Shown here in pieces: positions 1 through 64,000 of a stretch of 64,000 nt of DNA. Every line of letters starts with the position of its first letter. The stretch's first letter is position 1. Source of the DNA: Perkinsus chesapeaki ATCC PRA-425 (lineage: Eukaryota; Protista; Perkinsozoa); contig JAAPAO010000017.1 in the NCBI GenBank assembly GCA_013115145.1, positions 75,440-139,439 of the forward strand. The letters are read 5' to 3'. A program made the position numbers and the translations under genes. Under the pieces are notes generated by a model. It saw nothing but the letters and a program-made list of their open reading frames with translations. It was not told the origin of the DNA and searched no databases.

Positions 1-273
1 GTACGTACTGTGTCCCAGTCTGTGTGGTAGATTGTACTAGGTAATAGAGATACCCTACAGATGTAGCGTTATCGGAACCGGGAAAGGTCAAAACACCTTC
101 CGAATTATACGAGGATATGTGTGAATGAACTCCCTCTATGCGACACCATAATTTCCGCCATAAACGGTTTCCATAGCTCTGTCAACTTCTCGACGCGCGA
201 AGATAGTATTTTGACTTTGCCTGATGTCCTTTCATGACATTCGAGGAAGGGTGGTTTGATTGGGTCGCCTCAG

Positions 274-3200
274 GGACGGACTGGTGCCAAAAGGAGAAAT
301 TCCAGGACAACTTCTGGACAGATTTCCAGACTAAACTGCCCACGGAATTGAAGTCCAAGATAAAGGATTTTAAGAAGTAAGTCGTGGGTTCGATCCCTGG
401 GGAGGGTATTTTATTCAGATGTGATTTCGAGCCAATCAAGAACTTCTTGGATAAACGTAGCGAAGCTAAGAAGGCTCGGACTAAGGAGGAGAAGGAGGCA
501 GAAAAGGAGAAGAAGCAACGGGAGGATCATCCCTATACCCATGTTATAGTGGACGATCTGAGGGAAAGGTAAACCCATGGACAGACGGCGATACTGGACG
601 CTGCCAGAGAAGGAACTTATTCTGGTGTGGGTGTTCGTAATGTTACAGTACGAATTAGTAATTCTCGAAGGTTATAAGAATTTGAGTGGCTGGTATGGGT
701 TCGAGTAGTTTAGACGTCGTTGTGGAGTCGTTGATTATGTGAGTTGAGAATATAATTAATAGGATATATTATACCGGCATTCCAGCTGCTCCTGCTCCTG
801 CTCCTGCTGCTGCTTCCATGGTATCTCAAATGGTATGGTATACAGTACGGGTATTAGTAGTCTGTTGAAGATAGGCTTGGTGATGGTGCGGATCAATTCG
901 TGTCTTGTGATAACTTAACACTCGGTGGTGGTGGTAAATTTTGATGAACGTCAACGGGAAGAATTGTGGAAATCGATTCGATGACAATTTGTGGGAAAAT
1001 CTGCTCTAGGCAAGGCTTTGTTTCGTTGTTTAGAGTTGGCAACTTCCGTGTGGAGCCACCTAATCTCTTCCGAGGTCGAGGAGACCATCCCAAGATGGGC
1101 AAGCTGAAGCAGTACATTATGCCAGAGGATGTCACCGTCAATTGTGCAGCTGACGCTCCGGCGCCGAGAGTAGACTTGGTAGCGAATATGTGAGTGTCAT
1201 GCCCTCGCTCATGCTCAGTGCCCAGTGCCGGGCCATGCCTACCGCGACGTTGTGCACGACCCTGCTGTTACATGGCTGGCGTGGTTCACTGATACTATCA
1301 ATAATCAATTCAAGTAAGAAACGGTAAGATATTCTTTATAGTGCGATTGATCGATGAAGATACGTATTCTTAAACGCTGCGAGTGGATTCAAGGGACAAA
1401 GTGATTGGCTGAAATACGAGAAGGCACGGAAACTAAAGAAGTGAAATAATAAATGGTGGGGTTAGTGTGTTGGAAGGCACGGTTGTTGCTGGCAGGTATA
1501 TTGGAGGTATTAGAGCTGATTATACGAAGAAGATGAAGTCAAGTGATAACGATGAGAAGCAGCTTGGTACGGCAGTGTACCTTATTGATAGGCTGGCATT
1601 GAGGGTAAGGAAGAGGTCGTCAGGAATAACACCTCCAAATGGGATCATTCGCTACCGTAGATCGACTTAACTCGGTTGAGCTCGGTGTTGCGGTAATTGG
1701 TCGGTAAGCCTGGCTTAACTATTCATATCTATTAAGGGGAATCCTGTTAGTGGCATACTGCTGCTGTTCAGGTTGGTAATGAGAAGAACACTGACGAGGA
1801 GGCGGATACTGTGGGCTGCTGTAAGGAATCTCTAATGCCTGCTTTCAACACAATTTACCATCTCAGGCAGCCTGCGAGTAGAGCACATGACATTCGAGCC
1901 TGATAATCAAATCACACTCGATTTCCTCGGCAAGGATTCCATCCGCTATTTCAATACTGTCCCCGTTGATGCGTAGGATTGGCTGGGAGGAGCGGCGAAC
2001 TGTTATTGCCTATGCCAGACTGGTTTATAAAAATCTGAAGTCGCTCACTAAGGGACGGAAGCCGGATGAGATGATATTCTCCATGGATCCCTCCAAGGTC
2101 AATGAGTACTTCAAGCAGTTTATGTCGGATCTCTCAGCGAAGGTTGGCAGGTTGATTCCCATCTGCCCTCGACCGTTGATGTTTCAGGTCTTTCGTACCT
2201 ATAATGCCTCGATTACGCTGGAGCAAGAACTGTGTAAGTAGACAGTTAAAAGGCTTCCTGGTTATCGAGCCGTGTATATATTTTACTTGGCACGTTGATT
2301 ATTCAGTAACCGTATGTACTTGCTCGTATCCTATAGTTACATATACAGCCCCTCACAATGAAATAGAATATTTCGTACTTTCAGTTCTCACTCAATCTTC
2401 AGTGTTGTAGCTTGAAATTCTAAGCAAGAGCAGTAGAATGAGAATCGAAACCGTGACACCAACGTTGTTGCATTCGATCATTTACTAGTTACTGCTATTA
2501 TCTACTAACATGCTTCCTATTGCTCGACGGTATACAGTGGAATCGGGTGGTATGTTAGTGTGGTCAGTGGTGTCTGCAGCAACTCGGTTTGTGTCATAAC
2601 CACGGTTCGGCAACAACATAAGATGCGCTGTACTAGGTTAAGCGCTGCCGTGGTGTCGGTTATTCTAGTTTGAAATATCTCACCATACAGAGAAATCTAT
2701 GCGTCTACCAATAGGCATGTCTCAGGCAAGTTTGATCCGAATGAGCATGATATTAGTGACCCTAGTGAGCTGGTGAAGTTCTATAACGATGCCAATAGAA
2801 GAGTCGCCATTTTGTGTAACCATCAGGTGAGCCACTATTACTTATATGCTGCACACTTGTCTGCTATTTAGAGAGCTCCACCGAAGCAACATGAGGCAGG
2901 AATGGAGAGGCTCAAAAAGAAGCTTAGCGATCAGGAGGTCGCTCGCCATACCGAATTCTTCTCTAATCGTGCCCGTCTTTATTAGGCAGTCCTACGGGGC
3001 CTGGAAGGTCTACGGGACGAAGAGCTTGGCAAGAGCGTCTCGAAGACAGTAAGCATCCCGTAGGAGCGTTGAGAAGAATGCCTGCCCGTTCAGGTTAAAG
3101 ATATCATTGCCGAGAAGAATCTTAAGTTCTCCAACATGGACGCGTTAGTTCGGAAGATTAAATCTCAGACTTTAGCAGGTAGGAATGCATTTCGGGCGAT

Positions 3201-3483
3201 GCTGAGGTGAAGCTGTCGCTTTAGTGGAGCGAACTAAGATTCAAATAGCGGACAAAGAAGACAATAAAACCGTGTCACTGACTACCTCCAAGATCAACTA
3301 TATGGACCCCAGGATATCTGTTGCCTTCTGCAAGTCCCTCGACTGCCCAATAGAGAAGGTGGGTCGACTAGTAAGAGAAAGAGCCTCTGTTGGATATTCG
3401 GCTTCGGTCTTCAGATATTTGCGAAGACTATTCGGAACAAGTTCCCATGGGCGATGCACACAAAGAGCTCGTGGAGGTTTTAG
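274..3483 (+). CDS. TOP1: DNA topoisomerase IB, multi-exon; the 5' exons were not resolved and probably begin at or before the window edge
   Basis: Spliced exons give [98 protein letters not shown] and the catalytic [10 protein letters not shown]. Stop TAG at 3481-3483. Confidence 0.96.
2344..2426 (+). mobile_element. Diverged MITE-like copy inside a TOP1 intron
   Basis: TA followed by cagcccctcacaatgaaatagaatatt...tcactcaatcttcagtgtt...tgaaattctaagca aligns along most of the 47343-47439 element (reverse strand). The right TIR is decayed. Confidence 0.65.
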
Positions 3484-3764
3484 ACAGTTGTTACGTGTCG
3501 TCGGAGATTACCATTGTTCTACTTCGCGGTCCGTTCTGCAAGCACTGCCCCATTGGTTTCTGACACCTCTAGCTGTGCAAGTCTATTGCTAACGTAAAAC
3601 ATTATGTGTTGTGTTGTTGCTTATATTACTAACGGGGACAATTCGTTGGTCTCGTGATGGCGCGGAACCGTGACGCATCCCATCCGATGTTTTGCGTGCT
3701 GGGGCGAGCCCGGGGGCTTCCGACTACATTCATACTTTTAGTAGTCGACTTTTTCCTGACGGAC

Positions 3765-6249
3765 ATGACCAGGGACAGACAGCCTGAACCCCTGAAACTG
3801 TCCGACCTTCGATCGGATCTTATTCGCCAAGAGGAGACTATCATTTTTGCTCTGATAGAAAGAGCCCAGTTCAAGCAGGTAGGGTGCGCCCTAACCACTC
3901 CACAGAGCTATTACCTTTCAGAATCTGTCGAACTATTCCCTATGTAACCAGATTGGTACATGCTCCAAGCTGGACTATTTCCTTACAGAGACCGAGAAGC
4001 TCCATTCTAGGTTCAGGAGATATGAGATGTTAGAAGAGCCCTTCACTAACCCCAAATTCGTATGTTTCATGCCACATTGCCGCCTGAGCCTCGAGCCTTT
4101 GCATATTCAGCTTCCCGCGCCCTTTTTCTCCGAAGCCCACGATGGTCCCCAAAGGATCGTCCCCAACACCATTAACGCCAATAGTCGGCTGAAATCGTAG
4201 GATTCTGAGAGTAGGTCTCGGTAACCAACTGTAGGTTCTACGTTAAGAATGTCATACCATTGATATGTCGGCCTGGAGAGGAGGAGGTGTCAGCGGCCTT
4301 GGGTACTCAACATTACTGTGTGCTGCTGTTGGGTGCAGCTGTCTCGGCTGAATAGGTGCATCGGTGGTTAGGGATGTGACAGCACTACAGGCTATGAGTA
4401 GAAGGATACACTATGGCAAACTGGTTGCTGAGGCCAAATTTCAGGCTAATACTCCACTGTAGGCAGTTCCCGCTCATGTCCTTCCGACAGTGTGAGGATG
4501 ATAAGGCCCCCTGTCGACTATTCAATAATATCTTTTCCTGGTCCATAGTAGCTCTAATGGCTCTTCGGTGAGGCTTCCATATTCGTACCACTAGCGATCA
4601 CCTCCAACTTCAATGCGAATGATGGTGTCCAAGCGAAGTCTGTTTCTTTAGATACTCTCAGTTGATTCGGGCGCAGGACGCTGACGGTCTCATGGATTTG
4701 CTCACGGACTCCGCCGTCGAAGAGAAGCTCCTGCAGAGAGTTCGCGAAAAAGCCCGGGCCTACGGCAGGGATATCCAGAACGGTAAGCTACTGGCTGGTG
4801 CTGGAAGGTATGGCTCTCAGGTGGGTCTGAGGTTGTAGTCGACGATTCTGCGCTGAAGGTAGATCCTGAGAATGTCGTCCTTGCTTACAGAGAGCTCATG
4901 ATACCCCTCACTAAGGAGGTCCAGGTTGGTTCGAGGTATCTTTGCGCATCCGGAAGAATTCGATCCTGCAGGTCGCCTACCTCCTTCGACGTCTAGATTC
5001 TTTGGTCATTGCAGTGACCGCTGGATGGGGAAGAGTGGCAGCTATGGAGTACACCATGGGAGACAGGGGGAGCATCAGTCCGCATGCCTCCGGTCGTGAT
5101 GCCAGTGCCGCTGAGCTCAAAGTCCACGAGTAGGAGGCCAGTGGAAGCTTCTTCGGTGTAATCCTTTTCAGCTCGGTGAAGAGCGTTTTTGATGATGTTG
5201 CTAGCGGCGCCGTTAGCTTCGGTGTGGTCCCCCTAGACAGCAGTGTTACAGGTACGCAGACGTTCAGTTCCGGAGGGGTCATATCATTTCAATGCAGGTG
5301 TCGAAATTCGGACGTTGGAAGCTTTGATGGATAGTCATAGGCAGAATGGAGCCAACCTGGTTATTAGCGACCAGCTGTCGCTGCGCCCCAGGTGCGAAAA
5401 CCATGGCAAGTTGTCGCGTGGTTAGTTGGCTGGTCAGTTACGCTGTTATATCCCATCCAAATGGAGGCAAGCCTGTACCTCTAACAAGAGCATCTGTGGT
5501 TATAACTACTAGCATGGCTTCTGAATACTGTAGAGCTGAAATCACTGCGGTGCCGGGCATCAAGACCAGACTGGTAGACTGCTACTTTGAAGCAGTTGAG
5601 AAGGTACCACAATTCCTGCTACTGACAGCAAGGCCCTCTCCCTCCTCAGCTCATAGAGGCTTTAAAGGACGACAAGAAGGCTGTGGCTATTATCCCGACA
5701 CCTTACCTATATAAAATGATGGAGATGTATGGCCACGAGTTCAAGTCGATCATCATACCCAATTCGGACCTTGGCAACATTAAGCTTCAGTAGATCACGC
5801 TTTTCGCCCCAACAAACAGAACAGTTCTCTCAGATTCGGTATCCTCCGTCGTCCACTGGCATATGGCCCCGCAACTGGCTCGGACCGCACTCTCATTGCT
5901 TTCAATGTCGATCACAGCCATGGTTCCCTGATGACCGCCTTGGACTGCTTTAGAGTATCACAAGTCAATCTGTCAAGTCTTCACTCATTCCCCGCTAGTA
6001 AGATCCCCTCCCGATTAGCCGCTCCAGTCGCCTACCCTCAGGCTCTGGCTTTGATTTCGTTGCCATCGCTGATGGTCATCCTGATGCCGAGGAAACTAGA
6101 CATGCCGTCGAGCTTTTGATGGGTGCCAGAACTGCTGCGGGCACTAAACCGAACTGGGCTAAAGTAAAGTCGCTTCGTGCGCGTGCGTGCAGTCGTTCTT
6201 GCATTCGCAGGTGCTGGGCTGCTTCCATGTCCCGGAGGAGGACCGATGA
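3765..6249 (+). CDS. Eukaryotic-type (ARO7/plant AroQ) chorismate mutase fused to prephenate-dehydratase-like and ACT domains, multi-exon
   Basis: CM motifs: LIRQEETIIFALIERAQF, SRRIHYGKLVAE, LTDSAVEEKLLQRV, LMIPLTKEVQVAYLLRRL. The frame continues into VFDDVASGAVSFGVVPLDSS (PDT-like), TLIAFNVDHSHGSLMTALDCF..VNLSSLHSFP (ACT-like) and terminal VLGCF. Confidence 0.88.
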
Positions 6250-6724
6250 GTGTGTCAGAAGGCGTATCTCTTTTGTTTGTTGTTTGTTGTAAAACTCGAC
6301 GTGTTTCTTATCGTCATGATATTATCCGGTGGTATAACACTAATGATATGAGTTTCATTTTTCACTGAGGCCGGCTCGAGCGTTGTTATTCTCATACCAC
6401 AAAAGAAAACTTGAACAAACTGAAATTACGGTTTTTATCTGTTAATAAATCACAGTGCATGTAAGAAACAGACACTGTCGGGCTTTGTGGGATTCGAATG
6501 GTCTACAAATACAATAGATTAGAACCCTCCCTCAATAATCGGGCCAACACTATAAGTTACGCAACACCCGTAGATATCTCATCTGACAACATCATCATTC
6601 ATGTCCGACCATAAACAGTTTAAGATGGTAAGGGATTAACACGTACACTCAGAAATGAGATGACATTAACAAAATGACGCCCAAAGCCTGCTGCTTCAAA
6701 ATGTCCACCGGACGTTGCGGCGGC

Positions 6725-9700
6725 TCAGCCTAATAGAACGAAGGAATCAACCTCCGTGTAGAAGGCATCGTCAGCGATGATGGACCAGTCTGAGAGAAAG
6801 CTCTACTGTCGAGAAGTGACAGGCTTCCTTACCATCATCGAACTCTGACTCATCTGTACCCCAATCCGAATCCTCGAAATCTAGCTCATCATCTGGCTCA
6901 CGGAGAGGCATGGGGATGGCCAACTTTCGGGGCTGAGATAAAAGGAAAAAATGGTATGAGTAATGTCTTGATAAGGTATACCTCGTAGATCTGAAGGTCA
7001 GTGCAGTAGGGTCTTGGGAGGGTTATAACAGCATCTTTACTCATAACTGGACGCTCGGTGATGATCTAAAGAATACCTCACAATCGCCACGGTTAACAAG
7101 CCTACCTTGGTAAGGCAATTAGAGCCGACATCTCTCATAGTCGGAGAACCTACCAGGAAATCACACGAATTCATCCATCGGTGCTGCAAGTTACCCTGGT
7201 GTTGTTCTTCTATGTCCCGATGGCGAACCTCAGGAGTCCAGACTTGCGAGGGACGAGAGCAGCCCTGGTGAAATGTTATTGTCATCTAACGCCAGTTGCC
7301 GCCTTACTTGATAAAGCTGTATGGTAGTGCAAGTCTGTGCAGCGTCGAGACGTTCGTCCCAATCGGCCATAGCCTTCCGTTCCCGAGTCGCTTCCATCTC
7401 CGAGAGCCACGCAGTCTGAAGCACGACAACTGCAGGGCAGTGACAAGGTACGGTCTACCATGGCCTCAAGCAGCTCTTTGCGCCGTCGCTGCGCCTCGAA
7501 ATTACCTGCGGAACTCACTTGGTAACCAGAAATGCATCGCTACCTCGACCAACCTTGGTTTCCTGCTGACTTTTCTATCTGGATCCGATTCAGCACCGGG
7601 GTCTGTCTAAGGGGCTCCTGAGCAATAACCTCTCACAGGCAAGCCTGGGCACGGCTCACCCTAGCCATCGAGGAGCAGGAAGCGGAAGAAGATCCGTACT
7701 CGGAGACTTCGGTGAGGCACTCAAGGCTGGTGTCCGGGTCATCGGGGTCGGTAGAAGCATCGAGGAAGATAGACTCATCCGATTCCAACGATAACTCGGA
7801 GACTATCTCATCGTCAAGCGTGAGTATTCTAGCCTCAGAGGAGCCCTCGACAGTAGAGGAGCACTCTGAGGTCAAGCCGCTCTCCCAAACCTCGAACGGA
7901 GGGGCGGCGTCTGAGATGGCAGCAGGCGGCTCCTCGGCAGATAGGAGATAGTCCGAAGTAGGCCAGCCGCCAATTGGTACCGGCGGAGCCTGAAAAAATA
8001 TCTTCAGTAAAGGTGACGCATGGTGTGGTACATTATAGGGAACCAGCTCCACACAAGGCACCCCTGAAGGGACATCTTCTACAGAGCTGCTGCTGCTGCT
8101 GTCCGGTAGCTGCTGACATGAGAACCTTAGCTGAGAGGCTGAGGGATGAAGGTGATCTCACCAATGGACGTCGTAGATCCTGAATCTCATCAGCCAGAGA
8201 GATGTAAGGGATGCCTGAGTCGTCTGTCTTAACTAGTTGCATAATCTCTAGCATGCTCCTTACCAGTCATGGTGTCCTCATAGTCGAAGTATCGAGGCTG
8301 ATCTCCTACCTCTTGCAGCCAAACCTCCTGACAGCTGACCGGTTAGCGACAAAGGTTCAAAGTCACATTCCCCAGCGTACCTGATATCGCCTCAGCTCTG
8401 CCTCTGTGATGCGGGGCTCCCAGTCGTCCGCGGTCCATGAGACCTGTTATAGGCAGCAGCTGCGACGATGGTCAAGGCCAGGTGTCTCACATTAGACACT
8501 GCGGATGATGCTTCTGTTGTCTTTTGCCTTTTCGTGACGTTGGAGTTAGGAATATCATCATCTTCATCGTCATCTTAACAAAAGGTTCCAAGAATCTTTC
8601 GGGTGCGTCACTGACGCGCTTACCTCCATTCTCCACCGCTTCCTCGATCCTTCTCTTGAAAATGGTAGGGCTTTTGCTGACAACGATCTGACAAGAACAG
8701 TACGACTATGTCGTCGGCCGTAGACATGCCTCATCCTCAGCCAGGTCGAAGGCCTCCATGCAGGTGAGGAGGTCCCTGAGGCTCAGCATGATACTGTAGA
8801 CGGGATTGATGGCCCATCTCATCGACTCGGAGGCGGATATCTGAAAACGAAGGGGGTGTCGGAAAGGGGCAGGCCAGGAAGTAAGTGACCAGTTTGTGGA
8901 CAGAAGTGAAGTTGAAACCAGAAGTTCTATGACTGAGTGGTGACAGAACTTCTGAAAAGGATAAGGTCTAGCAGCAGGACAGAGGCCTTGGTGGCTTACG
9001 GAGCTCGACGCCGACCTCAGGGCTAGCAATGGTGGCCGCGTGATGACTACCCACGGAACAGAAGAGCTGAGGAGGGCGTAGATAGGGGGTATATAGGGGA
9101 TCCTTACTGGAAGAAGAGGCTCATCGAGTCGAGGAAGAGGAGGAGATCTGCGTAGTGATGATGGTAGGCTGAGTGGTGCCTCAATTGGCATCTACATAGG
9201 GACACTAGGATACTATAGAGGGTCGGTGGCGAGCCTTACCTGATACTGGCATAGAGGAGGTCTAGGGAACCACATTTCGATGGTATCTTGAGTAGCGAGG
9301 GACGTCTCCTTCCTGAACGGGCGTCTGGATGATGGGACTAGCAGTTCTGTGGCACATACTTATCTTCTAGCTGCCTCTTAGGGGAGGCCTCAAACAAGCC
9401 GATCAGGTCGACGCTGATTTGTAAGCATTCAACCACTTCTATAAAGCAGCAGCTCACCTTGTAGCTGCTTGGCGAGTAGCATCCAGCATCTTGACAGCAG
9501 GCTCGGCAGATTGCCACCTTAATGGTGTCCAGAATTCCTCCATGTCGAAAGTAGGCAATGCGACTGGTGATGAATAATCCTCCTGAGGAATCTAGTGACG
9601 TTAGTTGGATGGAGCATGCTTCTACCTTGGATTCGTCTTGCTCTTTAGGACTATCTTTCAGAGGTATGGGAACCTTGGGGCGAGGGTAAGCCCTGAGATC

Positions 9701-10290
9701 TTTTATAGTCTCTGAAAGATATGTTTGAGGTCGGAAAGAAGCTACGTTGAAACTTACCTTCAAGAAGTTTGATGCAACCAGTGAGAGTCTCATGGTCAGG
9801 CAGATCGAAGTCTATAGAGTAGACTCTCGACATGGTTATCGACAAACTAATAACAACGTCTGAGAAGGGCAACTGCTAACAGCAAGATACCCCTGCATAG
9901 CAGTTCTCGTAACAAATGGCCTCGAATGGGTGGTAGTCAACATAAGACAGTTAGAAGCCTACTGGGGGCTTTCAAGGTTGCTATGAGATCACCAGTACCA
10001 AACAAGGAGAACAATAATTCTCTACCGGAGCGTTTGGAAACTCCTCAGCGCACGAAAAGGTTTTTATTGAAGACGTGATCAGCTTGGAGATGCCGTGGGA
10101 TGTGTAAAGCAAGTAATCCAACATAACCGCATCCCCCTAGCAGGGCTTCAAACAGTTCTGAAGGCTTAGGGACAAGTTTCCCCGTTCTCGAGACGACGTT
10201 CTGGAAAATAATCGGATCTTGCGCTGTCGTGCAACTTGCAGGAAACAACAATTTCGATTGTACCGATGGGAGAGTCATGGGTGGGCTGGA
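6725..10290 (-). CDS. Large multi-exon hypothetical protein (may be more than one gene)
   Basis: Chain of minus-strand open segments bounded by GT/AG signals, e.g. IITERPVMSKDAVITLPRPYCTDLQIYE and PMPLREPDDELDFEDSDWG, with Ser/acidic low-complexity tracts. No family recognised. Confidence 0.4.
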
Positions 10291-10634
10291 GCTCAAAATG
10301 ACAACCAAAAAGAGCCGGTTTCGTTGTGGGGATGTAGATGTTACTCGGAGCAAGGGTAGCGAATCGACCTGTGTCGAATCTTTCCTCGAAGTTCGTCAGT
10401 GTAGGCCTTTACGGTGCTTAGCCTATCGACGCTAGTTATATCGATACTTACAGCTTACATGTATTGTGAATTTCACAATGTGAACCATTATTGGGGATAC
10501 CTTAGGGGTGATTTGGCGGAAATATGGTATTATTAAATTCAGCACTAGAGGAACGGAGGCAATGTTGCGCCACGCTAGATATGTCGTTAAAAAGAGTTGT
10601 CGAGTATCTTACAGTAGTTGAGCTCAGCTTAAAG

Positions 10635-11899
10635 ATGCGTTTCAGCAAAAGGCTCGCTTTGGCGATGCAAGAGGGGACCTTGCCCTACCTCTCTCAGAAG
10701 ACAATAAAGCATCATTTAGTAGGCCTAGAGAAGCTGTCCAAGACCTATTCTAAACAAAATGTAAGGCGGGGGATGATAGTAATATAATTGTTATTAATAG
10801 GAAGTTATGGAAGAGGAGCCTATGGCCTCCTTGATATTTGTTAACACTGAGAGAGCTAGGTAATAGAGGAAAATACGGTATGGCTTGTATAGGTAGGTGT
10901 GGTAGGTATGGTATACCTCAGAGGGATGTTCTTTTAACTGTTGAGGAAATACGGTATCAAGATGGTGAGATGTTTAGTGTTATTGACCGAGATATTGAAT
11001 GTATTATGGGAGCTATAGAGGAGCTAGAGATGGGACTTATGCACGAGGTAATACACAGTGTGGGCGCTATTTTACGGTTTTTCTATCAGATTATGCAGTG
11101 GATATCCAATGCCAATGAAGGGGGGCTCATCCTAACAGAACGACAAGTGGAATGTGCTCCTCAGAAAAGTGGTCAGAAGCTAGCTCGGGCACTGGTAGTG
11201 GTAGATCTGGTTGTATTAGGTTGTGTGCTAGTTCCTCGTATTAGGTTGCTCATCACGTGAAATGCCTTGGTACCGAGGCCGCTTGCTCCTGGGTCGAGTC
11301 CTATATCCGAAGCTACTGCCACTTCCATGATAACCTTACGAAGCTTATGGACTATGTCGATGTTAACCTAGCGGGCTTTAGGAAGCTGCTGAAGAGGCAT
11401 GACAAGAATATCCCCAAGCTGTTCCACGCAAGGCAGACTCCTTTCCTAGGGTAAGGGCAGGAGGAGGAGGGTGGGGTGATGGGTTGATTAGGTTCCAGTC
11501 GATTGTCACCAGGGTCACCATGAAGCTCTTTGTGGTGTCGGTGAAGGTGCATACCTTGCTTAAACAAGCTATCGACGAGATCGACCTCCAGTCACAAAGT
11601 ACAGGCCCGTCGTCTGAGGTGGAGGCCCTCAGAGTTTTATTGGGTAAGCTATCACAGACGGCTCTTAGCTTCATGTGGCGGTTTCAGGGCCAGCACCGGT
11701 CCTAGGTGCAGAGACTGCTATGGTGGCCCATATAAGGTTTCCGAATCTCTTTGAGCCGGAAGTATCTGGATCAGACCCACAGCAACCTCAATACGAGCTG
11801 AGGGTGTGCAGTAGAGACTCGACCCCGGCAGCAGGACAGGAGACGTCGCATCATCATCGACATCACCAAGGTCATGCCCCCGCCGAGGCCTACAACTGA
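10635..11899 (+). CDS. Stand-alone SPX-domain protein, multi-exon
   Basis: N-terminal MRFSK..PYLSQKTIKH and the SPX C-terminal signature LMDYVDVNLAGFRKLLKRHDK. No EXS, MFS or VTC domain follows. Confidence 0.8.
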
Positions 11900-12183
11900 G
11901 AATCGTGGCGCGCAAGATGTTGATTATTATTGCTGCTGTTAAAGAGTAGTGCATGTTTTGGCCGTCTAGTAAGCGTGTAAGCTCTTTCGGGTACGCTACT
12001 ACTACAGGCCGTTGTTGTTGCTGATGCTGCTCCTCCGGGGCAGGCCATGACCTGCTGCTCGGGGCTGGGCCTTAGGAACGTAGCATAGATTCCGCACACT
12101 GCGGCGGATGGAGGCGTCAGTTGTGGTGTTGTTGAGTTCATCGGGTGATTGATTTTATCGGCAGTTTAATCTTCTTCACCAGC

Positions 12184-13724
12184 ATGACCACTACTACTGA
12201 AGACAGCACTGCCCCGGCTAAGGTGACTATTGAGGAGACCGCCAAGGTCACCGTTGAGGAGGGCACTCCTAAGGTGGACCTACCTGAGGGGGCCACTAAG
12301 CCACAGTCTGAGCCTATCGAGGATGATGGCAAAGACCACACTCCCACTGAAGACATGAACCGCCTCGTTCACTTTAATGCTTTGGAGCCTTCTCATGTTG
12401 GCACCATTAAGGACGTGTCAGCTGCTAACAAGCTGATTCAGAGGAAGTACGCTCCCAAGGACTTCCATTGGTCCAAGTCCGCTGAGATTCACAGGATTAG
12501 GAGGAAGCAGATCATTGAAGCGTAGACGCATTCACCGTCTCCATTTACGTAGCTCCTCTCCTCTTCAGCCATCCGGAGATCCTCAAGGTCCAAGGTGCTG
12601 ATAACAAGGGTGCCATCTTTGCCACTTGCACTGTGCTCATCCAGTTCATCATGTGCGTGGTGGTCCGTAACTGGTCCTGGCCATCGGTTATCTTCGCTAC
12701 CTGGGTAAGGTGGTGATGGTGATGTTGTAGTTAGCTTCATCACTTTTCTTCTTGATCAGCTTGTATCCGGCTTTATGGAGCATTCTATTGTTATGGGTGG
12801 TCACGAGCTGTCGCACGATATGTTCTTCAAGACCAGAATCTACAACAGGATATTTTCGTAAGTCATCACAGTACTTCCGTTTCGCGTCGTGTATTGCATA
12901 TATGTGATCTACTCAACCTCATAAATATCTTTATTGTATCATCATTGTCAGGCTCTTCCTTAATCTCCCCGTTGGTGTTGCTATGATGGCCACCTTCAGA
13001 AGGTATCATCTTGATCACCATACATCTCAAGGTGTCCCCGGTGTCGATGTCGATCTGCCCACCAGACTCGAGGCTAACTTGTTCCAGCATAAGTTCGGCA
13101 AGTTCTTCTGGGCTCTCAATCAGCCATTCTTCTATTCGTTGAGGCCCCTCTTTGTGCACCCCCTCCCCATGAACTTCTACGAGCTTGTCAACTGGTTGGT
13201 CCAGATCCCTTTTGATATCATCGTAGTCAAGTACCTCGGATGGAAGTCCTTTTTCTACCTTATCGGTGGTCTCTTCATGGGCTTGAGCATTTTCAACCCC
13301 ATCTCTGGTCACTTCATCGCCGAGCATTATGAGTTTGTGTACGGCCAGGAGACCTACAGCTACTACGGTCCTGCCAACTGGATTGTCTACAACGTTGGGT
13401 AAGTGCTACGCTCCGCCTATCCTTCCATCTTTTACTTTCAGTCTTCATAATGAGCATCATGACTTCCCTAACGTGGCTGGCTTCAATTTGTGGAAGGTGA
13501 AGGCTATTGCTCCCGAATGGTAAGAGGAAGCTTGCTTGTAATTACTGTCATTATATCGTTGCTATAGGTATGATATGCCCAGCTACACCTCCTGGTCCAA
13601 GGTCCTTTATCAGTTCATCACGGGCGAGAATCTTAATTTGTAGGCCACGACTCCACCAGGCTCCTTCTTCCCTTCACCTTCTTCTGTTGTTAGGTACTGC
13701 CGTGTTATGCGTAAGCATGCATAA
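12184..13724 (+). CDS. DEGS1: Sphingolipid delta-4 desaturase, paralog A, multi-exon
   Basis: FHWS..H..RRKQI, HPEI, His boxes HELSH, HLDHH and [28 protein letters not shown]. Final exon NLYCRVMRKHA*. Confidence 0.93.
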
Positions 13725-14334
13725 ATCGGTTTGTTGAGTGTTGACTGTTGTTGTAACTGAAGACAGCTGCTACAGCTTTGTTCATTTTCCCGTGGTTGAT
13801 TCTGTATAGCCCTATTCTACAGGGCAAATGCTAATTATTGTTCCTTATGACGTGTGCTGCCGTAATTAAGGCAGTCTACCATTTATACCTCATAATAATA
13901 ATAATACTACTAACAGTGTATCTTTTTCGAAGAGCTTATGAGGAATATTAATAATGTGTTGAGTTAGTAATCAACAACTGGGAAGGGGGAGTGAGGCAGC
14001 ACTCATCGGCGTTGGGGAGAGAGGCTCATCAACAGCCGAACGTGGCATTTTGCAGCTGCTGTTGATGATTGAAATCAGGTCTGAAATTGCAAAATCAGAG
14101 TCTAGTCCTAAACATCTAAGCTTTGACAACAAGCGCAATAGGTAGTCGATAGTCTCCTCCCTCTCCCGCCGCTCCCGCTCTCTGTAACTGTCTAGATTCA
14201 CGGCTGTATCCGGCTCCTCATGTTGCAGTGTGTTATTGGTCATCGCACAGTATAGTGAGAGGAGGTGGTTGAATATGTTCTACTATGTTAACCTACAGTA
14301 AAGAGTTTAACATCGTTTTACCTCTGGTTTACGA

Positions 14335-15559
14335 ATGCCTATTACTGCTCCCCACCTCACGTCCCTACAAATGAGGATTCTGAAGAATCTATCCCATAAC
14401 AACTTGCCAGAGGATCTGGAGTATACCATTTACACCTACATAACACCCTCGACTAGGCCTACAAGGTGCGACCCAAGAGCATCATATCAATTACCGTTGA
14501 AGTTTGAGCCCGTCGCATCCTCGGTCATATTTGATCCCACTGGCCGGTTGATGGGTTCTTGGGAGGGTGATGATGACAAAAAGTTATCGTGTATCGGTCC
14601 TGGCTCTAAGAGAGCTTATGGTCCCTTCGGCCGCTCACGTGGTCAGACGAGTGAACTATCTATAGCCATAGAAGGTGATATCTTGCTTTCTGTTTTAATG
14701 GGCGATGATCACCTCTATTGCGTGGGTCACGAGTCACAAACATTCTTCATCACTGGAACCGTAAAGCCGCCGACGGCAGCTGGGTTGAGGTGAAATCGTT
14801 TGAGTTTCCCAAGACAGTGAGATAAAGCCCGCTGGTGGGCATCTATTTGTATTGTTGGAGGACCCCTATGATTTACACATGATGACGGCCAATGACGGCC
14901 TCGACCGCTTCGAATTCGTCACTCAACTGTCATGTTCCAGTCCAGATGATCTATTTTCGGAATACACGGATGAGGAGTTTGTGAACTTCATGGTCGAGCA
15001 TGATGAGGAGTACGATGAGATCTTCCTTGATGCTATTGTCCATGACAATCATGTAACCCATATCCTCTTCGCTAAGGCCGATCGTCATCTCTGCGTCTGG
15101 CGTCCTGGCGTGGGTGTATACCAGACCCGTGTGCCGAACATCTGCATTTGTAGATTCGTGCCTGGTACCAACGGGAAAGTAGTGGCTGGTGTCTTTGGCC
15201 ATGATAGGAAGCCCCGTGGGTTTAACATATTTAATATCTATGATGGTAAGGTGCCCGGGCGCTCATTATCAGTTGAAAAACGGTTAAGGGTGGTCTCGCT
15301 CGTCATCATGCCTGATTGGCGTGTGTCTCTGGTTACTTATAACGACTGGGCACCTCAAGGAGCTAGAGGCGTCGCTAAGGTATTCCAGCTATCTAAAGGG
15401 ACGGGCTCGTTTTACGATCATGGGTTCAACTCCCACTTACATCATTATGATGACTGTTATAATGAGGGTTATGATTCCGATGGTGAGAGAGAGCTATTGG
15501 GCCTCAATGACAGGTACAGCAGTGATGGTTATGAGGATTACTACGACAACGACTGGTAA
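14335..15559 (+). CDS. F-box-like protein, paralog A (two ORFs joined by a putative 28-nt intron or a frameshift)
   Basis: LPEDLEYTIYTYI is F-box-like. The C-terminal part is homologous to 15772-17049 (HLCVWRP, CRFVPGTNGKVVAGVF, FNIYDG). A gt..ag at 14790-14817 restores the frame. Confidence 0.6.
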
Positions 15560-15771
15560 ATAAGGATCATTATTACCTTTAAGTGTTCTCATGGTATCGA
15601 TCAACTTTAATTATTTCTCATCACGTGACGATGTTGTGTTGTCGATCGAACTCTTACTAGTATTAGAATAGTCACCTTCCTCCTCGGAGCTCTCCCATTG
15701 CAGTGGACGGGTTAGATATCCCTCGTTGGCAGTGAGATGTGCTCTACGTAGCCCACTATTGAGTTCAACTA

Positions 15772-17049
15772 ATGCTGAGACGTATCTACGATGCCGTCGC
15801 AACCGTTATCAATATGTTGTGGCCGTCGGGTCGCGGACGGCTGGGGGGGAAGCCTTTCAAGCAGGGAGCTGCTTATATAGCGGCTTTACAACTGACTCTA
15901 CTGGAGAGCCTTTCTGATAGCTTACCTGAAGAACTGGAGGATTTAATATTCACCTTCATCATGCCCATGAGAACACCTTCTTTTTGTGTGAAGAGTAGTC
16001 ACTGTTTCCTGCCCTATCATTTACGACCTATTCCTTCAAATGATTCAACCGGGCTAAATGCGCCGCTGGTCTTCGGGGGAGAAATGCCGGAGAACAGAGG
16101 TATGGTTTACCATTCTTATCCGGGTAGCATGGTAGCACATGCTGCTCCGGTGACTCCGTTCATCTACTCGGAAAATATCTGCTGTATCTCGGATGGACAC
16201 CTACTCTACTATGATGATTACGTGTACAAGAATACGGTTTGTCGTATCGATATCCTGCAAGAGACTAGCCCTATCATTCAATTCCGATTCTATGACGAGA
16301 TACGTCAAGTGAAGCCTGCAAGTGGTTATGTATTCGTGCTTCTTAGAGAGAGCGATGAGCTGTATATGATAGTGAATGATGATTACACTTATATAACCAG
16401 GTTGCCTGAGGTACCTATGTATACACATACTGATGTCTTCTTGGATGCTCTCGTTTACGATGGTGAAGTTACCCAAGTCCTTTATAATCCAGATGGTCAA
16501 CATCTTTGCATCTGGCGACCGTGCTTTGATGAGATATTCCGAGCTAAAGTTCCCGGGCCGTGCACTTGTAGATTCGTGCCTGGTACCAATGGTACTGTAG
16601 TGGCGGGAGTCTTTACCAGAACATGTAATTATGAAGAGCGTCGTTGGTTCAACGCCTTCCATATCTACGATGGGTTAGTACCCGCTAAAGGCGTCCCAGT
16701 GGGACCTGGAATAGTTGTATCCGTTATCATCTCGCTATCATGTATCTTGTTGGTAAAAGTGGTTCTATACCAGCGGGAAGTTAAACAAGGACGTGTCGAG
16801 ACTTATGCTTTCGACTCCCAGTGGCGCTTGCCGCTTGGACCTGATCCTCGCCCGCTCGAGGAAGATGACGTTGCCGATATATATCCTCCTGGCTTTGAGT
16901 TCTATTCAGCTAATCATCCCTATAATCGTTGCTCTATCAAATATAGTGCTGATAGAAAGATGATTGAATATATCAAGGAGCCTGACTATTCCAGTTCTCA
17001 GTTCGATTCAGATGATGATGATGATGATGAGTGGGCCTACTATGAGTAG
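15772..17049 (+). CDS. F-box-like protein, paralog B (intronless, 425 aa)
   Basis: Long ORF with LPEELEDLIFTFI F-box-like motif, a probable beta-rich C-terminal region and an acidic tail. Clear paralog of 14335-15559. Confidence 0.7.
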   Translation: MLRRIYDAVATVINMLWPSGRGRLGGKPFKQGAAYIAALQLTLLESLSDSLPEELEDLIFTFIMPMRTPSFCVKSSHCFLPYHLRPIPSNDSTGLNAPLVFGGEMPENRGMVYHSYPGSMVAHAAPVTPFIYSENICCISDGHLLYYDDYVYKNTVCRIDILQETSPIIQFRFYDEIRQVKPASGYVFVLLRESDELYMIVNDDYTYITRLPEVPMYTHTDVFLDALVYDGEVTQVLYNPDGQHLCIWRPCFDEIFRAKVPGPCTCRFVPGTNGTVVAGVFTRTCNYEERRWFNAFHIYDGLVPAKGVPVGPGIVVSVIISLSCILLVKVVLYQREVKQGRVETYAFDSQWRLPLGPDPRPLEEDDVADIYPPGFEFYSANHPYNRCSIKYSADRKMIEYIKEPDYSSSQFDSDDDDDDEWAYYE

Positions 17050-17104
17050 TGAGAGCTATTGCGAGGGTTTTATCAATCATTGATGAAGATGTGATTGGGG
17101 AAGT

Positions 17105-17137
17105 CAATCACCAGTACTTGGTATTTACTGGTGATTG
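17105..17137. repeat. Perfect 12-bp inverted repeat with 9-nt loop, downstream of F-box paralog B
   Basis: caatcaccagta-cttggtatt-tactggtgattg. Confidence 0.85.
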
Positions 17138-17470
17138 GATTTGCCCACCCACCTTTCAGGATCTGGTGGAGTCTCTACTTCAATTTCACTTATCATTCTT
17201 GAACGTCGTTGAGGGCAGCAGGACCTAACGTCTTACGATAATACGCTCCTATTGCTGTCCTGAACCTGTGAAGCTCGCGAGTTTGTCACTGGTGGCTTCA
17301 ACACTAATTGTAATACTTCATTACAAAGTCTCTGAATGTATTCCGATGCCATCTGCGTTGGGAGCTAGCCCCTCAAGTGTGCATGAGGTTCGTGATGTAT
17401 CTCACCAGCGGAAGATATGACGAGGATTCGGTAGACTAATTCATCCTTTTTAATGGCCCCATCACTGAAA

Positions 17471-19604
17471 ATGCCTTCTAACACCGATGAGGCTATGAGT
17501 CTGCCATCGGAGATGAAGACACGGAACGTAGAGAGAAATGGAGAGGGAGGTGATAGAACTCCAACTAAGGAGATGAACAAGATGGTGCATTACGATGTCC
17601 TCGAGCCTTCAGAATGCAGTAAGAGGGAATTCATTAGAGAAGGAGTGAACGTCAAATCCGCCATGCCAAGATTTTTTCTCGTCCGCACGCCACAATTCTA
17701 GAAGTAGCTGGTGTTATGAATGTCTGTAAGTGGTATTATATTATGTTTTTTATGATATCTTTTACGATTACCAATGCTGCTTGTTTAGAGCCTGTACAGG
17801 ACATCTCCGCCCATGCTGATGAGATTCAACGCAAGCATGCTCCTGACGACTTCCACTGGTCCCACAGCCCAGAGCTCCATAAAATCAGAAGGAAGAAGAT
17901 TTTACAGACGTAGCGACAACAACACGCTTGCTAACTTTCATTGCGATAGGCATCCCGAGATATTGAAGGTCCAAGGCCCGGACCCGCTCGCTGCGGTGTT
18001 CTGTGTGGGCACTATGCTGGTACAGTTTATCATGTGCTATGTTGTACAGGAGTGGTCCTGGCCGGCTTTGCTAATAGCAACATATGTAAGACGGTCTCTG
18101 TTGGTCATGTTGGATGTTAGTTGATAAGGTTGTGTCGGGGACGATGAACCACTCGTTGGTGTTGGCCATGCATGAGCTATCCCATGACCTGTTCTTCAAG
18201 TCTAAGATGCTCAACAAGGCATTTTCGTAAGCATAGAGGAAGAATGATATGAAAATAAATTACGAGAAAACTGCACCGTCCGAGAATCGAACTCGGGTCA
18301 CAACGATGGCAACGTTGTATTCTACCACTAGACCAACGGTGCTGTTAACCAGAAAGTGCTTTAAACACGAAGCCCGGTTCAACTCTCAGCTCTTATATTC
18401 TCTATTACTCATTCAATTTAGTCTTTCTACCCACCTATCTATCTCCCCTACTCTCCTTTGTTCAGTATCTTCTGCAATTTACCCACCGGCGTAGCCTCCG
18501 CGGCGACATTCAGACGATATCATCTCGAACATCACTCCTCCCAGGTAACGGGTGCCTGCGATCCTCACACTGTGCCGTCTGTGGTGCCTCCTTGTGCTCG
18601 TTTCCTCCAACCTCTCTCGTACTTGTAGTCATTTAACAACATTTCACCCCGTATGGGCGTGGCATCTCGGATGGATATCACAGTTACCCTTCGGCATTCA
18701 GCTCTTCTAGTTGAAGATCGCACATAAAGCAGCGTCTTGCTCTCAGGGCGTTGACAAGATAGATGTCGATATCCCAACACATGCTGAAGCGAAGCTCTTC
18801 CGTTCAGTTCTCGGTCGATTCGTATGGGCACTTTTCCAGCCGGTGTTTTACGGCCTTCGACCGATGGTTATTCGCCCGTTGCCAATGGTCAAGTATGAGG
18901 CCATCAACTGGCTCGTTCAGCTCATCTTCGACATCGCCGTACTCAAGTTTCTGGGTTTGAAGTCATTTTTCTATCTGCTTTGGGGCAGCTTCTTCGGTCT
19001 TGGCTTGCACCCTATCTCTGGCCACTTCATCGCGGAGCACTTGGAAGCAGTGTACGGCCAGGAGACATTCAGCTACTACGGACCGCTCAATCTCCTGGCA
19101 TACAATGTTGGGTAAGATAGCTAGTACCAAAGTCCGGGTCAGTGGTGTTAGAAGACGGTCATCAGATACCACAACGAGCATCACGATTTCCCTGCCGTCG
19201 CAGGTCGCAATCTGCCCAAGGTGAAGGCACTCGCTCCTGAATGGTGAGCCCAACCGTGGCGCGTGACTGGTTAGAGCTGTGTGGCTTAGGTATGACATGC
19301 CGAGCTATGATTCCTGGACCAGAGTGCTCTACGATTTCATCAGCAAAGGGAATACTAACTTGTAGGGCTCACTCCGACAATGCAATGTGTTCATCTTCAT
19401 CATCAGGCTGTTGAGCATTAGCATCTGTTCGTGTCTCTTGGATGAACTCTTTGATTCGTTATATAGAATTTATTATCTATTTTTGTCCGTGTGATATTCG
19501 ACGAAACACTTGTCAAATTACCTCCCCTCACGAACGCATGTATGCACTCCGGCATCATCACTATGATCATCAGATACTGTCGAGTGAAGCGCACGAAGGC
19601 GTGA
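17471..19604 (+). CDS. DEGS1: Sphingolipid delta-4 desaturase, paralog B, multi-exon
   Basis: [51 protein letters not shown]. Last exon [11 protein letters not shown]. Confidence 0.93.
18272..18342 (-). tRNA. trnG-GCC: tRNA-Gly(GCC), intact, antisense within intron 18227-18465 of desaturase B
   Basis: GCACCGTTGGTCTAGTGGTAGAATACAACGTTGCCATCGTTGTGACCCGAGTTCGATTCTCGGACGGTGCA folds into a full cloverleaf. Anticodon arm CAACG-TTGCCAT-CGTTG. Confidence 0.96.
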
Positions 19605-19809
19605 TTTCTTTTAAACAAAGTGCTGTCCGAGCGCTATCAGAATTATCCGGCTCTACGACAGCTCGAGTGATCCGGCTTATCGTTTTGCTGCAAAGCACGC
19701 GGAGTATCAGATTGAGTAGCACTATGACGTAGAATTTTTTCATGTACACGTGATCGATTGTGTTAACAGTGACCTGAGAAACAAGCCGTCATGAGTCTAA
19801 TCGAAAACA

Positions 19810-20574
19810 ATGACAACAATCGAACATGCCGCCCGATGCCTCATCGGTACCAACCTCACAGCGCTCATTTTGTCGGTAACAGCCATTGTAGTCCTACAAG
19901 GATGCACTTACAACGAGGTGATGCTATGAAAAAAACAGACGAGTACTTCAGGAAACAACACTCGCTCATCTCTCAGTGTTCGATGGCAAGTAGAATGGAC
20001 CCCGGTAACTCGGTAAATGTTTATTTCGAACATGATGGTGCCTATCCAAGGGTCAGAGTATTAAATGCCAGATGCTCAACCAGGGGAACGTACCGATGTC
20101 ACATGAAGTAGCGAATCATGATCCATCCTAGAGTCTGGAGGAGCACGCTCCCCCTACGGACCATCGGTAACTTCACGACGTCATGTAAAGAAGCCGCCGA
20201 ATTCGTGCGGCCCACGTTGGAGGTAATCATTAACATGGCATGCTTGGACCCGAACCCAGAAGACAAGCGCGCATGGGTAAGCTGCCGACAGATGCTAACT
20301 TATTACTGTCGGACTCTTCACAGAAATTCTGCGTTGCCGACTTCTCCGACCATCGGCTGGTTTTCCGATTTCTGGCCGACGACTCGCTCGCTGTGACTCG
20401 GGTCTACTGCTTCTCGGCCCCCCGGTTGTGGAGTGACTACACAATGTAGCGGCAGAAGGAGCTCGCCGCCCCGTGAATAATGTTGCAGGTGGCTAGATCC
20501 CGAGGAGGCTGTGGTTCGTGGGGTTGTTGAAGACGATTGTCAAAAAGTTACTAGACAGAAGGAAAACGAGCTAG
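19810..20574 (+). CDS. Hypothetical multi-exon protein with an N-terminal hydrophobic segment
   Basis: MTTIEHAARCLIGTNLTALILSVTAIVVLQGC followed by short GT-AG-bounded segments. Exon chain not fully resolved. Confidence 0.35.
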
Positions 20575-22125
20575 CCGAGCTCGGTGAAAGGATATGTCAA
20601 TCGTACAGTAACTTCGCAGAACCCTGATGATAATGCCTGGTGGTACGCATCTTCATTGTCCCCCGTTTATTTGCATCTCGTGGCAAATTGCATCCGGCAA
20701 TATACTAGGCGGTGCCTAGTAGGCGCAACTGGAATGCAAAGCTGGACATTATAGCTACTAGCTGTACAGCTGATTATCTGCGACGATATTACCATGTCAT
20801 TACCATTTGTTAAATTATTGTTGTGGTCATTGAATGCTCGAGCCAGCTTATGGTGTTGAGTTCGAAGCATCAACGACTCAAACGTAACGCTCCAAACAAA
20901 GTTTCCTCGACAGTGCCAGTACGTACCGCCCAGAGGCTGCTGCTTTACAAGTCGTTTAAAAGAGTTGAGAGTCATCTTTTGCATAACGCACGTGAAAGTT
21001 CTTCTTATAATGCATCTCAGACTCTCGGCTTCCAGTCAGTTCCAAATAGATCTTCTCAGCGAGTTGGGATTTAACATAGTTACCGATAGATCAACCACTT
21101 GGGTGCGCCTACGTTTAGCCTCTGCTCCGTGGAGGCACCCTCGCATATTCTTCGCACAGCATTTTCAAGAAGTCGTTTTCCCCCAGTCCGGGTTAGAATG
21201 TCAGCGGCTAGACCACGAAGTCCCGCGTTAGCTACTGACGATCGGATAGCTTCCTAATCAATTTGTAGACGACAAACGCAAGGTTGTGCACCGCTCTTGT
21301 GAATTAGGGGAACTATGTGAAGTATACGTTATGTACAGTAATACCATATTGCGCGAGATTTGTTCTCACAAGATGGGCCCCCCTTCTTGAAATACGATTC
21401 CATTCATCGATGGGCTCAAGTAAAGAGAAAGTTGTGCGGCGCTGATGGTAATGGAGAGACTTACCTAACGTGGACCATCAGCCGAAAATCCACCTGGCGG
21501 GCACCTCTCACTCCAGCTTCGCCTTTGGATGACGTGTTCAGGGAGAACGTTCTCGTTAGTGACCTTTAAAGGGGCGAGGGGGAGGCAGCTAAGACTGTCC
21601 CTTAGTGGGGACGACTTATCTGCTATCACTCGTGAACGTGACAGATAAAGGGGTTCATGGGGTAAAACGCACTCGCACTCGACCTCCCCGCATGCCATAC
21701 AGAAAAAAAACAACCGCTTTAAGTTGCGGACAGCCAATGGTACATACACATCATGGTCGAAGGGACAGGAGGTGTCTACAAATGAAATGGCTACACTCGT
21801 TGGCGTAGAAGTCTGTGAGTGAGCAAGCACACTCTGCATCTATATTGTATATTTTGCTGACTTGCCGCATTGCTCGGCTGACGTAATTGCTGGGTAGTTG
21901 AGTTCCTGTGACGTTCAGTCGTCGATGGATCATCCCTGTTACTATCGTGCAACAAAACAGTTGTGATTGACACTAATGAGAATTAGTTGTATTAGCTTAT
22001 AAGCTCTGGAATGAGGTGTTTCTCAAAATGAACGGGATAATAAGTGACTAGAGGAAAGGATGCATACAAACAAGTGAAATAGAGGGTGTGCGGCATTCCC
22101 ACCCTGCCGGCCATCACACCTTGCT

Positions 22126-23238
22126 CTAAGGACCGGGCTTTAGCTTGGCAACACCCAGTCTGTTATCGACCGGTTGAAACTCAATATAGTTACCGACAAG
22201 TGCACCAGCAGGAAGTTGCCAAGTGTAACCCTCCAGAGGCATGATCATAACAGTGCAGGGCTGAGCTCCTACAAACTTTCTCACATAACCTTGAGATGAG
22301 ATTTCCAAAGGGACATCCCCGTCTGGTCCGAGATAAAAGGTTAATGATGGCAGATACTTCCTTAAGGGGCAGTCCACTATGTAACTATTTCTTTTTCCAT
22401 CAAATACGATATCTACTTTCTGGCCACGGATGTTGGAGGCCGCCCCAGCAAGCGCCTGTACCAAGCCAGTGGAATATATGGATGGAATTCGAATGTAGTT
22501 GTCTCCAGTACGAATAGTGGCTCTCTGGTTGATCCCCAGAGTTGTTCTTCCTGCCTGTATGGACAGACTGCGTAGCTCTACAACGTAGTCATCAATACTT
22601 AGCAATGGTACATAACGTAATGGAATCACGTATTGTGTTGGATCCACTCCTCCCAGGATAAGTTTGCCACGGAATATATCAGATTCCTTAGTCGGTCTCA
22701 GAAAGAGAGTGAAAGTTGCCGTTTTCAATACCCTCTTGGACCTCAGCTGGTCCATTAGTGAAAACCCAGTTCCGTCGATGTCAGGTTTGAGACCAAGATA
22801 GTTAGCTGATGGGAACATCGGGGGAGGAGGGTCTTGGCCACCAATTAAACCAAAAGAGATATCATCTGCACCAAATACGTTAGCGGAGTATTCGAATGCA
22901 AACAACTGAGTGTTGCGAACCTTGAATACTCTGGGGGGACCACGAGGGTCGGAGCAGGAGAAGCAAACGAACATGAAAGTTCGACACGCTCCCAGGCCTG
23001 TGAATAGTTCATACCACTCTTTCCAGACCAACAGAGTCGACGTCGAGCCGGTATCAACTATAGCAACCATAGGTTGTTTATTCACACTCAAGGGACCATA
23101 GATAGCATAACCGGTTCGAGGGGATTCCCTATAGGTTATGCCCAATGACATGACCGTGCCCTCAGACTTGTTTGCCATCATGGCACAGATTAGGCATACC
23201 AGGATTAGTTTCATATATCCAAGCAGTTCGATGTACAT
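22126..23238 (-). CDS. Pepsin-family (A1) aspartic protease homolog with the second catalytic Asp replaced
   Basis: 370-aa intronless ORF with signal peptide, AIVDTGS, LILGGVDP and YIEF..VDNRLGVA. The second-lobe motif reads ATIRTG instead of D-[TS]-G. Confidence 0.88.
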   Translation of the reverse strand: MYIELLGYMKLILVCLICAMMANKSEGTVMSLGITYRESPRTGYAIYGPLSVNKQPMVAIVDTGSTSTLLVWKEWYELFTGLGACRTFMFVCFSCSDPRGPPRVFKVRNTQLFAFEYSANVFGADDISFGLIGGQDPPPPMFPSANYLGLKPDIDGTGFSLMDQLRSKRVLKTATFTLFLRPTKESDIFRGKLILGGVDPTQYVIPLRYVPLLSIDDYVVELRSLSIQAGRTTLGINQRATIRTGDNYIRIPSIYSTGLVQALAGAASNIRGQKVDIVFDGKRNSYIVDCPLRKYLPSLTFYLGPDGDVPLEISSQGYVRKFVGAQPCTVMIMPLEGYTWQLPAGALVGNYIEFQPVDNRLGVAKLKPGP

Positions 23239-23706
23239 GTATTAAACGACTCCGATATTCCTTTTGTCGCGTTTCGTTCTACGTCACCGACATGTGACTC
23301 CTGATCGTCCCCCTCACTCAATGGTTTCGGGTCGTCATTGAAAAACTTCAATGTAAATGTATATCAGCGGCAAGGCGTAACAATTTCTCTCGGGTCCTTT
23401 GGTGAACTGGTGCTATTCATGGCGTTGGAGTACGAGAGATCGAAGAGAGCTGAGGAGAAATTCATGCTACCATAATCGGCAAGCATGCTCTCTCCAGATT
23501 TGCGTGTTCAGTTAACATGAAGACAAATCGCGGTGGTCGTGAATGCCGTTGAGTAGTTTTGCGTGTGCTTCATCCTTCCGGTATTTTAGCAGTGATCTTA
23601 TCCAGCCCACTATAAAACGCAAGCCTATGCAGCGAGCACCGAAACCGCTGATGAAACTGATTGAGCGGCAGCACAACGTCAGTGTTTATCGTTCAAGCTG
23701 TTGCCA

Positions 23707-25177
23707 TCACTGCCTCGTGCCGGCAATCTCGGGATTGAAAGCTGGCGGCGCCGTCGCTTGCGGAAAACTAGGGGCCTGCTGAGTCATCGGAACACTCTGA
23801 AAATAAGGAGCTTCACATAAGCATCGTGAATTCCATTCCCCAACTGGGTAGGATAAGCCGTCAGCGGGATAGAACGATCTTTCTCACTTGCGTCTGAGGA
23901 TGCAGTCCATTTTGGTACATCTGCGTGGAGGGTTGTTGATTAGTAACATACTGATACCCAGTGGGTGGAGCCGGCTGCTGGTAGATAACCTGCCCTGTGG
24001 GTGCAGTCACTTGTGTCGGGTACACCTTACGAACGAAATACAAACATCAATCAATAATGGAATCCTTACCACATTCGACTGTTGCTGCGGATGTTGTTGT
24101 TGTTGTTGTTGTTGGTATTGTGATGGAGGCTGAGGCCCTTTACCGTCGTCGTAGGTGTCTTCTATAACCTAGGCAAGTTAACATAGGCCATCCCCCCGAG
24201 GCTGAGATCGCCGTCTGTCGACCAATAAAGCGCCCCAGAGCACGTACCGTAACAGTCGTGCCTTGATCTGCGAGGAATGGTTGCTGGTAACCGTTAGAGT
24301 AGACCACCGATTCCGTCTAAGATAATAAATTGTAAGAAACAAACGCCAGTTAGATACCTGGGAGCTTCCCGCTGCACAACAACATATTATTATTCCTATT
24401 ATAACAGCTATCTGAAAGGGGCAGCAGTTGTTGGAGAAGTGAACTGGTGGAGCTACGTACTGCAATGAGTGACATTATGAAAATTGGCACCCATGACACT
24501 CCACTGTGAGTGTACACCACTGTGCTGGAATGATACGGGTCATCAACCTGCAGGACAAAATTTCCCAACAGGGCCATTTCATGGCGCGTGACTTAACTAT
24601 AATAGGTGCAGGGGCGACTGGTGCCGGTATGACCATCGGCATCGGCACCACTGCTGGCACCACAGCCGGATGGACCTGGTCAACGGTGAGTAGCGAAACT
24701 GGATGACCACCACATCACTTACGTAAGGGGACCTGTGATGTATAATAGTTGTTCGCCGGACCACTCGGTATCTGATGGCAAGAGCTCCGCGCTACCACTC
24801 CAGCGGCAGCGGTTTCACCCATCGCTTTCCCCAGCAAGCTTGGCCGCTTGCTCATCAAGCTCACTGCAGTCACTGCCGTAGAACCCCGCGAAACATCGGC
24901 ACGTGAATGCCTCCTCGTTGCCGCGGTCTTCGGCCGATACTAGCAAACACGTTGCCCAGTGCTCCGTACGCGATACCTACCTGCAGCCCTAACGCATTGA
25001 CCGTTACCGTTGCACTGCTGCGCTGTGGAGGCTGACGGGTTCTGAAGGTGAGGACTCGAAAGCCACAGGTATCACGGACTAGCTTACGCATTCTGTGGCG
25101 GCTACGGTTTGAGGCTTCTGGGAGAGAAGCAGGAAAATGACCGGCAGCACACAGGCCCGGCGCGGAAAAGTACGCAT
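23707..25177 (-). CDS. Signal peptide + EGF-like domain + single transmembrane helix + Pro/Gln-rich tail, multi-exon
   Basis: MRTFPRRACVLPVIFLLL.., spliced CNPSASTAQQCNGNGQCV..FTCRCFAGFYGSDC (6-Cys EGF pattern), VPIFIMSLIAV/AVIIGIIICCC, QQPAPPTGYQY, ending ..EIAGTRQ*. Confidence 0.72.
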
Positions 25178-25302
25178 ACCGAATTTATCACAAGCTGGTG
25201 TAATTGGACTGTGGGGGAACACTACAGTGGAAAGGGAATGAAAGATGTATTCAATTGTGGTAGATTGGGGATACTTCAAAATCGAAGAAATGATTCTTCT
25301 TT

Positions 25303-26241
25303 TTAAACCCTATCAATCGCCGACTCCTCCATGTCGAAGGTGACATGCTGATTGCTTTCATCAGTCTTATGATGCATGAAATGGATTACAATGTAACCGA
25401 TACCAACACAGCAGAGGTATCTGAAATAGGGATATGGACGGCGGAGCGAAGCAGTAACTTACAGGCCGACAAATCCGAGCCAGAAAGTCCACGAGGATAT
25501 CCAAAGAGTACCCATGAAAATCTGAGAGAAAAGATACTCCGAAGAAATGAGGCTTCGGTGCGCACTAGAAAGATTCCTCGGCCCAGATTATTCTTTAGGA
25601 AACCGAACTGCTCGTAGATCATATCCTGAAGCTTCTTAATCTGAAACCAGAAGCGTGAGGAAGAGGGCCAGAAGAACGACGCACCCCAGGCCAGCTGGTG
25701 TTGGACTCGGCAACGGCCAGAACAAATGCGAATATTATCATATATCTGATTGTGAAGTAGCCATACCGCTCCCTCCGCGAACCTTACGCATTCATCACAT
25801 ATAGTGCCGGTGATGCTATATTAAATACATTGAGGAACGATACTATTGAGATGGCCAAAACCGCTAGCGAGCCAACAAATGAAAAAATCTGAAGTCAAGC
25901 ATTTACCGTATCCAAAGGCAAGGCGCTACCTTCAAACGCAGAGGGTTATGTACAACATAGTTCCCGACACCACGAGCGCCGCTGAGCTGAAGAGATAAGA
26001 GGTCGCAGGTTCGATCCGCGGCGGGGGCACTCTATCTTGCTACCACAGTCGAGCCAGCATTGGTGATGACACTTCGGGCTACTCCTGTCTGAAAGCTTTC
26101 CGTCATGGAGCTCTTTCCTATGGGATGCTGCTGGGGCTGCTGAGGGGATGAACCTGACCTTAAACGTATCTTACGCTGCCTCGAAGATTCCTCACCATCA
26201 AAAGGATCTTCTGTTGACATTGATGAGAGATTCACTGACAT
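25303..26241 (-). CDS. COPI-associated / TVP15-like small Golgi membrane protein, multi-exon
   Basis: Spliced NPLRLKIFSFVGSLAVLAI, YMIIFAFVLAVAE and FGFLKNNLGRGIFLIFMGTL match the FGFL....GRG.F..F.G.L pattern of COPI_assoc. Confidence 0.75.
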
Positions 26242-26329
26242 TTATCCTTTCAACTGAACCCTTACTCCCGCGTCACTCCATAACTCCACAGCAGCACACA
26301 GCTTCGAAACACAGTCTGAATTGCGGACA

Positions 26330-28160
26330 GTAGGACCGCATCTGGAAACTTGCGAAAGTCTACGCCTGAGTGATCTTAACCAGGGCCTTCTCGAGGAACG
26401 TAGTGCCTTCAGCGCTTGAGCTTGCCACCTAAAGCGATATCTTCAGCGGTGGGCAGCGGTGGTTCATTACGCTCTTAGTGACCTGAGACTTCATCATCAT
26501 GAACTTGACGAAGTTGCATCCACATTCCTTCTTCCTGAGAAATAGGGGACAGATTAGAGAACAGAGAAACTTGACGTATAAAAAGCTTAATAGAAAACAT
26601 CGCGAACTGTTTGATGCCAGCAGCTTGAGTGTTTCAAGAAGCATTTTCAGACACAAGTCATGTTACTCATATTTGTTCAAGTAGAGAAAGTAGAATTCGA
26701 ATAGGGGATCTATTATTACCACATTTCCGCCAGAAATACTCCTGAACCCCAGTTCTGACTTACATAACTACACACTCCTTGCCATTCTCATCCTTTGCAT
26801 CACGGAACACAGCACGCTCTGCATTGGTGAAGTAAGTACCTATACTCTCTATAGGGAACAATGGGAAGATACCTCAACTTACAGAAGGGTGCATCAAGGC
26901 TTTGTGAGAGGCTCTGAAGGAGGATGGAGCCATCCTTTTCTACACGTAGCCAGTAGTACACAATCACCCTAGTCTTGTCGGCACACCTAATAAAGACCAG
27001 TACAAACCGGCGAGATAGACCGGAAACCTTACATGGGGATCTTGGGGATTGGCGTTACCATGTTGATCCTCTTACACAGTATCTTATCCTCTGGCGCCTT
27101 TTCATCGACAAACCTGAAATACCGGATTCAGAGGATTTCAGATTGTATTGGGAATGCTTTCCTTCGCCCCAGTGTGACTACTTGAGCCACGAGGTCTCCT
27201 CGAAGTCGAAGGCACCTCCTTGCAGCTGCCATTCTTTAACAAGCCCATCCTCAAGGAATGCCTTCATGAGAGTAGAGGTGTTGATAGACTCCAACTCATC
27301 GGCTTCATTCACTACTTCGTATCCATGCTTTGGTAAGGTCACATAGAAATCTATACAAGTGAGGATGCTTTATAAGATACGCCCTTAATGACTAGCAGTG
27401 GGTAGCTTTAATAGTCTAAAGTATAATGCTGCTATTACAGCGTCGTCACACCACCGAAGATGGGCCCCGGGCTATATGCCCTGTGACCAACTAATAAGGT
27501 GCAACGTGAATGTATTATTACATACAGTAACATATAATCCAAACTGAGGTATAACGATATAACGGCGAGCCGAAGTGTTAATTTCATACCAAATTTCCCA
27601 CACATAGTACTGTCAGGACTGTAGGATATTCTACAAGCCCAAGCTCTTATAGCAACCCTTGCATCATTACCTTTCATTTCTGGTATGGTGCATTCATCTG
27701 CCTTATTAAAAACACTCTCGAAGGCGGTTTGTGCAGTTGACATAATATATGTTTTAATCAATGTAATGTCTGAAGCGACTGTACTAGCCCCAGTGTGACG
27801 AACAGAGCTACGTCCTTCTGAATTGGAGTAGTGTCAACACAAAACGCAAGTAATGATAGAATCCATGTAGAGTCCGCATGCTTCTATACAGGACGGGGCC
27901 TTCGATAAAGGCTTGGTCGTGGAAGAGCACTTTCCTTCGGAAGGTTTCACAGTTACTTAATCTAGCACTTGCCAGAGCTTCTTAAGTGTCTCAATAGAAA
28001 GCGCAGAATTGGCTCCACAAAGCCCCAACTATTACTACATTCATGTGGGAAATGATTATGAAGGCCACTGTGGGGTTGACCAGGAAGATATGCCAGGAGA
28101 GAGAGTCGTTGATACCAACGAGACTTATCAAAGAACCCAGTTAGTGTGTCCATGTTTTTC
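26330..28160 (-). CDS. Hypothetical multi-exon protein
   Basis: GT-AG-bounded coding-like segments (IDFYVTLPKHGYEVVNEADELE, FVDEKAPEDKILCKRINMVTPIPK, DGSILLQSLSQ). Family and ends not established. Confidence 0.4.
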
Positions 28161-28436
28161 GAACTAACAAAAATTCGACAAACTGTGGTGATCATAGCGC
28201 TCGCCCAAAAATCAAGTCGAAAGACGAACAGAAGGTAAGTCTACATGGAAACCGGACATGGCGTCTAAGTTCTGAGCTAGAATCCCTGGAAAGTAATAAG
28301 GTATATAATTGACTACATTATAGTTCGCAATCGGTAAGTACGTAGTCAATCACATTGCATCTAGTAAGTCAACTGAGTATGCACAAGTGTCGACAAACCT
28401 TATATGAATGTAACCTAGCATAGTACCATTCCTAGC

Positions 28437-29133
28437 ATGACCAATCTCTCTGACACTGACCTTGCAGAGTTCAGAGAGGTATTCCGGTTGCTGGACACAG
28501 ATGGGAGTGGTAGCATATCCGCGAATGAATTGAAAGGCCTTCTAGACTCCATTGGTGAGCCAGTCGATTTGTCACCAATCGATTGCTAGTATACCTATAG
28601 GCATGAGTTTATCTATGGATGAACTCGAGGAGCTAGTAACCGAGATCGACAAAGATTGCTCTGGTAGCATGGGGATCTCCAACTAACCTGCAAAATATCC
28701 TTTAGGCGCCATTGAATTCGACGAATTCACATCGGTACTTTCACGGGACGTCAATCCACCGTTCTCAGCAGCCGAGGTTGAAGAGGTGAGACCGTACCAT
28801 AATTTCGGGGCCCCCAGCAGCAGCTCGAAAGCAGTCATTCCGAATGATAGCAAGACATGCCCCTCCGGGACATATACGGTTGAAAGATCTCGACGAGGCG
28901 TTGAGAGTTCACCTACGAGACGTAGACCATCACGAGATTAATGACATCATACGCGCCTACATGGTAGGGTTGAGCCATGTTGATAGCTCATACGGTGCTG
29001 TTAGGATTCGACAGTCGGGCATCCTTCGAACCCCGACGGAGAATACATCAATTACCAGAGCTTTATAGACTTGATGATGCGCGAGCTAGTTGTTACTAAA
29101 AAGAAGAAACGCTCTACCAAGAAAAAAACATAA
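28437..29133 (+). CDS. Calmodulin/centrin-like EF-hand protein, multi-exon
   Basis: LAEFREVFRLLDTDGSGSISANEL, ELVTEIDKDCSGS-IEFDEF, YINYQSFIDLM, Lys-rich tail. Confidence 0.88.
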
Positions 29134-29354
29134 ATAGCGAAGTAGCAGCAACTTGTCCCCAATAGTGTGTGCGTTAAAGTTGCCTCAATAACGATCCAAG
29201 TGCCTCAATATGCTACAGAGTAGAGCAAGTACGCTCATGGTATAATGCGTCAAACTCTTGAAGCTTCCTGGCGGACCGAATACGGTCAATTGAAAGCGAG
29301 GCTTGGTTTCGGAACGCTTCCGAGTTGCGTGTTGGTGTATGTAACAGTGGCCGG

Positions 29355-29519
29355 CTCAACACAATCCGGTTGTTATTTGATCTACCCATGGAACTCCATG
29401 ACTCAATATGCTATGCATTGTCATGCAGTAGCATAGATTGGTCCCCCACTGAGGGCGGATCAGGCCAAACTTGGCTTTTATATGGGGACCTATCACCGTA
29501 ATCGAAATGTAGCAATACA
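29355..29519 (+). repeat. 165-bp dispersed repeat, copy 1
   Basis: Ungapped alignment to 36462-36626 with about 13 mismatches (hand count). Confidence 0.92.
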
Positions 29520-29978
29520 GCCTTTCACTCTCTGGACTATCACAAGGCGGGCCAGTCTAGGGCTGTTCTTTATACGTTCACGACATGCCCCGCGGAAGCG
29601 AACCACGCTGGGAGCGCCAATCGCGTCTCCGTTATGGCCGTGCAGTTCCGTTAAAGCTATTGCCCGACTCTGGTTCGGGTGGGAGGCTGCAATCCATCGC
29701 GGGAATGGCAGTAAATAATATTACTAAATGGGTGTCGACATCCATCCTGGATGATCCAGGGTGTACAAGCAAGCGCGTTGAGAGTGTGAAAGATGCACAG
29801 GCACCGGCACTGTAAGCAGTAGAAGATGACGGGATAATCGAATAAAAAAAGAAGAATGGTATCACAAGACACCTGCTATTCATGAACATAAGCCTCGTTA
29901 TTAATATTGATCCGGATCTCGAGGCTTTTGTTGTTATATAGTGATTGATATAAATGTAGATACGCACCCTCAGTGGCT

Positions 29979-32810
29979 ATGAAGTCTTTGTCGCATAAAC
30001 AAGCAGATAACGAAGAAGATGGGCATAGTCACGTATCAGATAGTAACACCAGTGATGATGACGCGACATCATCATTGGACGAGAGGAGTAGTGTTGACAG
30101 TATTGATATAGCCAAGACGCATCAGTGGGAATCCAAAGACAAGGGAAGGACCACAGAACGAACACAAGGGAAGATATACACTATTAAGCAAACGGGGAAA
30201 GAGCTCAACGATGTCACTACACGAATAGAGAACATGATACAAACAGTCATACATGATAATGACAATAATAATGATGATGATGGTGAAGAAATCGCTACAA
30301 AGCAGTATCACATGTGGGACCATTTGGTATAGTTATGTGCGTTGGTTCAGGAAAACTATCAACTCCCAGCGAGAAAAAGATAGAACAAAACGAAGGAATA
30401 TTGTAGAGGATTTGGGTAAGAAAGTCCTCCATAACCAACCTCGGAGATTACTTCTGAATAGTACACGATGCTTCACGACGAAGTAGAACGGTAACCGACA
30501 TGCTCAGTATGATGATGTCGTACAAGGATAATAATAAGGCTGGTAACGTTATTCGTATCGGTCATGTCCAACATATCAGAAGCATTACAATAAAACGAGT
30601 GGACTTAGCGTTATATCTCAGATGATGATGAGTGTTCGGCCGCCCTTGCTGACCACATATTATCAAGGTCATCTAGCCTTAGTAGTGATGCCACTGTACT
30701 TGGTGATGTAAAGACACATATTGACTACTCTGAGGCTGTCGGGGAATATACAATGGAGTCCTGCGCGGTAAGGGACAACTAGTCACATATACTGGGCACC
30801 TCACTTGAGCTACTCCAGACACTTAATAAACTACGGCTGTCCGTCATAGAGGTGCAAGAGAAGCTCCAACATGACAGCCGCGCAGTGAAGTAGTGATAGC
30901 GCTCATGAAAGAGTATTGATAAAATAATAAGGGCTGATGAGATGATGAAGTCTCCAAATACGAAGGAGTCGAATGCAATGAAGAAACTGTTCAATAGCTG
31001 GGAGAGGCACACAACACTCACACAAGAGATTAGTGACCATGAACTGTATAGCAAACTAAGTGTGATGATATCTCAGAGGGTCTGGAAAATGAGTTGAGTA
31101 TCATGGAGGCAGCAATCAGGAGGATAGATGAAGGCTCAGATGGGAAAGGGAATACTCGAAGAGGAAGTACTGCTAACGGAATGTAGGATTTATATACAGT
31201 GCCGTGTACTCTTGCTGTCACAATGAAGGCAGTCTAGAGATCAAACGGATGCGCTCATAGAAGCGGTAAAAAAGAAGACAAGAAGGGAGACTATACGAGG
31301 AGAGATCGAAAAGATAATGCCAAGTGGTGGAAAGATAACGGGAGAAATGAATATGCTTACCCTACAGATAACATGATACTACAAGTGCCAATATTAAACG
31401 ATCCTGATGCCGACGAGGATGTATTGAACGCCGAAGCAGAAAGAGTATTGCAATTGGAATTAGATAAAATGAGAGGAACGCTCGCAATGCTCGAGGAGGA
31501 GATAGCTTATATAGAAGTGAAGACTACATGTCTGCTATGTGTTTACTGTGCTCTCCAATCACTAGGGAGGTACATCCAATATAGCTGATGAGGAATATAC
31601 AACAGAAGACCTTCAAAAGTAAGGCATCAGTGAATATTATTCATGATTATATTCTCTTCTCATTTGGGAATCTATGCCGAGCAGAATGATATTAGTTGGC
31701 AATTTGATCAGAGCGACCGAGACAGTTATCCAAGAAACAAAAGAGCTAAGAGTTGGACTGGTGAGAAAGAAGAAATTGATAGATGTTGCGGAAGGAACGC
31801 TGAAAGCTCTTGATGAGGAGATGGATAGGCTTTTGAGCCAATTACGTGACATGCACAGAGGAGGTCCTGCAGGACCATCAACCGAAGGCAGGTCGGTATT
31901 GGCTCGAATACAAACCAAAACAATTGTAGAGGAAGACGAGCAGTGGGATGCTTTGCGGAAGAGTGCTCAATCTGTTGAATGGGATATTACCCGAGAGGGT
32001 GCGGAAAAGGAGTCTATGTTATTGATGGAGAAATTGGTGACCGCAGGAGATGAATTGGCCAAGTTGATGGAGAAAAAGAGGGTGGGGAAGCTCTCCTGGT
32101 CAAATTTGAGTTTGTTAGTTTGGTAGTGATATCAGATATTACTCAACGCACTAGATGACGCTAGGAAAGAGCTAGCAAATACCAAGCTGAAGGTGGCCAA
32201 ACCGGTTCGGGTAGCTGTAGTTGAAGAGCCTACTTCCGTGAAGGAGAGAAGTGTCCCCGGATTGGCAGCAGAGGTCATCTCCATTCGAATGTGTAAGGCG
32301 ATGCTCGAATGATAGTTTTAGGTTGAAGAGCTACGTAGAACACTACGAAGTCAAACACGAGAAATAAATAACTTGAGAAAAGAGTGGTATGAAGCAAAAG
32401 AGAGAGAAAGAGCCCGAAAAGCGAATGCACGAGTTAGTATACTTGGACGAGCTCAAACGATAACCTTGGAGGAGCTAGAAGTGATTAACGCAGGCCGAGT
32501 TGATGTTATGGACGAGTCTGTTCGTACAGCAGAAGAAATACTTCGACGAGTGAATATGCATGCATCTAATACATGATATTCGCAATTTTAACCAGCGGCT
32601 CTTCAATGGTATTGTACATTCGTTGAGTTATTGTAGCAATTAGAGGTTGCACTACGAGATAGACAACTCGGCAATGATTTGCCGAGAAATCATTTGCGGC
32701 GAAGTCTCAGTGATAGCGTTGAGAAATAAGACGATTGAGTGATGGGGTATGATAGCGTGGACCCGCCGGTGGTAGAGCCGCCAATAATACTTTGGTGTTA
32801 GGGGTTAGAC
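29979..32810 (+). CDS. Large multi-exon coiled-coil / low-complexity hypothetical protein
   Basis: Acidic Ser-rich N-terminus and Glu/Lys/Leu heptad-rich exons (LQLELDKMRGTLAMLEEEIAY, LKALDEEMDRLLSQLRD). 3' end uncertain. Confidence 0.5.
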
Positions 32811-33498
32811 AGATTGATAACCATTACCAGGAGTATAGATAATCGTACTATTGGCAGGAGTGTTGATTCATGACGCTCCATTCCATCACCAAAATGTGGT
32901 TGATAGCTGACTTATGGTTTATTCTTCGAGAGAATTCTCAGCGCTCGCTTTCCCTTTGCTCTCATAACCCCTTCATTGGTTTAATACGACCCTTTCTCAC
33001 TTACTCTCGTACCAAAGTCATTCCGACACCTTTACTTTCTGGCTGGAATTACTTTCTCCTTAGAGAGCAAATAGTATTTGGTCCTGCCTCCCTCGCCTTT
33101 CATTTCTTGAGTTTTGACTCTGCCAGATGTACGATGGTATTACTGAACGCTAACACTGCTGAATATTTTTTTCTTTCACATCTGCGAACATCTCTCATTT
33201 ATGTTGCCTTTGTTTTCATCCCTTCCTCGAACCACATTGACACAGTGTGTGACGCACACAATGACTTTAGGTGTTCCAGCAGTGGTTCATGCAGGATTTT
33301 ATGTTCGGGAGGGATCCGATTCCCCTGGAAGCAGGGATCCATCTACCCCGTTTCACGAAGGTTCCTAGAGGCAGCCTCACTTTTCGAGAAGGTTCCTGCT
33401 CCAGGAATCCTAGAGGAAAGTAGTTCAGAGAATTCGCGCCGCATCGCGCGACCGCTCTAGGGAGGTTCCTGCTCTACAAAGTAGTGCATTGAATTACT

Positions 33499-33523
33499 TG
33501 AGGGCCTCATGATGAGGCCCTCA
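33499..33523. repeat. Perfect palindrome, 12-bp arms with 1-nt centre
   Basis: tgagggcctcat-g-atgaggccctca. Confidence 0.9.
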
Positions 33524-34204
33524 TCAGAGCGAGCAGAGCTGGGCATAGCTTCCTCGAGGGACGTCTGAGGTTCCTGGATGGAACCCTGCCTGGAAGGGTA
33601 CGTATGGGCAGGTGAGGTGACTAACTACTGGAAGACTTCCAGTGAACGCACGAGTGTAGGCTGCCGAATTAGTGTCTTTCCCACTTAGCGATTCTCAAGG
33701 TGGAATTGCTTTATATTCAGGGGCAGCTGCCCTGGGCCTGCCCCCTTTCTCCCGGCTGTAGCTCCATTCTAACAACCTACTTATATGCCGGTTGCTCTGA
33801 GTTTGACAGTTCACGAGACTTGAGAGCCCGAAGCACACTAGTTTCAGCAGCTGAAGCTTAATTGACTTTCCCACATTGTGAGAATGCTTGTCGATCACTT
33901 TATTGTTTCCGCTTAATCCCAACGATTCTATAGCACTTCTATATACTATATACCGATCATGCTATCCGTCAACAATGGACCATTGTCAATGGTGCCTTGG
34001 AAATTCCAATATTATCTGCGATTGTTTTATTGATCTTGTACAACTAAACTATCTTTCTGATTCAAACTGACCTATCAGTACTATGCTGTACGAAATATAG
34101 TACTCCCAAGTGAAAATGAGATAAGATGACTGAGAGTGATGACCTATGATAGAGCGTAACGCCCTGGGGCACCCATGCAGGGCCTGGCGAGCCTCAGTAT
34201 TGAT

Positions 34205-35319
34205 CTAGGGCTTTAGCTTGGCAATCCCCAATTTCATTTCGATCGGTTGGTATTCAATATAGTTACCGACAAGCGCACAAGCAGAAAGCTCCCAAGAGTC
34301 ATCCGCGACCTCTGTGATCATAACAGTGCATAACCGGTCTCCAGCATACTTTCTTACATAACCCTTAAACGAGATTTCCAAAGGAACGCCTCCATTTGGT
34401 CCGAGATTGAAGGTTAGTGTTGGCATAAATATCCTCGAAGAGCATTCCATCCGGTATACTTCTTCCTCTTCATCCCATTTGATATCGACCACCGACCCAC
34501 GGATCGTAGAGGCAGCTGATGCGAGTTGCTTCGCCATAACAGCGAAATGCGGTTGTGGAATCCCGATGTATTTGTCACCAGTATGAATAGTGGCTCTCTG
34601 GTTGATCCCCAGAGTTGTTTCTCCTGCCTGTATGGACAGACTGCGTAGCTCTACAACGTAGTCATCAATACTTAACAATAGTACATAACGTAATGGAATC
34701 ACGTATTTTGTTGGATCCACTCCTCCCAGAATGAGATTACCAAAGAATACATCAGGTCGTCCAGTCGGTTTCAGAAAGAGAGTGAAAGTTGCCGTTCTCA
34801 ATACCCTCCTGGATCTCAGCTGGTCCATTAGTGAAAACCCAGTTCCGTCGATGTCAGGTTTGAGACCAAGATAGTTAGCTGCTGGGGAAATAAGGGGAGG
34901 TGGGTCTTGGCCACCAATCAAACCGAAAGAGATCGGACCCACACCAAGAACTTAGCTTCGTATTCAAATACCACCACATCAGCCTGGCCGACTTGGAAAG
35001 TCATTCTCGAACCATGAGGGCAAGGTTCGGGACAGGAGAAGCAGGGGAATATCGAAGTATCACAGGCACCAGGGTGGGTTTCATTTTCGTACCACTCTTT
35101 CCAGACTAACAAAACTGACCTCAACTTGGTATCAACTATAGACCTCATTCTCCCCCCATTGACGGCCATGCTACCATATATGCCGTACCCTTCTTCCGAA
35201 AGCTCTTTGTAAAATATATCGAGTGCGATACCTTTACTCTCGGACTCACTCATTGCCATGAGCCAGATGAGGCATATTAGCATTGGCTTCACATACGAGC
35301 AGCAGAATCGAGAAGTCAT
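34205..35319 (-). pseudogene. Second pepsin-family homolog: frameshifted, both catalytic motifs altered
   Basis: ORFs 34918-35319 and 34205-34942 join if one T is added near 34945 (KFFGVGPISFG, versus NVFGADDISFG in the paralog). Motifs read IVDTKL and ATIHTG. Strong DNA similarity to 22126-23238. Confidence 0.8.
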
Positions 35320-36461
35320 AAGGTCTCAGTAGTGAGATTATAGAAGTATTCGCACGGTGGTTCTTGACGCCGCGGAGCGTGACGTATGCGTGACTCACGC
35401 TTATAGCGCCATGTAGTCGGGTAGTACGGAAGCATCGCTAGGGACTCGACATGGTTATGTTATGGCGTACTCGTATTAAGCTACCCAACTTGCCAAAATA
35501 TAGCACTTGTATTCGAATCTTGGATGGTGAATGGATGAGCTATCTCACTTGCCCATTTGCGACCTGATTATCGCATTATATTCTTGTATGCGCCGTCGCC
35601 TGCTCCCTTGAACATGCGTGTACTAGCATTTGGCGTGTAATGATACCACCTTAACAATGAGGATAAGCATTCTACCCCAGGAGTGAGGAAATAAAACAGG
35701 GTACTTGAATTGAAGTAAAATAATTACTAACGTATAAGCCGGATAAGTGGTTACCTATTACGCAATACCAAGCATGGAAATGTGTATTACATGCGCCCTC
35801 GAAATAAGGTTTTCCTGCGTACATTTTCGTGCGTACTTATCCGTTCGGTAGACTCCATTGGTGCTACTAATGATTTATTACGAACTTAGCAAGTTTAGCT
35901 CCTATAGCAGACAGTTTACATAGACTAACACTCGGTAGGTGCATTATCGGATTTGATCGCCACGGGAGGGAGAATTGTGTAGACAATTTATTTCGAAGGG
36001 ACTCAAAAAGATCAACGTCACCAAATCATCGTTTCAAATCACCGTACGGCCAGAGATAAACCATGTTTGCCACTTTACATCGCGAATCAGGAAGCACTGT
36101 AGTTGGGGTGCAAAAAGATGGTTCTAGTTGAGCGGTTCTACCAAGGGAAGAGCACGAGCAGCAGGAGTCGCAGCTTGCCTCCAACAGTGCATCATAGTCG
36201 TCTAAAAGACACCTAGTGAACACAGAAGCAAAGCCGGACAAACGGATGACAAACTCCCTGCAACTTGCAAGCTGCAAGTATGGTATCGATCTACAAGGAC
36301 TGGTCGATAATTCAATACAGTTCTATAGCGGCCTTGAGCCGCACCAAAGTCTGCTTATCATAACCGCACTGTGCAGTGAGCGTACAGACTGTACAGTATA
36401 ATATACTATGCTGGGAGAATTGTTATTTGTTACTATGGTTCGATACTATCAGGCCGATAGA

Positions 36462-36626
36462 CTCAACACAATTAGGTTGTTATTTGATCTATCAATTGAA
36501 TTCCATGACTCAATATGCTATGCATTGTCATGCAGTAGGACAGATAAGTCCCTCACTGAGGGCGGCTCAGGCCAAACTTGGCTTTTATATGGGGACCTAT
36601 CATCGTAATCGAAATGTAGCAATACA
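36462..36626 (+). repeat. 165-bp dispersed repeat, copy 2
   Basis: About 92% identical to 29355-29519, same orientation. Confidence 0.92.
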
Positions 36627-36773
36627 TAGCATTATTGCCTCCACGAAGCTGAACCGATCCTCCAGCCGAGACCCTCAACCGAAGCATCCACATAATTGCT
36701 GCGGCTGCTGCCATCCTAAGAGGGTTTTATAATCATCTTGTCCTCATTATTTGCCGACTTTGTCGCGCCAGAG

Positions 36774-38120
36774 CTAGCCGCGGCGTTGACCACTCTGCTC
36801 CCAAAGCTGCAAGATGCTGCACCACCTTCGAGCTTCGAAACTGCTAATGACTGAGAAGCATCGGTTGCATAATGCAACTTGCATCATTTGAAGTGTACGT
36901 CGACCTACGCTAGAGTTCTGCATTTTCCCACTGAGTGCAGCACGACTTGACAACACCCTTGCAGCCGTCTGCCATCGTTTCTTGAGAGCTTCCAACTCGG
37001 AGTTCTTGCTATCCACCTCAACTTGCAGACCCTTCAGATCAGTCTGTGCCTGACGCAGGACACTAGCGGATGGCACCAAAATGAGGAGCTCTGCGTGCGG
37101 CGGTACAGTGTACTGATTACACCAAGTGTAGTAGTGCGAATTATGCGGTCTCTCTGTTTCACGTACAGTGCCTCTGTAGTGTTCTGTCTGTACTACAACG
37201 CATGTATCGACTGTGACAATCTGACGCCAGTCAGTCAGGTGAATTTAATGAGATTCAGATAAGTTTATATAGGGTGATTTGGTGACTGTCTTCTTACCCA
37301 TCGTCTGCTACCTCGAGGTTTTGTAATACAAATGCAGGGCGGCGCATCGCACTGTGCGGTAACAATGCACTATGGCCAAATTTGTGGTTACCAATAATGG
37401 ACGGGTTGAGTTTAATCAATTCTGGGTTGGTACACGCATAAAAAAAGTTTGAACTCTCTGTGTTGCACCACAATGACGAAAATACAGGTTTAGGAAAACT
37501 CAGTATGTGAATACTGGAAGCCATGGACGAACCACTTTCGAACTCGAGATGATCCACTAGCTCTACAAAAATGTGCATTCGCAGACACGATCGAGATATC
37601 CCTGCCTCACTTTCTCAACCTCGGCCTTCAAGGCATCGACCTGCCACCTCAGAAAGCGCACTCTCAGGGTAGCATAGGTTAGTGTAGAAAGAACAACAGC
37701 TGCACAAGCTATATAGGGTAGTCGACCTGGTACATATTCACAGCCTGCTATTGTATTTCACCCTCACCTTTCACTTCCTTCAAGGCTCTTGTGATACGAG
37801 ATCGTGCGTGGCTGTCATCGATAAGGCCAAATGCACCGAAGTGACTGAAACAGCTGTCCGGCAAGCGCGGGAGCGGGACACCTACTCTATAGACACTTTA
37901 GTGACCATTGAGGGCTTATTAATTGTTGAGGTCGACGACATTGTTAGTAAAATAATTGGGCAATCAACTGACGGTAGAGATTCCGGTCGTTCCACGAACT
38001 CAATAGAAGAGATGCTATCACGGACAAGTATAATAGCAGGTATCGAGTACCGAACAACTGCCAGACTTGCCAGTGCGGAAGAAGAGCTGAAGCTCTTGAG
38101 ATTCTGCTGTCGCATCATGC
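36774..38120 (-). CDS. Coiled-coil hypothetical exons (separate gene, or 3' end of the ankyrin gene)
   Basis: LRQAQTDLKGLQVEVDSKNSELEALKKRW and adjacent open segments. Confidence 0.3.
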
Positions 38121-38149
38121 TCTACCCAAGCATTGACCAAAGGTGAGAG

Positions 38150-41100
38150 GTAGTGGAACATGCCAGACAGCACGATGGAAAGATCTCTCCCACGGGACCG
38201 TAGAAGGTACGCTAGCTGGAGCTCTGGCGATGTGTAAAATACGTCGGCGAGTTCCTAAGCAGTGAGTCCTCTCTTTTGTCAGAGTCTAACTTGATTTATC
38301 GAAAGTTAGTGCACTCTACAGTATTATATAGAAATCGGTTCCGTGTTACCTCGCGGCGTTCCAGAATGATGCCAAAGGGTGAGTCCATAGCAACCTCGAT
38401 GATATCTTCAAGCGCGGTCTTATACCCTACCAAAAAAGATAGAGCAAGCAGATGGATGCCACCCTACTGCTCAACAGAGCTCCTGCCTGATCTCAAGGCT
38501 CCCGGCTGCGTAATTCCTGGAGCTCTCTCTGTCTTCTCACGGCACAGCCCAAAGCTAGCGAAGCTAGTCGCCGATTAGCCAGGGCGATACCGCTCGGCAG
38601 GAAAGTCTGAAAGACAGGTAAGGGTACAGCAGAGACTCCACCGTTTCAGATTGTACTGAGAGCGGATCCTCGTTGGCGAGGGCCTTGGCTATTTTGGCGG
38701 TGACCAGCCGATCCTCCGCAGCTGAGGGCTGAGCCACCTCGGTTAGGTCAAATAGAAGGAAATCGAGGATGTGGCGGAGAATGGGAACATCCAAGGCCAT
38801 CAACTGGGTCATAGGGGACCTACACAACTATCGATATGAGATACGGTTATCACTGGCAGACCAATTCAACAAGGATCATATTGACACCACCCAGGTAGAT
38901 AACAGACACATCAACACACACAAGTGAAAGAGAACATGCAGGGCTTGAAGGGCAGGGCGCAGGTAAGAGAAAGTTCAGATAAGAGTGTCGATGTCGGGCA
39001 GGTCATCAACCGTCCATGTGGAAGTACCTAAGCTTAGCTCTCTCGACTTATAGCGGAGTGGGAAAGACTGACCGGAAACAGCACCACTATCACGGACAAC
39101 GCGGAGTTTCTTCGGGCCGCCCGGGTCTCGAAGTGAGGTCCCCTGTAGGTCCATCAGTTGAGCTACTCCAGCCATATCAACCGCTCGAACAAAGGCGAAA
39201 CTGAAGTGAGCGAATTAACAATAGCCATGACGTGGTCTGCCCACCGGCGAGGCTTGAGGGTTATCGGGCACGCGAGGACTTTGCACTCTGTTAATCGAAT
39301 GCCTTTCTTGCTTGTTAACCATTTGGAAAGGTGTTCTTGATCCATATCTAGAACATGACCAACAGACGGCAATACTACAGGAACCACTCAATTGCAGCGT
39401 CACCAGATGGAAGATTCTCGAGCCTCACACCTAAGAAGGCGGACTTCCCCATGCTACTCAAAGAGCCTCGGCGACCCTTCAACAGAGATAAACCTACAAA
39501 AGCTCAACAGAAGCTACTGAGAGCTGGCATCTCACCGTCGAGCTTGAGAGAAGCCCTTCTCATGCTTTCCTTCTTCCTTGATCTAGCAGCTGGTAGCAAG
39601 CTTTGGCTCAGTTCATGATGACCAGAGTGCTTCGCTATGTCGGATGCCGTCCGACCTGAGCTTACACACTCAGTATGCTATCGGCATCAACAAGGAGCAC
39701 CTTCATTGTCCTTCTGACTGCATGATCCACCAGAACAGATGAGAAGGTCAGCCATGTCAGCGCGGCCCATCTCAGCGCAGTGCATCAGAGGCGTCCACCC
39801 TCGGCTGCTGTCGGCGTACTTGAGCTGTCAGCAGGGAATTCAGTGCACCGCGAGGCAGCTCCTTCCTACGTGATCGATCTCGTCTTCACGTTGCACCTCC
39901 GAGAAGACCCTCAAGAAAGCCCTCAGATCCACTGCGGTGACACCACGGTTTCTGATGAGCAGCATCAGCGCCGATCTTCCATCCTTGTCGGTCGCCAACA
40001 GACTGAAGTACAGCAGCACTCAAGCACAAAGCAGTGATCATGTACCGTACGCCTTGTCTCTCTCCTGCTCGACAATGTTTTGGTATAGGGCCAAGGCTGT
40101 CTCGACGAAGCCAGCAGCGCATGCTACAAGTATCTAATGATCGGGTAATCGTACGAGGCATATTGCATCCCTCCAGTAGTCACTCACTGCGTTCATGCCT
40201 CTGCTATCGACGACATGGATGGAATGCTCATTCACATCACGTTCATCCGGCGGCCTAGCAACTGCGCTAGGCCGTCCGAAAGAGCTACGAGCCGGCAAAG
40301 CGGGAGCGATGGCAAACAGTGGCCGACTCAGTATCTCCAGACACGCCTCAGTTGATCCACTGAAACGACACTTCAACTGCGGAAAGCACGAATGGAGGCT
40401 AGTCCTACCAGTCAGCTGCGTAAAGCAGCGCAGTGAAGCGTCTTGACGGAGAGAGGTCCGCTGCCGTCAAGAGCTTTTTATTGGAAGGCTCGAGTGTGTC
40501 GACGGCCAGCTTGACTGTGGCCCGGTTATCCGACTTGATCGCCAGAGACAAGAGGGTGTCACCTGCAGCAGTTCAACAAACATGCCACTGCTGGGGGTTC
40601 TTCAAAGGGTACCAGTGAAAGAGACGTCGTGTGCCGGACCATCGACCTTGGCACCGGCTTCGATGAGCATAGCGCAAATCTCAGAGTGACCAGCGGCTGC
40701 CGCAAAGTGGATGGCCGTCCAGCCTCCGAGCCTCTCGCGGATGTCCGTTCCTGAAGTTGAGATTCAGCAGTGGGTCAGCGGGGTAGTGGGCTTACTGGCA
40801 CCCGTCCTTAATAGAGTCTTTGCCAAGAGATGCAGGCCCCTAACGAAGCGATTCTATCTGCATATTTGGGGACAAAGACTGACCTCATGCAGGTCCACAT
40901 CAGGGCCGACATCTTCCGCCCTTCTTGGTCGTCATCTACGGTGTCCGGAGAGGCACCAGTCTCAAGGCACTCTTGCAGCTAAAGTCGAACACTGCAACCA
41001 TCACCACTAGGGGTCAAAGCTTACTGCGGCAACTTGGGCTTCCTGTTGCTCCTCGGAGGCGCCACATGTCTTCGCAATGTCCAGCAACCTGTAGGTTGCT

Positions 41101-43756
41101 GCTCTAAGCCCAGTACCGACACCGGTGTTACCGATCAGTTGCCTCGGCCAAGTCCAGTAGTTTCTTCCGGGTCTTTTGCAACATTCTCTGATTCACGGTA
41201 TCATCTTCATCAGGAAGAGACAATAGGTCCACTGCTACTCTAGGGTCAGCACCTGTCGGCAGAGTAACCACAGGATGATGACTGGGGAGCTAACCTCTGG
41301 CAATAAGGAGCTTCACAGCATCCATCGACCCATCCAAAGTTGACTGGGCGACTGTGCCCCAGTGTGTCCGGTCGTCAGCTCCGTACTCGATAGCATCGGC
41401 ATCGGCGGTATCTATTGGAAGAGCTCCGCAAGGGATGGAGGCCTGTTGGCCTTACTTGGTTCCGCAGTGGCCGGGCAAGTGCTGCCCTCATCAACGCCTG
41501 CCGCAATGAGTTGCTTCATTCCGTCTAGGTCATTGGTCTTAGCCAGTCTGAATGAAGAAACGATAACCGTCTGGGAAGCTTGCATGGTTGTACCTAAGAA
41601 GCTCTCTATTAATCTGTGATGCGCCTTGCAGCCACTCGATTGCTTTCAACTGATGCTCGACTAAAACAGGGGTTCCGCCATTTACGAGCTCCTCGGTTAC
41701 ACACCTGAATCCACTGGCTGATGGCCCCACCGGTCTTCCGCGTCCAGTCGGCAGCCAAACTCGCGTGCTAGTATACCAACCTGACCAGAGTTCCAATGCT
41801 GTGCGCTACAGGCAGGAGTCGCTCCTTACGGTGCTGAGTTTGCCCTGCCGAGCCGCCCAATGAAGGCTGGTCTGGCCGTCCATGTCCTGGGAATCTACAC
41901 CGTCACCGTGGTCGTAGCTGTCAGCTCTTGGCACTGCTGCAGCTTTAGGTCTGAGAACTTATCCACCACAGGGCTCCGATGACTATCGCGTTACGGGTTC
42001 CGAATAGCGGTGGCCAGGAATCTCACACACTCGTCATGGCCGTTCATAGCTGCCCAATGGAGAGGCGTCCAGCCCCGACGATCGGGTCGCTGATAGAACA
42101 CATAGTAGCGCCGTTCAAACATCCACTCTTTACTTCGATATCAGCCTTCATATTTACAAGTAGCCTAGCCATGGCCACGTTGCCCCGGCGACAAGCGATC
42201 TGATTAGGATCTCACTCTGCTAGCCGACAGAAGGTTCGTTACTGATAATGCTGTCACGTCTTCCTCGCTTCCAGGTGACTCTAGGAGCAGATGAGGAGGG
42301 AGCTGCTTCTGATGGGGACCTGATAGAGTGAGGGCGCCATCTGTCCGGGGACGTTCGGGCGGAGTATGATCGTAATAATGATGTGATTAACGGACATTAA
42401 TAACATCACGATCGATTAACTATTCAAAGGGCCTTCCCTTACCCTCCGCGGCAACAGTCTGATGAAGCCCATCATACCGTGCAAAGACCTTCATTAAAGG
42501 GTCCCCCTTATCGCCTGGATGTTGGGCAGCTATCATGGGCAGTGACCACCCGAACTCATCGTGACAGCTGAGACTTGAATGCGATTCCCAAGTAAGGGGA
42601 GAGGCCCCCACCTGGCTATCTCTTCCGGGTCGACGTCATGGAAAGCTTTGTCAAGAGCCACAGAGTTCATCTTGCGGCACGCAGCAATAGCAGCCTTCTT
42701 ATCGAGCCGACGACTGTATCTGAGAGTGAAGATGCATTAAGTTCGCACTCGTATAGAGTTACACTTTAGCCGGTGGAGTCGGTGGGACTTCATCTTCCTT
42801 GTCTCCCTCGACAGGATCCTCAACAAACGACTCGCTGCCAACCCTGGACTTCTTCTTCTTCAAAACCGACTGTTGTCTGGTTGGCACCGTCAGGCTGAAG
42901 TATAGGGGATGTAAGCTGCCAATCATATCGGCAGCTACTTTTTCGACTCCGTTGCGTGTTTCTTGCCGTCAGCCTCTGCATGACTGGGAGGCGCGCCTCT
43001 TCGCGAAGATGCAGCCGTCATTGCAGATGTCTGCTGCGCCCAAAATCATGATCGAGGGGCATTGACCAACACCAGAAAAATTCTGCCTCAGAAACGGAGA
43101 AATGATCTCCAACAACATCACCAATAAAGGTGCATGTTAACGCCCTCAACGACCGGTTTCACCGGCACCACTTCGTTAACGTCTGCCAGGCGCCATATCC
43201 TGCCAGATTCAGTAATAGGGACGAAATTGTCGTCTAAGGGATGCGTTGGGTCCGGCTCGTACCTACAGAGGCGAGTGACGCTACCGCGAAACAGTGAAGC
43301 TGTGAATAATAACAGGCGGCTAATAGGCGCCTATCATTGAGCTTACTCCATGCCAGCTTCCATTATCACTATGTGCTCTGCAACTGGACCAGAGTTTCCA
43401 GAAGATGGATCCTCTCCATTAGGATAGCCAACCAACTGAGGAAGCGAGAACCTCCAGAATGCGCAGAGCCGCCAAGCTTACCGGGTCCCCGTGATGGTCC
43501 TCTACCCAGTAGGTCTGCCTTAAGTTAACGACAATGTGCATCCGAGCAACCAGACCTTAACTTCAACCGTACCCCGCTCGTTGTAGAGGAAAGCTCTCAC
43601 CTGCCCCTCGGGCTAGCTGAATGGCGTCTCGGTAGATGTGCCGCTTCTCGGTACAGTAGCGATTCCCGTAGAACCGGTACAAGTCCATTTGTGGATCTGA
43701 GATGGAGCACTCGCTCAAGGTACTCTATCGGGATTTTTCGAGCGTCTCGTTTCCAT
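38150..43756 (-). CDS. Large multi-exon ankyrin-repeat protein (3' end uncertain)
   Basis: Ankyrin repeats IACRRGNVAMARLLVNMKADIE, GWTPLHWAAMNGHDECVRFL (~42030-42200) and GWTAIHFAAAAGHSEICAMLIEAGAKVD (~40640-40730). Confidence 0.72.
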
Positions 43757-44185
43757 GGCGGGCGCGGGAGACAACGAGAATGACGCGCATCACGGGCGCA
43801 GGAAAACCGTTGCTATGGAGATGATCAGCGTACCTAAATTCTCACTGAATTTTTCAATACCCGTTAATTGAAACAACAGTTTGGCAGTGCGCTGCCATCC
43901 GAAAACAGTCGCACTGTGATATTTTAGAAAGGACTGCGTCACGTTACCCGTCTCCTTGGTCCCAGCTATCCAGAACTGCTTGTCAACACGGGACCCTGCA
44001 AATTTATGGATCTCGAATTTGTGCCGTATGTTTCCTAAAACAGATATCGACACTGTCCTCACAGAGAAGGCACACTTCCAACCACGGTCTCACGGTTCCT
44101 CTTGAATTCAGAGACCGACTCGGTGAACGCAATCCGTGTCTCAAGTTCCTATTATAGAGGGCGAAATGAACACTTCCGAAACATG

Positions 44186-44258
44186 GCTCCGCTAGCTCAG
44201 TAGGCAGAGCGTGTGGCTGTTAACCACAAGGTCGGTGGTTCGAACACATCGTGGAGCG
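44186..44258 (+). tRNA. trnN-GTT: tRNA-Asn(GTT) with a T-stem mismatch
   Basis: GCTCCGCTAGCTCAGTAGGCAGAGCGTGTGGCTGTTAACCACAAGGTCGGTGGTTCGAACACATCGTGGAGCG. Acceptor, D and anticodon arms pair. The T-stem GGTGG/ACATC has G53 opposite A61. Confidence 0.88.
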
Positions 44259-44285
44259 CTTTTACTATCCAATTAGCATCGAACA

Positions 44286-46270
44286 CTAATCTCTACCTAT
44301 CTTTGCTTCTGCTATCGTTGCTCGAATGTGCGCCTCCATAGCTGGAGTAAAACAGTTGAAGTCGCCAGCACTTTCATCTTGGCGACCTGCTCGAGGATCA
44401 TATGCACACAAGCCAGACAGACCGCCCCACAACTTACTCGCAAGCTCTGCTATTCTGGCTAGGCAAAAATGAGCATCGTCGATAATGCCCTGAGAATAGC
44501 TTATGGGACTACAAGGAGCGTTGAGGGAAAGACGCAATTACGAGAAACCGCAGCTTGCAGCACCTTCTGCCATCCTGTATGGAACCACTTCGAAAAACCA
44601 CTCTTTTTGAAAAGGGAGGGTGCTATCTCGTGAAGCTCGGAAACTACGGCACAGGACGCGTTAGCTGACAGCTTATTGACGAGGTGCATCCACGGCACAA
44701 ATTCCGTCAGAGTAGGACGTCCCAATAGAAGCGACATCCAGCGTTTTAAACAAGAACTTTTGTACGTCCGATATGGTTTTGGTTCTCCACAGTTGGCAAC
44801 AACACCACCACAGGGTAATGACAGAAACGCTATTGAGGGATGTACAAAGACGTAACATGAAAATGCTCACCACTGGGAATACACACCACCAGTCGTTATC
44901 ACACCATTGGCATCAGCTATCTTCCACGGATTGGCCTCTGTGGACACCGGTTTCATGCGAGGTATGCCGGGGGGTAAGGGGTCGTCAGATATTTCTGGTG
45001 CACCTTCCGCCCTGAAACCACCCTGGTCACCGGTGCTTCAACTGCGTGTCTACTCAAGGGCACATTCGAAGGCGAAGGAGTGAGATGCCAGCGTCTTCCC
45101 TGATAGTGTCCTGCAGTCCACGAAATCTCGGGAGCCGAATACCTGCAGACTGATCAACCGCATGATCGGCAGCTCCGCAGCGGCCCACCTTCTCCCCGTT
45201 GCGTCCCTCCACCCAGTAGGTCTGTCGAACATTCGCCACCATATGAACCCGCAAGACCATACCTGAGATAGCCCAGTAACCCCAGCTGCAGCAGTCAGGT
45301 CTTTTTGCTACCCTTAGCTCGCACCAACTGCATCAACTCTGTATGGGTGTTGACAGGTTCTGTCGAAAGTCTGAAAGAATCCTCGAAGGGATAGTAGCCT
45401 CGGTGGCCCATTCCTGAATCCACAACTTCTGCCATCCTAACCTAGCAGTGACCTCCTAACCTGGCTCTGTCGTCCCCGCTATATAGTAAGCCCGGTCGAC
45501 CCGTGCAGCCGGTATCGAATAAAAATCAAGCTGATGGATGATGTCACCTAAGTACGCATCCAGCCCAACGGCCTTCCAGCAGGCTACCTCTCTCAACCGC
45601 TTCTAGGACCATGCGAACATGTTCCCGCATGGGCTCGGTAAGTGGCAAGGTTGACAACGTGGGCTCCACTGTAAGCGTGTCTGAAGGGAAAGCTACTACC
45701 AAGTGTTAAGGACTAGTAGAGACTTGATCGCGCAGAGACAGCAAAGGGTTCTTCGTGTCGTACACACGTTACCGTCCAAGCAGATAGACTATTACCATAC
45801 TTGTATAATACGAGTCGTATTACGCCACGTCAAAGAAATACCAACCACCCACAGTCGCCCACAGAAGTTCGGTACAGAAGAAGGATGTCGCAATAAGATA
45901 TCTCCTAAGCTGCTCATTTACTAGTCTCAGTGTTTTCACAATACCAATCTCTATCGTACTCGATGCCGCTGCCAGCTTCCGCATCTGCTCTTCAGCTTGT
46001 TTCAGGAAAACCTACCACAGTGACATACATCTCCACTGCGCACTGGGAGACTTCTACCCATTGCCACCCCAAAGTGAGCCAGCTGGTCATCGGACTTTTT
46101 CCGAATAGCCTCGGGCACATCTTATGGGCCTCTGCTATGGCCTGATGGGTGTTGGTCTTTTTCCACAACACATGCAAGAAACCATTGTAGTTGATGGGCA
46201 CATGTGTCCCTATCATTAACACGCCCGCCCCGGCGCCTTGGTTCAATAATGCAGATGTAGTAGAGGCCAT
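44286..46270 (-). CDS. Hypothetical multi-exon protein
   Basis: Series of minus-strand GT-AG-bounded open segments from MASTTSALLNQGAGAGVLMIG to ..RATIAEAKIGRD*. No family recognised. Confidence 0.38.
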
Positions 46271-46824
46271 ATTAATGGCGCTAATACGGATTCTTCAAGC
46301 ATGGCTGGCGAACACACCTCACTTAGTGGAAGTGATACTAATGCATATGCTACTAATCACTGTACAGTCCGTTATTATCATACTGCAGTTTATGCCCCTT
46401 AGTAGCCCCTCTATATCATTTCGGTGTAATCGATTTCTTCGAATATCAGTGCCATGTGTGAGAGTTCAGGTCCCTCATTCGTAGAGGATTATACCTATAC
46501 TATTTTAACAGTCTAATTCAACCTTAACGTGTCCGCCCTAAACTCTCCTTGGTTGTTGTGATCTGCAAAGTCGCACGGAAATTCCTCCACGTATCCTTAG
46601 CATACACACTTGGCTTGAGGAAAGCCTAACAATGGGGATGTATTCTTGTACATACGCGCGCGATGAAACGAACTTCGCCAGTGGAAAGAGCCTAACACTC
46701 TACAAAGGAGAGACCTCGACTCTCACACACAGGTACTATATGCGGGAAAAAACTGATTATACTTCAACCTGTGGAGAGGTGTATATTTTGTACTTAAGTT
46801 TCAACCGATATCTCCCTTAATACA

Positions 46825-46857
46825 ACGAAATATTCTATTTCATTGGGGAGGGCTGTA
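46825..46857 (-). mobile_element. Solo terminus of the MITE family
   Basis: acgaaatattctatttcattggggagggctg followed by TA matches the end of the 47343-47439 element. Confidence 0.6.
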
Positions 46858-46990
46858 GCAGCTCTACACGTAGACACCCAACACAACCACCTCGTCGGCC
46901 GTAAGTACTCAGGCATTGAGTCAACACAAATGAGGATGCCACTAGAAACTCTCGTGAAACAGTGAAACAGTGTGGGAAAGCATGGAGTCC

Positions 46991-49900
46991 CTAAGTCTTC
47001 TGTTTTTTCCTCATGGAATGCTCCCCGCCGCCAACTCTATCACAAAACTCGGAAAAATTCAGACACACGGTGATCCTCTCTTCGGGTATGCCCGCGCCCC
47101 TCAGAGCCTCGTAGGTGTGGCCAGGACCGCAGCCGTGAACTTTAACCTAATGGTTGAATCTTAGACACGAGAAGGAAGGAGCGGTATGACTAACATCATG
47201 TATGGCAAAACCGACACCCACGAGCAGTTCCGAGTTCGGCGGTCCGAGAATTTTTTGCGAGAAGTACTACTTCTGAAGTAGTATGGTAGATTTAATCAAC
47301 ACAGTTTGATGCAACTGTGAATCCCCCCACAGCGCGATAGTACAGCCCGACGCCATGTTTAAAATTTCACTCTTTAACACTCAATATTGAGTGACGAATC
47401 GATAAGAAACGGAATATTCTATTTCATTGCGTCGGGCTGTAGATCACGAACTTACCCTATCGACCAGACCAGTAGCTAGCCTCCGAGCCTCGCTGAACGC
47501 TGAGCCGCTACCCCAGAAAATATGTGTGGCTGTTTTAAGATCGGCCGGGCAGCTTTCCACAGAGTACTTAGGCTTGAGGGTATAGGTGCCAAGTGCATCC
47601 ATCTACAAGAGGAATGTGATGCGGAAATACCAACACGGTATATCAAACACTCACTCGAACGGCTTCTCCGAAGGCCGCAGTGGCGTGCTGCTTCTCGGCG
47701 GCATCACAGTGGGTGACCTTTACCCATCTCTTTAATTTCGGTGCCAATGCTGATAGATCCGGGTCTTCCTGTACGCCTAGACTATCAGCACTCCCTACAT
47801 GCAGCCACTACAGTGTCGGAGAGTCCCTGGGAACCTACCAGTGCACCACAAGCCCTTCTTGGCCAGCTGCTTCCAACTGGTAGTGCCAGCAACCCATACA
47901 GGTATACCCATAGAGTTAATAGTCTCTATAAGCTTATCAGGCGATGAAGGCAACGCTGAGGCCTTGGAAATCCACAGACCAAACTGAAAAAATTATCTTA
48001 ACCTCGGAAGGAAGGCGAGTCGCCAAACTTGAAATGCACCACCAAATAGTTCACACAATATACCACCGCGGCTTCATCTATGGCATGGTGGACCGTAAAT
48101 AAGTCACGGCTCGATTTACTAAATAGCGCTCCCAATGAAACTAGGAGAGCTTACCAAACCCACCCGGCTACGGAAAGACCATCTTATCTCACAAAACGAG
48201 GAAAACAAATGACGGCTCGACGTGGACCGGGCCATGTCAGGATCAAGCGCGTTATGCATCCCGCTGAAGGCCTACCTCCTGCCCGCCATCTCTGAGCATC
48301 CCCATAAGTTTCTCGCCGGCATCTTTCACCACTTCCCGTTCAAACAATGACATGCCCCCAGCACCACCAACCTGGCAGGATGTAGCGGAAATGTGGTACT
48401 AAATTGCCTACTTGCAATGGCGCTGGGTCCCCTTCCTTCAGGCGAAGGTCGTCTAGAAGAGCATTCTTAGGAGTGATACGGCGATCCAGCAAGTCTAGAC
48501 CAGCATGTGTTCGGCCACATAGGAAGGTAACTGTACCGTAACTACGAGGTAGTATGGTACAGCCTATCTTCTGATGGCATCCACCACCGTATCTACAACG
48601 ACAGCAACACATCGGCACATCAATGTCATCAACAAAGCAGGAGCTGCTGCTCCGCCCTTCAACGTGCTTCACAGCTCTGGTACTACGACAATATATGAAA
48701 GAACGAATTGACACTATATGTTTCGTGCAGCTGAGGATGTGCAATGATCAATTCAACTATGGCTTGGAAAACATATAGCCATTCACTTCTACTGGTATAC
48801 CCGCGTCCGTATGCCGCACCACGGGCTCATAGATATTCCCCGAAGCAGCCGATAAGCCAGTTCACTTTCAACGCTGCTTCACTCTGGACCACCCAAGAAT
48901 GGTCTTCCCAATGCCTACGAGTTGAGTATCTCCTTCTCCTTCCAAGCCGCATCAAAAGTACTTCTATCATTCAACACCTTCACCATCTAATAGCACCATA
49001 ATAACCCCACCAACCTCCATCCACTCTACACCGTTACCTTCCTCACATATTCCTTCTCTGGTGCAGTGCTAACCTCAATTCCCAGCGCCCCCTGGGCCGC
49101 AGCTGTAGGGTTACTAGATAGCGGAAGCACCATACAGTAACAGGAGGCTACAAATCTGTAATCAGACAACTACACCAGAAACCGCGCGCCACAAAACTGC
49201 CTACCCCTTAACGAGCTCTCGACTCTCTTTAAACTCATCTTTAGTACTTCGTACGAATCTGTCCACGGCGGCCTTCGCCAACACCAAACCGTGTGGGCGC
49301 GGCCCGAGGGTATCGTCGTGCATCTCAGGGTCCATCAGCTTACGCATGCGTGTCTAGGAACAGTGATGGGGTTTCTATCGGCCTTCCTCAGATGAGTCCT
49401 AATATTGCCTCGCCAAATGGATCTAGAATCTCCCTACTGGCCGAAACCTAACCGAATTCTGCTAATCTTGAATCCAAATTTTCCTTCCTCCCAACACACA
49501 TAGACGGCCACACGCGTAATACGTCTAGAAGAGGTTATCGCCTCGCCCAATCCGTAGTGGTTCACCTGTATGTTGCCGCGGACATCTCGGAACTGAACCG
49601 TGGAGACTCCGGGTACCACAGTATTAAGGAACGGTGTTAGGTTAAATTGACGGCGCGGTGACGATGACAGCACAATGAGCGTGCCTCCGTTCGCAGCGCT
49701 GATAACAATACGCTGACGAAGAGCCGTTGAGGTAAGTAAGCTCACATCTCGGGCAGCGCATCTTTACGTATAATGATCATGTCTCTTGGATCCGCCCTGG
49801 GTAAGGTGGAGGCCACTGTCGTGCCGGGTTCCTCTGCCAACGGAAGGTCCTTCCATGAGTGCACCACAAGGTCGAATGACCCTGAAAGATAGGTGTTGCA

Positions 49901-50777
49901 TCCAATTACTATGGAATGGGAAAAATGTAATAGACAGGCTACATCGCATTCCCAAAGGAAATGTGTGGCTGATTCCTCCCCGTTCATCCTATCAAATTAA
50001 TAGCGAGTTGCCCAGCTTAACCTGGGTGGCCAGTTCACCTCGGTCGGGCAAGCTGGACACATGGGCGACTAGGTCTAGTTACCGCTCATGTCCCAATTAG
50101 AAGCTTCATTTCATGGAAACACATTACCCATCAAGAACCCTATAACGAACCAGCTTATACCCTATGGCATTTTACGAACGTCGTCCCGTTAGAATATGCG
50201 CACTACTACTCCGTAGAAAAGATACACAGTCGGAATCTGCGGATTCGGTCCTTACTCACCATCCAACAGTCCATCTCTGAGGAATGTCGTGAAGACTCCT
50301 GTTTCTGGCATCTTCCACAAAGGGTCCTTCAAGTTGGCGTCACCAGGGGCTTCCCTGTAGTGGCACTCTATCTGAAGGTATATTCTCAACAAGAAGAAGA
50401 AGAAAATGTCCAGGCCAGACAAAATACGAACTTATTTATTCGATAAATTGCACTGACTCTCTATGAGATCACAGGCCCTCAGTGAGTGAAACCTAATTCC
50501 AACCCTAGAAAGACACTTAGGGTAACACACTGTGTTAACAAGAAACTCACACCGAGGCGTGTCGCCTGGCAAAGACTAATAGCTCATGGGGTGCAAGTCT
50601 GGGGTAAGCCATTCCTGCCATTCTCGACGTACGTTACTTATTTCTCTCCGATCCACTTACCTTAACGTCGTCCATTTCCTGCTCAAGCAGGTCGGCCACC
50701 ATCAACGTCTGTAGCCTAGCCAGATCGCTCCGCCTCGACCCGATATGGAGAGTGACAGGATGGCCTTCGGTGGCCAT
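46991..50777 (-). CDS. hemC: Porphobilinogen deaminase (hydroxymethylbilane synthase) with a C-terminal HemD/uroporphyrinogen-III-synthase-like extension, multi-exon
   Basis: LHIGSRRSDLARLQT, GDANLKDPLWKMPETGVFT, DLVVHSWKDLP, PRADPRD, SSSPRRQ, DVRGNIQ, PTAAAQGALGIE and the cofactor Cys in GGGCHQKIG. The extension carries VWVAGTTSWKQLAKKGLWCTG, IFWGSGSAF and HGCGPGHTY. Confidence 0.92.
47341..47441. mobile_element. 97-bp MITE with 15-bp TIRs and TA target-site duplication, in the last hemC intron
   Basis: TA-cagcccgacgccatg ... cattgcgtcgggctg-TA (14/15 TIR match), with the internal 16-bp palindrome cactcaatattgagtg. Confidence 0.85.
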
Positions 50778-51118
50778 TAGGAATTCGGAAAAAACTTCGC
50801 GATTTGTAATAATAATAATAAAACAGCATACAGAAAATAGATATTCAGTTCAATAGATTCAACAGTAAAGCCACGAGATAGGACACAACAGCTAGAAATG
50901 CATCAGAGACACTTCTTCAGCTACCATGCCTGTTATCATCTGATACGTCGCAGATGCCGTGCAGGTATCCGGAACGAGCGGAAGGACTACTCTATTTATT
51001 TAAAGAAAGGTAAGTAAGCATTTCTCGAACACAACACATTCTTCACGTTATGGCTATGGCCAGCAGCAGCAACCACGGTGCTTCAAGCATCATGCTTGAC
51101 TCAATAGGTTGCCTCAAC

Positions 51119-51147
51119 TTGAGGACTTGAGGCCCTCAAGTCCTCAA
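51119..51147. repeat. Perfect palindrome, 14-bp arms with 1-nt centre
   Basis: ttgaggacttgagg-c-cctcaagtcctcaa. Confidence 0.92.
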
Positions 51148-52273
51148 ATATCCTCATGGCAGTGCGATCACCACCGGAATGCTCATGGCAGTACAAGTGG
51201 TAATGCCAAGACAGGCAAAGGGTAAAGGATGTTATTGGCATTGATCACTCATGTGGACCATATGCGTAATTCCCTATGCAACATGCATCATCAGGGACCT
51301 CGCAGCTCCCAAAACTCATCTGGATCCCGAGCTTCCTGCTTGCCTAAAATCTCAAAATGATGATATGGGTCTGTGCTGCTCGCGGAGAGAGGCCCCGAGT
51401 GAGCGCGCCCACTGCCGGTGACCAGAAAAGCTTTCCGAGGAAACCTCTGACTATCGCCAGTCAGGTTGAACGGCTTCCGTAAACCACCGTTGAATTTCAA
51501 GGGCAATTTCAACGGTTGAAATCGCCCCATTCCCCGGCACGATGGTTGTGAAAGTTTCTGATGTAAGTTTCAGTGCAAATAGCGGCACAGAATCTGTTAC
51601 GGATAAAAGGCCGAATTCGTCTAAAATATTCATGGTAACTGTCCAGTGTGCGCCCTTTTCCAGACCGAGGCCCTGAGGATTTTGTGTGTGGAGTCGGTTA
51701 CTAACCGACGGTAAGCGAATTTGTCTTGGGATCGACTGTTATACATGGAAACGAGATACTTCTTCGACGTGCTGTTACCTGAAGCAGCTGAGTAGGCATA
51801 GTGAGAACGGTAAGATTCGATGTCAATGCAACTATTCCAGCACTCACGGACTTCTCACAAAGCGTCGTTCCAACACGTCTACGATCGCAAAAGGTCCATG
51901 TAGTTGAATTATTATGGGGGGGCGTTCCACGTGAGTCTCCGAGAGCGCAATGCGTGCAATGCCGTCGCGTAAAAGAAGAGTTAGCAAACCTTATGGTAGA
52001 GTGACTCGCAGCAGTCACGGTGGAAGAAGAGCTGACTAAATGGGCGCTACCCTAGGTGGCGCCGTCAGCACAAGAGACGCGAACAAGGCACTGCCGCACA
52101 AAGTAAGTTCATGCGTGCACTAGTTCATAGTGTACCAGTTCCGTTGCTTCTGAACCACTCCAAAACAAATGAGTCGAGCGGTTCCTGTGTGTTGAATATC
52201 TCCGTGAGAACGACAATGTAAATCCTTCCGCGTGTTGATGCAGCGTGTGAGGACGTGTGCATGCGTGCAGGGT

Positions 52274-53800
52274 ATGGCTCTGGAAGACGTCAAGGCTCAG
52301 AAGGAAACCGTGAAGCCTTCAAGAAAACAGATTCCTCGAATGAAGTATCTCTGCGCTATACTGTCTGTAACAGCGTCATTATTCGGTCCACTTATGTTTG
52401 GCTTGTCATTGGGGTTCTCTGGTCAAACTATTGACACTATGCAAAATACGGTAACTACAACAAACGGAACTCATATACAGATCGGCGAGAACTCTGGTCT
52501 CTGGGCATTCCAGAGTTCTACTGAGGCTTCTCTGTTCGGATCTTTGGTAACTATTGGTGCCATGATCGGTGCCTCGGCAGGAGGTCCTATTACTGAGAAG
52601 TTCGGCCGCAAATGGACCCTCATTGGCATATCACCATTATTCGTTGTTATGTACGTGTGGATGGCCCTGGCTCACACTGCATGGCAGCTCCTTGTTGCTC
52701 GGGTCTTCGTCGGTGTGGGTGTCGGTGTTGAATCGTTCGTTGTCCCCACATACATTGGAGAGGTATCCCCCATCAAGCTGAGAGGGGCGCTCGGCGCATG
52801 CAATCAGCTGGCCGTCACAATCGGCGTTTTTCTCGCTTATGTCCTAGGATTGGCATTTTCCTCGCAAGCAGCTTCCGTGGACCCTAATGCTGACAGCCAT
52901 ACCTTCTGCAATTGGCGTAACCTTTGTTGGATCATCATCATTCCATCGGCTCTACTTGGTATTTGCATGTTCTTTGCCCCCGAGACTCCACACTGGTTGG
53001 CAAGTCATGGCCGGTTAGAAGCTGCCAAGGCAGCCCTGTCCAAGTTGAGGGACGGCAACGAGGACGGCGATGAGTATATGGCGGAATCTAAAGCTCTCGA
53101 AGTTGCCGCTGAAAGCAAGGTCGAGCAAGGCGGCAGATTCGTTGACGGATTCAAGTCCCTCGGTGAATGTAAAATGCAACTCTTCATTGGAGTTATGCTG
53201 CAGATTTTACAGCAGTTATCAGGTATCAATGCCATTATATTCTATCAAACAACTATATTCCAGGCGGCTGGTCTCGAAGACAAGAAAGCAATAGCACTCT
53301 CTGTTATGGCTGTGTTGATGGCGTTTACCCTGGTTTCTTGTATCATCATGGATAAGGCCGGTAGAATAATACTTCTATTGATAGGAGCTATTGGTATGTG
53401 CATAAGCACTATATGCATGGGGATATTCTTCTATCTTAAAGATGATGCAGGCAATAACAATGTTGGTTGGTTGGCGATAGCATCAGCTTTCGTATATATA
53501 GTAACCTACTCTCTCGGCGTTGGCGGTATACCATGGCTCATTATGGCTGAAATCTTCCCGGGCAATGTTCGAGGTCTGGCGGCTTCTATTGCGACATGTG
53601 TAAACTGGTTCTTCTGTTTCATTGTAACCATGTTCCTGGACAGCTATAGGCGAGCCGTTTCCTTCTCCGGTGTGTTCTGGACTTTTGCTGGAATATGTGC
53701 TTGTATGATTGCATTCGTTGTGATATTTGTTCCAGAGACTAAAGGTAAGACCTTCGACCAGATACAGGCATACTTCAAATCCAAGTATAAACCGCACTAG
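52274..53800 (+). CDS. MFS sugar porter (GLUT/ERD6-like hexose transporter), copy 1, intronless
   Basis: FGRKW, PTYIGEVSPIKLRGALG, PETP, QQLSGINAIIFY, IPWLIMAEIFP, VPETKGK. Start placed at MALEDV; the ORF opens at 52232. Confidence 0.95.
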   Translation: MALEDVKAQKETVKPSRKQIPRMKYLCAILSVTASLFGPLMFGLSLGFSGQTIDTMQNTVTTTNGTHIQIGENSGLWAFQSSTEASLFGSLVTIGAMIGASAGGPITEKFGRKWTLIGISPLFVVMYVWMALAHTAWQLLVARVFVGVGVGVESFVVPTYIGEVSPIKLRGALGACNQLAVTIGVFLAYVLGLAFSSQAASVDPNADSHTFCNWRNLCWIIIIPSALLGICMFFAPETPHWLASHGRLEAAKAALSKLRDGNEDGDEYMAESKALEVAAESKVEQGGRFVDGFKSLGECKMQLFIGVMLQILQQLSGINAIIFYQTTIFQAAGLEDKKAIALSVMAVLMAFTLVSCIIMDKAGRIILLLIGAIGMCISTICMGIFFYLKDDAGNNNVGWLAIASAFVYIVTYSLGVGGIPWLIMAEIFPGNVRGLAASIATCVNWFFCFIVTMFLDSYRRAVSFSGVFWTFAGICACMIAFVVIFVPETKGKTFDQIQAYFKSKYKPH

Positions 53801-55435
53801 TTTGTCACCTTAGTCAATAGTCAATCCCTCATGTCCTTGCTACATCGCTTTGGCCATTGTCGGTGTCCGAAATTTGGTACGGATGAAAAGTTAGTAGAAT
53901 TCGGTTCGTAAATTGTCACATTTATGATGGAAAAATATTGTTCGATTCTTTCCTATCGTTACTGCAGTAGCTTACGAACAAAGTCTGCAGCAACTTTTTT
54001 ATTATTTTCCAGCTAACCCCTACGGTTGCGTTGAGACATTCTCTTTTCTCAAGCATAAAGTAGGCAAGGAAACCGTTGGTCGGTTTAACCGACTCGGTTA
54101 CAGCGTTGAGATTTATATAATTTGCAACCTTCTCTATTGGTGCTGTGGGTATACCGCGGCTCCAAATAGTTCAAATATTAATATGGAATGTCGGAATGGT
54201 CGGAAGCTAACATGTCTCAGTGACTTTATTGTGTCATCGAAGTTGATACGTGTTGCTATTTTCCCTTGTAAGGGCTTCTCGCTCGCCCTAACTATGAAAT
54301 GGCCGGGAGTTCTACCAGAACTGTTTCGTCATGAAAGTTATACCAATCGATTTCCTTTGTCTCAAAATATACCCTATATATCCTTCAAGGTTTCATCTCA
54401 ATGTCATTCAATTTTGATAAACTTTCCCAACAAACGCGAACGCATCGTATAGCACAAGCAAGCCAAACAGCCAGGTCGGCCTTAATTGAGCTCGCTACCC
54501 CGATTCGACGGATAGATAATCGTTCTTGATTAAATGAATCCGCACTGATACAGTCTTACAGCGATGTCGATCATGCTAGACAAGGGCAAAAAGTTTAACA
54601 AAGTTCTACTCATTATTGATCTAATACGATGAGTTTGATATTTCTTCTTCGTCAGCACCGGAAGTCGAGCCAGTGATGACTTCTTCGGTGGCCCAGACCA
54701 GTTTTTGAGAACGCCGGAACCTACGCTGTTACAAAACCACATACAAATTAAATTCGTCGAGTTCTATTTCATCGTTCTCCGCGTGTAGAGAGATTCGCGC
54801 GCTCAGTTATCACTAGCTAGTCCGAAAGCAGCTGGTCGATTTACTGTCATCTTTTCGACCTTCCTCATAATTTTGAGGAATGTCGATTTATCATCGATTT
54901 ATCACAATATTGAGTGAAAGCGGGTAGAAAGTAAGTATAATTTTGTTCAATTATTCCCTTTAATTACGTCGGCCTGTTCAACTTACATTTTAAGAGCTAC
55001 TCGCAAAGATTGCCGCCAGCTCCAAGTAAACAGTCAAGATTCTTGACTCGAGGAGACTTTACTTCGGAGAGTGATTAGTTGGTAGTATATACCAAAACTT
55101 ACCCCATAATGTCGTACTCCCGTCTCCTGTTCAACTATGCCGAAGGAAGCCCCGAAATGCAGAGGAGGAGCAGCGCCTTCTGTGGCCATAGGGTTTCGAG
55201 AAAATGCGCTGAATGAACAAATATAACATTAGCCCCAAGTTGCACCATTTTACCGCCATCTGTGCGAAAAGGCTACACCGGAAGACCCAACGAAACTACT
55301 TGAAGTCGTAAGAGACATCATTCGGATTGTTCAAAGTTGGCTCCCTCAACCTCAGATGGTCCAAGCATTCGAGAACGTCGGCTCCCGTGGCAACACTGTT
55401 CGACTGCTGTCAAACGGCCTCCAGCGCAGCAGCTC

Positions 55436-57873
55436 TCATATTTTATCAGATGTACCAACGTTCTTAATAAGCATCGTTCTAACCTCCGTCATATCTTCCA
55501 TGGCGTATCTTACTCCCTCTCGTCCGATTCCGGAATCCTTCACTCCACCGTATCTGAAACATCATCACCGTCTATAGCAGTACTTCCCTTACGGCATGGA
55601 GTCCACACGAATGCTGGGCACATCATTAACAACTAAGCCGCCGGTTTCCAGGTTGTTCCAGGCGTAAAATGCCCTGTTAATATCATTAGTGAACAACCCC
55701 ACATGAATGCCATATCTGACCACATGAGCGTCAGAGCCAAGGTACGCGTATCAACCTACTTAGAATCATTTGCACGCTCGATGACATCTTTAAAGTCGCT
55801 GAACTTAGCTACACATAGTAGCGGCCCAAATGCCTCTTCCCTCCACGCATCGGTCCTGTCCGGCACATCGGCCATGAGCGTCGGCTCAAACATGGCACCC
55901 TGGCGGCCTCCACCACACAGTAGCGTGCATCCTTCACCAACAGCAGACTTAACCGCAGCTTCTAGTCTAGCTGCCTCCTTGTCCGATATCATTGGCCCTA
56001 TAAAGGTCTTCTCATCCTTAGGGTCTCCCATACGCAACGACTTCACCTTCCCTACCAGAGCCCCTAGTACCTGTCAACACTGCCGGTGCCCATAAGTGCT
56101 ACCCAGCCGTACTGTATCGTATATATCCTCTTTAACATATAATCTCTGTGTAGATATACAACTCTGCCCACTTTGATAATAAGCGCCAAAGGCAATGCGG
56201 TCCACCAAATACTGTAAGCCTTCGTGGGGAATGGAGTCCACTATACAAGCTGCATTCCCACCAAGCTCCAAAACAACTCCTTTACGGCCAGCCTATAACA
56301 AAACGGCCTAATTTACGGCCATACTGCAATAAATTGGCCGTAGCAGAGCTCGGGCCCTTCCCCAAAAAGCTCCATACCCAAAGCCCAGGGAGAGCGATCA
56401 ACGCTGAGCTGCTCACGAGGATTATGCAGTCTCACGAAAATGTGTTAACCGAGCGTTTCTAATAGGAAGTTTAATAGAAAATGCGACCCTAAAAGAAATA
56501 TTTATATGAAATGCATCGCGTCAGGGAGCTTTCGACTTCCCGTAGGCCATTTCTAGGATGCCCCTAATACGTAATCCTACCCGAGCCTTCATGTCCCACC
56601 CAACCGCTGGGCTGCCAGTGAACGACAGCAGCTTGAATCGATCGTCGGTAGTCAACGGGTCTCCGTCTAATGTACTTCGATAAGAGACCGAATCAATGGC
56701 TCTAGCATTACCTTGCCTCGAGCAGGGTATGATCGAAAATGCTCCTTTAGGGAGATCTGTGCACTCAGCGAGGACTTCGCCGATTATCAGTGACCCCAGC
56801 GGAGTGGCACTCGCTGGCTTCAATACAAAAGGGCACCCAACAGCAATGGCCGGGGCCACTTTGTGAGCAGCGAGGTTAAGAGGAAAGTTGAAGGGCGCAA
56901 TCATGGATACAGCGCCTTTAGGAACTCGCTTATACAGTTGCTGTAACCCTCTATTGTGCTCTGATATCTCCATGGTGCTCCATTCGCCATACATACGTGT
57001 GGTCTCCTCAGCGGCTATCACGAAGGTGTCTATGAGGCGGAGGACCTATCAATAGGGTAAAGTGTGGATCTTAAGCAAATGGGTAGAGAATGAGGGATGT
57101 GTGCCATATGGGCTAAGGGAGGTTAGGCCATCAGACAACTATGACTACAAACTACACTATGACATATCCGAAACAATTATCTAGTTCAAAGGAGCCTATA
57201 ACAACCGAGTAAAGAACTACCACGCAGTGTGCTGGAGTTTGGCTATGGTTGACTTCCAAGTATTGGAGTAGCTACGTTAGAATTACGAGCAACACCTCTA
57301 AAAGGCCGAGAGACGCTGGCCTCAAAGACCTGGCATTCCTGCGGGCTCATCAAATCCCCTTGCCTCTGGTAACAGGCGATCCTTGGAAATAGACCCCACT
57401 CGGCCATTTATTACCTCCAAACGAGAGTCCGCTATAGGTTTGCCAGCTTCAACACAAAGACAATAGGCCAGCTCTTCCGCTCTGGACCGGAACCTGCTCT
57501 TACTGTCTATTAATGTATGCCGCACAGCTCCCACCTTTCTACACAGTGCTCTAATATCCTCTTCCGTTGGAAGGCAGGCATCGATGCCATGGCCTTCTCA
57601 GTGCTGTGCGCCGAGGCGATCGCCTTCTCTACATCGGAGGGCTTGGCCATGGCAACATGGCACACAACATCACCACTGTATTTATCTCTAACCGCGAGGT
57701 CTTTATTAGAGTAACTGATAGAAATTCTAAGACGTCCTAGGCGGGCTTTAATGCTACATTGCCTCGCCAGCGAGATACATAGGCCACGCTGGAGCGATAT
57801 GGGCCGAGCTGCTGAAGGCCCTCAGGACAGGGGCCCACCCGCGGGCCACTAAGGCGGAGGATGTACGCTGCAT
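55436..57873 (-). CDS. Aldehyde dehydrogenase, ALDH21-like family, multi-exon, with a mitochondrial-type presequence
   Basis: [87 protein letters not shown] (catalytic Cys), [22 protein letters not shown]-terminus [23 protein letters not shown]. Confidence 0.92.
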
Positions 57874-58104
57874 AATGGGCGGGATAAACACAAACCTGAG
57901 AACGATATCTTGATTTTATCATCAGGTCGGTAGTATGTCCAGCGTTGAAGCCAGGATGGGCACGTACGCATACACACAACGCGTGCGTGAATATACTAGC
58001 GTAAAATTACGACTCTCAGTTCACTTTTCTGTAAATAGGTGGAATCGGCGAAAACTTTGAAGATGCGCGGGATTCTCTGGGTAATTGCGCGGTTAAATTT
58101 TTAA

Positions 58105-58180
58105 GGGCGCGTTTAGCGGAATAGGTTAGCGTACATAATTCTTATTCGAAAGGTCGCAGGCTCAAATCCGGGTATTGTTC
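58105..58180 (+). pseudogene. Degenerate tRNA relic, isotype unclear
   Basis: D-arm-like TAGCGGAATAGGTTAGCG and T-arm-like AGGTCGCAGGCTCAAATCC at tRNA spacing. The stems no longer pair. Confidence 0.45.
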
Positions 58181-59996
58181 TTTCATTCCCACCTCGCATT
58201 ATAGATTCTTTCCAATCAACGCACTTCGGTATTAACCTCCAGAACGGCGGCGAGCATCTGTTTAGATATATACGTCGCTATCCTCAGCTGAGCCCTGAAA
58301 TTTCCCAGCCGAGCCGATACATTGAACGCTGGGATAAGCAATAATAAATGGGAGTTTCGTCGATCATTTCTCAGACTTTTTACCAGTCGTTGTACCAATG
58401 CCAGTATACTCTGCTGCTGATCCGCTCCCTGGCCCTCTGAGCCCAAAAGGAATATTTAAAGGAGCACTAGTAATCATGCATGTAATAACAAGGGGAACAT
58501 TCACAATAGCGGCATTGAAGGGACCTTGATAACTGGGATTTTCAATGGGCCATTTCATCATCCCTCGTGGGCTTTTAAAACTCATTAAGCGACTAACGAA
58601 TAGAACCTCCATATCGAATAAAGCAGGAGCTTCATCGCGTTACGTGATTTGCATTCAGTGACCTCGCCAAAAGTGCTACTAGAAAATCTTCTCTATTAGT
58701 CCTGAAAACTAGATTCTTAGGACTTTGCTTGTTCATTTTCCCAGCGCATCCGCGACTCTCGAGACCATCCTCTGCTATGCCTTTTTTTGGCGGGGTCTGT
58801 GTGGGCCCTGTGGCTTCTAGAGGCATTTGGTCTGGATCTTGTTCCCTCGCTTAATACATGGACTACCCCACAGGAATGTGTGGATTGCATTCAAGGACAA
58901 TTCACTGACGTAAGCCCTTCCGTGGCCACCCCGTGCATGGTCTTGTTAACGGTCAGCTTGCTGGTCTCCGGAGGGCGGCTCTATCCGGCGCTCGGGCCCT
59001 ATTTCTGTCCACTGGTGCACTAACTTTCGTTCAAGCCCTCACAATGACTCTCATATTGGAGATCCTAGGGTATACATGGGAGCTTCGTGTAGGTAAGAGA
59101 AGCAGGCTTACCTTTTTAATGCTTCCCACCCCGATGCTCAGGGACTCTACGGGCAACTCTGTCGGCTATAGTTGTTACCGTTAGTGGGTTTGCCCTTATG
59201 CGTCTAATGGATATGTATGGTATCAGCCCTTGTGAGGAGCCGTTACGGTATGGTAGAGTGGAAGGGGCCCTTCCAATGGTTTTTTCATGTAAGACGGCAT
59301 CCTCAGCTTGGCTGCAGCCTACCTTTATATTTCAGTAACAGTGCTGCTTGCAACTCAGCATATTCGGGTTTCATCTGATATGATGCCGCGAGAGCTTCGA
59401 CTAGGATTCAAGATCGCTCCCGAGTGGTACTGTTGGCTGTTGTTTATAATGTAATAGGGACTACCGTAAGCTATACGTTTTTCCGTGCGGTGGAGATGTT
59501 TCCGGTCAACATGCAGATCAAACTTTCATCTTACGGGGAATGGTGTATCAAAAATTCGGCATACTCGAACTTTTGATATACCATTCGCCGTCGCCATAGC
59601 TGTAATAGAACTTAGAACATGGCCAAAGCCGATTAGCCTGGCACTAGCCACTTGGTTGTCCTTGGATGCTTGCGACTCGCGAGTTGCGAGGTTCAAAATC
59701 TGTGGAGAGTTGTGCGCCATGCACCGTCTACTTGAGCTACTTAGGAAAGGCTCTGATATACACCGAGGACCAACAATTTTCGGCCTACCTTACAACCAAG
59801 GTGGCTGAATCCCCTCTCGGAGGACATGAAATTCATGGTCAATGCAGTATTCGAAGTCACACATTCTGACGTAGCGTCAGTGACGTTGAGGTTGGACGAA
59901 AGACGTCGCACAGCATGCGACGAACCGGCGTCTGCCTGATGGCGGATGCAGGGGTCCCACTCCCGGTGATAGCGGAATATAGCAGCTACCTCCGTG

Positions 59997-61291
59997 ATGG
60001 AGAAGGTCTATATGCGTGACCATATCCAACTGACCTTGAGAGAACCAGAGTTCGCGCAGCTCATTTCCGGCTATGGTGGACGAAGTCCCGACTGGTCCTC
60101 GACCACCACTTCATCCCCTGCGGCCGATCAAGGATTAACGATTGCCTCAGTGGCACCAGGGCACTGGAACTCCCCAGTGCGGACACACCTTGAAATTGGC
60201 GACCTCCCCTTGTGAAGTACTTACTCTAATAATGTGCGAAGCATAAAACCCTTCCTTTTTGTGTTAATTACAGCCGGCGACACACGGGCCAGGCTGAAGG
60301 GTGAGGTCTGGAGGGCGAGGTCTGGAGGTAGGATGCGGAGGCAGGCAGAAAAACCTCCAAGACAGAGGTTTGTCATCTAGCTCACCTCCTAGTGAACGTG
60401 ACAGCGATTGCAACAACAGGGCACCGCTGCTATCATCTGTAGATGGCAGTTTTTCGCCAAGATTCGTGGCATTGCGGACATGGACTACTTCTCATGGAGT
60501 CCTGTTCTTCATAACCACATCCCTGGGAGAATTCCTTGCTAAGATACCACCTCCACAATGAGGCTTCCCTTAGACCATTGTTAGCCACTCACACCCTTCT
60601 TTGTCTAGATCCACTTGGCAGCTATCCGCAGTATCGATAGTTCGTATATATTCTCCATGGTTAATAGCTGGTTTGATGCTTGGGCTCTGCGATCTACCCA
60701 GGCTGAGAGGAATCTGTGGGAAACTAAGAGATTCAAAGGTACGTCATTGCACTTTTATGGATTATCATTTCTTTCAACAGGTACAGCAGCTTCTCAAGCA
60801 CCTAGCAGTACTGGCATTGGCCATCGTGTACTGTCCTTTCACGTTTGCCATCAAACCTACTTTGGATCACGTAGCCCAGTTGTATTGGCAAGAGCTCATT
60901 CACATCTCCTTTTATCTAGCCCCTACCTCCGGCGCTACCATTGACAATATGGCAGGGATCAGAGCAGATGTTAATCAGCGAGGACAGGCTCGGTCCCATA
61001 GTTTTTAAGGCTGTTATTTTCGGCTCGCTTGGGATTTTGATATCTGGCACGACAGGCAAGGCCTCCAAGGGAAGCTGTTTTGCATGCTAAGTGATGTTGT
61101 CAGACCTGTTCTACTATATCGGTGGCATCGCAGTCTTAGTGCTTACTTTTTATGTTATGAACTCTGCCGTATTTGTATTCCCCCACATAGGTTTGGTAGG
61201 CAATTACTGGATACTAAGGATATTTACTTGTGTTCTCCAGGTCCTGCTGGGAATGGAGTGCTACAGCGCACTCACCACTAGCAAGCTCTGA
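59997..61291 (+). CDS. Hypothetical multi-exon membrane protein
   Basis: Hydrophobic segments LAVLALAIVYCPFTF and LFYYIGGIAVLVLTFYVMNSAVFVF in GT-AG-bounded segments. Confidence 0.33.
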
Positions 61292-61682
61292 GCCTCAACT
61301 CCGCATAAACAGATACCCGCTGACATATGCACTGTGAGCATTGATTCCAAACTTGTTTCTTTCTAGTCCAAGATCGACATGAAGTCTTGTGTTCAAGCGC
61401 ACAGTTATTGACAACCGGCGCGCAGGGGCCCTGTGCATGCGTGCAAAATATAGGGTACCATGTCAGCAGCGGTTGAATGGAGCCTCCTTCGGGGAGAACC
61501 AATGCGAGCTTTGTACCAATGTGACATGCTTTTGGGGAGGTGATGAATGTGTCATCACTCTAGTTTGTTGATATAGTTCCTGGGTAGCTGGGTTATTGCG
61601 CATGCGTGCAGAATATAGTATAGCTGTTGTGGCGCTTCAGAGGACGATACTTTAGAAGCTTGTCAGTGAGGTGGTTCATCAA

Positions 61683-63143
61683 ATGAAGTATCTCTGCGCT
61701 ATACTGTCTGTAACGGCGTCATTATTCGGTCCACTTATGTTTGGCTTGTCATTGGGGTTCTCGGGTCAAACTATTGACACTATGCAAAATACGGTAACTA
61801 CAACAAACGGAACTCATATACAGATCGGCGAGAACTCTGATCTGTGGATCTTTAAGACTTCTACTGAGGCTTCTCTGTTCGGATCTTTGGTAACTATTGG
61901 TGCCATGATCGGTGCCTTGGCAGGAGGTCCTATTACTGAGAAGTTCGGCCGCAAATGGACCCTCATTGGCATATCACCATTATTCGTTGTTATGTACGTA
62001 TGGATGGCCCTGGCTCACACTGCATGGCAGCTCCTTGTTGCTCGGGTTTTCGTCGGTGTGGGTGTCGGTGTTGAATCGTTCGTTGTCCCCACATACATTG
62101 GAGAGGTATCCCCTATCAAGCTGAGAGGGGCGCTCGGCGCCTGCAATCAGCTGGCTGTTACCATTGGTATCCTCTTGGCTTATGTCCTAGGATTGGCATT
62201 CCCCTCACAGGCGGATTCCGTGGACCCTAATGCTGACAGCCATACCTTCTGCAATTGGCGTAACCTTTGTTGGATCATCATCATTCCATCGGCTCTACTT
62301 GGTATTTGCATGTTCTTTGCCCCCGAGACTCCACACTGGTTGGCAAGTCATGGCCGGTTAGAAGCTGCCAAGGCAGCCCTGTCCAAGTTGAGGGACGGTA
62401 AAGAGGATGGCGAAGAGTATATGGCGGAATCTAAAGCTCTCGAACTTACCGCTGAAAGCAAGTCCGAGCAAGGTGGAAGTCTTTTAGATAGATTCAAGTC
62501 CCTCGGTGAATGTAAAATGCAACTCTTCATTGGAGTTATGCTGCTGACTTTACAGCAGTTATCAGGTATCAATGCCATTATATTCTATCAAACAACGATA
62601 TTCCAAGAGGCTGGTATAGAGGGCAAGAAAGCAATGGCCCTTACTGTTATGGCTGTGCAACTAGTAGTTACACTTATTTCTTGTATCATTATGGATAAGG
62701 CCGGTAGAAGGATTCTCCTCTTGGCAGGAGCTATTGGTATGTGCATAAGCGCCATATGCATGGGGATATTCTTCTATCTAAAGGATGATGCAGGCATCAA
62801 CAATGTTGGTTGGTTGGCTATAGTATCCGCTTACTGTTATATCGCGGCCTTCTCTATTGGTGTTGGCGCCATACCATGGCTTATTATGGCTGAAATCTTC
62901 CCGGGCAATGTTCGAGGTCTGGCGGCTTCTATTGCGACATGTGTCAACTGGTTCTGTGGTTTCATTGTAACCATGTTCCTGGACAGCTATAGGCGAGCCG
63001 TTTCCTTCTCCGGTGTGTTCTGGACTTTTGCTGGAATATGTGCTTGTATGATTGCATTCGTTGTGATATTTGTTCCAGAGACTAAAGGTAAGACCTTCGA
63101 CCAGATACAGGCATACTTTAAATCCAAGTACAAACCACATTAG
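61683..63143 (+). CDS. MFS sugar porter, copy 2, intronless
   Basis: Same motifs as copy 1, with DKAGRR intact. High DNA identity to 52340-53800. Confidence 0.95.
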   Translation: MKYLCAILSVTASLFGPLMFGLSLGFSGQTIDTMQNTVTTTNGTHIQIGENSDLWIFKTSTEASLFGSLVTIGAMIGALAGGPITEKFGRKWTLIGISPLFVVMYVWMALAHTAWQLLVARVFVGVGVGVESFVVPTYIGEVSPIKLRGALGACNQLAVTIGILLAYVLGLAFPSQADSVDPNADSHTFCNWRNLCWIIIIPSALLGICMFFAPETPHWLASHGRLEAAKAALSKLRDGKEDGEEYMAESKALELTAESKSEQGGSLLDRFKSLGECKMQLFIGVMLLTLQQLSGINAIIFYQTTIFQEAGIEGKKAMALTVMAVQLVVTLISCIIMDKAGRRILLLAGAIGMCISAICMGIFFYLKDDAGINNVGWLAIVSAYCYIAAFSIGVGAIPWLIMAEIFPGNVRGLAASIATCVNWFCGFIVTMFLDSYRRAVSFSGVFWTFAGICACMIAFVVIFVPETKGKTFDQIQAYFKSKYKPH

Positions 63144-63630
63144 TTTGTCATTCATTAGATTATTTAATGGACGATTTATCGAGATCTCACCATAGCTTCG
63201 GTTCTCGCAAGGCAAGTTCAAGTTATTAGCCGGTTCATTACCGATTTCCCATGTGCTGTTTTCCAGTAGAATCACTTACGGTTGCGTTGCATGTCTACTC
63301 GTTTTTGTCTCTGGTTGTGTATTTATTCGAAGCACAGAGATAATCATGTGTTTCTGGGCACCAATCCCTGCATAGATCGTGCCCATTTACATATACGAAC
63401 GCTGCCTTATAATCGTATCCAATCGGAAAGATGCTCGTTTTCGCCCAATAGCGCGCAAAGCGGCCCTCCTTCCCCCAGGAGCGCTGTTCGATGCGGCAAT
63501 TACAGCTTTATCAAAAAGCGGTTATCAATTTTTAGTGGCTCGGCCAAATACTCGGTGTAGTCCTTACTGGGTTGAGCTAACGAAGGGGTTTTGGTGTTCA
63601 GTTCCTGCAACATTCGTATCTTTATTACTC

Positions 63631-64000
63631 ATGAAGTACGTTTGTGCTATATTATCTGTTGCAGCGGTCCTTTTGGGACCACTGATGTTCGGCCTTACAA
63701 CCGGTTTCACTGGTCAGACCATTGATACCATGGCCAACACTGTCACCACTGAAGATGGTACACCTATTCAGATTGGTGATTACGATCACTTGTGGGTCTT
63801 GCATGGTTCGAGCGAGTCTTCCTTGTTCGGTTCCCTTGTCAACATTGGTGCCATGTTCGGAGCAGTTATCGGTGGCCCTCTTATTGATCAGTTCGGGAGG
63901 AAGTGGTGCCTTGTTGGTTGCTCTCCATGCTTCATCCTTCTTTACCTGTGGCAGGCTTTGGCTCATACCTCATGGCAGTTACTTTTCGAGCGTGTTCTCG
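63631..64000 (+). CDS. MFS sugar porter, copy 3, truncated by the window end
   Basis: MKYVCAILSVAAVLLGPLMFGLTTGFTGQTIDTM..SLFGSLVNIGAMFGAVIGGPLIDQFGRKW is open to the edge. More diverged than copies 1 and 2. Confidence 0.92.
   Translation, partial: MKYVCAILSVAAVLLGPLMFGLTTGFTGQTIDTMANTVTTEDGTPIQIGDYDHLWVLHGSSESSLFGSLVNIGAMFGAVIGGPLIDQFGRKWCLVGCSPCFILLYLWQALAHTSWQLLFERVL

Follow-up and report, generated by a model that had tools for sequence, protein, structure and literature searches.

Gene structure

Perkinsus chesapeaki is an alveolate and a shellfish parasite. A 64,000-nucleotide stretch of its genome assembly, the window of this analysis, contains at positions 3765 to 6249 a gene of 15 exons, all on the forward strand, whose product of 568 amino acids joins a chorismate mutase (CM) to a prephenate dehydratase (PDT)-like region and an ACT domain. 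The start codon (ATG) lies at 3765 and the stop codon (TGA) at 6247-6249. All 14 introns are of the GT..AG type; 13 measure 38 to 53 nucleotides and one measures 193. The spliced translation of the 15 exons is identical over its 568 amino acids to the P. chesapeaki protein KAF4677272.1 ("chorismate mutase aro7"; label P0001 for the CM-PDT-ACT protein). A fungal origin, which the short introns had suggested, is rejected, since the protein belongs to P. chesapeaki.

The CM domain begins in exon 1 (3765-3878, amino acids 1-38), which carries the start codon and the CM N-terminus with the equivalent of Arg16; a transcript contig has a loose end here, ...QFK, and then joins at 3922, and the donor site is conserved in three species. 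Exons 2 (3922-4059, amino acids 39-84), 3 (4111-4196) and 4 (4235-4302, with conserved GT..AG) are linked in transcript-like contigs by the joints 4059>4111, seen at 100% identity, and 4196>4235. Exon 5 (4356-4458) contains the active-site block RRIHYGKLVAEAKF (amino acids 151-164, 4400-4441). Exon 6 (4652-4782) follows the 193-nucleotide intron, and its joint at about 4458>4652 is found in a transcript of about 90% identity; exon 7 (4821-4924, ...IPLTKEVQ) is supported by the transcript joint 4782>4821 and by splice-site conservation.

Exon 8 (4972-5129) carries the CM C-terminus VAYLLRRLD (to 4998), a linker and the first PDT-like strand and helix in a single open frame, and P. olseni and P. 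marinus share its flanking splice sites. The PDT-like region continues through exons 9 (5172-5251), 10 (5298-5391), 11 (5438-5603, joint 5603>5650) and 12 (5650-5789), the last of which ends in NIKLQ and is covered by the transcript contig of a relative of about 90% identity. Intron 10 of the deposited splice (5392-5437) is conserved in all three species; an alternative at 5421-5466, whose sites are not, was rejected. Exon 13 (5834-5997) supplies the F of KLQF and then ACT sequence (GSDRT, GSLMTAL, and HSFP at 5982-5993), exon 14 (6042-6163, ...FVAIADGH...) continues the ACT domain between conserved GT..AG splice sites, and exon 15 (6211-6249) provides, in the spliced translation, the ACT end VLGCFHVPEEDR and the stop codon. 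An exhaustive HMMER search with exon 13 as query matched KAF4677272.1 itself and two weak sequences, and exon-by-exon Pfam scans were also weak (CM_2, E=0.005; PDT, E=0.0013) and uninformative alone.

The locus is a real, spliced gene in which the CM and PDT+ACT parts are truly fused, as the original prediction had it. Exon 8 (4972-5129) runs from the end of CM into the start of PDT without a stop codon, and the fusion is therefore genuine. Five introns are confirmed as GT..AG joints in transcript-like contigs; the search for such contigs showed none over the fusion exon and the surrounding 4907-5528 interval. P. olseni and P. marinus have all 14 introns as well; the P. chesapeaki exons are 63-83% identical to theirs and the introns about 40%. 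The reading frame and every splice site are kept in the three species, including the ACT exons of P. marinus; the deposited P. marinus model lacks these exons and ends at a TAG after KLQ, and ACT exon 13 is present in the P. marinus genome.

Chorismate mutase domain

The CM half scores 245.8 bits with TIGR01802 (CM_pl-yst), well over the equivalog cut-off of 170.9, and the match spans residues 10-257, that is, model positions 1-247 of 247. The Pfam CM_2 model reaches 33 bits on the full protein, over its cut-off. Yeast CM (Aro7) structures align end to end with residues 9-257 (E=2e-49), and the alignment to 2csm shows R16, R157, K168, E198 and T242 of the yeast enzyme to be conserved. At position 246 the P. 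chesapeaki protein has Gln, as do the other fusions of this kind. We take Arg16, Arg157, Lys168, Glu198, Thr242 and Glu246 (or Gln) to be the catalytic residues of yeast CM. Judged by sequence, the CM half is a canonical and intact eukaryotic-type AroQ CM, which bears out the ARO7/plant-type assignment first made from the DNA, and it is probably a working enzyme. A TIGR01802 search of the P. chesapeaki assembly found no other eukaryotic-type CM gene.

Yeast Aro7 and plant CM1 (PDB 2csm, 4ppu) align end to end with the Perkinsus domain and share its catalytic residues. However, Aro7 stands alone, and Tyr and Trp regulate it at a site of its own in the dimer interface, whereas the Perkinsus CM carries a 310-amino-acid PDT/ACT tail. 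The equivalents of Ser142 and Thr145 of the yeast effector site read Ala and Val in the Perkinsus alignment.

Bacterial PheA (for example, that of E. coli) likewise has CM, a PDT fold and ACT on one chain, and bacterial PDTs superpose on the Perkinsus PDT+ACT model. The CM of PheA is a small AroQ domain of about 90 amino acids, in contrast to the eukaryotic allosteric type of about 257 amino acids in Perkinsus, and neither the TRF of the active site nor the ESRP effector motif is present in the Perkinsus tail. The PheA equivalog NF007910 has no match on KAF4677272.1, against 313.8 bits for the bacterial control P0003.

PDT-like and ACT domains

Pfam PDT (PF00800; EC 4.2.1.51) matches residues 277-428 with 34.2 bits against a gathering score of 25.2, so that both catalytic-domain profiles put forward with the original prediction, CM_2 and PDT, exceed their cut-offs. 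Together with the TIGR01802 score, these matches are much stronger than chance could produce. The NCBIfam PDT equivalogs NF008865 and NF008866 are missed by a wide margin (43.8 versus 219 bits and 18.6 versus 359 bits, respectively).

Three motifs of the PDT active site are replaced. The ENS position, VPIENS in canonical enzymes, reads VVPLDSS (amino acids 319-325, 5224-5244 in exon 9), with DS for EN; SHPQALAQC aligns to TTSMASEYC (5505-5531 in exon 11), so that SHPQ reads TTSM; and the TRF position reads NIKLQF (amino acids 457-462), spliced across intron 5790-5833. The Thr and Arg of TRF are missing in all three Perkinsus species. The DSS, NIKLQF and HSFP readings made from the unspliced DNA were all correct, and correct splicing does not restore TRF or ENS: KLQF persists across the intron and DSS stays. 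An ISHPN sequence at amino acids 363-367, 19 residues upstream of TTSM, was considered as the SHPQ motif and rejected, as it reads ISQP in P. olseni and ISLP in P. marinus.

A set of 116 canonical PDTs has 47 positions with conservation of 90% or more; the tail retains 17 of them, while canonical members retain 37-47. The retained positions divide unevenly, with 7 of 12 in the ACT domain and 10 of 35 in the catalytic domain, where the near-invariant set (EN of PIEN, H, SHPQALAQC, DTAG) is incomplete. To judge from this alignment, the tail has lost almost every catalytic PDT residue.

The fold itself is confidently predicted to be kept. The AF2 model of amino acids 262-568 (pLDDT 89.7, pTM 0.85) shows a two-lobe PDT fold followed by ACT, and its best Foldseek matches are full PDT+ACT structures (2qmx, 6vh5, 3mwb and 2qmw; TM 0.6-0.77, E down to 3e-18). 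The ACT part of the model has the order beta-alpha-beta-beta-alpha-beta over model residues 217-301 (protein amino acids 478-562), superposes on PDT ACT domains in Foldseek and retains the ACT residues G476, D478, G491, L493, L497, N506, S512, F521, G527, H528 and G559. The ACT assignment did not extend to profile searches: the Pfam ACT model (PF01842) has no match on KAF4677272.1 at E<=0.1. ESRP reads HSFP (amino acids 511-514) and GALV reads GSLM; with these changes and no Pfam ACT match, Phe binding is uncertain. Chromerid fusions likewise read xSFP at the ESRP position.

Among the Perkinsus species dS is saturated, and dN is 0.11-0.23 for PDT, 0.03-0.14 for ACT and 0.05-0.11 for CM. In the transcript contig of the relative of about 90% identity, 32 of 36 differences fall at third codon positions. 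By these substitution patterns the tail is under strong purifying selection, which, for the PDT-fold domain, fits an active divergent enzyme equally well.

A canonical PDT gene on another contig

A search for another PDT, suggested along with the original prediction, did find one in the assembly. Contig C2405 of the same assembly carries a canonical PDT (IPIEN, SHPQALAQC, NRTRF, LESRP) clustered with TyrA-like dehydrogenase and aminotransferase genes, in an AT-rich stretch of 24-28% GC. Profile searches identified PDT-like sequence in the assembly only in the fusion gene and on C2405. Searches of the assembly with the TyrA families PF02153 and PF20463 found none, although a TyrA-like gene is visible on C2405; absence established by that route is therefore unreliable.

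The AT-rich stretch of C2405 probably belongs to Perkinsus. Three observations argue against C2405 being a simple contaminant: no N gap marks the switch in GC at about 6.2 kb, the GC content recovers gradually to 47% over 120 kb, and contig C773 holds a retroelement copy (93%). One argues for it, as no P. olseni or P. marinus orthologues of the DHODH-like and PDT genes of C2405 were recovered within the length ranges searched. A Gag-like open reading frame at the far end of C2405 is single-copy and uninformative as a repeat marker, and a GC-rich motif considered as a Perkinsus marker is absent even from the window.

Related fusions in other protists

The fusion of a eukaryotic CM with PDT and, in part, ACT is also found in Chromera, Vitrella, oomycetes, Balamuthia, Arcella and many uncultured protists, with complete fused open reading frames in transcriptome-derived proteins. 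Sequence comparison places this architecture in dozens of protist lineages, and the idea that it represents an unusual control design is not supported. The sequence observation is likewise not new, as the protein and many fused relatives are already in public databases; a literature search on eukaryotic-CM/PDT fusions, Perkinsus PDT and oomycete PDT returned nothing relevant.

The other fusions, which are uncharacterised (P. olseni P0004, Chromera velia A0A0G4FZ06, Vitrella, Phytophthora/Pythium/Saprolegnia, Balamuthia mandrillaris and Arcella), have the same domain order and the same eukaryotic-type CM, and their CM domains cluster with that of Perkinsus in a tree. Most non-amoebozoan members also have the TRF threonine and SHPQ replaced, with TRF substitutes that vary among SAR lineages (IRF, SRW, ARC, NHF, LQF), whereas the Balamuthia/Arcella type, unlike Perkinsus, retains canonical SHPQ and TRF. 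In Perkinsus the arginine of TRF and the EN pair are gone as well, and its branch in the tree is long. The locus is, by its domains and motifs, the P. chesapeaki member of an old and widespread protist protein family, of which Perkinsus is the extreme, most eroded case.

Oomycete fusions lack the TRF threonine, reading IRF, VRF or MRF. Many species of this group do not need Phe to be supplied for growth, and if they have no PDT apart from the fusion, the TRF threonine must be dispensable in this subfamily.

Function of the PDT/ACT tail

The interpretation that we favor, by a modest degree, is that the CM is active and that its PDT/ACT tail is a non-catalytic module for sensing or assembly. The PDT-fold half, with the TRF triad (Thr and Arg), SHPQ and EN lost, would no longer be a canonical prephenate dehydratase, and selection would retain the tail as a folded, non-catalytic module. 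Its role may lie in ligand sensing via the well-conserved ACT domain, possibly also via the old substrate cleft, and/or in an oligomer interface that mediates control of CM. The separate canonical PDT/ADT on C2405, beside the TyrA-like dehydrogenase and aminotransferase, would then perform the dehydratase step. The pseudo-enzyme of the original prediction is thus upheld in part: the lost catalytic signature, the conserved PDT+ACT fold, purifying selection and a canonical PDT elsewhere all agree with it, while the loss of activity, the sensor role and this division of labor are what we infer.

Inactivity of the tail is suggested by its motif loss taken together with mutants of other PDTs described in the literature. 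Reports describe the TRF triad as critical for PDT catalysis (PMC10845154, PMC13217925), and a T->A change within it abolishes the activity of a fungal PDT (PMC11980547), as it does in the work of Zhang 2000 as cited in PMC10845154.

A comparable concept exists in other pathways. HisZ is a dead HisRS paralogue that regulates HisG, and CM domains serve as allosteric modules on DAH7P synthase. In each, a relative of an enzyme senses a metabolite without performing chemistry and controls a partner, as the Perkinsus tail might; folds and pathways are unrelated, however, and the likeness is one of analogy only.

The strongest competitor, to which we give perhaps a one-in-several chance in plain terms, is a bifunctional enzyme like the P-protein, in which the divergent PDT domain dehydrates and decarboxylates prephenate (or arogenate) with other residues, in sequence with CM and under ACT feedback. 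Its pathway logic is that of bacterial PheA, and the fully retained PDT fold (AF2, Foldseek), the strong purifying selection, a Pfam PDT score above gathering and the oomycete fusions that also lack the TRF threonine are all in keeping with it; moreover, no TyrA was found in contigs of normal GC and no other PDT-like sequence outside C2405, which would leave prephenate otherwise without a consumer. This last argument is weak because the family searches missed the TyrA gene on C2405, and a fully canonical PDT exists elsewhere in the assembly. Both the Thr and the Arg of TRF are gone, 25 of the 35 conserved catalytic-domain positions are replaced, and the T->A change cited above kills activity in the PDTs in which it was tested.

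It is improbable that the PDT-fold domain, still fused to CM, has been neofunctionalized for another prephenate-using reaction or for an unrelated hydrolysis, as in GqqA. That PDT-like acylase is among the best structural matches (Foldseek; PMC8192741), and a Perkinsus-specific yet conserved set of residues replaces the canonical one, but the tail contains no identified new catalytic-looking motif, the replacements differ between SAR lineages in a manner that looks like relaxed catalytic constraint and not convergence, and GqqA itself is reported to retain PDT activity (PMC8192741). An artefact, either a pair of adjacent genes that annotation has joined or a functional CM followed by a pseudogene tail in decay, could be read from the transcript gap over 4907-5528 and from the truncated P. 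marinus model, but it is already contradicted by the shared stop-free exon, the frame and splice sites conserved in three species down to the P. marinus ACT exons, a dN far below the saturated dS and the complete fused reading frames of other protists, and its chance is negligible.

Extended beyond P. chesapeaki, the sensor-module interpretation becomes speculative: in perkinsids, chromerids, oomycetes and several uncultured protist groups the fused PDT might long have been a pseudo-enzyme that now acts as a CM switch sensing prephenate or aromatic amino acids, with Phe and Tyr made by a separate arogenate-route cluster (ADT/PDT, TyrA and prephenate aminotransferase) such as that on C2405. We regard this wider proposal as tentative and rather doubtful.

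Implications

CM stands where the routes to Trp and to Phe/Tyr part, and its control is textbook knowledge for yeast, plants and bacteria; to our knowledge, it is essentially unstudied in alveolates and oomycetes. With the fusion common in protists, the remaining interest lies in its conserved and probably non-catalytic tail. If that tail is a sensor and not an enzyme, the protein family would illustrate cleanly how nature can turn an enzyme domain into a regulator, and genome-based reconstruction of Phe/Tyr synthesis in these organisms would change, since the tail is scored as a PDT in automatic annotation. The pathway is absent from animals, which gives it some interest for Perkinsus and oomycete biology. 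Should the lineage-wide sensor proposal be true, major pathogens of plants and shellfish would share an undescribed way of controlling the chorismate branch point.

Gene structure

Perkinsus chesapeaki is an alveolate parasite of clams. Its gene for a chorismate mutase (CM) with a prephenate dehydratase (PDT)-like and ACT tail, at 3765-6249 of the window (+ strand), contains no long ORF; 14 GT..AG introns (13 of 38-53 nt and one of 193 nt) divide it into 15 exons, and the spliced CDS is 1707 nt. With intron 10 at 5392-5437, the translation is identical to the public 568-aa product (P0001; KAF4677272.1/A0A7J6N075), named "chorismate mutase aro7 [Perkinsus chesapeaki]". An alternative placement of intron 10 was rejected because its splice sites failed the conservation test in the Perkinsus loci, which the deposited intron passed. 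The database record was the query in full-length searches, and exons were also searched singly. A topoisomerase I gene adjoins upstream on the same strand (window ~3224-3592 and further upstream); the same neighbor, TOP1, is annotated in P. marinus (L011:1-2593; Topoisom_I_N, Topoisom_I), and the region is syntenic.

The CM was originally read as running without a stop into the PDT-like region, and exon 8 (4972-5129, +) bears this out: it holds, in a single, stop-free frame, the CM C-terminus (VAYLLRRLD, to 4998) and, after a short linker, the initial PDT-like elements. P. olseni (L010) and P. marinus (L011) keep every exon at their orthologous loci, and all adopted splice sites as well, except that in P. 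marinus the exon-7 acceptor and the exon-14 donor lie slightly off; identity across the loci is 63-83% in exons and ~40% in introns. In P. marinus (L011:3001-6400, GG682453.1) the product on deposit (P0005, 462 aa) breaks off at an in-frame TAG after KLQ. The genome has three ACT exons downstream of this TAG, intact, conserved and spliceable, so it is the deposited model, not the protein, that falls short.

When compared with window 3200-6500, the contigs from a small public run behave as spliced transcripts, with joints at 4059>4111, 4196>4235, ~4458>4652, 4782>4821 and 5603>5650, all GT..AG. Coverage includes the CM exons and PDT exons 11-12; over 4907-5528, across the fusion point, this comparison shows no transcript-like contig. 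One contig joins 4059 straight to 4235, omitting the 86-nt exon 3, which would shift the frame; this contig reflects either a minor isoform that is not productive or an error of assembly. Beside 100%-identical pieces, the run also holds a second version of the gene (~88-91% identity, window 3919-5788) with the same introns removed. This second version could stem from a polyploid with divergent haplotypes, or from a close relative sampled together with it.

Domains of the protein

The CM half is intact, as first proposed: the plant/yeast CM model TIGR01802 is covered in full at 245.8 bits (cut-off 170.9), yeast Aro7 structures align with residues 9-257 over their whole length (E = 2e-49), and the yeast CM residues Arg16, Arg157, Lys168, Glu198 and Thr242 are conserved. 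The Glu246 position is Gln, as in all other fusions compared. This gene is the sole match in a six-frame TIGR01802 search of the 41.7-Mb assembly, in which it is single-copy.

In the tail, the whole protein passes the Pfam PDT model (34.2 bits against 25.2) and falls far short of the NCBIfam PDT equivalog models (43.8 against a cut-off of 219). An AlphaFold2 model of residues 262-568, built from 42 homologs, has a pLDDT of 89.7 and a pTM of 0.85; in the PDB it most resembles the full-length prephenate dehydratases 2qmx, 6vh5, 3mwb and 2qmw, together with the PDT-like GqqA (TM 0.6-0.77, E down to 3e-18). By this confident model and its structural matches, the tail retains both a two-lobe PDT fold and an ACT domain.

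The catalytic signature, in contrast, has been lost. VPIENS, SHPQALAQC and N-x-TRF of canonical PDTs read VVPLDSS, TTSMASEYC and NIKLQF, and GALV and ESRP of canonical ACT domains read GSLM and HSFP; the DSS, NIKLQF and HSFP readings therefore hold in the spliced product. The TRF triad has been termed critical for catalysis (PMC10845154, PMC13217925), a T->A change abolishes the activity of a fungal PDT (PMC11980547), and GALV and ESRP are given as the effector motifs of ACT (PMC10845154, PMC13217925, PMC11980547). In a set of 116 canonical PDTs, 47 positions reach at least 90% conservation, and each member has 37-47 of them; Perkinsus sequences have 16-17 (10 of 35 in the catalytic domain and 7 of 12 in ACT).

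Comparison of the three Perkinsus species gives a saturated dS (>1.5 or not computable), whereas dN amounts to 0.05-0.11 in CM, 0.11-0.23 in the PDT-like part and 0.03-0.14 in ACT. A ~90%-identical second transcript differs at 36 sites, 32 of them third codon positions, PDT exon 12 included. Judged from these substitutions, the tail evolves two to three times faster than CM, yet it is clearly maintained and no decaying remnant.

Distribution of the fusion

A word-index search with P0001 retrieves 496 relatives, of which the best 120 were inspected for domains. Most of these 120 carry PF01817 and PF00800 on one chain of ~550-600 aa, the fused forms including P. olseni (82%), P. marinus, Chromera, Vitrella, Balamuthia, Arcella and the oomycetes Phytophthora, Pythium, Peronospora, Bremia, Saprolegnia, Aphanomyces and Achlya; many unnamed transcriptome or metagenome proteins are also among them. 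In a quick CM-domain tree of 102 rows, ~3 changes between fused and stand-alone forms suffice, and Perkinsus is a long branch amid fused forms. This wide occurrence and the few state changes argue that the fusion is old and inherited. The design first suggested to be unusual is not so, since CM-PDT fusions are common in protists (Chromera, Vitrella, Balamuthia, Arcella, oomycetes), a finding already recognized as one that would lower the novelty. A literature search found no paper describing the fusion family or its eroded PDT domain; the P-protein-like CM-PDT-ACT fusion is in public databases already, though unremarked there.

The CM active-site block is invariant across all fusions in the motif table. 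Apart from the amoebozoan-type fusions, TRF is kept by few members, one Pythium sequence (P0012) among them; SHPQ is confined to the amoebozoan type. The TRF site reads IRF in Peronosporales, VRF or MRF in Saprolegniales, SRW or SRY in chromerids, ARC or TRC in one further protist group, NHF in another, and LQF in Perkinsus. Oomycete fusions with IRF, VRF or MRF and no SHPQ include those of Phytophthora infestans, P. ramorum, Bremia, Plasmopara and Saprolegnia (among P0012-P0072). A bacterial-type protein (P0003, unnamed, 746 aa) is arranged differently, with a short, perhaps partial CM-like N-terminal segment followed by PDT, ACT, CM_2, PDT and ACT. This amounts to a P-protein in duplicate, and TRF is intact in both PDTs.

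A second prephenate dehydratase in the assembly

Searches of the P. chesapeaki assembly (G000) with PF00800 and the Balamuthia ortholog give, besides the fusion gene, one canonical PDT/ADT, on contig C2405 within ~10000-14200 (+; IPIEN, YSHPQALAQC, NRTR/F (spliced), LESRP). The same cluster contains, also on the + strand, a TyrA-like arogenate/prephenate dehydrogenase (CTHPMFGP...) and a class-I aminotransferase. The trio occupies ~4 kb of one strand (also L020:1000-5200, L001) at 24-28% GC with introns of ~77 nt, forms a cluster or possibly one multi-domain gene, and from its sequence looks like a complete arogenate route. The same three genes stand in the same order beside the same DHODH-like gene on a 9.4-kb Logan contig (L031, SRR12548988; 30-37% GC).

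The first 6 kb of C2405 (1-122574) are a retroelement of 52% GC with a 93% copy on contig C773; composition switches abruptly at ~6.2 kb, with no N gap, to 17-30% GC, from which it rises gradually to ~47% at 120 kb. Long ORFs rich in Asn, Ile and Tyr lie in the AT-rich part (myosin-like, SNF2-like, DHODH-like). Orthologs of the DHODH-like or PDT genes were not found in P. olseni or P. marinus within the length ranges searched. Because of this and the abrupt composition, the cluster is assigned to Perkinsus only as probable. Own-genome searches with PF02153 (PDH_N) and PF20463 (PDH_C) give no match, despite the TyrA-like gene readable on C2405; a chorismate synthase control search of the same genome succeeded. 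The search pre-filter seems insensitive in very AT-rich DNA, and since this TyrA was missed, little can be concluded when a family search of this genome comes back empty.

Function of the tail

The original pseudo-enzyme reading is plausible, with catalytic motifs lost, fold kept and tail maintained, so that the first interpretation is supported in part; its design is not unusual, and the sensing role is putative. The main rival, that the tail is still an enzyme acting through other residues, is rather unlikely; strong selection on the tail is equally consistent with it, and it would have to be accepted if prototrophic oomycetes had no PDT but their threonine-less fusion. A neofunctionalized tail is improbable. 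Complete fused ORFs occur among transcriptome-derived proteins of other protists, and an artefactual fusion is scarcely credible. The reading somewhat favored is that of an active eukaryotic-type CM bearing a PDT/ACT module that would no longer be a canonical dehydratase; the module may be retained as a folded ligand-sensing and/or oligomerizing part, and the dehydratase step would be supplied by a separate canonical PDT.
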